A stretch of DNA of 45,939 nt from Promethearchaeota archaeon. GTDB taxonomy: Archaea > Asgardarchaeota > Lokiarchaeia > Sigyniarchaeales > SOKP01. The DNA is taken from contig JAEOTS010000057.1 in assembly GCA_016839745.1 (NCBI GenBank), forward strand, positions 1 to 45,939, read 5' to 3'. Of the stretch, positions 1 through 45,939 are shown one piece after another (position 1 is the stretch's first letter; each line of letters opens with the position of its first letter). The notes beneath the pieces are model-generated. The model did no database searches and was not told the origin of the DNA. It saw only the letters and a list, made by a program, of their open reading frames with translations. The position numbers and the translations under genes are program-made.

Positions 1-384
1 GAACAATTGAATGTTAAATTACCAGGAGAATTTGAGAATCCCGCCGAAGAGGTAGAAATGAAAGAATCGCGTCTGACAGCGCAAGTGGAAGCGATTGCTG
101 CAAATACATTAGGAAATACGGGTGCTTTCCCTCGTTGGATAGCTGTTAGATTAGGATTTCAAAGATATCGATTTTTAACTTTTAAAAAATATAAAAATGA
201 CTATTTCCTTTCTTGTCTAACCGAAGGAAATTTACAAAAGATCGATATTATTGAAGCTCAATTAGAGCCTATTTTATACCATGGAATAGACACCCCCTTT
301 TCTGGAAACTTAAGACCTTTTAATAAACTGAAAGCCACTATTAAAGAATTAGTTAAACAGGTTCCGGGAAGAAAATATACTTAA
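1..384 (+). CDS. hypothetical protein, C-terminal part (5' truncated by window edge)
   Basis: Frame is open from base 1 (GAA CAA TTG...), so the listed TTG at 7 is probably internal; TAA at 382-384 followed by a T-tract. Confidence 0.7.
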   Translation, partial: EQLNVKLPGEFENPAEEVEMKESRLTAQVEAIAANTLGNTGAFPRWIAVRLGFQRYRFLTFKKYKNDYFLSCLTEGNLQKIDIIEAQLEPILYHGIDTPFSGNLRPFNKLKATIKELVKQVPGRKYT

Positions 385-455
385 CTTTTTTAATTTTATG
401 TTACCTTTATTTAATTAAATTATCCATAAAAATTTTAATTTCTATAAAAATCCCC

Positions 456-1406
456 ATGGAATTAAACCCTAATGCTATTTATGAAGACTATGTAAATAAT
501 CGCTTAGATAAATTTACAACTATTAAGCAATTAATTTCAATCATTGAAATTTACGACGATAATGCTACTAGAGAAGATTCAATTAGAGTTCTTGGCAAAA
601 TAAAAAGTGAGAACCTATTCGAATTTTTCGAAAACTTACTGCTTTCTGATTCAAGTGAAAATGTAAGGAATGCTGCGGCAATTTATTTAAGCGAACATCA
701 TCTTAACAATAGTCTGGCTGTATTTACATGGGCACTTAAACATGAAAAATCCTATAAATGCTTATTAAGGATAGTTAAAGCTTTGGTGAAAATAAACTCT
801 AAAGAATCGAAAATTACTTTAATTGAGCAATTAAGGAAGATTAGAAAAACTCATTATATAAACCCTGAAAAAAGTTATGAAAATAAAAGATATAAAAAAG
901 CTTTAAAACCTCTAATAAAGAGGAATAAAATCGCTAACTTTTCCCATAAACAACTTGGGGAAATTCTTATCAACTTTTTTACTATCAAAACATTAATTGA
1001 AGAGATTCCAAATGTGTATTTTGAATTAAATTCTGTAAATTTATTGGTTGAAAAATTAGATTTATCTGATTACCTCGAATTTGAAGTAAAAGGAACTCCA
1101 TGGGATTGGAAAAATAATATACGAGATCTTTCAGAAATTTCAGGATTATATAATTTAAAGTATTTGAAAAAACTCGATCTATCGAATAATCAAATCGAAA
1201 ATGTGAAAGGTTTAGTGATGTTAAAAAACTTAACTCATTTGGTATTATCTAATAACCAAATTAGCGATATAGATAATTTAGAATATTTAAAACAGCTTTC
1301 AAAGCTCCAGTTTTTAGATTTATGTGGCAATAGAATTGTTAATTTTGTTAAAAAAGATGATTTTAATACAAATACGAGAGTTTTACTAAATCGATTTATA
1401 AGATAG
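456..1406 (+). CDS. HEAT-repeat plus leucine-rich-repeat protein
   Basis: HEAT-like SDSSENVRNAAAIYL near the N-terminus; C-terminal LRRs LKKLDLSNNQI, LTHLVLSNNQI, LQFLDLCGNRI. Confidence 0.85.
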   Translation: MELNPNAIYEDYVNNRLDKFTTIKQLISIIEIYDDNATREDSIRVLGKIKSENLFEFFENLLLSDSSENVRNAAAIYLSEHHLNNSLAVFTWALKHEKSYKCLLRIVKALVKINSKESKITLIEQLRKIRKTHYINPEKSYENKRYKKALKPLIKRNKIANFSHKQLGEILINFFTIKTLIEEIPNVYFELNSVNLLVEKLDLSDYLEFEVKGTPWDWKNNIRDLSEISGLYNLKYLKKLDLSNNQIENVKGLVMLKNLTHLVLSNNQISDIDNLEYLKQLSKLQFLDLCGNRIVNFVKKDDFNTNTRVLLNRFIR

Positions 1407-1443
1407 CCTTAATCTTGAAATAAGAAATAAAAAAATAAAAAAA

Positions 1444-2787
1444 TTATTCAATTAATTGTGTCTTTCCAGTGCCCCAAACTCCAAGAGCTTTACCGAGTTC
1501 TTCATGTTCTTTTGCGTAATTCCTAACTTCGATTCCATTCATTACTGCATAAATAGCTTGTCTAAATGCTTTTGCACCGGCAATTGGACCATCAGGATGA
1601 CTGTGAATCCCTCCACCACTTCCGATCAAAATATCCTTACCCGCTTCTTTCATAGTCTTCTCAACCATTCCCTGTGTGATTCCTCCACTTGGCATTGGAA
1701 GCGTTGGTTTTATATGTTGGAAGGGATATCGTAATACTTTTAGGTTTTGTTCGTATCGTTCTTCTAATATTTCCGCTTTTCCGTAAGGCGCGGGAATTAC
1801 AACTGTGTCTGCTCCACACATTCTTGGGAATTTTCCTAACACAAGCATGCTTGTTAAGCCTGTCCATTCTCCCCCAATATAAGCTCCTCCAAAGTCCATG
1901 TGGCCCAGCACTGGTACTTTGATAGATGGATCTTCGCAAACAGCTCGCAAAGCTTCAAAACCAGCAGATAAATAATTAATCATCAATGCATTCGCGCCCA
2001 TTTCAACCATTTTATCAGCATATTCAAACATCTCAGGAAATTTACTTGTAATGTTAATAGTGTACAATGTTTTTTCTCCTTTTTCAGAATCTGCTCTATC
2101 TATAGATTCCATAACTGCTGAAATCCGATCTTCTAATGTATTGAATGCTGGGTTTGCAATAAGTTCATCGTCTTTTACAACATCACACCCTCCAACAGCA
2201 GCTTTATAAACTAAATCTGCTGCGACATCGCATGTGTGGCCGGTACAAGGTTTCACCATATTATTTAACAAAGGTCGTTCAGGTACTTTCAGAAGCTTTC
2301 GTAGCCCATCAATTCCGAATTTTGGCCCTTTAAAATCCTCTAAATATGCTTTAGGAAAGGCAAGATCCACTAATTTTAATCCGTGAGTTAAACTTATATT
2401 CCCTATTACAGATGTAAGAAGCATTGGAATACCGTCTCCTTTTATGTTTGAGATAGGAAAACCAATTTGAACGAAATAAAGTCTTTCTGGATGATCTGCC
2501 TTAGATGGAAGCACATACTCGTAATGTGGAAGCTCATACACGCCTAGCACTCTGGCGACATGCTCCTTCCGAACTTCTGCCGTTTCAGCGGGTACTCTTA
2601 CCCAGGTTCCAGTTGATTGTTCAATAGCAGCAAACCTAGATAAATAGTTTACATTCATTCCACGGGGCCTTTTGATAATGTAAGAAGCAATTATATAAGA
2701 CTCAAGATCAATACCATCTAATCCAATTGCTTCTGGAACATCCAAATATTGCTTACAACTTTCATAATATTCTTCTTCAGGTGCCAT
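1444..2787 (-). CDS. RuBisCO-like protein (form IV, RLP)
   Basis: RuBisCO signature GGCDVVKDDE, FKGPKFGIDGLR, MVKP, PSGG, GGGIHSHPDG; lacks the HxHRA motif (has LGHMDF). Likely start is MAPEEE at 2787 rather than 2838. Confidence 0.9.
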   Translation of the reverse strand: MAPEEEYYESCKQYLDVPEAIGLDGIDLESYIIASYIIKRPRGMNVNYLSRFAAIEQSTGTWVRVPAETAEVRKEHVARVLGVYELPHYEYVLPSKADHPERLYFVQIGFPISNIKGDGIPMLLTSVIGNISLTHGLKLVDLAFPKAYLEDFKGPKFGIDGLRKLLKVPERPLLNNMVKPCTGHTCDVAADLVYKAAVGGCDVVKDDELIANPAFNTLEDRISAVMESIDRADSEKGEKTLYTINITSKFPEMFEYADKMVEMGANALMINYLSAGFEALRAVCEDPSIKVPVLGHMDFGGAYIGGEWTGLTSMLVLGKFPRMCGADTVVIPAPYGKAEILEERYEQNLKVLRYPFQHIKPTLPMPSGGITQGMVEKTMKEAGKDILIGSGGGIHSHPDGPIAGAKAFRQAIYAVMNGIEVRNYAKEHEELGKALGVWGTGKTQLIE

Positions 2788-2877
2788 AATTATATCGAAG
2801 AAAATAATATTAGAATATTGAAAAATATTGTTATTCATAAAAACAATAAAAAAAAGATAAAAAAAATGAAAAAAAAT

Positions 2878-3981
2878 TTAATCTTCAGATTTAACTGCTG
2901 ATTTTAAGTTAATATATGTATTTTCAAGAATATTTAGATATTCAACTAACACTTGATCTGCTTTTGATTTATTCTCGTATTCTGCTTTAATGATATTCAA
3001 CAAGTATTTTGGAAAGATTTTGTCAACGTAAAAATCTGATAACAATGCGTAATATTCGTTATTTCTATCGTCTTGGAACACTTGAATCATTTGAGTTTCC
3101 CAGAGCATTTTCAGAACCTCGTCGATGTCGTCCACACCTTTCTTTTTCAGTTTTTCAAGGTCATTTTTGGTAACAATTGCCGTTCTTAGTAATCGCAAGG
3201 TTTCGTAAATTTGGGGGTTAATTATATTATCAATTAACCTAAGATTGTCTTGTTCAGATGGTCGATAGTTTTGAAAGTATTTTTTAGCTTCCATTCTATA
3301 ATCAGAGGCTAACTGAGAAGGTAAACCTTTATCACCGGGATCTTTTAGCAATCTAACGGGAGGAATTCTCATCATTAAAATATCGTTAGTAAGAAAAATC
3401 AGCTCAGAGGGCATCCCCTTAACCGAGGTTTCCTTTATAAGCTCCCTTTTAATCAATTCGATTAATACACCTTCTAAATCGACAAATCCTTGTTTATATC
3501 TGTCTTTTAACCAGACCATTAGCTCAGATTTCGAAACAGCTCCTTCTTCCCTTAAACGATTGATAATCATTCTTTTAATTTCATCCTGATATGTCATTGC
3601 TAATCGTTGCTCAGTATTTAAGGTTGGATAAACCGATAGTCTTCGAAACAACGAAGGAACAAGTTTTAAATAAGCGTCATCTTCTAGATTTTGTAAGATT
3701 ATTCTAGATGTATCAGCTAATCCTCCTTCGTAAGCATCAGGGTCATCATCGAGATTTAAAAGCATGAGGATGTAGTATCCTTTTTCTGGTCCCGTGTAGT
3801 AAGATGCGATATTTAGCGAACCAACCATTAAACTGATCATTCCCGATTCTCCACTGTACTCGTGCGTACTATACACTTGCATCAGTGTTTTATCTGTAAT
3901 GACGATTTCTTCGGGGTATTTTGCTAAAATTTCAGTACCGACTCGTTCATCCCATTTCATGACGACTAAACCTACTGGCAC
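2878..3981 (-). CDS. longin/uDENN-like N-domain plus tandem winged-helix protein, copy A
   Basis: 367 aa. N-terminal VVMKWDERVGTEILAKYP resembles the longin/uDENN beta1-beta2 start; two wHTH-like segments. GTG start overlaps the upstream TAG and is preceded by GGAGGGGGG. Fold call is inference. Confidence 0.65.
   Translation of the reverse strand: MPVGLVVMKWDERVGTEILAKYPEEIVITDKTLMQVYSTHEYSGESGMISLMVGSLNIASYYTGPEKGYYILMLLNLDDDPDAYEGGLADTSRIILQNLEDDAYLKLVPSLFRRLSVYPTLNTEQRLAMTYQDEIKRMIINRLREEGAVSKSELMVWLKDRYKQGFVDLEGVLIELIKRELIKETSVKGMPSELIFLTNDILMMRIPPVRLLKDPGDKGLPSQLASDYRMEAKKYFQNYRPSEQDNLRLIDNIINPQIYETLRLLRTAIVTKNDLEKLKKKGVDDIDEVLKMLWETQMIQVFQDDRNNEYYALLSDFYVDKIFPKYLLNIIKAEYENKSKADQVLVEYLNILENTYINLKSAVKSED
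3817..3885. repeat. 69-bp exact direct repeat, copy 1 (within paralog A)
   Basis: cgaaccaacc...cttgcatcag is identical to 9466-9534. Confidence 0.9.
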
Positions 3982-6900
3982 TATAACCCCCCTCCTTCAA
4001 ATTCAGTTTTTTTAGGTAAGTTCTTCGTTTTCTTTGTACTATGCCCTAAGATTTCTTCTAACGATAAATCAAGCGTCTCCCACTTATCTCCTAGTTTTTT
4101 AATGATATACTCTTCCTTAGATGGATAGAGAAGCGAATCTGAAATTGATTTTCTTCCTTTTATGTTCTTACTCATTTCTCTTGACTTCTTGACAAATGTA
4201 GGTATTCTTGCCCTTTGCACTTGACGATAGATAATAAGACTACCAACCACAGCAACAATTGCACCTACTAACATTAGAAAGTAAAACATAGGGAACCCTG
4301 GAAAGATCTCTACCATTCCAACATTAATAGTCACATCTAATATTACACTTTCATAATTATCCAAATTGAGAGTTATTTGTCCTGAAAGAGGTATAGACGC
4401 AAGGAATGCTTCAGGTAAATCATTGATACTAACTGAATAGGTTCCATCACCATTAGGCGTGAAATCATACCTGTTACCTTGTAACATCAGGAATACTTCG
4501 CAATTATTTAAATCACTTCCATTTATCATATCATGCGAGCTAATATCGAAGGTTAATACTTGACCTGAAATTGCAGGAATAATCTTACTCGCAATTGCGT
4601 CAATTTCTCGAGGTATTATGTCTAGAATTATAATTCCGCTTCTACCAGCATAATTCTCTTTTTCGATGTTAAATGTTATTGTATATTTTGCAATCTCTAA
4701 TGTTTCAGTATCAAAATCTAATGCATAATTGCCATTTCCAAGATCAATTAAAGATCCTGCCCCACTATCTACAGTGAAGTCTCCGACTTTTTTAGTCCAT
4801 TCGTACGTATTTGTTTCAGCTCCAGATAAACCTGCTCTTGTACTTTCTATAATATAAGAGAAGTAATAGGTCTCTGATTCTCTGTATGCTAAATCCACAT
4901 CCTTATAAATTCCTACGCTATCATTTATAAGCGTTTTTATAGCAAGAATTGTAACCTCAATAAATATTGTTTGTTCTTGATAATTTTGATCATTGGCAGT
5001 AATTTGGATTGTATATGGTATAGGTTTACTTTCTGGAAAATTCGTTGTTCCTACTATAAGCTGATACCTACCATTTGAACCATAAGGAGTTAAAGATCCA
5101 AAAACGGAAGGATACTTAATTACAGAGTATTGGACAGTAGCATCATCAATGGGATTATTACCTCCAAAACTAATGTCAGTATAGGTAACTTCCATTATTA
5201 TAGATTCACCCCAATAAGCAGTTAGAGCGGATTCATTTCCAACTAATGTAGTAGATTTAGGATCCAGAATAAAGGACGTAGAAGTTTCTTCTGTTATGAA
5301 TCCTGGTTTAGTAGCTTCAATTTCGATTAAATAATCCCTTTCTGAAAACCAAGCGTCACCACCAGGCTCAACAAGGGTCGATGTATCAATGCTTAAATTA
5401 TATAATCCTCCACCAATATCACTAAAGTATAAAGTTTGAGTGTTGATTTGAACTCCTGATTTAACATTATAAGTAACCGTTGCTCCGGTCAAAGGATAAG
5501 TTATCGTCTCATTTTCAGTATATGTAAAATTTACTTGAAAATTCAATACATCACCTAGCATCTGATTAATCTCGGGATCTGGAAGTACTGTTAATTCCAA
5601 ATCAGATTCAAATGTTGGTCCAAATGTTACATTAACTATTACAGAATTTTCTTCATAAAAATAGAATGTGGAATTTAATATATTAAAACCACCATCTAAA
5701 TCCCCAACAGCATCAACTTTTTGAGGTGTAGTATCAAACCATTCAACCCCAAAAGTAACATTTCCATCAGAAGGATTTGTGAAATTACTCCAACGGAAAA
5801 TAGCATTTCCATTTTCTTCTGAATTTTCTGAGCCAATTAATTCTGGTCCTGATCCATCATCAATCCAAAATGTTATTTTAGCACCATTCAATTTACTTTG
5901 ATAATCATTAGTACTATTATATCTATCTAACGTTAAATTCAACGAAGTTAATTGCACATTCGTGAATGAAGTTTCATTAAGTCCTGTTGAATCAACTGTA
6001 GTCTCGTCAAGAACAATAGTTTTTGGAGAAGTTATAGTAAGTGGCGGCATTGCATATTTTTCATAAGAAGCATTGACAATGTAGGTACCAGCATTTAACC
6101 TGGTAAAAAGAGCTTCTCCAGAATCATCGGTATACTGAGTTCCTATCATAGTGAAGTCAGTTTCATTCCAAAGAGTAACCGTTACTCCTGGTACTAGATT
6201 GCCATCAATATCTGTAACATTTACTTCCATATTATAGAATTTAGAATCTTTTTCATAGATATAAAGATTCACAGGATTCTTAAGCGTTTTAAACTTATTA
6301 TCAAATAGTTGCGCTGAAGGACTCAAAACATTATCAATAAATTCCCAAAATTCGATGTGTAATTGATTTGAAGGTCCCCCGAGGTTGTTATTAAAGTCAT
6401 TAATATAACCTGGGTTATAAACAACTGTATCATTCGGACTATTATAAGTAACATTTCCCAATAAATAACTTATTGAAGTCGAAAGGCCCGTTTCATAGAA
6501 GTTTGGAACAAACATTCCAACAGTTAATTTTTCATCAACATGAATAGGATCGTGAACAACTGTATAATTTTCTACTGTAAACTGATCATAAGTTAATCCT
6601 CGATTTTCTAATATTCCATCATAGTAATAATAGAAATCCTCAGAATCAGCTAAACCTGAAAAGTCAAAATATGTGTTAAGAGGAATCATTTGAGTGTTGG
6701 TATTTGTACCATCAAAAGCATTATCAAAAAATATTGTTCGATTGATATTCCATAAATTGTAGTCATAATAGAATGTACAAATATCTGAAACGTGCATACC
6801 AAAAAGATCTGTCCAGTTGACTTCATAGCGAGAAAAAACTTCCCCATTAATAATTTCTTCTATTGAATCTATCGTAGCTGTTTTAGAGCCATATTTATAA

Positions 6901-8300
6901 GATTCAATATCAGAATCAGTTAATGAATCATTATAAAAAGCAACCTCATCGATAACTCCCGTATAGTACCTGTTAATATGTTCTGATGAACCAATCGAAA
7001 ACACGGCTCCCGCTACATTATCCATATCAGTTCCGCCATCCCATCCCGGTGAAAGACGATACCAATTATCGTTTATCCTAACCTCAATCTTATTATTAGG
7101 TTTAGTAAAATCGACTTTTAACGCGATAAAGTTCCATTCTCCAACTGTTACGGCTCCAGTGATCCCAAAATTGGCTTGAGTATCTGCAGATACTCCATCT
7201 GCATCGATGTAAACATGAATCTTCCCATAATCTGCCCCTGCTGTACCTACAATTCCAATTTCAAAATTATCATTAATAGTGTCATGCGCTTTTGCCATAA
7301 AACAGTTTTGAGTACCATGATTTGTTGCTAGAGTTGTTAATGTTGTTGGTTTAATCCAGGCAGTCATAGTCCATTTCTGAGTATTATCATTAAAAGGTTC
7401 TCCAGGATCATCTAAACCAGACCCAAAATGAAGAGTATCATTAGTAACAGAGGAACCACCGAATTGTAATCCATAATCTACAGCTCCTTGAACCCAATTA
7501 ACATTTCCATTAATTTGCCCAGGATCTAAATTACCACTTGCGTCACTAACAGATGTACCGAAATTTTCATCCATATGAGCCAAAAACACTAATCTAGTAT
7601 CTGTTAATCGTCTCTCGGGGGCTAAAGAATTGGTATTATGAAAATCTATAGTATCTTTTTCAAATGTTGTAACTCCTTGCCCTTCTACAAGTTGTGCTTC
7701 ATAAATAGAACCGGAATCAACTCTAACTGTTAATGTTCCAGTGTCTAAATTACTTTGAAAATTAGTAGCATAACTTGGAGGACCAATATTATCTAAATTT
7801 TCATTGAAATAAAGAAAATAAGTCTGATTTGAACCTGCTGGAACATCTGCCAAGAAAGTAATCATACATGATTGTATATAATTGGATGTATTCGAATATT
7901 TTATTACATCCCATAATTGAACGGGGATTTCACTACTCCATTCATCGTTTCCAGTGGCATTAAAACTTACCAGTCTAGCACTATCTTCTTTGTGTTCGTT
8001 ATCATCAAAAGTTAAATAAACACTAACGGGTTCATATCTGTCGAGACCCTCGAGTTCTTCAACTTCTAATCCAACTCTAAACCTAAATCTTGTATCCCAC
8101 CATTCAGATAGGTCATATTTGTCATTTACATAAGTGATATCAGCGTTATTTGGAAGGTAATCATCTTCATCAATAGCTGTACTACCATTATCAACTAAAT
8201 TTCCTTGTTTTAATAAAATCATAGAAAATATAGTAGTTGGTAATAAGATTGTTAGCAAAATCAGTGTCATTCTTATTGTTCGTTTTTTTCTAACATTCAT
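3981..8300 (-). CDS. giant cell-surface glycoprotein: signal anchor, DUF2341-like, LamG/ConA-like, Ig-like repeats, C-terminal TM and cytoplasmic tail
   Basis: N-terminal basic plus hydrophobic segment; WWDTRFRFRV motif; LamG motifs WTMTAWIKP and YTGVIDEVAFYNDSLT; repeated GxGxY beta-hairpins; about 27 NxS/T sequons; TM FYFLMLVGAIVAVVGSLIIY then ~80-aa basic tail. Confidence 0.85.
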   Translation of the reverse strand: MNVRKKRTIRMTLILLTILLPTTIFSMILLKQGNLVDNGSTAIDEDDYLPNNADITYVNDKYDLSEWWDTRFRFRVGLEVEELEGLDRYEPVSVYLTFDDNEHKEDSARLVSFNATGNDEWSSEIPVQLWDVIKYSNTSNYIQSCMITFLADVPAGSNQTYFLYFNENLDNIGPPSYATNFQSNLDTGTLTVRVDSGSIYEAQLVEGQGVTTFEKDTIDFHNTNSLAPERRLTDTRLVFLAHMDENFGTSVSDASGNLDPGQINGNVNWVQGAVDYGLQFGGSSVTNDTLHFGSGLDDPGEPFNDNTQKWTMTAWIKPTTLTTLATNHGTQNCFMAKAHDTINDNFEIGIVGTAGADYGKIHVYIDADGVSADTQANFGITGAVTVGEWNFIALKVDFTKPNNKIEVRINDNWYRLSPGWDGGTDMDNVAGAVFSIGSSEHINRYYTGVIDEVAFYNDSLTDSDIESYKYGSKTATIDSIEEIINGEVFSRYEVNWTDLFGMHVSDICTFYYDYNLWNINRTIFFDNAFDGTNTNTQMIPLNTYFDFSGLADSEDFYYYYDGILENRGLTYDQFTVENYTVVHDPIHVDEKLTVGMFVPNFYETGLSTSISYLLGNVTYNSPNDTVVYNPGYINDFNNNLGGPSNQLHIEFWEFIDNVLSPSAQLFDNKFKTLKNPVNLYIYEKDSKFYNMEVNVTDIDGNLVPGVTVTLWNETDFTMIGTQYTDDSGEALFTRLNAGTYIVNASYEKYAMPPLTITSPKTIVLDETTVDSTGLNETSFTNVQLTSLNLTLDRYNSTNDYQSKLNGAKITFWIDDGSGPELIGSENSEENGNAIFRWSNFTNPSDGNVTFGVEWFDTTPQKVDAVGDLDGGFNILNSTFYFYEENSVIVNVTFGPTFESDLELTVLPDPEINQMLGDVLNFQVNFTYTENETITYPLTGATVTYNVKSGVQINTQTLYFSDIGGGLYNLSIDTSTLVEPGGDAWFSERDYLIEIEATKPGFITEETSTSFILDPKSTTLVGNESALTAYWGESIIMEVTYTDISFGGNNPIDDATVQYSVIKYPSVFGSLTPYGSNGRYQLIVGTTNFPESKPIPYTIQITANDQNYQEQTIFIEVTILAIKTLINDSVGIYKDVDLAYRESETYYFSYIIESTRAGLSGAETNTYEWTKKVGDFTVDSGAGSLIDLGNGNYALDFDTETLEIAKYTITFNIEKENYAGRSGIIILDIIPREIDAIASKIIPAISGQVLTFDISSHDMINGSDLNNCEVFLMLQGNRYDFTPNGDGTYSVSINDLPEAFLASIPLSGQITLNLDNYESVILDVTINVGMVEIFPGFPMFYFLMLVGAIVAVVGSLIIYRQVQRARIPTFVKKSREMSKNIKGRKSISDSLLYPSKEEYIIKKLGDKWETLDLSLEEILGHSTKKTKNLPKKTEFEGGGL

Positions 8301-8526
8301 TTATTAATTACCTAATTGTGTAATTTTTTTTTTTTAGATATTCTTTAAAACAAGAACTTTTTACTTCTATTAGTACCACTTTACATATTTAATTATTAGT
8401 ATAAGGAAACTTAATAGAACTAATTTTCACCAATAACCTTTCTTTTTTGGAACTAAAAAACCGCTCGATAAAATTCAGAATTAGTAAAATTAAGAAATAA
8501 AAATGAATACTAAATAAATGGCAAAC

Positions 8527-9630
8527 TCATTTTTTAGATTTTTTAGTTGACTTCAAACCTAAATAAGTATTCTCAAGAATGTTTAAATACTCAATTAAAA
8601 CCTGCTCTGCTTTAGATTTTTTCTCGTATTCAGATTTAATGATATTTAGTAAGTACTTTGGAAAAATTAACTTAATTATAAAATCAGAAAGAAGAGCGTA
8701 ATATTCGTTGTTTCTATCGTCTCTGAAAACCAAGATCATTTGGTTCTCCCAAAGTAATTTCAGTACATCATCAATATCTTCAACTCCCTTCTTTTTCAAT
8801 TTTTCAAGGTCGTTCTTTGTTACAATGGCAGTTCTCAACAATCTTAAAACTTCGTACGATTGAGGATCGCTGATAATTTTTAAGATTCTAAGATTATCAT
8901 CCTCGGAAGGGTAGTAATTTGTGAAATATTTCTTTGATTCTGTTAAATAATCATCATTAAGTTGGGAGGGTAACCCTTTATCACTAGGTGATTTATAAAG
9001 AAGAGTAGCAGGAACTCGCATTACTAATAAGTCATTCGTTAGAAAGATCAATTCTGACGGCACTCCTTTCACTGATGCCTCCTTAACGATATCTCTTTTA
9101 ATAAGCTCTACAATAACACCCTCCAAATCGACAAAACCATGGCGATATCTATCTTTAAGCCAAATCATTAACTCGGATTTAGAAACTACACCTTCATCTC
9201 TTAAGCGCTTGATGATTAAGCGTTTCACTTCATCTTGATAAGTAATTGCTAACTGTTGTTCCTCATTTAAAGATGGATATATAGAAAGTCTCCTGAAAAG
9301 TGAAGGAACTAATTGCTTGTAGGCACCATCTTCAAGATTTTGTAAAATTGTTCTTGATGCGTCGATTAAACCTCCCTCGTAATTATCAGGATCGTCATCA
9401 ATATTTAATAATAACAGAATATAATAGCTTTTATCTGGCCCCGTATAGTATGATGCGATATTTAACGAACCAACCATTAAACTGATCATTCCCGATTCTC
9501 CACTGTACTCGTGCGTACTATACACTTGCATCAGAGTTTTATCGGTAATAACGATTTCTTCGGGGTATTTTACTAAAATTTCAGTACCAACACGATCATC
9601 CCATTTCATGACCACTAAACCAACTGGCAT
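8527..9630 (-). CDS. longin/uDENN-like N-domain plus tandem winged-helix protein, copy B
   Basis: 367 aa, ungapped and ~79% identical to copy A by hand count; ATG preceded by SD GGAGGT. Confidence 0.65.
   Translation of the reverse strand: MPVGLVVMKWDDRVGTEILVKYPEEIVITDKTLMQVYSTHEYSGESGMISLMVGSLNIASYYTGPDKSYYILLLLNIDDDPDNYEGGLIDASRTILQNLEDGAYKQLVPSLFRRLSIYPSLNEEQQLAITYQDEVKRLIIKRLRDEGVVSKSELMIWLKDRYRHGFVDLEGVIVELIKRDIVKEASVKGVPSELIFLTNDLLVMRVPATLLYKSPSDKGLPSQLNDDYLTESKKYFTNYYPSEDDNLRILKIISDPQSYEVLRLLRTAIVTKNDLEKLKKKGVEDIDDVLKLLWENQMILVFRDDRNNEYYALLSDFIIKLIFPKYLLNIIKSEYEKKSKAEQVLIEYLNILENTYLGLKSTKKSKK
9466..9534. repeat. 69-bp exact direct repeat, copy 2 (within paralog B)
   Basis: Identical to 3817-3885. 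Confidence 0.9.
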
Positions 9631-9834
9631 ATTTTCAGAGTACCTCCTTTAGAAGATTTATTTTTCAGTGATATAAATTCCTTCATGGAGTAAATTTCTA
9701 TAATTTCTTCAATCAATCAAATTTTTAACAATTTTATAAAAAAACTTAATTATAACCTTATGCTTTCCAATAGGCTGATATTGAATGCAACATGAATTTA
9801 ACAAAGACATAAGAATATATACCTTAGTCTATCA

Positions 9835-10467
9835 TTACTCTTTTTTCAAAAGTAAATAAATTTTTCTTTTTTTTGGGCTATTTGGATTATCGATAATAAA
9901 ATTTCCGTTAAAATTCGTGTTTTTAGCTATAATATCTCCAATATTATCCAAAACAGTTTTATTTTTTGGATAAAATTGAATAACTACTTTCCCTTTTGGC
10001 TTCAGAATCGTATAAAACGATTTAAAAAGACTAATTAAAACCAAATCCTTTTTTTTTAGATTTGAATCCTTGTAGATCCATTGTAAAGCTGAAATAGAAA
10101 TAATTGCATCGAACATGCTCGGTTGAAATGGAGGAAAACACATATCAGCAAGAATTGGATTTAAATCTTTGATATCATAAAACTTGAGAAAACCTGAAAT
10201 GATGTCAAGTGCTATTGTCTTGTGTCCTAATTCATCCAAATAAATTGACACAAATCCAGGACCACAACCAGCATCTAGTATTAAAAAATGATTCTTTTTA
10301 AGTTCCAATATTTCTAATGCTCTCAATGTAATCTTTCTTTGTGTACGCATTATGGACTTAGACTTGGCATACATAGAAAGAGTTTCATTAGTATAGTAAT
10401 CTAAAACGCTCTCAAATAATTCTTCTGGCCTTTTTCGTTTGACATTAAAAAAATAATCATCGCTCAA
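9835..10467 (-). CDS. bud23: Bud23/WBSCR22-like SSU rRNA guanine-N7 methyltransferase
   Basis: Motifs RPEE, ITLRALEIL, ILDAGCGPG, FDAIISISALQW, QFYPKN, IDNPNSPKKRKIYLLL match the order and content of eukaryotic Bud23 motifs. Confidence 0.85.
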   Translation of the reverse strand: MSDDYFFNVKRKRPEELFESVLDYYTNETLSMYAKSKSIMRTQRKITLRALEILELKKNHFLILDAGCGPGFVSIYLDELGHKTIALDIISGFLKFYDIKDLNPILADMCFPPFQPSMFDAIISISALQWIYKDSNLKKKDLVLISLFKSFYTILKPKGKVVIQFYPKNKTVLDNIGDIIAKNTNFNGNFIIDNPNSPKKRKIYLLLKKE

Positions 10468-10607
10468 AATGAATATGCCTATTTAAATTGCTTGACTAAT
10501 TGATACGGAGAAAGCTTTCTTAAATTAGTTTATAAATCAAAAATTTTATTAGAATTTAAATATTTAATATTTCAATTAGCTTTAATTTTTGACATTTCAA
10601 TTTTTTA

Positions 10608-10919
10608 ATGGTGAAACTGTTGTCTGAAAAAGAAGAAAAAATAGTAGTCAGAAAAGCAACGCTTAATTTAAGAAGAAAATACGGTAGAACTAAGCAAATA
10701 AGTATTGTAGAAAGAGACGCTTTTATCCCTAGCTCTATAGAAAAAGAGATTAGAGAGTCTCTCTCCAAGAGGAAATCAATATTGGCATCTGACATAGCTC
10801 TGAGGTATGATTTAAGAATCTCAACCGTAAATCTATTATTAAGACAATATGAAGAAGAAGGTATAATAAAATTATTAGATCCTAAGTTAAAATTAAAGAT
10901 TTATGTTCCTAATTCTTAA
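10608..10919 (+). CDS. rps25e: 30S ribosomal protein eS25
   Basis: Basic 103-aa wHTH: SILASDIALRYDLRISTVNLLLRQYEEEGIIKLL...LKIYVP. Confidence 0.75.
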   Translation: MVKLLSEKEEKIVVRKATLNLRRKYGRTKQISIVERDAFIPSSIEKEIRESLSKRKSILASDIALRYDLRISTVNLLLRQYEEEGIIKLLDPKLKLKIYVPNS

Positions 10920-11002
10920 TATTTATACAATTGAGTATCCCTCGTATAAAATTTCATACTTATGTTTGTAAACTTTTGGTAATTCAATAATTAAAGGTTT
11001 TA

Positions 11003-11017
11003 GAAAAAAATTTATAT
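11003..11017 (+). promoter_or_regulatory. BRE/TATA promoter of the tRNA gene
   Basis: Purine run gaaaaaaa followed by TTTATAT about 37-43 nt upstream of the tRNA 5' end. Confidence 0.5.
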
Positions 11018-11053
11018 TTCTTTGAACTAATCCTAATAATATACATTTTTTAA

Positions 11054-11158
11054 GCAGATGTAGCCTAGCTGGTAAGACGCCGGCTTCGAGAGTAATACTT
11101 AATTTCCGTTAAAGCCGGTGCGCGTGAGCGCTCGGGGGTTCGAATCCCTCCATCTGCG
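11054..11158 (+). tRNA. tRNA-Ser(CGA) with 22-nt intron at 37/38 (11091-11112)
   Basis: Acceptor GCAGATG/CATCTGC with G discriminator; anticodon stem CCGGC/GCCGG; anticodon CGA at 11087-11089; long variable arm GCGC-GTGA-GCGC; T arm GGGGG-TTCGAAT-CCCTC; CCA not encoded. Confidence 0.93.
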
Positions 11159-11193
11159 TTATTATCGAAAGAAATAAAATAAAGGTTATTATA

Positions 11194-11442
11194 ATGCCTG
11201 GTAATATTATCGTCTTAGGTGAATGGAATAAAGAATTATATTATGAGTCTAATTTTTGCGATAAAATAATTGAGGAAATCGTTTCTCAATTAGCTAATTT
11301 TATTAGATATAATCCTGATGATTTAAAAAAAGAAGTGCTAAAAAAGATTGTAACGAGAGGATTTTCCAATATTCCTAATAAAATAATCGGACCGGTTCAT
11401 TTAAAAGGAGAGGAAGTGGTAACAATTCATCTGAGCTTTTAG
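11194..11442 (+). CDS. hypothetical protein (82 aa)
   Basis: ORF with AAGGT upstream, fills the gap after the tRNA; no motif recognised. Confidence 0.6.
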   Translation: MPGNIIVLGEWNKELYYESNFCDKIIEEIVSQLANFIRYNPDDLKKEVLKKIVTRGFSNIPNKIIGPVHLKGEEVVTIHLSF

Positions 11443-11597
11443 CTAAATTAGGGATTACCACAAAACTAATTAGCGTTATTGTAACTGGAAGTTTGCCGTT
11501 CAGGCTGCTAAATTTAAAATTATTAAATAATTAATTTCTACAAGAAAAGAACTAAACGATTTTATACTAATTCCAAGAAATAAAATGCAAGCTCATA

Positions 11598-12530
11598 TTA
11601 TTGAATTAATTGTAGAATAATAGATTCCATTTGTGCTTTAGCTGACTCTAACTTGTTTAAAACTTCCACCGTTTTTTCTAGATCCTCTTCGTCCTCTTCG
11701 ATAATGAATAATAAATAAAAATCTAAATTCCCAAACTTTAAGCTTTCTACTAAACCAGAATATCTACTACCATCTTCAAATTTATCTGAAAATTCTAAAC
11801 GCTTCCTATTTTCTGTTATTATTTTTTTTTGGGCTTCCAGATATTTATCGTAAATCCGTATTTTTTCTACTAAATGCAAATGTGGTTTATAATATTCCCC
11901 AATTGTTATACCTTTAGAATCAAAGAGAGCCATCAAAATCGAGTTGTAATTTTTACTTATTCTAGAAAACAATCGAGAAACCATTTCCATTTTTTCAAAC
12001 AATAACGATAACCCTGATGAGAAAGCATCCATTATTGACTTAATATCGTAAATTGAAGTCTCAAAGAAAAAAATATCAAAATCATGACTGTACCTTATTA
12101 GAGCATGCTTTATCGTTAAAATCCTCTGATTTATTACCTTTTCTTTTGTAAGTTCTGGATCAAACTTATGAAAAAGAATACACAACGGAGGGTATTCTTG
12201 ATTCTCCTTTAAGAAAAGTAAAATTTGATCGAGATAATCTATCGTCTCAACATAGCGATCGTAATCTTGTGCATCAATAACATAAAAGAGTAGATCAGTT
12301 CCGCTAATGTATTTAGTAGGATTTTTTAAATACTCTTCTCTATATTGTAATTGTCCTCCAAAATCCATTCGAGTAAATTCAATCCCTAAAAATTTAAAAG
12401 CGTCGCGAGCAATTTTGCGTGTCGGCATCAATTTTAGGATCTCTTGTTCGAAACCAAACTTTTTGGTGATAGCTGTAATTATGCTAGTTTTACCCGCATA
12501 ATCAAGCCCGATAAAAGCAATTTTCTTAAT
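11598..12530 (-). CDS. Rag/Gtr-like small GTPase with C-terminal roadblock-like domain; probable ATT start
   Basis: Extending the frame upstream of 12431 recovers the P-loop IAFIGLDYAGKTS; G3 DFGGQ, G4 HKFD, G5 TSIYD; C-domain ILMALFDSKGITIGEY. In-frame TGA lies 3 codons before ATT at 12530; SD GGTGA 6 nt upstream. Confidence 0.85.
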   Translation of the reverse strand: MKKIAFIGLDYAGKTSIITAITKKFGFEQEILKLMPTRKIARDAFKFLGIEFTRMDFGGQLQYREEYLKNPTKYISGTDLLFYVIDAQDYDRYVETIDYLDQILLFLKENQEYPPLCILFHKFDPELTKEKVINQRILTIKHALIRYSHDFDIFFFETSIYDIKSIMDAFSSGLSLLFEKMEMVSRLFSRISKNYNSILMALFDSKGITIGEYYKPHLHLVEKIRIYDKYLEAQKKIITENRKRLEFSDKFEDGSRYSGLVESLKFGNLDFYLLFIIEEDEEDLEKTVEVLNKLESAKAQMESIILQLIQ

Positions 12531-12692
12531 TTTTAATCACCAGATCGTACAACCATGATCCCAAAATTTTCTTTAAAAAATGTCGGAAATAACTCTACAA
12601 AATATTTATAGTAGAAGGAATTAATAAATTCTTACTTTTTAGAGGAATATTGAAAGTGAAATTAAATTAGATTATTAATATCTATAAAAAAA

Positions 12693-12974
12693 TTAACCTC
12701 CCGAAATAGGAAAAGATATATAAAGTTGATCTCCCTCGTTTAACCTAGTCTTATAATTCTTCATGTAAGTTATGTTTCTACCGTTAAGTAAAATTATCAT
12801 TTGTGGGTTTAATTTCTTTTTGTTTTTGGATAGAATGCTATCATCTAAGAGATCTTTATATTCTTTAAGAAATTGGGAAATGATGTCACCTACAGTATCT
12901 CCCTCGTACTGTATTTTATTTTTTTTTACTCTCAACACAAATATGTTTAATAAATTTAAATCCACTTTAACCAT
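12693..12974 (-). CDS. MoaD/ThiS/SAMP-family ubiquitin-like sulfur carrier
   Basis: 93 aa, IILLNGRNI...TRLNEGDQLYISFPISGG with C-terminal GG. Confidence 0.9.
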   Translation of the reverse strand: MVKVDLNLLNIFVLRVKKNKIQYEGDTVGDIISQFLKEYKDLLDDSILSKNKKKLNPQMIILLNGRNITYMKNYKTRLNEGDQLYISFPISGG

Positions 12975-13148
12975 GAAATTTTAGCTCGTTTCTATTGAAG
13001 TATTATATGCTATCTTAAAATTCTATTCCTAATTTGACTCAATTTTAATAAAATAGACTAATTTTTAAGCTTAATTATAATGAAAAATAACAACTTCTAA
13101 AAATTAGCTCTTAATCTCTTTAATATTGGAGTATCTCGAAGACTTTTA

Positions 13149-14369
13149 TTAAAAAATTTTTACTTCTAATCCTTTTTCCATGCTATCTTCAAGCAACTTA
13201 TCAATTTTTAAGTTATCGTATACTTTTTTTAAATTCACAATATCAAATTCTTGATTTTCAGGTTTAAATGGGCAATAATCAATATTTCTTATATTTTTAG
13301 ATATTTTCAACCTTAAATTATTTATCTTTCCTTTACCAAATCCTATTACCGGCGTAAAAATTGGAAAGTTAGAAATCAAACTATTAATTCCTAAAGTATC
13401 TAGATCTATTGAGTCAGGACAAAGGCTCGAGCCATTTAAACTTGACCCATCTATACTTGCTCTAATCTTTTTGTGAAAGTGATATTTAGGATTCATAAGA
13501 ATTTTTGAAAGAATTTCAAACCTAATTAATCTGCAAATGCCACAAAAATATTGCTTATCAATTAAATCTGAACTGATTTTCTTAAGGATATTATGAATAT
13601 CGATTTTTATTAACTGAAATCGACTATATGGTACATATTCCCCTACTTCTTTCCAATTAGACAACCAAATTTCGTTGTCAGCTTTATCTTTTTTAATATC
13701 AATTAATACAGGATATATCTCTGAACCTCTTCTCAATAAAAGAAAACCCGCAATTAAATCGTTTAATCTCCCTATATCCATAACAAGCATCTTCTTTTGA
13801 GGTTCTATTGGCAAACCACCCCATTTACTTTGAATGACTTGAGAAAAAATATAGCAAAAGTCTCCTCTAACTTCTATATAGATTTGTTTTTTGGGTTGTG
13901 TGAGATTAACCTTTAAGTTATGATTTGGAAAATTATCGATAATGGCTTTTCCCACAATTTGAGCAACTTCTATTGAAGTATAACTATGATTTCCAGACCT
14001 TTTCACCCTAAGCGCAAAAGTATCGTTCTTATCCAGCACTTCTTTCGCAACCTCAATTGTTCTTTCAGTAATGTTTTTAAGGTTGTCTGATGTCCTAATT
14101 GCTGGGCTAATGGAATGCACGCCAAATGCATTCTTTAATATATTTATCGCATTAGGGATATATTTATTATTAAAGAAGAAAAAGACCCTTGACGAATCTT
14201 TACTTATCTGATATTTGTTAAATGGTATTCCTTTTCGCCTAAGGATATTTTTTATGTTACTCATTAAGTACTTCAACATACGAATTTTGACTTTCTGTGA
14301 TTTAAGCCAAATCTCCGCATATCGTATTAATACCAAATTATACTGTTTTAGAAAAAGGCTATCTGCCAT
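13149..14369 (-). CDS. ThiI-like THUMP-domain tRNA sulfurtransferase homolog with degenerate PP-loop
   Basis: LIRYAEIWLKS, TFALRVKRSG, LKVNLTQP, IEVR, GGLP, CGIC; the expected SGGxDS is replaced by DIGRLND. Start placed at MADS (14369). Confidence 0.8.
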   Translation of the reverse strand: MADSLFLKQYNLVLIRYAEIWLKSQKVKIRMLKYLMSNIKNILRRKGIPFNKYQISKDSSRVFFFFNNKYIPNAINILKNAFGVHSISPAIRTSDNLKNITERTIEVAKEVLDKNDTFALRVKRSGNHSYTSIEVAQIVGKAIIDNFPNHNLKVNLTQPKKQIYIEVRGDFCYIFSQVIQSKWGGLPIEPQKKMLVMDIGRLNDLIAGFLLLRRGSEIYPVLIDIKKDKADNEIWLSNWKEVGEYVPYSRFQLIKIDIHNILKKISSDLIDKQYFCGICRLIRFEILSKILMNPKYHFHKKIRASIDGSSLNGSSLCPDSIDLDTLGINSLISNFPIFTPVIGFGKGKINNLRLKISKNIRNIDYCPFKPENQEFDIVNLKKVYDNLKIDKLLEDSMEKGLEVKIF

Positions 14370-14385
14370 AATATTCAAATAACGA

Positions 14386-15981
14386 TTAAATTAGAATTGT
14401 TAAATAATAATTACCAATAACTTTTACTTTTCCAGTTCTTAAGTTATGTTCTTTCAATACAACTAATCCTTTCTTATAAATCTCTATTTCAATAAAAACC
14501 TCATCAAAATACTTACCTTCTAGGTTTCCACTGTTGGAAAAAATAGTATTTTCAATTTTAACATTAAAAGATATGCTCGGTGAAGAATTTAACACCAGAT
14601 CTATTTGTGAGCTGGCAAATTGAGAAAGAACGTCACCAGAATCAATTAATTCCGTTCTCCACACGCTTAACGGAGTAGGTATTAAATTATGAAAAAAACA
14701 AACTCCAAATAATTTCTGGTGACTAAGCGATAATACTTTATCAATAAAATCTTTTAATTTTTTTCGACCTATAAATCCATCCTTTGAATCTAATGTGGTA
14801 GAATTCATTCCCTGAAAATAAATTTTATCATTCTCGTACAAAGGATTAAATTCTCCAAAATAATGTTTCCAATATTCCCAAGCGAGAGGTTTAGAGTCTG
14901 TATATCCAGGAACAACTAGGTATGGATGCTCCAATTGACGGAGTTTTTCCTTCGCTATTTTAAATTCTTCCTTAAAACTGTTATTAGTTAGATTACCATT
15001 ATGAACGACTAAGTCTACTTCGTCAATTTTATTAATTTTCCCTATTACTCTATCTAAATTACTAACTTCGCCCTCAAACTGCTCTGAAACTAAGGAATTT
15101 GATAATTGGATAAATCTAGCAATAGGTTTCTGGTTCTTTTCTATTTGTAATGGAATGTAGTAGTTTACTTCGCGCAGAATTTCGCGCGTAGAATCTGAAT
15201 CTAAAACAGGGATCACTTTAAAATTAAGATCACTACCTTCAATATCAATTACAGAATAAGTAAATAATTCTCGATACCTTGTTTTATTACAAGAAAAAGT
15301 TCCCGCATTAAAAATGAAAAGATCTTTATCACTACTACTTACAGTATAAAGATTAGATGTATGGCGATGGCCATTTAAAACTAAGTCTGCTTTTGCCTCT
15401 AAAAGCATTTTAAGCATGTCTCCAGAATCATCTATAGCCGATCGTTCTTTTCCCGTATAAGGGATAGGTATTAATTGATGATGAAAACAAATAACTTTAA
15501 ACTTATTTTCTCTTGCTGGTTTTTCTAACTCTTCTCTAACCGAATTTATTATATTATGGTGAATAATCCCTCCAGGCAGATCAGGTTTTGTGCTATCAAT
15601 ACCGAGAATATAAATATCTTCATCTTCATATGCATAATGTCTTCTGCCAATCATTTCCTCAAATAATAAATAGCCTACATTCATAGCATCGTGATTACCG
15701 ATTAATACCATTATTGGACTTTTCGATATTGGATCAAATTTCTTAAATTGCTCTAAAGCATATTCATAATCCAGCAGGGTTCCCAAATGGGTGATATCTC
15801 CTAAGTTTAGGTAGATAGATGCGTTTTTAATTTTATTAATTTTTTCAATTCCAACGTTAAAGGCGTGAAGATTAAAAGCTCCTGCAGCATGAGTGATATG
15901 CGTGTCAGATATTATTACAAGTCTCTTTTTCGACTTTAAATTACTTTGAGTATTAATTTTTAAGCTTTTTTCGGTCGTCAT
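14386..15981 (-). CDS. tandem calcineurin-like metallophosphoesterase (active plus degenerate domain)
   Basis: Domain 1 has ISDTH, LGDIT, GNHD, HH, GHRH; domain 2 has LSNSL, NGNLT, GYTD, HN, NSSP at the equivalent positions. Confidence 0.85.
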   Translation of the reverse strand: MTTEKSLKINTQSNLKSKKRLVIISDTHITHAAGAFNLHAFNVGIEKINKIKNASIYLNLGDITHLGTLLDYEYALEQFKKFDPISKSPIMVLIGNHDAMNVGYLLFEEMIGRRHYAYEDEDIYILGIDSTKPDLPGGIIHHNIINSVREELEKPARENKFKVICFHHQLIPIPYTGKERSAIDDSGDMLKMLLEAKADLVLNGHRHTSNLYTVSSSDKDLFIFNAGTFSCNKTRYRELFTYSVIDIEGSDLNFKVIPVLDSDSTREILREVNYYIPLQIEKNQKPIARFIQLSNSLVSEQFEGEVSNLDRVIGKINKIDEVDLVVHNGNLTNNSFKEEFKIAKEKLRQLEHPYLVVPGYTDSKPLAWEYWKHYFGEFNPLYENDKIYFQGMNSTTLDSKDGFIGRKKLKDFIDKVLSLSHQKLFGVCFFHNLIPTPLSVWRTELIDSGDVLSQFASSQIDLVLNSSPSISFNVKIENTIFSNSGNLEGKYFDEVFIEIEIYKKGLVVLKEHNLRTGKVKVIGNYYLTILI

Positions 15982-15982
15982 A

Positions 15983-16726
15983 TTACTTTGTTTTTTTTAA
16001 TTTTGCAGGATGCCCCATATAAAGTGAATCTTCTTCTAAAACAGCGTTATGGTTTGTGTAGGAATGAGCCGAAAGTCTCACATTTCGTTTTACGAGAGTA
16101 CCAGGTAAAAGAACGCATTTTGCTCCGATAAGTACATCGCTTTCAACTTTAACCTTTTTCAAAATAAAATTATCTTGTTCAATTCCAAAACTCAAAACCG
16201 AAGAGTTCATCCCTATAATAACATTTTTACCAATTGATACAAACTCTGAAGATATCCAACTATTATCACAAATTGTTTTTTTACCGATTTTTACCCCAAA
16301 AAACCTTAATGTAAAACGATTTTTAAACCATGGAAATGGATTTGACGCCATAACATATAGCGGCCACTTTTTGATAATATTTCGGATGTTCCAAAAAATG
16401 TAGTCTCGATCCTCTAGGGACCTCTTAAAATTTCCTTCTTTTGGAACATGAATAAGATTTACTACTTTTAAAATTAAAAATGAAGCCAGAATTGCACTAA
16501 ATTGAATTATATAAATTGCCACTAAAAAATTTAAAGGAACAAGTAGAAAAAATACCCAAATGAAGGTCTCGCTCCAGAAGTAAGTAAAGTACAAATATTC
16601 AAAAAGAGAGCATGGAATAAAGCTTAGAATAATTATCAATAAGTATAATATTAAATACTTATTTCTGATTCTTTCATCGATAGGAGCTGGCGATTCACCC
16701 TTTAAACTTGCTGGTTGAAACAACAA
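15983..16726 (-). CDS. membrane protein with C-terminal hexapeptide-repeat (left-handed beta helix) acyltransferase-like domain
   Basis: Two TM helices, then RFFGVKIGKK, VSIGKNVIIG, VLIGAKCVLLPGT, YMGHPAK; SD GGAGG before TTG. Confidence 0.8.
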   Translation of the reverse strand: MLFQPASLKGESPAPIDERIRNKYLILYLLIIILSFIPCSLFEYLYFTYFWSETFIWVFFLLVPLNFLVAIYIIQFSAILASFLILKVVNLIHVPKEGNFKRSLEDRDYIFWNIRNIIKKWPLYVMASNPFPWFKNRFTLRFFGVKIGKKTICDNSWISSEFVSIGKNVIIGMNSSVLSFGIEQDNFILKKVKVESDVLIGAKCVLLPGTLVKRNVRLSAHSYTNHNAVLEEDSLYMGHPAKLKKTK

Positions 16727-17596
16727 TCATTCCTCCTTTAAATTTAATTTTGTCCCATTTTGTCTTTCTTTAGATACTTCGATCCCTTCTTTCACTTTCA
16801 CAGCTTTTTGATGAGATTCTTCTACTGATTGAATAGGTAACGTAATACTTACTGGAGTACCCACATGAATTAAATTTCCTTCTAAATTCTGGTTTATTTT
16901 CGTGTAGCTGTTTACTCCTAATATAGCAAAATCCTCCATGACTGTTCCCGGTGAGATTATAGTATGCGGTCCTACTACGCACGCTTTTCCGATTTTCACT
17001 TTTTTAATAAGCACTTTATCTTGATAGATCAGGTGCGAAAAAATACAGATATTTAACGAAGTCATAGTAAAATCACCTATTTCCACAAATTCCGGATCGA
17101 TGTATCCTTCGTATAAAACAACACTTCTCCCGACTCGTGTGCCAAAAAATCTATAAGCAATTATGTCAAGCCAAGGTAAAGGCAATGCTCGTGCCAACCA
17201 AATAGGAAAGAATGCCGTCCAGAACCTTCTATGCATATATTTCCAATCTTTACTACCTCTTTCATATACCCCCTCTTTAGGTTGTGAAAGTTTGTTTAAT
17301 ATCCTGAATATCCCCGCCGAAAATATAATGATTGTAAATACAAATAGAAAAACATTACCATATATGTTTAGAGGAAGGAGTAACCAATAATACCATTCTG
17401 CTTTTAATCCAAAGGAATAAAATTCTGATCCTGTCAAGAGATAATATAAGCTATTTATAAACCACAGATTCACAAAAAACAAAACTAAGCCCCCGATAAA
17501 TAACTGCACAATTATTATCAAAGAGAAGGGAGTTTTGTAGACTCCAGATGTTGATATAAATCCCATTTCAAATTTAGAATCTTCTTCTCTTTCCAC
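16727..17596 (-). CDS. membrane protein with C-terminal hexapeptide-repeat acyltransferase-like domain
   Basis: Two TM helices, then RFFGTRVGRS, VEIGDF, VKIGKACVVGPHTIISPGT, HVGTPV; paralog of the downstream gene. Confidence 0.8.
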   Translation of the reverse strand: MEREEDSKFEMGFISTSGVYKTPFSLIIIVQLFIGGLVLFFVNLWFINSLYYLLTGSEFYSFGLKAEWYYWLLLPLNIYGNVFLFVFTIIIFSAGIFRILNKLSQPKEGVYERGSKDWKYMHRRFWTAFFPIWLARALPLPWLDIIAYRFFGTRVGRSVVLYEGYIDPEFVEIGDFTMTSLNICIFSHLIYQDKVLIKKVKIGKACVVGPHTIISPGTVMEDFAILGVNSYTKINQNLEGNLIHVGTPVSITLPIQSVEESHQKAVKVKEGIEVSKERQNGTKLNLKEE

Positions 17597-17783
17597 ATAA
17601 ATTCACAATAAACTGATGAATCGCTATTATTATATTATAACAACCGTAAGATAAATAAATTTTACACAATTGTTATTATAAAATATTAATTAATTATAAA
17701 ATAGATTTTTAAAACAGATCCATTATATATTTTATAATATAATAAAAAACAACCTACAAAAAAAATCAATAATCATACAGAGA

Positions 17784-18683
17784 GTGAGAAAAATTTCGAT
17801 AGATTGGCAAAAAGCTGAAGAACATCCAGATAAAGGCCAGAAAGTTGAAGGCCGCTTCCTATTAGATTTGCGAGCTAAAGTTAACGATTTAGAGAAGCAA
17901 CTAACTGATACGAAAAATGAGTTAAATAGAACGCAGAGTAATCTTAGATCTACTAGCGAAAGCCTGGAGAGTACAACAAATGATTTAGAAAGCACTAAAT
18001 CCAGCCTTGATAGCACTAAAGCGGAACTTGGAGATACTACATCTAAACTAGAACAAAGGTTAACTGAACTTGAAGAGAAAACGAAATCTAATGCGAATTT
18101 AAATTCTGAAATTGAAGGGTTAAACGCTAATCTCGAGAGCGCAAGCTCCAAAGTAAGCGAACTTGAAAGTAAAATTGAGGAACTTGGAACTACTATCTCA
18201 GATCTCTCTTCTGAACTAGAAGATTCTAAAACTCAAATAAAAGGTTTTGAAAACACAACTTCAGAGAGTAAAGAACAAACTGACAAGTTAACTGCAGAAA
18301 TTCAAGAATTAAATAACAAGCTAACCGTTACTCAAGACGAAAATACCTCCCTAAACAGTCAATTAATGGAATTGAATAATATATTGCTCCAAAAAGACAC
18401 TAAAATTCAAGAATTAACCGATTCGATGGATGATAAAGAGAAGTTAATCAGTGCTCAAACCGCTCATTTAGAAGAAGTTGAGAGCGAATTAGGGGAATTA
18501 AAACCTCCAGAGTTGGGTACGGGTGGCTTTGCTAGCGAAGAAAGAACTACATGTCCCATGTGTGGATCCACCGGTGGTTCAATTAAACAAATTGAAGATA
18601 AAACAAAAGTCTTATCGTACGTTGGGCACATACCCATGTACGCTAAAAAACACGTATGTAAGAAATGTGGTTACGAATTCTGA
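17784..18683 (+). CDS. long coiled-coil protein with C-terminal Zn ribbon
   Basis: About 210 aa of continuous heptads; terminal CPMC...CKKCGYEF. Confidence 0.85.
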   Translation: MRKISIDWQKAEEHPDKGQKVEGRFLLDLRAKVNDLEKQLTDTKNELNRTQSNLRSTSESLESTTNDLESTKSSLDSTKAELGDTTSKLEQRLTELEEKTKSNANLNSEIEGLNANLESASSKVSELESKIEELGTTISDLSSELEDSKTQIKGFENTTSESKEQTDKLTAEIQELNNKLTVTQDENTSLNSQLMELNNILLQKDTKIQELTDSMDDKEKLISAQTAHLEEVESELGELKPPELGTGGFASEERTTCPMCGSTGGSIKQIEDKTKVLSYVGHIPMYAKKHVCKKCGYEF

Positions 18684-18817
18684 TTTTTTTTATTTAATCT
18701 TTTTATTTTCTTATCTATTTTTTTAAACAAATCTTAATCTCATTAAAAAATTAACTCTGTATTATCCAAAATTTAAATCTAAATTAAATTTAAAAAAAAA
18801 TTTAAAACATATTATTT

Positions 18818-20215
18818 TTATTTTCTTGCTTTCTTTTGTTCGTGAAGCTCTTCAACTTTTTCTCGGATATTTCTTAGTTTTTCACCATGCAAAGGATATT
18901 TATACATTGCTAATATACCAATCACTAAAGCTATTGCTGGAAAAACGAATATTAACACTCTTAATCCAAGAGCAACTTGTAATGGATCAACTCCCACATC
19001 AAAAGTTTTCCAACCTACTGTGTCAAAAACAGTTGCTATTGCCAAAATTACTAGGATATTTGAAAACCTTAGGACTAAAGCATTAACTCCATAGTATCCT
19101 GCTTCTCTACGCATTCCTGTAGCGACTTCGTCCTCATCTACAATATCAGCAACTACTAAATCAATTATGTAAAGTGAACCAGCTAGACCTATGCCTAATA
19201 AGAAGAAAACAATCATTCCAATCATAAAATCATCTATAAAAAATAACGGTAATAAAGCTAAAATCCAAGTTACCATTGAGATCATCCAAGCCTTTCTATT
19301 ACCTATTCTCCGAACAATTGGCCTCCACAAAATTGTAACAAAAATTGTAGCTGCTAGAAAAGCTACACCTAAAAGTAGTGAAGCCATAAATGCATCTGGT
19401 TGCAATAATACGAATTTGGCATAAAGTGGAATAATTGTTGGTAACATACCAAAAACAAACCAATTACAAAGCTCAGTAATTATGTAAAACCTAAAGGATT
19501 TACTCTTGAAGCAGAATTTAATGGTTTCAAAGAAACCGAATGCATTCTTGTAATCGTCACTAAATTCAGGTCTTTCTCTTGGACCAAATAACAGCATAAT
19601 TGAACTTCCAACAACTACGATAATACCGGCAATAATTCCAAAAAGTTGGTACTCGGGTAATGCTGCCGGTAATGGATTTGAATAATCTGTTATTATAAAT
19701 CCAGGTAATATGAAGGCAAATATCAAGCTAACGATCGTAAAGATTTGACGGATATTGTTTGCTTTAGTCCGCTCTTTCTTAGATAAGAAGACTTCAGGGA
19801 AAATTGATGTGTAGTTTAAACTGAATGCAGTGTAGAACAATTCAAAAAGTATTATGATGATTAAGAAGTAAAAGAAATTACCTATTTGATTCGCAGAACC
19901 GATTGGTAAAGGAGGTGTAAATAAGAAATACATGCTTAAGGCTAATGGTATGAAAAAAATAACCATGTATGGCAATCGTCGACCCCATTTAGTATGTGTC
20001 CTGTCTGAAAGATAACCTATCATCGGATCGTTAAACATATTCCATAATGACCATATCGAATATCCTAAAGTAATCAACCAAATATCTATCCGAACAACAG
20101 CAAAATAAAATGTAAAAACTAAGAGAATAAACGATTGATAGGCTGTTGCATCTGCAATTTGTCCAAAACTATAAAAAAACGCTTTTTTAAGAGTTCCTTT
20201 CTCTTTTTCACTCAT
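18818..20215 (-). CDS. MFS glycoside-pentoside-hexuronide (MelB-like) transporter
   Basis: NDPMIGYLSDRTHTKWGRRLPY, ADIVDEDEVATGMRREAGYYG, about 12 TM helices. Confidence 0.92.
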   Translation of the reverse strand: MSEKEKGTLKKAFFYSFGQIADATAYQSFILLVFTFYFAVVRIDIWLITLGYSIWSLWNMFNDPMIGYLSDRTHTKWGRRLPYMVIFFIPLALSMYFLFTPPLPIGSANQIGNFFYFLIIIILFELFYTAFSLNYTSIFPEVFLSKKERTKANNIRQIFTIVSLIFAFILPGFIITDYSNPLPAALPEYQLFGIIAGIIVVVGSSIMLLFGPRERPEFSDDYKNAFGFFETIKFCFKSKSFRFYIITELCNWFVFGMLPTIIPLYAKFVLLQPDAFMASLLLGVAFLAATIFVTILWRPIVRRIGNRKAWMISMVTWILALLPLFFIDDFMIGMIVFFLLGIGLAGSLYIIDLVVADIVDEDEVATGMRREAGYYGVNALVLRFSNILVILAIATVFDTVGWKTFDVGVDPLQVALGLRVLIFVFPAIALVIGILAMYKYPLHGEKLRNIREKVEELHEQKKARK

Positions 20216-20334
20216 ATAGAACCATCCAATAAGAATTTTTTATAAATTTTTATTAATCTAATTCAATATTTTTTCTTTTATATATTTTCATAGAAAATTG
20301 AAGGACTATTATTAAAAAATAAAAAAAAATTGAG

Positions 20335-21726
20335 TTAAATTTTTAACTTCTTTTTTTTGTGTAGTTCCGCGAGTAGTGTTTTGATCTGTTTCAAATTAGC
20401 CCCGTCTAAAGGGTATAAGTATATTGCGATTAATGCGATTATTAAAGCGATCGCAGGGTAAATAAACATTAAACTTCTCAATTCAAAATCGGGGATATTA
20501 ATTGGACTGAATTCGCCCCAATCAGCAATAAGAAACACAGGGCCTATAATTAAAAATACAAACACTGTAGCAAATCTTTGGAAGAAAATGTTTACCCCAT
20601 AATAGCCGCCTTCTCTACGAACACCCGTCTTTACTTCATCTTCGTCAACTATATCAGCAATAATGATATCAATAATATACAATGAACCAGATAAACCTAT
20701 TCCAATTAAAAAGAATACAGCAAATGCTGCAATTTCCATACCAGGTCCTAGAAAAAATAATGGAGCTAAAGTAATAATCCAAATCGTCATTGAGATTAAC
20801 CAAGATTTCCTTGGACCAATTTTCTGGACTAACGGCTTCCAAAGTAGAGTCATAAAGATTGCAGCAGATAAAAAGGTAACCCCTAATAATAGAGAAATCA
20901 TAAAAGGATCTCCAATTCCTAATATGAATTCACCGTAAAGTGGAACAACTACGGGTAGCATACCATAAACAAACCAGTTAGCAATTTCTGCGGGAATATA
21001 CCTCATGAAGCTTTTGCTCTTTATACAATATTTAAGAGCATTGAAGAAACTAGGGGCTTCCTTGTATTCTTGCTTGAATTCTGTTCTTCCTTTTGGTGAA
21101 AATTTTAGAAATATTAAACCTGGGATAATTACGATGATTGCAACAATTAATGCAAATGTAGGATACTCTCCTGGTCCAGGACTCGTGTAACTAGAGATGA
21201 ATATACCCGGTAAAAGAAAAGCAGCTATTAACCCAAAAATTGCAAAAAGTTGTCTTACATTATTGCCCTTAGCTCTTTCTTCCTCTGTAATAAATATTTC
21301 TGGGAATAAAGATGTAAAATTAATATCGTACATAGTAAAAAAGAGCTCAAAAATTATGATTATAATTAGAAAATATACAAAATTAATAGTCTCATCAATA
21401 ATTCCATAAGAAAAAGGTGGTACAAATAGGAAGAAAAGAATAATCGCAATAGGTAATAATGACACCATAACCCAAGGAATTCGACGACCCCATCTTGTGT
21501 GAGTTCTATCTGATAAATACCCAATAAATGTGTCGTTAAAACTATTCCAAATTGACCAAATTATAAAACCAAGAGTTATCCACCCAATATCAAGCCCCAC
21601 TACCGCAAAGTAAAATGTGAAAGTTAAAAAAGTGAACGCTTGGTAGGATGCGATATCTGATATTTGACCGATGCTGTAGGAGACTGCGCGTTTATACGAA
21701 AATTTTCTTTTTTGGTTTTCGCTCAT
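20335..21726 (-). CDS. MFS GPH-family transporter (tandem paralog)
   Basis: NDTFIGYLSDRTHTRWGRRIPW, ADIVDEDEVKTGVRREGGYYG. Confidence 0.92.
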   Translation of the reverse strand: MSENQKRKFSYKRAVSYSIGQISDIASYQAFTFLTFTFYFAVVGLDIGWITLGFIIWSIWNSFNDTFIGYLSDRTHTRWGRRIPWVMVSLLPIAIILFFLFVPPFSYGIIDETINFVYFLIIIIIFELFFTMYDINFTSLFPEIFITEEERAKGNNVRQLFAIFGLIAAFLLPGIFISSYTSPGPGEYPTFALIVAIIVIIPGLIFLKFSPKGRTEFKQEYKEAPSFFNALKYCIKSKSFMRYIPAEIANWFVYGMLPVVVPLYGEFILGIGDPFMISLLLGVTFLSAAIFMTLLWKPLVQKIGPRKSWLISMTIWIITLAPLFFLGPGMEIAAFAVFFLIGIGLSGSLYIIDIIIADIVDEDEVKTGVRREGGYYGVNIFFQRFATVFVFLIIGPVFLIADWGEFSPINIPDFELRSLMFIYPAIALIIALIAIYLYPLDGANLKQIKTLLAELHKKKKLKI

Positions 21727-21888
21727 GATCTTCAGTTTTAAATAAATTGATAATAATCATATTTCTTTTCTGTCTTTATAAATATTTAGATGAGAAATTC
21801 TCTTTTTTCTTCACCACTTGTCCATTAGAAATACTATGAAAACCTATTAACCAAAATTTTTAATACTTATTCGTTCTATTCTCCTAAT

Positions 21889-22419
21889 ATGAGTCAACAG
21901 AATGAAAGGAAATTAAGGCTAAGGATTTTTGCGGTAATATGGAGTGGCATCTTAGTTATTATAGTTTTCCCTATTATTGGTATTCTTGTCTCTTTACTCC
22001 TAGATTCTATTTTAGGCCTATCAATAATCTTACCTCCTCCGATTAATACTCTTATAGGAATTCCCATCTTAACTTGTGGCTTTTTTTGGGCTATATGGGC
22101 AAATCTTGATATATTTAGACGAGGAAAAGGAAGCCCAGTACCTTTAAAAGATACGCAAACGACTATCTTAGTTGTAAAGGGACCATATAAATTTTGCAGA
22201 AATCCTATGATTTTTGGTTATATTTTAGTGTGGATTGGTCTTGGATTCCTTTTTAATTCATTCTTTCTTTTAATTGGCTTCTCAATTATTATGACTTCAC
22301 TGTTGGTAATATTTGTGAAGTTATGGGAGGAAAATAATTTGGAGGAAAGGTTCGGGGATTCTTACCGAGAATATAAAAAAAAAGTCTCTTTCTTAATTCC
22401 TCTACCTCCTAAAAAATAA
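21889..22419 (+). CDS. isoprenylcysteine carboxylmethyltransferase / PEMT-family membrane protein
   Basis: LVVKGPYKFCRNPM and EENNLEERFGDSYREYKKKV motifs. Confidence 0.88.
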   Translation: MSQQNERKLRLRIFAVIWSGILVIIVFPIIGILVSLLLDSILGLSIILPPPINTLIGIPILTCGFFWAIWANLDIFRRGKGSPVPLKDTQTTILVVKGPYKFCRNPMIFGYILVWIGLGFLFNSFFLLIGFSIIMTSLLVIFVKLWEENNLEERFGDSYREYKKKVSFLIPLPPKK

Positions 22420-22515
22420 CATATTCATTTAGGAGAGTAATAAATCATCGAATATTACAGAGACAAAATTAAATATTATAGAACTCTGTAACTAATATAT
22501 TTCATATTTCTCCTC

Positions 22516-23964
22516 GTGTTCAAAATGAAATTAGAAAAGCTTTTTAGACCAAAATCGATGGCTGTTGTTGGGATTTCGAAAAAGAATCCATTGAGTCCCG
22601 GAAGAATCGTTTTGTTAAAAAACGAATTTGAAATGAATGTTAAAGTATATGGCATCTATCCATCTGGAGGAGATCTTGAAGGGATCAAGTTATATGAAAA
22701 ATTAGACAAATTACCAGAAATTCCTGACTTACTTGTAATTGCTGTTGGACCAGACGATACTTTAGGATATGTTCAAGATTGTGTTGATTTAAATATCCCT
22801 TCCTGTGTAATAATAGGAGGAGGATTTGCTGAAATTGGTGGTAAAGGTAAGAAAAGGCAACAAGAACTCGAGAAGATCGCTTTTGATAACGATATCGCTG
22901 TCCTCGGTCCGAACTGTTTAGGCGTTTACGCGAGTCCTACTGTTGACACGATTTTTTTACCTACAGAACGCATCACAAGACCCCCTAAGGGCACTGTAGC
23001 ACTAATAAGTCAATCAGGAGGAGTTTTAGTTGATCAATTCTTTGTAAAGTTCAGTGAGAGGAATATAGGGGTTTCAACTGCAGTTTCTATAGGCAATCGA
23101 GCAGTTGTGGATGAGGTAATGCTGTTAGAGTATTTTAGTAAAGTTGATCAAGAGACCTCAAACATTGCTTTCTATTTAGAAGGATTCAAAGAGGGTAATG
23201 CTAGGAAATTTTTACAACTAGCTAAAGAATCAGAGGATACAGTAGTGACATTTTTTGGAGGAAAAACTCGAGAAGGTAAAGTTGCGACCCAATCACATAC
23301 AGCTAGCTTAGCAGGAGATTACAAAATTCTTAGTGGAGCGTTAAGACAATATCAAATAATACAACCTACCTCAGAAAGTGAGCTATTAACATGTTTAAAA
23401 GTATACGATGTCTTGTCTCATCGAAAAAATCCTTTTGGGAAAAATGTGATTACCTACGGGGATGTTGTGATCGTCTCAGTTTCTGGTGGACACGGTGTGA
23501 TAGCCTCAGACATGTTGAAAAAATACGGATTGAATGCGGTACGACTTGAACGACAAGAGAAGAAAGATTTAAAAGAACTTATGAACCCATCAGCAAGAGA
23601 AATAGCTTCTTTTAATAACCCAATTGATTTAACGGGCTCTGTAATCGATACAGATATAGAAGATGTAGTAAGGTATTTATCAGATATTGAACGGATTGAA
23701 TGCATAATATTGTTATTGCTTCCATATCCACCGAATATCTCTTTTCAAATCGGAAGAAGGATAGCAAACATAGTTTCAACTAAAAATAAACCCGTTGTGT
23801 GTTTTGTTCCATATGTTGCGAAATACTCTCTAATAATCGAATCCCTTGAACTCGCTTACATCCCAGTGTTTCATTCAATTAAAGAAGCAGTTCAAGCTGT
23901 CTCCGCACTTAAACACCGGACTAGAATCGATAATATAAAAAAAGGAAATTTATTTTGGCAGTAA
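22516..23964 (+). CDS. acyl-CoA synthetase (NDP-forming), alpha subunit
   Basis: KLFRPKSMAVVG, GGGFAE, LGPNCLG, ISQSGG, SIGN, phospho-His motif SHTASLAG, NPIDLTG. Confidence 0.9.
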   Translation: MFKMKLEKLFRPKSMAVVGISKKNPLSPGRIVLLKNEFEMNVKVYGIYPSGGDLEGIKLYEKLDKLPEIPDLLVIAVGPDDTLGYVQDCVDLNIPSCVIIGGGFAEIGGKGKKRQQELEKIAFDNDIAVLGPNCLGVYASPTVDTIFLPTERITRPPKGTVALISQSGGVLVDQFFVKFSERNIGVSTAVSIGNRAVVDEVMLLEYFSKVDQETSNIAFYLEGFKEGNARKFLQLAKESEDTVVTFFGGKTREGKVATQSHTASLAGDYKILSGALRQYQIIQPTSESELLTCLKVYDVLSHRKNPFGKNVITYGDVVIVSVSGGHGVIASDMLKKYGLNAVRLERQEKKDLKELMNPSAREIASFNNPIDLTGSVIDTDIEDVVRYLSDIERIECIILLLLPYPPNISFQIGRRIANIVSTKNKPVVCFVPYVAKYSLIIESLELAYIPVFHSIKEAVQAVSALKHRTRIDNIKKGNLFWQ

Positions 23965-24044
23965 TTTTAGTCTAACTAGATGAATAAACTTTAGAAATTT
24001 GTTTAATTTAATGGAATTATTATTGAAATATTTTAATTAAAAAG

Positions 24045-24938
24045 ATGAGAAATTTGGATAAGAAAATAGGCTGGATAGGAACTGGCGTTATGGGAAAGTC
24101 TATGTGTGCTCATATCTTGAAAGCAGGATATAAAGTTTCAGTTTATAACCGAACCAAAGAAAAAAGTAAAGAATTAGTTGATAAGGGCGCAATATGGTGT
24201 TCAAATCCAAAGGATGTTGCTGAGAAGAGCGATATTGTCTTTACGATTGTTGGTTTCCCTCACGATGTCGAGGAAGTATATTTTGGAGACAACGGAATTT
24301 TAAAATCGATAAAAAATAACTCGATTATAGTAGATATGACAACTTCTGAGCCTTCCCTAGCTCAAAGGATTTATAATGAGGCGAAGAAAATAGGAGTGTC
24401 ATCTTTGGATGCTCCTGTATCTGGTGGAGATGTAGGAGCAAAAAATGGAACACTTGCAATAATGATTGGCGGTGATAAAGAGACTTACGAAAAAGTGTTA
24501 CCGTTTTTCGAGTTAATGGGAGAAAATATATCCTATATGGGCAAAGAAGGAGCAGGACAGCACACTAAAATGAGCAATCAAATTCTCATAGCTTCTACGA
24601 TGATTGGAACTATCGAATCTCTTTTATATGCTCATAAAGCTGGAAATGACTTGGACGATGTAATTCAAGTTATTGGAAAGGGAGCTGCAGGTTGTTGGTC
24701 AATTAACAATCTAGGACCTCGAATTGCTAAAGGTAATTTTGAACCGGGATTTTTTATTAAACACTTCGTAAAAGATATGGGAATCGCGCTAAAGGAAGCG
24801 AGAATTTTGAAATTGTCACTACCAGGGCTTGCCCTCGCTTATCAATTTTATATGTATGCTATGGCATTAGGTTTGGAGAACCTGGGAAGTCAAGGATTAT
24901 ACAAAGTTTTAGGAAAAATGAATGGAATAGACATATAA
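24045..24938 (+). CDS. 3-hydroxyisobutyrate dehydrogenase / 2-hydroxy-3-oxopropionate reductase family
   Basis: IGWIGTGVMGKSM, LDAPVSGGDVGA, GAGQHTKMSNQ, KDMGIAL. Confidence 0.92.
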   Translation: MRNLDKKIGWIGTGVMGKSMCAHILKAGYKVSVYNRTKEKSKELVDKGAIWCSNPKDVAEKSDIVFTIVGFPHDVEEVYFGDNGILKSIKNNSIIVDMTTSEPSLAQRIYNEAKKIGVSSLDAPVSGGDVGAKNGTLAIMIGGDKETYEKVLPFFELMGENISYMGKEGAGQHTKMSNQILIASTMIGTIESLLYAHKAGNDLDDVIQVIGKGAAGCWSINNLGPRIAKGNFEPGFFIKHFVKDMGIALKEARILKLSLPGLALAYQFYMYAMALGLENLGSQGLYKVLGKMNGIDI

Positions 24939-24960
24939 TCATACCCCAAAATCTCAAATT

Positions 24961-26076
24961 TTAATAATTATCTTTTAAGAATTCTTCTAACTTTTGTAAA
25001 GCTTCTGGCATATTTTTTCTACCAAATCCTATTCTAAAATGACGATCACCATAATCGTAGTTAGAACTCGGCATTAACAACACGCTCTTTTCTTTCAGTA
25101 GTTTTAAACAAAAAGTCCCTACGCCCTCATCTATAAGTAATCTCGGAAAAGCTATCGAACCTGCTTTAGGCTTTATCCACTTGAAAAAATTATTGTATTT
25201 ATTAAAAAAATCATCTAAGAGATTCAAGTTGCTATCTATAATTTCTAAATTTCTGTTTATAATTTTACTTCTATTGCGTAGTGCCAAGATTGCAAAAAAC
25301 TCACTTAGAGCACTATTGCAAATGGTCGTATAATTTTTAAATGAGGCAACTTCTCCAAAAAGCGTGTTATCTTTTGTCGCAATCCAACCAATTCTTAGCC
25401 CAGCTAAACCAAAAGATTTGGACATAACTCCAATTGAAACTCCTTTCTCGTAAAGATCACAAGCAGAAGGCAGTCTTTCAGCTTCATTATACTCTAAAAA
25501 TTTATATACTTCGTCAGAAAGCAGATAAATGTTATTTGTTTTAGCCAAATTAATAATTTTTTCGTAAATATCTTTCTTTGGAAGATAACCCGTAGGATTA
25601 TGAGGGAAGTTAACAACAATACATTTTGTAGATTGGGTAATATTAGTTTCTAAAAATTGTAAATCAAGATTCCAAAGGTTCTCGTCATCCATTACCCACT
25701 TGGTAACTTTACACCCAATAGCGTTAGCGATTTCGTAGAGAGATTGGTATGCCGGATATTGAACAATTAAGTGGTCATCTTTCTTCAAAAGAACATTCAT
25801 AAATATAAAAATCGCCTCTTCAGCCCCGGAAAACACAATCACTTCCTCAGAGTCAATATTACGATACAATTTAGAAATTTCTTCTCGTAATATAGGATTG
25901 CCGAGAGATTCAGTATACCCTAACGTAACATTTTTGAGATCTTCTAAGGAATTCTTTTCTAAAAATAGCAATTCCTCTACGCTAAATGATTCACAATCTG
26001 AAGAACACAAAGAATACTTAACTTTAAACTCATACTTTGCGAAATATTCTTCTAATTTAAAGTCCTTAATTCTCAT
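24961..26076 (-). CDS. PLP-dependent class I/II aminotransferase
   Basis: NFPHNPTG, SDEVY, SKSFGLAGLRIGW, FRIGFGR. Confidence 0.92.
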   Translation of the reverse strand: MRIKDFKLEEYFAKYEFKVKYSLCSSDCESFSVEELLFLEKNSLEDLKNVTLGYTESLGNPILREEISKLYRNIDSEEVIVFSGAEEAIFIFMNVLLKKDDHLIVQYPAYQSLYEIANAIGCKVTKWVMDDENLWNLDLQFLETNITQSTKCIVVNFPHNPTGYLPKKDIYEKIINLAKTNNIYLLSDEVYKFLEYNEAERLPSACDLYEKGVSIGVMSKSFGLAGLRIGWIATKDNTLFGEVASFKNYTTICNSALSEFFAILALRNRSKIINRNLEIIDSNLNLLDDFFNKYNNFFKWIKPKAGSIAFPRLLIDEGVGTFCLKLLKEKSVLLMPSSNYDYGDRHFRIGFGRKNMPEALQKLEEFLKDNY

Positions 26077-26082
26077 TTCATT

Positions 26083-26898
26083 CTAGGTAACATCGACAAG
26101 TTTTTCGATTTGTTTGATTGATTTTTCTACAAAATCTTTATCATTTATTGTGAGTTCTATCGCATTTTGGGGGCAAATTTCTACACACCGACCACACCCC
26201 CTGCACTCCCCAGTAATTTTGGCATGATTGTCAACCATGTGAATCGCATCGACAAAACATATTCCTTGCATACAAGTTCCACATCCAATACATCTTTCTG
26301 TTACTTTTAGGGTTACTCCCGACATTTTTTGCACTTTAGAACCAATTTTAGAAGCTACCACGGGAGCTATACGCCATAAGCAACAGCAAGGATCGCAATT
26401 ACATATACTAAGAAGTTTATATCCAGGATTTACGCCAAGCCATTGCTTATCTAATCGATTTCTTCCAATCATATGAACTAATCCTGCTTCTTTACATTTT
26501 CTTATGTGATCAAGGGCTTCTTCCTTAGTTACGAGTCGCCCTAATTGGGGATTTATCCCTAAAACAGCCTCTCCCAGAAACATACACCCTAAATCAATTG
26601 GATAGTCGCTGCACTGCATTGATTCTCGACATATACAAAAATTCATTACCCAATGATAGTTAGCTTTTTCTATAAAGTGTTCCAAAACTTTTGAGGGCAA
26701 CACCATTTCATTTTGTTTTTCAACTTCTTTATTAATAGAAATTACTTTATCTTGCGTCAAGTAAATAATATCGTCTCCCTCAAAAAGTAACCAATCAAAC
26801 AATTTTCCTATTAATGGAAACCTCGTTAATTTAGCTATTAATTTAATATTAGGAAAAGTTTTTTCCAGTAAATTTACGAACCAAAGAGGTCTTGCCAT
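26083..26898 (-). CDS. 4Fe-4S ferredoxin-domain protein
   Basis: CICR, ICNCDPCCC, CIGCGTC, CRGCGRCVEICP. Confidence 0.88.
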   Translation of the reverse strand: MARPLWFVNLLEKTFPNIKLIAKLTRFPLIGKLFDWLLFEGDDIIYLTQDKVISINKEVEKQNEMVLPSKVLEHFIEKANYHWVMNFCICRESMQCSDYPIDLGCMFLGEAVLGINPQLGRLVTKEEALDHIRKCKEAGLVHMIGRNRLDKQWLGVNPGYKLLSICNCDPCCCLWRIAPVVASKIGSKVQKMSGVTLKVTERCIGCGTCMQGICFVDAIHMVDNHAKITGECRGCGRCVEICPQNAIELTINDKDFVEKSIKQIEKLVDVT

Positions 26899-26973
26899 AC
26901 TATATTCCGTCCCACTAATACTAAATTATTCTAACTTTAATATCTATTATTCTGTAAGAAATATAAAATTAGT

Positions 26974-28857
26974 TTAAAAAAACATAGAATCTAGTCTTTC
27001 TTTTAATTTATGCGGTGGAAATTTTGGTTCCCGGTCAAAAGTCAGTAAACCATTAATTTCTTGAAATTGATCGTAAAGCTCGGTGTAACAAAATCCTTGA
27101 ATCCATTCCTTTCTTGCGTCGAATTGCTTAAGTAATTCTAACACTTTTTCAAATAAACCTTCAGAATCTTTGATTAAACCTCCATAGCCCCATTTTTTTT
27201 CTAATCTTTCTTTGAAATCATAACCAATTCCTCCTATTTCACTGTAAATAACGGGTTCACCTTTGTATTGATGTGGCTTTAAATATATCATTTCCATTGA
27301 GGTTTTATGATTTTTAATTTCATCCTCTAATGTTGCTGGCAATGAATCGTTAGGTGGATATAAGTGTCGGGTACAAATATCATTATTTTCCGTATGCCAC
27401 CATCCATCGTTGTTTATAATTAATCGAGTAGAATCAATTGATTTAATTAAAAAGTACAATGCAGAGGTATAATATCCCCTTTTTGGGTCCCTTTCTGCTC
27501 CAGAAACGCCCCATCCTTCGTTTAAGGGTACCCACGCAATAATAGAAGGATGATTATAATCTCTCTCAACTTCAGCTACAAATTCGTTAATAAGTCTAAG
27601 TTGTGATTTTACAGAGTAACGAAAAGCATTACCAATTTCTCCCCACACCAAAACACCCATTTTATCACACCAATACAAAAATCGAGGTTCAAAGACTTTT
27701 TGATGCGTTCTTAGACCATTAAATCCAAAATCGATAACATATTGAATATCTTTTTTGATGTAATCATCAGAGGGGGGAGTATATAAGCTATCAGGCCAAT
27801 AACCTTGCACTAAAAATAATTTTTGATATATTGGTTTACCATTTAGCAAAATTCTCTGCGATTTATTTCCAAAATCTGATATTGAAATTTTTCTCATACC
27901 GAAATAGCTTGATATCTCGTCATATATCTCACCCGTTTCTTCATTTTGTACTTTTAATGATAAATCATATAAATTCGGACGATAGATATCCCAAAGAAAC
28001 AACTTATCCTCAGGAATTTGTATCTTGAATTTGAAGCGATTTGGATTTTCATAATGCATAAACTTATGGAATAATTCAATCTTTTCTTTCAAAACTTTCT
28101 TAATTTTTCCCCGTCCGATTTTTCCGAGGAAACCCAAATTTATATTCTCTTGAGCAATAGTTTGATTCCTAAATAAAATGTCAATGAATAGACCTAACTC
28201 TGAAAAACCAATCCCATTAATATTGATTTCAAATATAACTTCAGATTTATCAATATTTGGAGTAATTTTTAATTCGTCTATTTGGAACTCTGGAGATAAA
28301 AATTCCAACCAAACGGTTTGCCAAATACCAGATACTCTTGGATAAAATATCAAATCATATTCGATTTTCCAGTATTGCTTACCTCTCGGAATCTCAAGAT
28401 CTTGGCTCGGATCTTCAACTCTGATGACTAAAATGTTAACATCTTCAAGGAAATTTGTAATATCTAACGAAAATCCTAAATATCCTCCTTCGTGAGAGCC
28501 TATATGTTCACCGTTCAAGTATATTGAACTCTTATAATCAATAGCTCCAAAATGTAGTAGGACCTTCTTATTTTTATACTGTTTAGGGATTTCAAATCCT
28601 CTTCTATACCATATAACTTCATGAAAAGATTTATCTTCGATTCCACTTAATTTACTTTGAAAACAAAAAGGAACTATTATTTTTCTATCAAAATTCTTTG
28701 AGCTTTCTTTTTTATACCATCGTTCTTTTAATCCTACATCTCTATCGTCAAAACTAAAATCCCACTCTCCGTTAAGGTTAATCGAATTGCCTTCCCTTAC
28801 AAATTGTGGCCTAGGGTATTCTGGTCTTGGAATGTTAGCTTCGCATAAATTCTCCAT
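26974..28857 (-). CDS. glycoside hydrolase family 2
   Basis: PRPEYPRPQF, NLNGEWDF, LHFGAID, GIWQTVWLE, FNGLRTHQK, NHPSIIAWVPLNEGWG, SEIGG, GFCYTELYD. Confidence 0.93.
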   Translation of the reverse strand: MENLCEANIPRPEYPRPQFVREGNSINLNGEWDFSFDDRDVGLKERWYKKESSKNFDRKIIVPFCFQSKLSGIEDKSFHEVIWYRRGFEIPKQYKNKKVLLHFGAIDYKSSIYLNGEHIGSHEGGYLGFSLDITNFLEDVNILVIRVEDPSQDLEIPRGKQYWKIEYDLIFYPRVSGIWQTVWLEFLSPEFQIDELKITPNIDKSEVIFEININGIGFSELGLFIDILFRNQTIAQENINLGFLGKIGRGKIKKVLKEKIELFHKFMHYENPNRFKFKIQIPEDKLFLWDIYRPNLYDLSLKVQNEETGEIYDEISSYFGMRKISISDFGNKSQRILLNGKPIYQKLFLVQGYWPDSLYTPPSDDYIKKDIQYVIDFGFNGLRTHQKVFEPRFLYWCDKMGVLVWGEIGNAFRYSVKSQLRLINEFVAEVERDYNHPSIIAWVPLNEGWGVSGAERDPKRGYYTSALYFLIKSIDSTRLIINNDGWWHTENNDICTRHLYPPNDSLPATLEDEIKNHKTSMEMIYLKPHQYKGEPVIYSEIGGIGYDFKERLEKKWGYGGLIKDSEGLFEKVLELLKQFDARKEWIQGFCYTELYDQFQEINGLLTFDREPKFPPHKLKERLDSMFF

Positions 28858-28947
28858 GAGAGAAAAAAAAATATTATAAATAAAAAGTTATCCAAATTTA
28901 ATATAACTATAAATTTTAAAAGAAATTTTGATAATGGTTTCGTTGTA

Positions 28948-29412
28948 ATGAGTGAAATAAATCTGGGTAATCTGAAAATTAATCAATTGGGATATGTATA
29001 TAAAGATATTAAAAAACAAGCTAAAGTATTAGAGGAAAATTTAGGATTGCCAAAATTTGCATATCTGGAAAATAAACCTACTAAGTATAATTATAGAGGA
29101 AAAGAAACAACTGTCCAAACTACGATTGGTTTTAGTAGGTCCTTAAATGTTCAAATAGAATTAATACAACTTATTAAGGGTGATTGTATTTTTAAAGAGT
29201 TTATTGATGCCGGTAAAGAAGGACTCCATCATTTTGGTATATTTGTAGAAGATGTTGATGTTATTCTAAAAGAATATTTAGAAAGAGGTTATTCCGTTGT
29301 TCATGAAGGAATTACTGCTGGTGTGCAAAAAGTAGCCCATATTGACACTTATGACGATTTTGGAGTATATATTGAATTCCAGCAAACTAGAAAGAAGAGA
29401 GTTAGAAAATAA
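28948..29412 (+). CDS. VOC / methylmalonyl-CoA epimerase-like protein
   Basis: INQLGYV, QIELIQ, EGLHHFG, YIEF. Confidence 0.85.
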   Translation: MSEINLGNLKINQLGYVYKDIKKQAKVLEENLGLPKFAYLENKPTKYNYRGKETTVQTTIGFSRSLNVQIELIQLIKGDCIFKEFIDAGKEGLHHFGIFVEDVDVILKEYLERGYSVVHEGITAGVQKVAHIDTYDDFGVYIEFQQTRKKRVRK

Positions 29413-29435
29413 ATATCCTGAGGTTTCATTTACAT

Positions 29436-30479
29436 ATGAATTCATTAGAATTAACCCTTTCAGCGATATATGGTATTCCAGAAAAAATTCCATTTAATCC
29501 TTTTATAATGCACTTAGCTGCAACATTATTTGGAGTAGATTATAACCACAAATATTGCCAAAATCCTGGTATTTTAGCAGAAGCACAGATAAGGTGTGCT
29601 GACTTCTTTGATATAGATCATGTTAATGTTTCAACGGATGCTTATCGCGAAGCTAACGCGTGGGGTGTAGAGATTGATTGGTCTAGTCATACTCCTGTGG
29701 CTAAATCATATCTAAAGGTCTCTGAATTTGATTCGATTGAAACCCCTAACTTACTTTCTAACCAGAGAATACTCAATCGAGTAAACGCAGTGAAAATATT
29801 ATCAGAAAAAGTGGGTGGAGAACAATGTGTTGTAGGGTGGATTGAAGCGCCGTTCGCTGAAATTTGCTGTTTATTCGATTTAGTAAATGTATTAAAATTA
29901 TGCCGTTATGACGATTGGGATAAAAAAATTACATCACTTATTGATAGAGTCTTACCAATCCAGAAAGAGTTTGCTAAATTGCAAATTGAAGCCGGAGCAC
30001 ATATTATTGGAGCTGGAGATTCAGCAATTTCCCAAATTGGACCGTTCAGGTATGAAAAATGTTGCTTGAGTGCAACGAAAGACCTTTTCAATTTCATCCA
30101 AAAAGATATACCCGTCTTGTATCATATTTGTGGCGATAATGGTACTATTGATAAAGAAGGTAGAGACATGCTGCAATTAGTATCGAGTACAGGTGCAGCA
30201 ATATTAGATTTAGATTATCAAATAAATTTAAAACTAGCTAAAGAAAAGATTGGAAATAAAAATTGTATTAAAGGAAATACTAATACTCAGATTCTAGGAA
30301 GTCAAACCTATTCTATTAATGATGTAAGCAGTGAAATTGAGAGAACAATTGAATTAGGAAAACCCCATGGTATGTATCAATATGCAGCAGGATGTGAATG
30401 GCCCTGGGAACCGATATCTATGGCAAGTAGAAATTTAGGGATTGCTAGAACGTTAGTCGAGAAATTAGGAAAATATTAA
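29436..30479 (+). CDS. uroporphyrinogen decarboxylase / MtaA-CmuA methyltransferase family
   Basis: EANAWG, VGWIEAPF, QIEAGAHIIGAGDS, Zn ligands HICG and GCE. Confidence 0.85.
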   Translation: MNSLELTLSAIYGIPEKIPFNPFIMHLAATLFGVDYNHKYCQNPGILAEAQIRCADFFDIDHVNVSTDAYREANAWGVEIDWSSHTPVAKSYLKVSEFDSIETPNLLSNQRILNRVNAVKILSEKVGGEQCVVGWIEAPFAEICCLFDLVNVLKLCRYDDWDKKITSLIDRVLPIQKEFAKLQIEAGAHIIGAGDSAISQIGPFRYEKCCLSATKDLFNFIQKDIPVLYHICGDNGTIDKEGRDMLQLVSSTGAAILDLDYQINLKLAKEKIGNKNCIKGNTNTQILGSQTYSINDVSSEIERTIELGKPHGMYQYAAGCEWPWEPISMASRNLGIARTLVEKLGKY

Positions 30480-30553
30480 TTTTGAGGTATAAAGTTAAGT
30501 ATATAAAGATTTAAGTCAATTTCTTTAAATATAATAGAAGAGAATGATAAGAA

Positions 30554-31516
30554 TTGAAAATTGATACTGAAGTCTTGAAAAAGCTTGAACGGTCAATCGA
30601 TAATTTTAACCCAGAAAATGGGGTAGTACCGATTAAAATTCTGGGTTATGGTGAAATTAGCCTTGTATTTGAGATTGTAGGCGATCCAGAACAAATAGCC
30701 TATAAAAGAATTCCAATTTTTGATAATGAAAAGCAAGTTAATAGGCATATTTGGGCATATAACGAATATAACAGAATTTTAATCGAAGAAGTGGGATTAA
30801 TTCTTCCTGATTACGATGTAGCATGGTTTAAGGACGAGGAAGATAAGATTCAATTTTATTGCATACAAGAAAAAATCTCTTCAGAATCGGTAGGAAATCG
30901 AGTGATTCATGAGTTAAATACTGAAGACATCAACACTCTTATTCTACTTGCGATGAGGGACATGAAAAAAGTATGGCTTTATAGTAAAAATCACGAAACG
31001 ATAGATTTAGGATTAGATGGTCAAATTTCCAACTTTGCTGTTATTGGATACGATCCAAATAATCCTAAGATTAGAGAGGACACAAAATTAATTTACTTCG
31101 ATACTTCTACACCAATGTTTAGAAGAAATGGTATAGAGGCGATGGACGCAGAATTATTTTTAAAAAGTACCCCGTCCTTTTTGAGATTTCTCGTAAAGGC
31201 GGCATTTCTAGACGAAGTTGTGGATCGCTATTATGATTGGCGGCTGGTAACTATTGATTTAATCGCCAATTTCTTTAAGGAACAAAGACCCGAGCTTATT
31301 CCGGGGATAATTAGCCTAGTAAACAAATTTTTTAACGAAGAAGCAAGCGAGTTCAATATGGAACCTATTACATTTGAAGAAGTCCAAAAATACTATAAAA
31401 ACGATAAGATGATTTGGGTTATTTTCCAAAATGCTAGGAAAATTGACAGGTACATTAAAACTAAACTCTTCAAGAAAAAATACGATTTCTATCTACCGGG
31501 AAAAATTAAGAGGTAA
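30554..31516 (+). CDS. DUF6206-like protein (kinase-like fold suspected)
   Basis: LGYGEIS, AYKR, GLDGQISNF, YFDTSTP resemble Gly loop, Lys and catalytic loop of a kinase fold. Confidence 0.6.
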   Translation: MKIDTEVLKKLERSIDNFNPENGVVPIKILGYGEISLVFEIVGDPEQIAYKRIPIFDNEKQVNRHIWAYNEYNRILIEEVGLILPDYDVAWFKDEEDKIQFYCIQEKISSESVGNRVIHELNTEDINTLILLAMRDMKKVWLYSKNHETIDLGLDGQISNFAVIGYDPNNPKIREDTKLIYFDTSTPMFRRNGIEAMDAELFLKSTPSFLRFLVKAAFLDEVVDRYYDWRLVTIDLIANFFKEQRPELIPGIISLVNKFFNEEASEFNMEPITFEEVQKYYKNDKMIWVIFQNARKIDRYIKTKLFKKKYDFYLPGKIKR

Positions 31517-31546
31517 GATAATTCAAACATTTTTTAAGATTATATT

Positions 31547-32119
31547 ATGATTAGAGCATTTCTAGCTATTGAGTTAAATAACGGAATTACAATTGAAAAA
31601 ATTAAATCTTTTTCTGCTCGTTTACTGCAAAACCAATCTAAATTAAAGGTTGTCGCCCCAGAAAACCTTCATATGACTATGAAATTCTTAGGTAACATTT
31701 CTGAATCCTTAGCTCTAAAGATTTATCGAATATTGAATGAAGAAATAAATGATAGATTATTCCAAGGAAAAATCTATGAATACAAACTAAAAGGAGTTGG
31801 ACAGTTTAACAAATTCTCTGTACTATGGGTAAAACTTATCGGAGATATTCAATTCTTACAAGAAATAAAGGATTCTATTGAACAACTTTTCGTTGAAAGA
31901 CTGAGCATCGAAAAAGATAAAAGAACGCAATTCAAACCTCATTTAACAATAGGAAGACTGAAAAAAGACAAAATAAATTATCAAACTTTTAGTGCTTTAA
32001 AAAACTTAATTAATGAGAATAAAAATTTAGAGTTCGGACCTTTTACTGTAGACCAAGTAAAATTAAAAAAATCCGATCTTACACCTAAAGGACCAATATA
32101 TTCCGATCTGGTTTATTGA
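31547..32119 (+). CDS. thpR: RNA 2',3'-cyclic phosphodiesterase (2H family)
   Basis: MIRAFLAI, two HxT motifs (HMT, PHLT), SDLTPKGPIY. Confidence 0.92.
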   Translation: MIRAFLAIELNNGITIEKIKSFSARLLQNQSKLKVVAPENLHMTMKFLGNISESLALKIYRILNEEINDRLFQGKIYEYKLKGVGQFNKFSVLWVKLIGDIQFLQEIKDSIEQLFVERLSIEKDKRTQFKPHLTIGRLKKDKINYQTFSALKNLINENKNLEFGPFTVDQVKLKKSDLTPKGPIYSDLVY

Positions 32120-32818
32120 ATGAAGGCAAAACCTATAAAAGCAATTATTTGGGACTTAGATGGGACGTTAATCGATTTTAAAATTAATTCCATAAAAGCT
32201 CGAAGGAAAGCCATTAAAGTCTTAAGAAACTATGGAATCTCTAGGGAAAAAATTTCTAGCAAAATGTCTCTTTTAGAAATTGTTAAAATATCTAGAGAAT
32301 TATTTGTAAAACTCGGTATTTCTGATGAAGAAATTAAAGAAATTATTAAAGAAGTGAATAACGCAGTAATTCTAGTCGAACACGAAGCAGCTATGAAAGC
32401 AACTTTAACGGATGGAATAATTAAAGTTTTAGAATTTGCAAAAAAAAACCACCTCAAACAAGCTGTCTTTACTTACAATACACATAGAAATGCAAGAAAA
32501 TCGTTAGAGACCGCAGGAGTTAATCACTATTTTGATGTCGTCGCTGGTCGTGACGATGTAAAAAAACTTAAACCACATCCTGATCATTTGAAATACGTAT
32601 GTAAGAGAATAGAAGTGAATTTGGATGAAATAGTTGTTATCGGTGATACTGGACGAGATATTGAGGCCGCATTACAAACAAACTCTAGATCCATCGCATT
32701 AAATACCAAAATTCCTAACTTCATAAAAAGGGAAACATTTAAAGAAGCAGATAAAATTATTGAACTAAACGAAATCCCGAATGAATTAATAAAAACTCTC
32801 GAAGAATTTTTATTATAG
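32120..32818 (+). CDS. HAD-superfamily phosphatase (phosphoglycolate phosphatase-like)
   Basis: WDLDGTL, KPHP, IGDTGRDI. Confidence 0.9.
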   Translation: MKAKPIKAIIWDLDGTLIDFKINSIKARRKAIKVLRNYGISREKISSKMSLLEIVKISRELFVKLGISDEEIKEIIKEVNNAVILVEHEAAMKATLTDGIIKVLEFAKKNHLKQAVFTYNTHRNARKSLETAGVNHYFDVVAGRDDVKKLKPHPDHLKYVCKRIEVNLDEIVVIGDTGRDIEAALQTNSRSIALNTKIPNFIKRETFKEADKIIELNEIPNELIKTLEEFLL

Positions 32819-32914
32819 GAATAAAAATAAATTATAAATACAATTTAATCTATTATTGAAATAATTTTATACTATTAAACAAATAATAATTCAAAAAAGG
32901 TTTAAATTTAAATA

Positions 32915-33175
32915 ATGAGTCGAATAGAATTTGACTTAGATGTTTTAAAACCACACGTTCCTTCAAACTATGTAGTTGCACAAGCGTTAGAGGAAATCCC
33001 TGGCGTCTTATTTGTCTCAATTAAAACAGATGAGATTGATCAAAAAACTACATCAGTATTTATAACGATCAAGGGTACTAATGAATTGTCACTTGAAGCT
33101 ATTAAAGAGAAATTAGAAACTATGAATTGTGCTTTACATAGTGTTGATAGAGTCCAGATTGATAAACGAACTTAG
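32915..33175 (+). CDS. DUF211-family protein
   Basis: LDVLKPH at the N-terminus and LHSVD near the C-terminus. Confidence 0.8.
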   Translation: MSRIEFDLDVLKPHVPSNYVVAQALEEIPGVLFVSIKTDEIDQKTTSVFITIKGTNELSLEAIKEKLETMNCALHSVDRVQIDKRT

Positions 33176-33227
33176 TTGTTTATTTCCAATTTTTTTCATT
33201 TTTTCCAATTTGAGTTAATAAATAAAC

Positions 33228-33590
33228 ATGTCATTATCAAACGCTCCTACTGTAATAAAAATACTCCAAGAAAAAGGGGAGATTAATGATGAGTTAGATT
33301 TTGCTTTAATGAATTATATAATGACAAATAGAGGAACGGGGTACACTGCCTGCCAACCCCAACTGGTTGAACTTGATAATAGTAAAAAAGCAATTAAAAT
33401 GAATATTGATCATACTTTTGTAGATAAAGATAATGTATTGATGGGATTGGGGATAGTAGGAAACTTATTCATAGATTTTGACTCCCTACAAGTTATTTTC
33501 TGCTCCTCTATAGAAGATTTAATTAACAATATTGAAAAATTAAAGAATGCGGGGATCAAGCCTCAACCAAGACCTAAGGGTAAATATTAA
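33228..33590 (+). CDS. hypothetical protein (120 aa)
   Basis: Co-directional ORF; no motif recognised. Confidence 0.7.
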   Translation: MSLSNAPTVIKILQEKGEINDELDFALMNYIMTNRGTGYTACQPQLVELDNSKKAIKMNIDHTFVDKDNVLMGLGIVGNLFIDFDSLQVIFCSSIEDLINNIEKLKNAGIKPQPRPKGKY

Positions 33591-33712
33591 CTTATTAAGT
33601 AATCATAGCTCTCTTTATTAGCGACGATTTTTAATTTTAAGAAATTTTAAGCAAGGCAATCCATACTATAAAAAAAATATGGTTTATATCAAATCAAAGA
33701 TTAAAATTCATA

Positions 33713-34243
33713 ATGACAGATAGCGAGAGTAATATAAAGCTCCTAATCCAAGATTATTTGTTGGATGAAGGACTTCTAAGAAATAAAATTCCAATCGATG
33801 ATAAAAAGCTCGAATTTGGTTTTCAATTTATATTTCCACCCGGACCCATCGCGCAAAAAATGGTAGTAATAAAACCAAAAAATAAGGATTTAATTATAAT
33901 TTCTAATCCTATTCAAATAGCTCCTCAACAGGTAGACGCATTAAATGCATTAGAAGAAAATGGAAAAATTTACTTTTTTATGGCTATTAGAAAATTTTTT
34001 CTTGCAAAAGATGTTTTTTTCAGAATCGATACTCAGAACTTTAGATATGAAATAAGTGATCAGATATTTCTTAAGAGAGACGGTACAATTTCAAAAAATT
34101 CCTTTTTCAAAAGTATTAGAAAAGTTTTCACGTGTTCCGCCTATTCTAATATGATTCTAAATGAATACTGTTCAGGAAAGATAAAACCAGAAGATATTAC
34201 TAAATCAAAAGATTTTACTTCAGATTTTTCCTTATATTCGTAG
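33713..34243 (+). CDS. DUF2299-like hypothetical protein
   Basis: IQDYLLDEG, FQFIFPPG, VIKPKNKDLIII resemble DUF2299; by recall only. Confidence 0.55.
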   Translation: MTDSESNIKLLIQDYLLDEGLLRNKIPIDDKKLEFGFQFIFPPGPIAQKMVVIKPKNKDLIIISNPIQIAPQQVDALNALEENGKIYFFMAIRKFFLAKDVFFRIDTQNFRYEISDQIFLKRDGTISKNSFFKSIRKVFTCSAYSNMILNEYCSGKIKPEDITKSKDFTSDFSLYS

Positions 34244-34272
34244 TTATTGAGAAAACTATTAGGTGAACTCTA

Positions 34273-34794
34273 ATTTTCGACAAATGGTTGCAAGCGTTTG
34301 GAAAACTTGAGTATGTTCAAGCTAAATCTAGACCGAATGTTGCTTGTATTTTATGTTCAATTAAAGAGAACGACGATAAAGTAGTAAATTTAAAAATCTA
34401 CGAGGATAATATCTGTTTTGTAGTGTTGAATCTTTATCCTTTCAATCCTGGACACCTCTTGTGCGTTCCAAACAGACATATTACAAAATATACCGAGTTA
34501 ACGAAAAAGGAGCTTTTACATCTGAATAGAACAATTCAGGGTTTGCAACTTTTACTCGATGATTTGTATAACCCAAAAGGCTACAACATTGGAATAAATC
34601 AAGGAAATTATGCTGGGGCAAGTATAGACCATCTACATTTCCATGTAGTTCCAAGATATGGTACAGAGTTAGGATTTATTGATATAGTCAGTAACACAAG
34701 AGTTCTACCCGAAGGTTTAGATTCTGTGAAGAAAAAGCTAACTCAAAATGTTAATAATTTTCTAAACAAAGAATTTTTTGAAAATTTCAAGTAA
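34273..34794 (+). CDS. HIT-family hydrolase (Ap4A phosphorylase-like); probable ATT start
   Basis: CILC, NLYPFNPGHL, AGASIDHLHFHVVPR. SD GGTGA 34262-34266 sits 6 nt before in-frame ATT 34273; the listed TTG 34288 is the alternative. Confidence 0.88.
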   Translation: MFDKWLQAFGKLEYVQAKSRPNVACILCSIKENDDKVVNLKIYEDNICFVVLNLYPFNPGHLLCVPNRHITKYTELTKKELLHLNRTIQGLQLLLDDLYNPKGYNIGINQGNYAGASIDHLHFHVVPRYGTELGFIDIVSNTRVLPEGLDSVKKKLTQNVNNFLNKEFFENFK

Positions 34795-34871
34795 AGAGCG
34801 TTCTCTTGAACTAATTAAACTTTTTAATATAAAATAAGAAAAAAAATATTGAAAATTTGATCCAAAATTTC

Positions 34872-35105
34872 CTATCGAGTAGCCTTACGAATATCTGCAG
34901 CTGTAACTCTCTTTCTTTTATCTGCTTTCGTAATTTTAATAGCATCTTTGGTTGCGTCTGCTGCTGCTTTTTCCAAAAACCCGATAAGCTTATCTAGCGC
35001 GTCAGCCGCTACTAAATCAGCACCTTCTTTTTTCATTAGTCTTCGAATTGGTGCTTTCGCTATATAGCTTTCAGATTTCTTTGCAGGAGCTTTCTTTTTA
35101 GCCAT
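34872..35105 (-). CDS. archaeal histone with Lys-rich N-terminal tail
   Basis: IAKAPIRRLMK...ADKRKRVTAADI histone fold with R-x-V/T-x-x-x-D L2 motif; SD GGAGG; tail MAKKKAPAKKSESY. Confidence 0.93.
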   Translation of the reverse strand: MAKKKAPAKKSESYIAKAPIRRLMKKEGADLVAADALDKLIGFLEKAAADATKDAIKITKADKRKRVTAADIRKATR

Positions 35106-35283
35106 ATTTCATTCCTCCACTATTTTTTTTATACTTTAAATTGTTTTAATATAGATTTATAATTAATAATAACTACGAATTTCTATTATATAAATATTAT
35201 GGTTCGGAATGTAAGTTTATGGAAGTAATATTAATTATTTATCGTGGATCTAAAATTTACTAAATATTATTTGACCGACAAAA

Positions 35284-35611
35284 TAGCACTATTAAATAAA
35301 AATTTTAAAATTTATTAAATAGGGAATAAATTTTTTTTGATTATTAGATTTCACCAGAAAGTGATTTTCAAAAAGTTAAATTAATTTTTTACTTGAATAT
35401 TTAAACCTTTATTAAAGATTTAATACTATGTAAAAATGCAAAATTGCAATTTCTTAATAAATTAGCATTTGGATTTTAAGAAGTCGTTTCTTTAACTTTC
35501 GGATGTTTTATGAGTAAGAAATTAAATATTTAGGAAATGCGGGAATTTTAATGAATTATTTTAGTTTTATTTTTTTTTTTTAAAAATGTATAAATTAAAA
35601 TAATAGTGCTA
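35284..35611. promoter_or_regulatory. 11-bp inverted repeat pair in the histone/TrmB divergent intergenic region
   Basis: TAGCACTATTA (35284-35294) and its exact reverse complement TAATAGTGCTA (35601-35611). Confidence 0.4.
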
Positions 35612-35656
35612 AAATTAGTTATTTAATACGAATTAAAAAGGATTAAGATTCCTATC

Positions 35657-36511
35657 TTGACCTATAGTCGCGATAATATAAAACTTGAAGAATCTGACAT
35701 AGAATACGCCCTACAATCATTAGGGTTTACGAAAAATGATTCAAAAGTTTTACTCGCTCTTGCGAAATATAAAATTTTGAGTCCAGCAGATATAGCTAAG
35801 TTTTCCGATGTTGACCGCGCAAGAGTATACGATAGTCTTAATCGATTAATAGAGAAAGGATTTATTCAAAAAGAACCCGTAAAAAGGGGAGCAAATTATC
35901 AAATAATCCCAATAGCCAAAATCTTTAAAACTATTCGAGAAAATTATAAAAAGAGAATAGAAGACACTTTAACGATTGAAAAAGCTATAACTGAATTGGA
36001 GATTGATCAAGAAGAGTCAGAACCCCGAGTATGGGCGATTAACTCTAGAGATAAAATTAGAAAAAAAGTAAAAGATTTAATTACTTCGTCTGAGAATAGG
36101 ATTTACTTTATTATCACTCCTGATTTGTTGATAAAAGAATTAGGTGGGTATGAATGGATTTTAAAAGAACTTTGGAGTAAAAAGTTTTCTTCTAACATGG
36201 AAGTAGTAATTGCTTTGAAGTATTCTGATGAATTAAAAGAAGAGATAAAAAAACTTCTAAAAATTTCTGTAAAAATCCATTCTATCGAGGGTGACAATGT
36301 AATTCCTTTCGGTTTATTAATCGCTGATTATGGGTTTTTATTAACTACTCTTGATCAAGTAAAAGAAGCTCCGGAATACACGTCAGGATTATGGTTGGAA
36401 AACGGTAAAAAGAGTCAGATTATTGGTTATGAACATTTGTTTAGACATTTTATAAGTTCAGAAACAAAAGAAATAAAGTTGACTCCCATGAAAACCCCAT
36501 ATCAAACTTGA
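35657..36511 (+). CDS. TrmB-family transcriptional regulator
   Basis: LQSLGFT...ADIAKFSDVDRARVYDSLNRLIEKGFI wHTH, coiled linker, VWAI effector-domain start. Confidence 0.9.
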   Translation: MTYSRDNIKLEESDIEYALQSLGFTKNDSKVLLALAKYKILSPADIAKFSDVDRARVYDSLNRLIEKGFIQKEPVKRGANYQIIPIAKIFKTIRENYKKRIEDTLTIEKAITELEIDQEESEPRVWAINSRDKIRKKVKDLITSSENRIYFIITPDLLIKELGGYEWILKELWSKKFSSNMEVVIALKYSDELKEEIKKLLKISVKIHSIEGDNVIPFGLLIADYGFLLTTLDQVKEAPEYTSGLWLENGKKSQIIGYEHLFRHFISSETKEIKLTPMKTPYQT

Positions 36512-36603
36512 ATAAATGAAAACCAAAAAAAATCGAATGTCATAAAATAAAAGTTATGTTATATTATATTTTTACTATGAATATAGGAGGAGGTTAAACA
36601 ACT

Positions 36604-37161
36604 ATTTCATACCGGGGGAAAGTAATACTCTGCGGGAATCCCAAAGTAGGAAAAACTAGTCTACTAGCTCGATATGTGGACGGTAAATTTAACGAAGATT
36701 ATATTCCAACATATGGTGCGAATTTCTTGATTAAAGAGATTGATTTAAGTAAAACTGTTGACAAGCTTCAATTAGAAAATCTTGAATTGAAGAAGGATAT
36801 TAAAGAAAAAGGATTTAAATTATACTTCTGGGATATCGGTGGCCAGCAAGACAAATTATATAGTAATGAATATTATTTCGTTCAAGCTGTAGGGGCTATG
36901 ATAGTATTCAACTTAAATGATTTATCATCGTTCCAGGATATTAACTTTTGGCTAACTAAGTTGAAAGAATTAAGTGGTGATGTTCCATATATCCTTGTTG
37001 GAAACAAGTCTGACTTAGAAAGGAAAATTGATAAATCATTGATCGAAGATGAAGTAAAAAAGTTGGGAGTTCAATACTTCGAAACCTCTGCGAAGCTTAA
37101 TGAAAATGTAGACGCTGCCTTTGAAAGTTTATCCATTCAAATTTTGAATAATATAAAGTAA
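36604..37161 (+). CDS. Rab-like small GTPase; probable ATT start
   Basis: Upstream extension gives KVILCGNPKVGKTSL (P-loop); YIPTYGANF, WDIGGQ, LVGNKSDL, ETSAK. In-frame TAA at 36595-36597; SD GGAGGAGGT upstream of ATT 36604. Confidence 0.88.
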   Translation: MSYRGKVILCGNPKVGKTSLLARYVDGKFNEDYIPTYGANFLIKEIDLSKTVDKLQLENLELKKDIKEKGFKLYFWDIGGQQDKLYSNEYYFVQAVGAMIVFNLNDLSSFQDINFWLTKLKELSGDVPYILVGNKSDLERKIDKSLIEDEVKKLGVQYFETSAKLNENVDAAFESLSIQILNNIK

Positions 37162-37218
37162 GGAAAAAAAACCTTAATTTTAATATATTTTATATTCTAT
37201 TTTTGCCTAAATTTCATT

Positions 37219-37947
37219 ATGAGTATTCTTTTAATTCCTATCGCTCCTTTATCAAGAACAAAATCTCGCCTTCGAGATTGTTTTCCCAAGGAATTACTCA
37301 AAGATTTAACGATCGCAATGTTCAAGGACTTAGCAAGTAAAGTTATAAATGTTGATTGTTTTGATCAGAAAATAGTCTATTGCCATAATAGCGAAATTTT
37401 AGAATTAGCAGAAGGTTACGGATTAATTGGGATAAAAGAAAAACTCACAAAACCTCGAAAATCGTTTGACGAAGTAATAAACGATCTCAATAACATAGCT
37501 ATTAAAGAATTTAACGCCCTTAATACAATTTTTACATTTTTAGATGTCATCTTAATATCTGAAAATAATTTAAAGGATATCTGTAGTTTAATGGAATTAA
37601 ATCAACTAGTTGTTTGCCCGGCTATTCATTCAGCAGGCATTTCTATATTTGGAAGAAGTCCTCCTGATATTATACCTACCCATTTTTCTGATCCTAATAT
37701 TCCTTCCTTTGTAGCATTAATAACGGATGCTCAGGAAAGGAAATTAAAATATTCTGTTTATGATTCTTTTAGAGCAGGTTTTGATATCGATATTAAGCAA
37801 GACTTATTATTGGGATTTGAATATCTTAAATTGTTTAATCTCAATGACTCTGAGACGTTTAAATTTTTAAAGAATAATTTAAAATTAGCTTTACAAAAAA
37901 GGAATCTAAAAAATAACCGTGAGTTTAAAATAAGCAAAACAAAATGA
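37219..37947 (+). CDS. cofC: CofC-like 2-phospho-L-lactate guanylyltransferase (F420 biosynthesis)
   Basis: LIPIAPLSRTKSRL, LTIAMFKD, GFDIDIKQDL. Confidence 0.75.
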   Translation: MSILLIPIAPLSRTKSRLRDCFPKELLKDLTIAMFKDLASKVINVDCFDQKIVYCHNSEILELAEGYGLIGIKEKLTKPRKSFDEVINDLNNIAIKEFNALNTIFTFLDVILISENNLKDICSLMELNQLVVCPAIHSAGISIFGRSPPDIIPTHFSDPNIPSFVALITDAQERKLKYSVYDSFRAGFDIDIKQDLLLGFEYLKLFNLNDSETFKFLKNNLKLALQKRNLKNNREFKISKTK

Positions 37948-37954
37948 GGATTTA

Positions 37955-39187
37955 TTAAAAATTAAAAGTTATGTTTATTTTTACCTCTTGATTTATAATT
38001 TTGCTAATTGAATTTTGAAGCTCTTCTCTTTCTTTTTTAAGAGAGGATAAATATCTTAGATAATCTTTGTTTTTTCTGTCAAGATCATGTTCTAAATGCT
38101 CTAATTTCACGGTGTTTGTGGAAATCTTATTTTTAACATCTTCCCTCTGGATAGCTAATCCTTCTTGGTCAATTTTTTTATTAATTTCGTCAATTGTGTA
38201 TTGATGTTTTTTTATATTATCGATATCTTCTTGAATTGATTTATCATCAAAGATTGCGCTAATTTGCTGAATAGTTTTGTCTCTTACATCTGTTTTTAGG
38301 TTTAATTTATTCTCCTCTAAGACATGCCTTAACTGGACTAGTAAGGCTAAGAATTTTGGTAAGTCTCTGCTCTCTTTTACTAATGCGTTTATAGGATTTT
38401 TTAAAAAATCCTTTAAGAAATAGATATTGACATTCGGAATATGCATCGTATCTTTTTCCAATTCAAATTTTAACTTTTTTAAAGCTTTTTTAAATCCAAA
38501 TTGATTATTGATTTTCATTCTTAACTGGGCTAAATTTTCTTCCGCTCTATCTAGTTCTTTAAACAACTCATTTTTTTCAATGTTTGTTAGAGCTTGTGTT
38601 AATTCTTCTTGTTCTTTTTCCCTTTCTTCTAACTCTTCTTTGAAATGTTCTAAATCAGCTTTAGCGTGTTCAATATTATCTTTGAGAGTAAATAATTTAG
38701 GGAGTTTTTTGAGTAAATATTCAGCATCCTTTAGTTCGGTATATTTTTTCCTTAAAAATTCATCCACGACCTTTTGCTTATTACCTAATTTACGTGTTTT
38801 GTAACTTAACTCTTTAATTTCTGATTGTACTTGTTTCTGGAATTTAGGAAGTGATTTTTTTGCTATGTCATCGATGGTTATAAAGAGTCTTTTTATGGAG
38901 TTTAATAAATCATGCATCGCATCGTAGGTAATTTCTTCTTCAGGAACTTCAATTTCATCAATTTCCTTCCTAATTCTGTCAGAAAAGAGATGCAAGGATT
39001 TAAGAGCTTTTTCATCTATTTTACCCTCTCCGGCTTCTATAAAATGATCCGTGCATACTTTAATTTCGAGTAAACTTTCTCGAATTTCGGAGATTAGTTT
39101 TTTAACAGCTTTTTTAACTTTATAAAATTGCGATTCAAGCTGGCCTTTATAATAATCTTCGAATTCTTCTAATAAAATTTCAGTCAT
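37955..39187 (-). CDS. alpha-helical coiled-coil hypothetical protein
   Basis: 410 aa, K/E/L-rich heptads, no catalytic motifs. Confidence 0.75.
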   Translation of the reverse strand: MTEILLEEFEDYYKGQLESQFYKVKKAVKKLISEIRESLLEIKVCTDHFIEAGEGKIDEKALKSLHLFSDRIRKEIDEIEVPEEEITYDAMHDLLNSIKRLFITIDDIAKKSLPKFQKQVQSEIKELSYKTRKLGNKQKVVDEFLRKKYTELKDAEYLLKKLPKLFTLKDNIEHAKADLEHFKEELEEREKEQEELTQALTNIEKNELFKELDRAEENLAQLRMKINNQFGFKKALKKLKFELEKDTMHIPNVNIYFLKDFLKNPINALVKESRDLPKFLALLVQLRHVLEENKLNLKTDVRDKTIQQISAIFDDKSIQEDIDNIKKHQYTIDEINKKIDQEGLAIQREDVKNKISTNTVKLEHLEHDLDRKNKDYLRYLSSLKKEREELQNSISKIINQEVKINITFNF

Positions 39188-39205
39188 TTTTAGATAAATT
39201 TAATT

Positions 39206-40489
39206 TTATGAGTTTATTAATTTTTTTCCATTCATATATTTTTGAAGGACTTCAGGTACTGAAACTGAACCGTCCTTATTTTGGTAATTTTCCAAAATGC
39301 AACAAATCGTCCGTTCTGTAGCAATCGCTGTGCAATTTAGCGAGTGAGCGGTTTCTTTTTTTTGAGTGGAGCCCACTTTGCCTATACGTACCTTTAATTT
39401 TCGTGCTTGATAATCCAAACAATTACTGCACGAAACTAGTTCTCGATAAGTATTCGAAGCGGGAAACCACGCTTCAAGATCGTATTTCATTGCGGCATTA
39501 TCATTTAACTCTCCAGAGGCGATATTTACTATTCGGTAAGGAATTTTTAGTTCACTATAAATTTCTTCTGCATTTGATATTAACTCCTCAAAAATCCTCC
39601 AAGAATTTTCAGGTTTACAAAAAACAAATTGTTCTACCTTTTCAAATTGATGTACTCTAAATATGCCTAATGTATCTTTCCCGTGTGAACCAGCTTCTCT
39701 TCTAAAACATGACGATACTCCTGCGTACTTTAAGGGAAGCAAATCAGGATCTATTATCTCGTCGTAATGATATGCTGCTAAAGTTTGCTCAGATGTAGCG
39801 ATCATGAAAATATCTTCGTCTTGTATTTTATATAATGTTTCTTCGAAATCTGCTAGTTCTGCTGCTGCTTTCATAACTTCACGCTTCATAAAGAACGGCG
39901 TCCACAAAAGGTTATAATTTTTGTTGATTAGCTTGTCCAACGCAAATCTAAGTAGTGCTAAATTAAGTAAAACGATATCTCCCTTTAAATAGTAAAACCT
40001 TGACCCCACTACTTCCGAAGCCTTTTTTGTATCAGCCCCATTAATATCTTGAATTAAATTAACGTGAGATAATGGTTGAAAGTCAAATTCAGGGATTTTA
40101 CCGAATTCCCTTACGATTTCATTATTCTCTTCTGTCTCACCAATAGGAACTGATTCGTGTAAATCATTTCCAATAGAGTATCTATATTTTTCTCGCTTCT
40201 CTATATATTCATCTTTTTTCTTTTCTAAATCGTCAATTTTTTCCTTAATTTGTTTTGATTGTATTATTGCATTATTAGCCTTTTCATCATCGCCTGATTT
40301 CTTGTATTTGTTAATTTGGCTAGACACATCATTTCTTTTCTGTCTTAAGTCTTGAATTTCTTGCAAGACGCTTCTCCATAATTTATCAAATTCTAAAACT
40401 TTTTCAGCGTTCTTTGGATCTTTAAACCTTTTTTTTTCCGTTTCAACGATTTTATCTAGGTTAATTCTGAATTCTTCGATGTCTCGCAA
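39206..40489 (-). CDS. serS: serine--tRNA ligase
   Basis: N-terminal coiled arm, ATSEQ, motif 2 FRREAGSHGKDTLGIFRVHQFEKVE, ELVSCSNC, motif 3 ATERT. Start likely TTG 40489 (MRDIEEFR). Confidence 0.96.
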   Translation of the reverse strand: MRDIEEFRINLDKIVETEKKRFKDPKNAEKVLEFDKLWRSVLQEIQDLRQKRNDVSSQINKYKKSGDDEKANNAIIQSKQIKEKIDDLEKKKDEYIEKREKYRYSIGNDLHESVPIGETEENNEIVREFGKIPEFDFQPLSHVNLIQDINGADTKKASEVVGSRFYYLKGDIVLLNLALLRFALDKLINKNYNLLWTPFFMKREVMKAAAELADFEETLYKIQDEDIFMIATSEQTLAAYHYDEIIDPDLLPLKYAGVSSCFRREAGSHGKDTLGIFRVHQFEKVEQFVFCKPENSWRIFEELISNAEEIYSELKIPYRIVNIASGELNDNAAMKYDLEAWFPASNTYRELVSCSNCLDYQARKLKVRIGKVGSTQKKETAHSLNCTAIATERTICCILENYQNKDGSVSVPEVLQKYMNGKKLINS

Positions 40490-40588
40490 GATTAACTCTC
40501 TATAAAATATAAAATTTCTAATTTCTATTATAAACAATCATTAAATTAATTTATGAAAATAATAAGTATTTGTTAAAAAACAAATGAA

Positions 40589-40774
40589 TTATTCATGGTG
40601 AATTCTTTCAGATATAGTTGACCGTAGATAAGCAACTTTAACTTTATCTTTATTGTATCCTACTTTATCGATAATATTCATGATTTTTATTCGCTTTGCT
40701 TTCCCTTTCAAACCTTCCTCGGTCATAAATTCTCTGGCAAACTCTTCTTTTTTGTTTTCTTCTTGCTCCACCAT
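40589..40774 (-). CDS. small hypothetical protein
   Basis: Charged ~61-aa ORF MVEQEENKK... co-directional with serS. Confidence 0.6.
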   Translation of the reverse strand: MVEQEENKKEEFAREFMTEEGLKGKAKRIKIMNIIDKVGYNKDKVKVAYLRSTISERIHHE

Positions 40775-41013
40775 ACTAAGATATAATGAATTTTCCATAA
40801 AAAAGTTAATGAGATATCTTCGAGAAATTTTACTAACTAATTTTCAATGAAAAATTTGGACTAAATCGGTAACAAAATTTAATGCGATTGAAATTAACCA
40901 GAAAAAATAAATTAATTCCATAATTTCCAAACACAAAAGGGTTTTATTAAAATATTAAACCGAAGTAAAAGCAATTATTTATTATGGTGATGTTTTAACT
41001 AAAGGTGAATTAA

Positions 41014-43014
41014 TTGTCTGAAAAGCAGACCATTGATAAAATAAGAATAGGAGTTTACGTGTGTAGATGAGGAGTTAATATTGGTGCTCACCTTGATTGC
41101 GATGCCGTCAGAGATTTTGTTGAACCGTTACCCAATGTTGTTATAGCAAGAACAAATAATTTTACCTGTAGCGATCCTGGGCAACAAATTATTAAAAACG
41201 ATATCTTAGAATTAAGTTTAAATAGAATCGTTGTTGCAGCTTGCACCCCTAAGATACACGAACCAACTTATCGAGCCGTGTTAGTGGAAGCAGGGTTAAG
41301 CCCATATTATTTCGAAATGGTAAACCTAAGAGAGCATTGCTCTTTTGTTCATCAGGGAGACATGGAAAACGCAACAGAAAAAGCAAAACGTTTAGTTCGT
41401 GCCGGAATAAATCGAGCAAGAGAATTAGAAAGCGTTCCTTACAAGGAAATCCCCGTAGAAAGAGCTGCATTAGTTATTGGTGCGGGGATTGCCGGGATGA
41501 ACGCGGCATTAGACTTAGCAGAGCATGGAATACAAGTGTATTTGGTAGAAAAACAGGCTACAATTGGAGGGAAGATGGCTCAATTAGATCGAATCTATCC
41601 TACCGACGATTGTGGCATATGAGTTCTTGCCCCTATAATGGTAAACGCTTCAAAACATCCTAATATAAAACTATTCACTTATAGCGATATCATCGAGTTT
41701 AGTGGTATTACTGGGAATTATAATGTCAAGATTCGCAAAAATCCGCGATATGTTAACGAGAGTAATTGTACTGGGTGTGGTTTGTGTACTACCAAGTGCC
41801 CTATTAAAGTTCCCAATGAATTTTACAGCGGAATTGGCGAAAGAAGTGCGATTTACATCCCATTTCCCCAAGCAGTTCCAAAATACGCTGTAATGGATAA
41901 AAGCGTTTGTATTGATTGCAAAAATTGAGAACGCATATGTCCCGCAGAAGCTATTGATTTTGAACAAGAACCTGAAATCGTTGAAGTTAAAGTGGGCGCA
42001 GTGATTGTTGCTACGGGTTATGATGAATACCCGATAATTGAAACCAACGAATATAATTACGGGATTTATCCAAATGTTATTACTCAGATTGAATTAGAAA
42101 GCTTATTAAGCCCAATAGGACCAACTGGAGGTCATATATATAGAATTTCTGACGGAAAAACACCAAAAACTGTGATAATGATCCAATGTGTTGGCTCTAG
42201 GTCTTTAAAAGCCAATCCCTATTGTTCCATGGTGTGTTGTAATGTCGCTCTTAAAAATGCTCAATTATTGAAGCAAGAATATCCGGAAATGGATGTAATA
42301 ATATTTTACATTGACATTAGAACAACCGATAAAGGAAACGAGGAATATTATAGAACAATAAGGGAAGCTGATGTTAGAATGATTCGTGGAAAAGTAGGCG
42401 AAATCAACGAAGATAAAGATCATAATTTAATAATTCGAGCATATTCTTCTCTAAGTGGTGAACTACTTAAGATAAAGGCAGACATGGTGGTTTTATCTAC
42501 CGGAATGAATCCTTCAAAAGGGACTATGGAAGCGATCGATGTCTTAGGTTTAAGTAAAGGACCTAACGGCTTTTTAACCGAAATTCATGGTTGTTTGAAA
42601 CCTCAAGAAACTAAAAACATGGGTATTTACATCTGTGGATGCGCTGCAGGACCGAAAAACATTCCTTATTCCGTTTCTACGGCTTTAGCGGCTGCTAGTA
42701 AAGCTGCTGCGTTGCTCTCTCATAAAACCATTATACAAGAATTAATTATCGCTGAAGTAGATGAAACCTTATGCATAGGATGTCATAGATGCGAAAAATT
42801 ATGCGAGTATGGGGCAATAAGCGTTGATGAGAACGAAATCGCGATAGTGGACGAGTTAAAATGCAAAGGATGTGGAGTATGTATTTCTTCATGCCCAGCA
42901 CGAGCAATAGATTTGAAATACTATCGAGATAGTCAATTTGAGGCTGAAATCAAAGGAATCGGGGAAAGTGTAATTGAAACAATACCAAAAAAATCAACTA
43001 AAATCGAGAATTAG
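41014..43014 (+). CDS. hdrA: heterodisulfide reductase subunit A, selenoprotein with 3 Sec (666 aa)
   Basis: One frame from TTG 41014 (SD GGTGA) to TAG 43014 interrupted only by TGA at 41068 (VYVCR-U-GVNI), 41620 (PTDDCGI-U-VLAP) and 41926 (CIDCKN-U-ERICP), all Cys positions in HdrA; FAD motif GAGIAG, QCVGSR, CSMVCC. Confidence 0.95.
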
Positions 43015-43035
43015 AAAAGTAAGAGAAGATAAAAC

Positions 43036-43446
43036 ATGACAGAAAATATAAAAGAGCGAAAAATTATAGCTTTTGGATGTGAAAAATGAGGATATTCTGC
43101 GGCAGATTTAACGGGTACTACGAGAAAATCTTACTCTACTAATTTTCACTTAATAAGGGTAAAATGCACAGGAAGAATAGGTATCCATTTAATAATGGAG
43201 AGTTTTCTAAATGGTGCTGATGGAGTAGCTATTATCTCTTGAAAAGAAGGTGAATGTGAATTTGGAAACGGAAATATGAATACTTTCGAGCATGTTAAGT
43301 TTTTAAAAAGGCTATTCACACACTTAGGTCTTGCAGAAGAGCGAATTCAACAGTATTTCTGCTCAGCTGCTGAAGTTGAAAAATTCATTAAATCAGTAGA
43401 AGATATCACTCATAAAGTAGAACTTCTCCCTCCTCTACCAAAATAA
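43036..43446 (+). CDS. mvhD: MvhD/VhuD hydrogenase delta subunit, selenoprotein with 2 Sec (136 aa)
   Basis: Not in ORF track. KIIAFGCEK-U-GYSAADLTG...IRVKCTGRI...NGADGVAIIS-U-KEGECEFGNGN...ERI...SAAE; TGA at 43087 and 43240. Confidence 0.95.
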
Positions 43447-43454
43447 AAAATTAA

Positions 43455-43524
43455 TCCGAAATAGGATGATCTTTCTAAAAAAATTTAGTTAGAAGGTAAC
43501 TAACTCACAGCATGAGTATTCGGA
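43455..43524 (+). promoter_or_regulatory. candidate SECIS element (K-turn-like) in the 3' UTR of hdrA-mvhD
   Basis: AUGA at 43466, stem CUUUCUAA/UUAGAAGG with A-rich apical loop, outer stem UCCGAA/UUCGGA, side hairpin ACUCA/UGAGU. The 3' core reads UAAC rather than NGAN. Confidence 0.55.
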
Positions 43525-43567
43525 GTTTAAGATATAATATTAAAACAACCATATATTAAAAAAAAAA

Positions 43568-45061
43568 ATGAGTTCCGAGCTTAAAATTTCAAAGGAAGGC
43601 TTAAAAGATATAGCCGTTACTTTAGATTCGTATCGAATCCGCGTATTAGTTGATGCTAAGCAAGAAATATTAGATTCTGGTATCTATAACGAGGAACAAT
43701 ACGATCAAATGTTGTTTAAAATGTTCGATGAAGAACTTTTGAAATATAAACTTCTTAATTATCTGTCTAATCCCGATTCTAACAACTTTAAAACAATTAA
43801 AAAATTTTCAGATTCGAATTCTATTGAAATCAGAAAGACGTTAAGCTTGTTAGAATTATTGAGAAACGAGAACCTTATCGAAGTGAATAAAATCTATGAC
43901 ACTGTTGAAGGAGATGAAAAAACTCCTGAATCAACTTCTTTTAAGGATCTCGTAATCGAAAAGTACAATGTCGATCCATCAAAGGTAAAATCAGTTTATG
44001 AGCCAGTTAAAACTATATTTGAGACTCATAATTGCTCCGGATGTGGATTATGTGTTGGTATTTGTCCTGTAAACTGCTTAGAAGTCTATAACGGTTTTGG
44101 TAAAATTGACGAGGACAAGTGTATTAAGTGTGGTCTTTGCTATTTTGTATGTCCTCGCAGTTATCTACCTGTTAGTGTCTTAAACATGACTCAGGATAAA
44201 TCTTCAGAAATTAAAAATTATTCTCAAGTGGGCCATTACTTAGAAGCATATTCTGCACGAACCAAATTAAATGATATTGCTAAGGTTTGTCAAGATGGAG
44301 GAATCACAAGCACCTGTTTGCATTATCTTTTTGACTCTAAAATGATTGATTTAGCAATAGGAGCTAAAATGAGCAATACTCCGTGGAGACCGGAACCAAT
44401 AATACTTCAGAGTAAAGAAGATATTCTCTTAACTGCAGGCACCAAATATGTAAACAACCCTAATTTAAAAGTATTAAGGGAATTTAATAATAACCAATCA
44501 ATTTTAGCTGTTGTTGGAGTTCCTTGCATGATGCAAGCATTACTCAAATCAGCAGTTTATAACATTGGTATTCCCTCGTTAAACCAAATCAAATATCGTA
44601 TTGGTATCTTCTGTATGGAGTCCTTCTCCTACGAATCTCTCCTTAAAATTTGCGAGATACTAAAAGTAAATGTAAACGATGTGAAAAAGACTGATATTAA
44701 TAAAGGAAAGTTTTTCGTGTATACTAATTCTGGCGAAGAATTAACGGTTCCAATTAAAGAGATTGGAAATTTAGCTCGAGAAGATTGTGAGGTTTGTTTT
44801 GATCTTACTTCCGAATCTGCTGATATTTCAATTGGTTCTATAGGATCTCCCTCAGGGTGGAATACCGTTCTTATAAGAACAGAAACCGGAAAGGAACTCT
44901 ATAGCAAACTAATCAAAAACGATTTAATTGAATCAAAAGCGCTAGCAGATGTTAAGCCAGGATTACCACTCCTCGAACGGATCGCAACATCAAAAAGAAA
45001 TAAATGTACTAAGCATATTGACAAAAAAAAAGATGAGAATGTAAGGTTCCCTCGATATTAG
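43568..45061 (+). CDS. coenzyme F420 hydrogenase/dehydrogenase beta subunit (FrhB-like) with N-terminal extension and 2x[4Fe-4S] domain
   Basis: CSGCGLCVGICP, CIKCGLCYFVCP, QDGGITS, AGTKY, VGVPC, IGIFCMESF, ADISIGSIGSPSGWNTVLIRT. Confidence 0.9.
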   Translation: MSSELKISKEGLKDIAVTLDSYRIRVLVDAKQEILDSGIYNEEQYDQMLFKMFDEELLKYKLLNYLSNPDSNNFKTIKKFSDSNSIEIRKTLSLLELLRNENLIEVNKIYDTVEGDEKTPESTSFKDLVIEKYNVDPSKVKSVYEPVKTIFETHNCSGCGLCVGICPVNCLEVYNGFGKIDEDKCIKCGLCYFVCPRSYLPVSVLNMTQDKSSEIKNYSQVGHYLEAYSARTKLNDIAKVCQDGGITSTCLHYLFDSKMIDLAIGAKMSNTPWRPEPIILQSKEDILLTAGTKYVNNPNLKVLREFNNNQSILAVVGVPCMMQALLKSAVYNIGIPSLNQIKYRIGIFCMESFSYESLLKICEILKVNVNDVKKTDINKGKFFVYTNSGEELTVPIKEIGNLAREDCEVCFDLTSESADISIGSIGSPSGWNTVLIRTETGKELYSKLIKNDLIESKALADVKPGLPLLERIATSKRNKCTKHIDKKKDENVRFPRY

Positions 45062-45176
45062 ATAATAGTTTTTCCCGTATTTTTTCTCGCATATACCTTC
45101 TTTCTTTCTAAACCATAAAATTAATATTAAATTTTATATTTAGAATTATAACTTTAAGTAATAATTTATCATTAAA

Positions 45177-45656
45177 ATGAGTTTAACTACAAGACCAAGT
45201 AACTTTAGAGAAAAAGTTTTCTTTAGAAAACTCAGATCGCAAGTGGATGGGAATGCTAAAGTAGAATACGGACTAACTCAAATAAGAGGAATTGGAAGAA
45301 GATTCGCTCAAGCAATAATCATGATCGCGGAAATCAATCCTGACATGAGAATTGGAGCAATTCCTGAGAAAGACTTGAATAGAATTGAAGAGATCATTTT
45401 AGATCCAGTAACAAGTGGAGTACCCGCTTGGATGGTTAACCGTAAGAATGACTTGGTAACTGGAGAGAACTTGCATATCATTGGAAACAAGCTCGAATTA
45501 TCGGTAAAACGAGACATCGATAGAATGAAACGTATCAGAAGTTATAAAGGCGTCAGACATCACCAAGGATTAAAAGTAAGAGGCCAAAGAACCAAAAGCA
45601 CTGGAAGACACGGATTAGTCGTTGGTGTTATTAGAAAAAAGAAGGGTCAACAGTAA
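45177..45656 (+). CDS. rps13: 30S ribosomal protein uS13
   Basis: GLTQIRGIGRRFA, PAWMVNR, SYKGVRHHQGLKVRGQRTKSTGR. Confidence 0.97.
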   Translation: MSLTTRPSNFREKVFFRKLRSQVDGNAKVEYGLTQIRGIGRRFAQAIIMIAEINPDMRIGAIPEKDLNRIEEIILDPVTSGVPAWMVNRKNDLVTGENLHIIGNKLELSVKRDIDRMKRIRSYKGVRHHQGLKVRGQRTKSTGRHGLVVGVIRKKKGQQ

Positions 45657-45667
45657 GGTGATGAAAA

Positions 45668-45939
45668 ATCGGAGATCCTAGAAGATTAAAGAAAAAATTT
45701 AAAAAACCAAAACACCCATTCCAAACAGAAAGGTTAGTTGAAGAACTCGAATTCCTAGGAAGATACGGTCTTAGAAACAAACGAGAATTCTGGAAAATGC
45801 GAACCATGTTAGGAAATTGGCGAGATATAGCACGAAAATCAAGATCATTACCTCAAGAACGAGCTACAGAAGTCCAACAAACTTTAATCAAAAAATTAGT
45901 CAAACTCGGCGTATTAGGTCCAGATGCAGGATTCGAGGA
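45668..45939 (+). CDS. rps4: 30S ribosomal protein uS4 (3' truncated); apparent ATC start
   Basis: Not in ORF track. ATC GGA GAT CCT... gives (M)GDPRRLKKKFKKPKHPF...YGLRNKREFWK, the conserved uS4 N-terminus, directly after rps13. Confidence 0.95.
   Translation, partial: MGDPRRLKKKFKKPKHPFQTERLVEELEFLGRYGLRNKREFWKMRTMLGNWRDIARKSRSLPQERATEVQQTLIKKLVKLGVLGPDAGFE

Follow-up and report, generated by a model that had tools for sequence, protein, structure and literature searches.

How translation of rps4, the gene for the essential ribosomal protein uS4, begins when ATC stands in place of its initial ATG is the question raised by the rps13-rps4 junction near the end of the window. The window is a complete contig of 45,939 nt (G+C ~31–33%) taken from the 3.5-Mb metagenome-assembled genome (MAG) of an uncultured Loki-type Asgard archaeon, an assembly of 192 contigs that is 89% complete, and the public runs containing the stretch are mostly marine sediment metagenomes. 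The upstream gene, rps13 (uS13; positions 45177–45656, forward strand), appears in the open reading frame list with an ATG start and the stop TAA at 45654–45656, and its product matches Pfam Ribosomal_S13 (E 1.7e-39). Direct reading of the junction gives CAG TAA GGTGA TGAAAA ATC GGA GAT CCT. The Shine-Dalgarno (SD) sequence AGGTGAT (45656–45662) begins on the last base of the rps13 stop. Within it, GGTGA occupies 45657–45661 and is followed by the spacer TGAAAA (45662–45667), and the proposed rps4 start codon ATC (45668–45670) begins six bases past GGTGA. The 5′ part of the rps4 coding sequence (45668–45939, forward strand) opens with IGDPRRLKKKF, translates as IGDPRRLKKKFKKPKHPF... and continues past the contig end.

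The rps4 frame contains TGA codons at 45659–45661, within the SD sequence, and at 45662–45664. The first canonical in-frame start 3′ of ATC is the ATG of codon 44. An out-of-frame ATG at 45661 opens a six-codon frame (MKNRRS and a stop; 45661–45681, forward strand), which is incidental. The sequence-only reading had placed the ATC behind GGTGA and six nucleotides at the Met of a conserved MGDP start, with an in-frame TGA two codons upstream and the ATG at 45661 out of frame; every one of these details proved correct when the letters were re-read.

The conserved uS4 N-terminus begins at this ATC. In alignments with solved archaeal uS4 proteins (MGDPKK; 9fhl_D, 4v6u_AD), residue 1 of the rps4 translation falls on Met1, and residues 1–85 align with residues 1–85 of 9fhl_D at E 3.7e-16. 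The 90-residue fragment in the window scores 20.3 bits with PF00163 (cut-off 23), and full-length uS4 orthologues carry both PF01479 and PF00163. The order rps13 then rps4 fits the archaeal rps13-rps4-rps11 cluster, with the rps11 side lying past the contig end.

Among 76 species-level public genomes, the rps4 codon aligned with Met1 is ATG in 57, ATC in 15 and ATA in four. Within 30 genomes of the genus and order, ATC was found in ten further genomes of the genus, ATA in two and ATG in the rest. Between GGTGA and the start, the ATC-bearing genomes carry eleven kinds of spacer (TGAAAA, TGCAAA, TGTAAA, ATAGAA, TAAAAA, TTTGAA, CAAAAA, TTAGAA, TTAAAA, ATAAAA and ATAAAC), which marks the run of five A residues and the adjacent ATG as accidental to the window's genome. 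The TGA of GGTGA stays in frame two codons 5′ of the start throughout the ATC- or ATA-bearing relatives, and for this reason an upstream start is impossible. With that stop on the 5′ side and a non-conserved ATG at codon 44 on the other, the frame holds no canonical start able to yield the conserved uS4 N-terminus.

In a tree built from uS13 and the uS4 N-terminus by a quick IQ-TREE search, the window falls within a clade of 12 rows that all carry ATC (SH-aLRT 99). Outside that clade are another two rows with ATC and four with ATA, one of the latter being sister to an ATG row. At least six changes among ATG, ATC and ATA are required by the tree (at least two or three separate ones on a lower count). 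On this topology the weak rps4 codon has arisen or reverted several times and been kept through considerable divergence. The compared species are related to one another and the species counts accordingly overstate independence. Taken with the alignments, the distribution indicates that rps4 almost certainly starts at ATC in the window's organism and in about 15 related species.

Codons 2–44 behave as coding sequence in the species with ATT, ATC or ATA (ATH) at the start. Directly behind the start, the ten residues GDPRRLKKKF are the same in all 20 ATC- or ATA-bearing rps4 genes. Over codons 2–44 of these genes, 178 cells differ from the majority codon synonymously and 74 non-synonymously, and variable cells number 75, 53 and 196 at codon positions 1, 2 and 3, respectively, a pattern indicative of purifying selection. 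Met44 is replaced by T, S or A in three of the ATH-bearing species.

These comparisons bear on three simpler accounts of the ATC. The junction lies in a MAG, where a homopolymer of five A residues adjoins the out-of-frame ATG; an assembly or sequencing error could thus have turned a true run of four (ATG AAA ATC GGA in frame), or a true ATG at 45668, into the deposited letters. The same ATC occurs in 14 other species, whose spacers (GGTGAATAGAA and GGTGACAAAAA among them) mostly have neither the A run nor the ATG. No insertions or deletions over the stretch were reported in four public runs, and a contig from an independent study (X6, record 20) covers 45608–45758 without any difference; contigs from a public RNA run (X8) cover parts of rps13 and rps4 outside the junction. 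An error is consequently a negligible prospect.

Translation might instead start at ATG 45661, with a programmed +1 frameshift or slippage of the polymerase on the A run restoring the rps4 frame, and ATG AAA A|AT C does look slippery. However, apart from the window, the spacer contains an ATG in only two of 19 ATC- or ATA-bearing genomes (L134 and L188), with TAA directly after it in L188, and the A run is not conserved. Five A residues are also few for transcriptional slippage. We give this route a very slim chance. The codon 44 ATG is what a gene finder restricted to ATG, GTG and TTG would pick, and the upstream part would then be untranslated. The protein sequence of codons 2–43 is nevertheless strongly conserved despite variable third positions, and the stretch aligns with solved uS4 from its first residue; since conservation extends over codons 2–44 and Met44 itself is not always retained, a shortened uS4 is not credible.

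The SD sequence is well matched. The 16S rRNA 3′ end was taken from four other genomes of the genus, as it was not found in the window's MAG. In those genomes it reads ..GGAUCACCUCCU, ending in ...CUGCGGCUGGAUCACCUCCU, and AGGTGAT at 45656–45662 is a perfect 7-base complement to it. The SD match reaches six bases or more in each of the 20 ATH-bearing rps4 genes, 13 of which have AGGTGAT itself. The 57 ATG-bearing genes average 5.2 matched bases, with 33 at five or fewer. Because the species are related, this difference describes a tendency and does not amount to a test; it agrees with what is described for Staphylococcus aureus, in which AUU and AUA starts always have a long, start-proximal SD.

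Three further genes in the window appear to start at ATT. The first encodes a Gtr1/RagA/Arf-like GTPase (11598–12530, reverse strand; ATT at 12530–12528) with the SD sequence GGTGAT at 12541–12536, five bases from the start, and Pfam profiles matching from residue 3. In the window the frame is closed by a TGA three codons before the start. At the codon aligned with Met1 the nearest species have ATT, one species ATA and one ATC; ATG, GTG or TTG is found there in other subclades. The second is a HIT-family gene (34273–34794, forward strand) with AGGTGA at 34261–34266 six bases before the ATT and an in-frame stop closely upstream. Most of the genus has ATT at the aligned codon, and some members have ATG or ATA there; a few relatives have an ATG one codon earlier or a GTG four codons earlier, and the in-frame TTG at codon 5 of the open frame is CTA, CTG or TTA in relatives.

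The third encodes a Ras-family GTPase (36604–37161, forward strand) with the SD sequence GGAGGAGGT at 36586–36594, nine bases from the start, and the Ras profile matching from residue 6. TAA stands in frame at 36595–36597, three codons upstream, and the first canonical in-frame start falls past the P-loop. ATT, ATA and ATG interchange at the aligned codon. A six-codon frame (ATG AAT ATA GGA GGA GGT TAA; 36577–36597, forward strand) lies in frame 5′ of this ATT and includes its SD sequence; its ATG is shared by no more than some close relatives (L102, L104), and the frame is probably incidental.

Codon alignment across species confirmed all four ATT or ATC starts claimed by the sequence-only reading (12530, 34273, 36604 and rps4), with ATT, ATA or ATC at the aligned codons of the other three, as ATC or ATA in rps4, in many species of the genus. 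It had assigned identical GGTGA plus six-nucleotide leaders to three of them, which are rps4, 12530 and 34273. Neither of the outcomes that it had named as refuting, a run of four A or ATG at 45668 together with canonical starts in relatives at all four loci, was observed.

A genome-wide tally was then obtained from the window's own genome, restricted to open frames with 100 codons or more and to codons at or before the first canonical start; the units are frames and not verified genes. GG-TGA-N6 was followed by ATA nine times, ATT eight times, ATC twice and ACG three times, compared with ten ATG, six TTG and two GTG. A/T-rich control codons were rare in this position (AAT 1, TAT 1). When the GG was dropped, ATT (46) and ATA (40) behind TGA-N6 were no commoner than AAT (40), AAA (50) or TTT (43). 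SD matches were also scored against GGAGGTGATCC with an aligned spacing of 5–7. At a match of at least five bases there were 215 canonical first starts and 84 ATH codons vs 37 expected (p 2e-9); at six bases or more there were 67 canonical first starts and 34 ATH codons vs 7.3 expected.

Near-cognate codons make up about a third of the strongly SD-led starts in this genome. ATH starts account for roughly 1.3% (excess) to 2.3% (raw) of open frames of at least 100 codons, a floor that counts strict SD matches only. ACG was enriched behind SD sequences as well (10 vs ~2 expected at five bases or more, 5 vs ~0.4 at six or more). CTG showed no enrichment behind SD sequences in the same genome (3 of 214). 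An SD match of at least five bases precedes only ~6% of first canonical starts, and most genes of this genome presumably start without one.

In two other genomes of the genus (0.8 Mb), ATH codons behind an SD numbered 18 vs 9.4 expected. Relaxed start selection, claimed earlier as systematic in the lineage, thus holds for the genome of the window and for these two. Across 1.2 Mb from two complete sister-family genomes, in which aIF1 has a canonical start, the count was not above chance (13 vs 15.6 expected), and the ratio of ATH to canonical starts was 0.17 vs 0.39–0.41 in the genus (p 0.009). With a looser motif, the first 400 kb of one sister-family genome (G032) did give an excess, 11 vs 2.7 expected. 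The genome G033 (53% GC) has too many chance open frames for the tally to inform. A link between an ATH start in aIF1 and genome-wide ATH use is suggestive only.

The initiation machinery of the genus was inspected for features that bear on such starts, as the sequence-only reading had proposed. The initiator tRNA was taken from relatives in the genus, as neither ARAGORN nor Rfam found it in the window's MAG, where 16–21 tRNAs were detected in all. It is an ordinary archaeal initiator (AGCGGGG...GCAGGG-CUCAUAA-CCCUGA...CCCCGCUA) with anticodon CAU, an A1:U72 pair and the anticodon arm GGG-CUCAUAA-CCC. A pattern search of 40 genomes of the genus found no initiator-like tRNA with another anticodon. 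Many copies of the gene contain an intron. In the genus relatives L329, L330, L333, L334, L335 and L338, inserts tens of bases long, presumably introns, split the initiator tRNA gene 3′ of the anticodon arm, and ARAGORN detects only the uninterrupted copy of L339. The window itself has an intron-bearing tRNA gene at 11054–11158 (forward strand; Rfam tRNA, 43.6 bits).

The gene for aIF1 (SUI1) in the window's own genome (contig C94, 32677–33015, reverse strand; locus L198/L299) starts at ATT. Its 5′ end has an in-frame TGA followed by AAA AAG AGT ATT AAA GAC GAC GAT ATT TGT, and no canonical start occurs 5′ of the SUI1 domain. Every one of the 18 genus genomes that yielded the gene has ATT as the aIF1 start. 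ATA stands there in two genomes from a second genus, which belongs to the sister family, and the remaining relatives use TTG, ATG or GTG. The leader of roughly 22 bases 5′ of the aIF1 start (TAAAGGTTGTGAAAAAAGAGT) is nearly invariant in the 18 genomes, far above the sequence further upstream, and could be a regulatory leader.

The reading that best accommodates these data is that uS4 is made from AUC at 45668 by an SD-anchored initiator Met-tRNA, as part of a genus-wide habit, and we assign it a probability of about 0.87. The 30S subunit would be held by the 7-base SD/anti-SD duplex (AGGUGAU) overlapping the rps13 stop, and this duplex would put AUC, six bases past GGUGA, in the P site. The initiator Met-tRNA (CAU) could then pair with AUC despite the third-base mismatch, and uS4 would most likely begin Met-Gly-Asp-Pro. 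The gene would be one case of a habit in which AUU, AUA or AUC, and sometimes ACG, stand behind a strong SD about as often as AUG, GUG or UUG do. In this genus aIF1, the factor that rejects wrong start codons, itself starts at AUU, which would allow a feedback like that of infC, with less aIF1 permitting more initiation at its own start. Decoding by Met-tRNAi, an efficiency below that of AUG and the setting of the level by aIF1 are parts of the scheme that we infer, and the feedback is proposed by analogy. The initiator tRNA and the 16S 3′ end behind it come from other species of the genus. In the window's organism an in-frame TGA can encode selenocysteine, which counts against the explanation.

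Two other accounts keep the AUC and differ in how it is reached or read. AUC might be used mainly by ribosomes that terminate at the rps13 stop 12 bases upstream and reinitiate, which is a variant of SD-anchored initiation rather than its opposite. The rps13 stop overlaps the rps4 SD in most relatives, and 40% of SD-led starts in the tally lie closely behind an upstream gene vs 13% of starts without an SD. ATH codons with an SD are coupled less often (27%) than canonical SD-led starts, however, and the ATT starts at 12530 and 36604 have their closest upstream neighbour ~150 and ~90 bases away. That ATH starts require translational coupling is not supported. As the main route to this particular AUC, reinitiation has an appreciable though minority chance.

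Alternatively, an isoleucine tRNA or a second, unusual initiator could read the start, giving a protein that begins with Ile. The start codons at the four loci are all isoleucine codons and the tRNA set of the MAG is incomplete, which leaves this idea some room. Against it are the canonical initiator tRNA of the genus, the failure of the 40-genome search to find any initiator-like tRNA with a different anticodon, and the enrichment of ACG, which is not an isoleucine codon. We know of no cellular precedent for such a start and judge it improbable.

Beyond initiation of rps4 by Met-tRNAi at AUC, a broader proposal can be put forward tentatively, as a possibility that we hold to be doubtful: start stringency in the genus may be lowered overall by a self-limiting aIF1 (AUU), with about a third of strong-SD genes, core ribosomal proteins included, tuned by AUH or ACG starts. 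If true, this stringency set by aIF1 would be an archaeal forerunner or parallel of eukaryotic eIF1-based control.

Weak start codons led by an SD are of a known kind. In bacteria, infC (IF3) starts at AUU or AUA with translational autocontrol, and E. coli pcnB starts at AUU (PMC4705826; PMC13009471 and its references 73–75). The genus resembles this system in that a weak AUH start is conserved, behind an SD, in the gene of a factor that polices start codons, here aIF1 with ATT. It differs in scale, a handful of genes per bacterial genome as against dozens that include an essential ribosomal protein, and in the factor, which is aIF1, a homologue of eIF1, and not IF3; autoregulation, known for infC, is for aIF1 a proposal. 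In S. aureus, AUU and AUA starts (infC, cvfC1, ccpN and citZ) have an extended start-proximal SD and give ~10–30% of AUG output (PMC13009471). Both cases pair a non-canonical start with a long SD placed at a short, constant distance; the four S. aureus sites were mapped by ribosome profiling, while the sites described here come from comparison and are far more frequent, at about one third of strong-SD starts.

The nearest description that was found is a methods note on the tubulin AtubA of a Kariarchaeaceae (Asgard) MAG, for which a 'rare ATT start codon' was proposed (PMC13394414). There too the deposited Asgard protein is too short, and an ATT behind a likely ribosome-binding site restores an N-terminal strand. 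That case concerns a single gene in another Asgard lineage and was not claimed as a lineage-wide pattern, of which no published description was found. Eukaryotes initiate at near-cognate codons and autoregulate eIF1 through its poor start context (PMC4705826; PMC3105428). AUU, AUA, AUC and ACG are used in both settings, and in each the gene for the stringency factor (eIF1 or aIF1) itself has a weak start; eukaryotic initiation, unlike that considered here, relies on cap-dependent scanning without an SD, and CUG, the best eukaryotic near-cognate codon, is not enriched in the window's genome. As far as was found, what is new is how frequent such starts are, and that both aIF1 and an essential ribosomal protein of an Asgard lineage have them. 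Weak-codon starts in these two genes suggest regulated start-codon stringency in close relatives of eukaryotes.

The consequences for annotation are mixed. Gene finders limited to ATG, GTG and TTG shorten such proteins: in the ATT clade of the GTPase at 12530, public calls are 304 aa (from Met7) or 276 aa, the latter without the P-loop, and ATG-bearing orthologues have 310–311 aa. The NCBI protein of the ATC-start rps4 from a relative, L140 (P0137), begins MGDPRR, so homology-guided annotation already accepts an ATC start. The expectation that many annotated genes are truncated or hidden was borne out for the GTPase; 'many' is a relative term, given the small percentage of frames concerned, and not all pipelines conceal such genes, as the Met start already assigned to rps4 shows. 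Because research on how eukaryotes arose draws heavily on Asgard GTPases and cytoskeletal proteins, wrong N-termini can mislead structure and expression work, as with AtubA (PMC13394414).

A fifth candidate ATT start in the window, at 41080, was rejected. In paralogues, a Cys of the CHCGxNI motif stands where this gene has an in-frame TGA, three codons upstream of the candidate; that TGA is therefore read as selenocysteine, and the gene as starting at TTG 41014. The gene encodes an HdrA-like flavoprotein/ferredoxin (41014–43014, forward strand) with in-frame TGA codons at 41068–41070, 41620–41622 and 41926–41928, all three likely selenocysteines. The paralogues that supply the alignment of the first TGA are from the same genome, and the third TGA replaces a Cys of the iron-sulfur motif CxxCxxCxxxCP. 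The TTG start lies behind AGGTGA.
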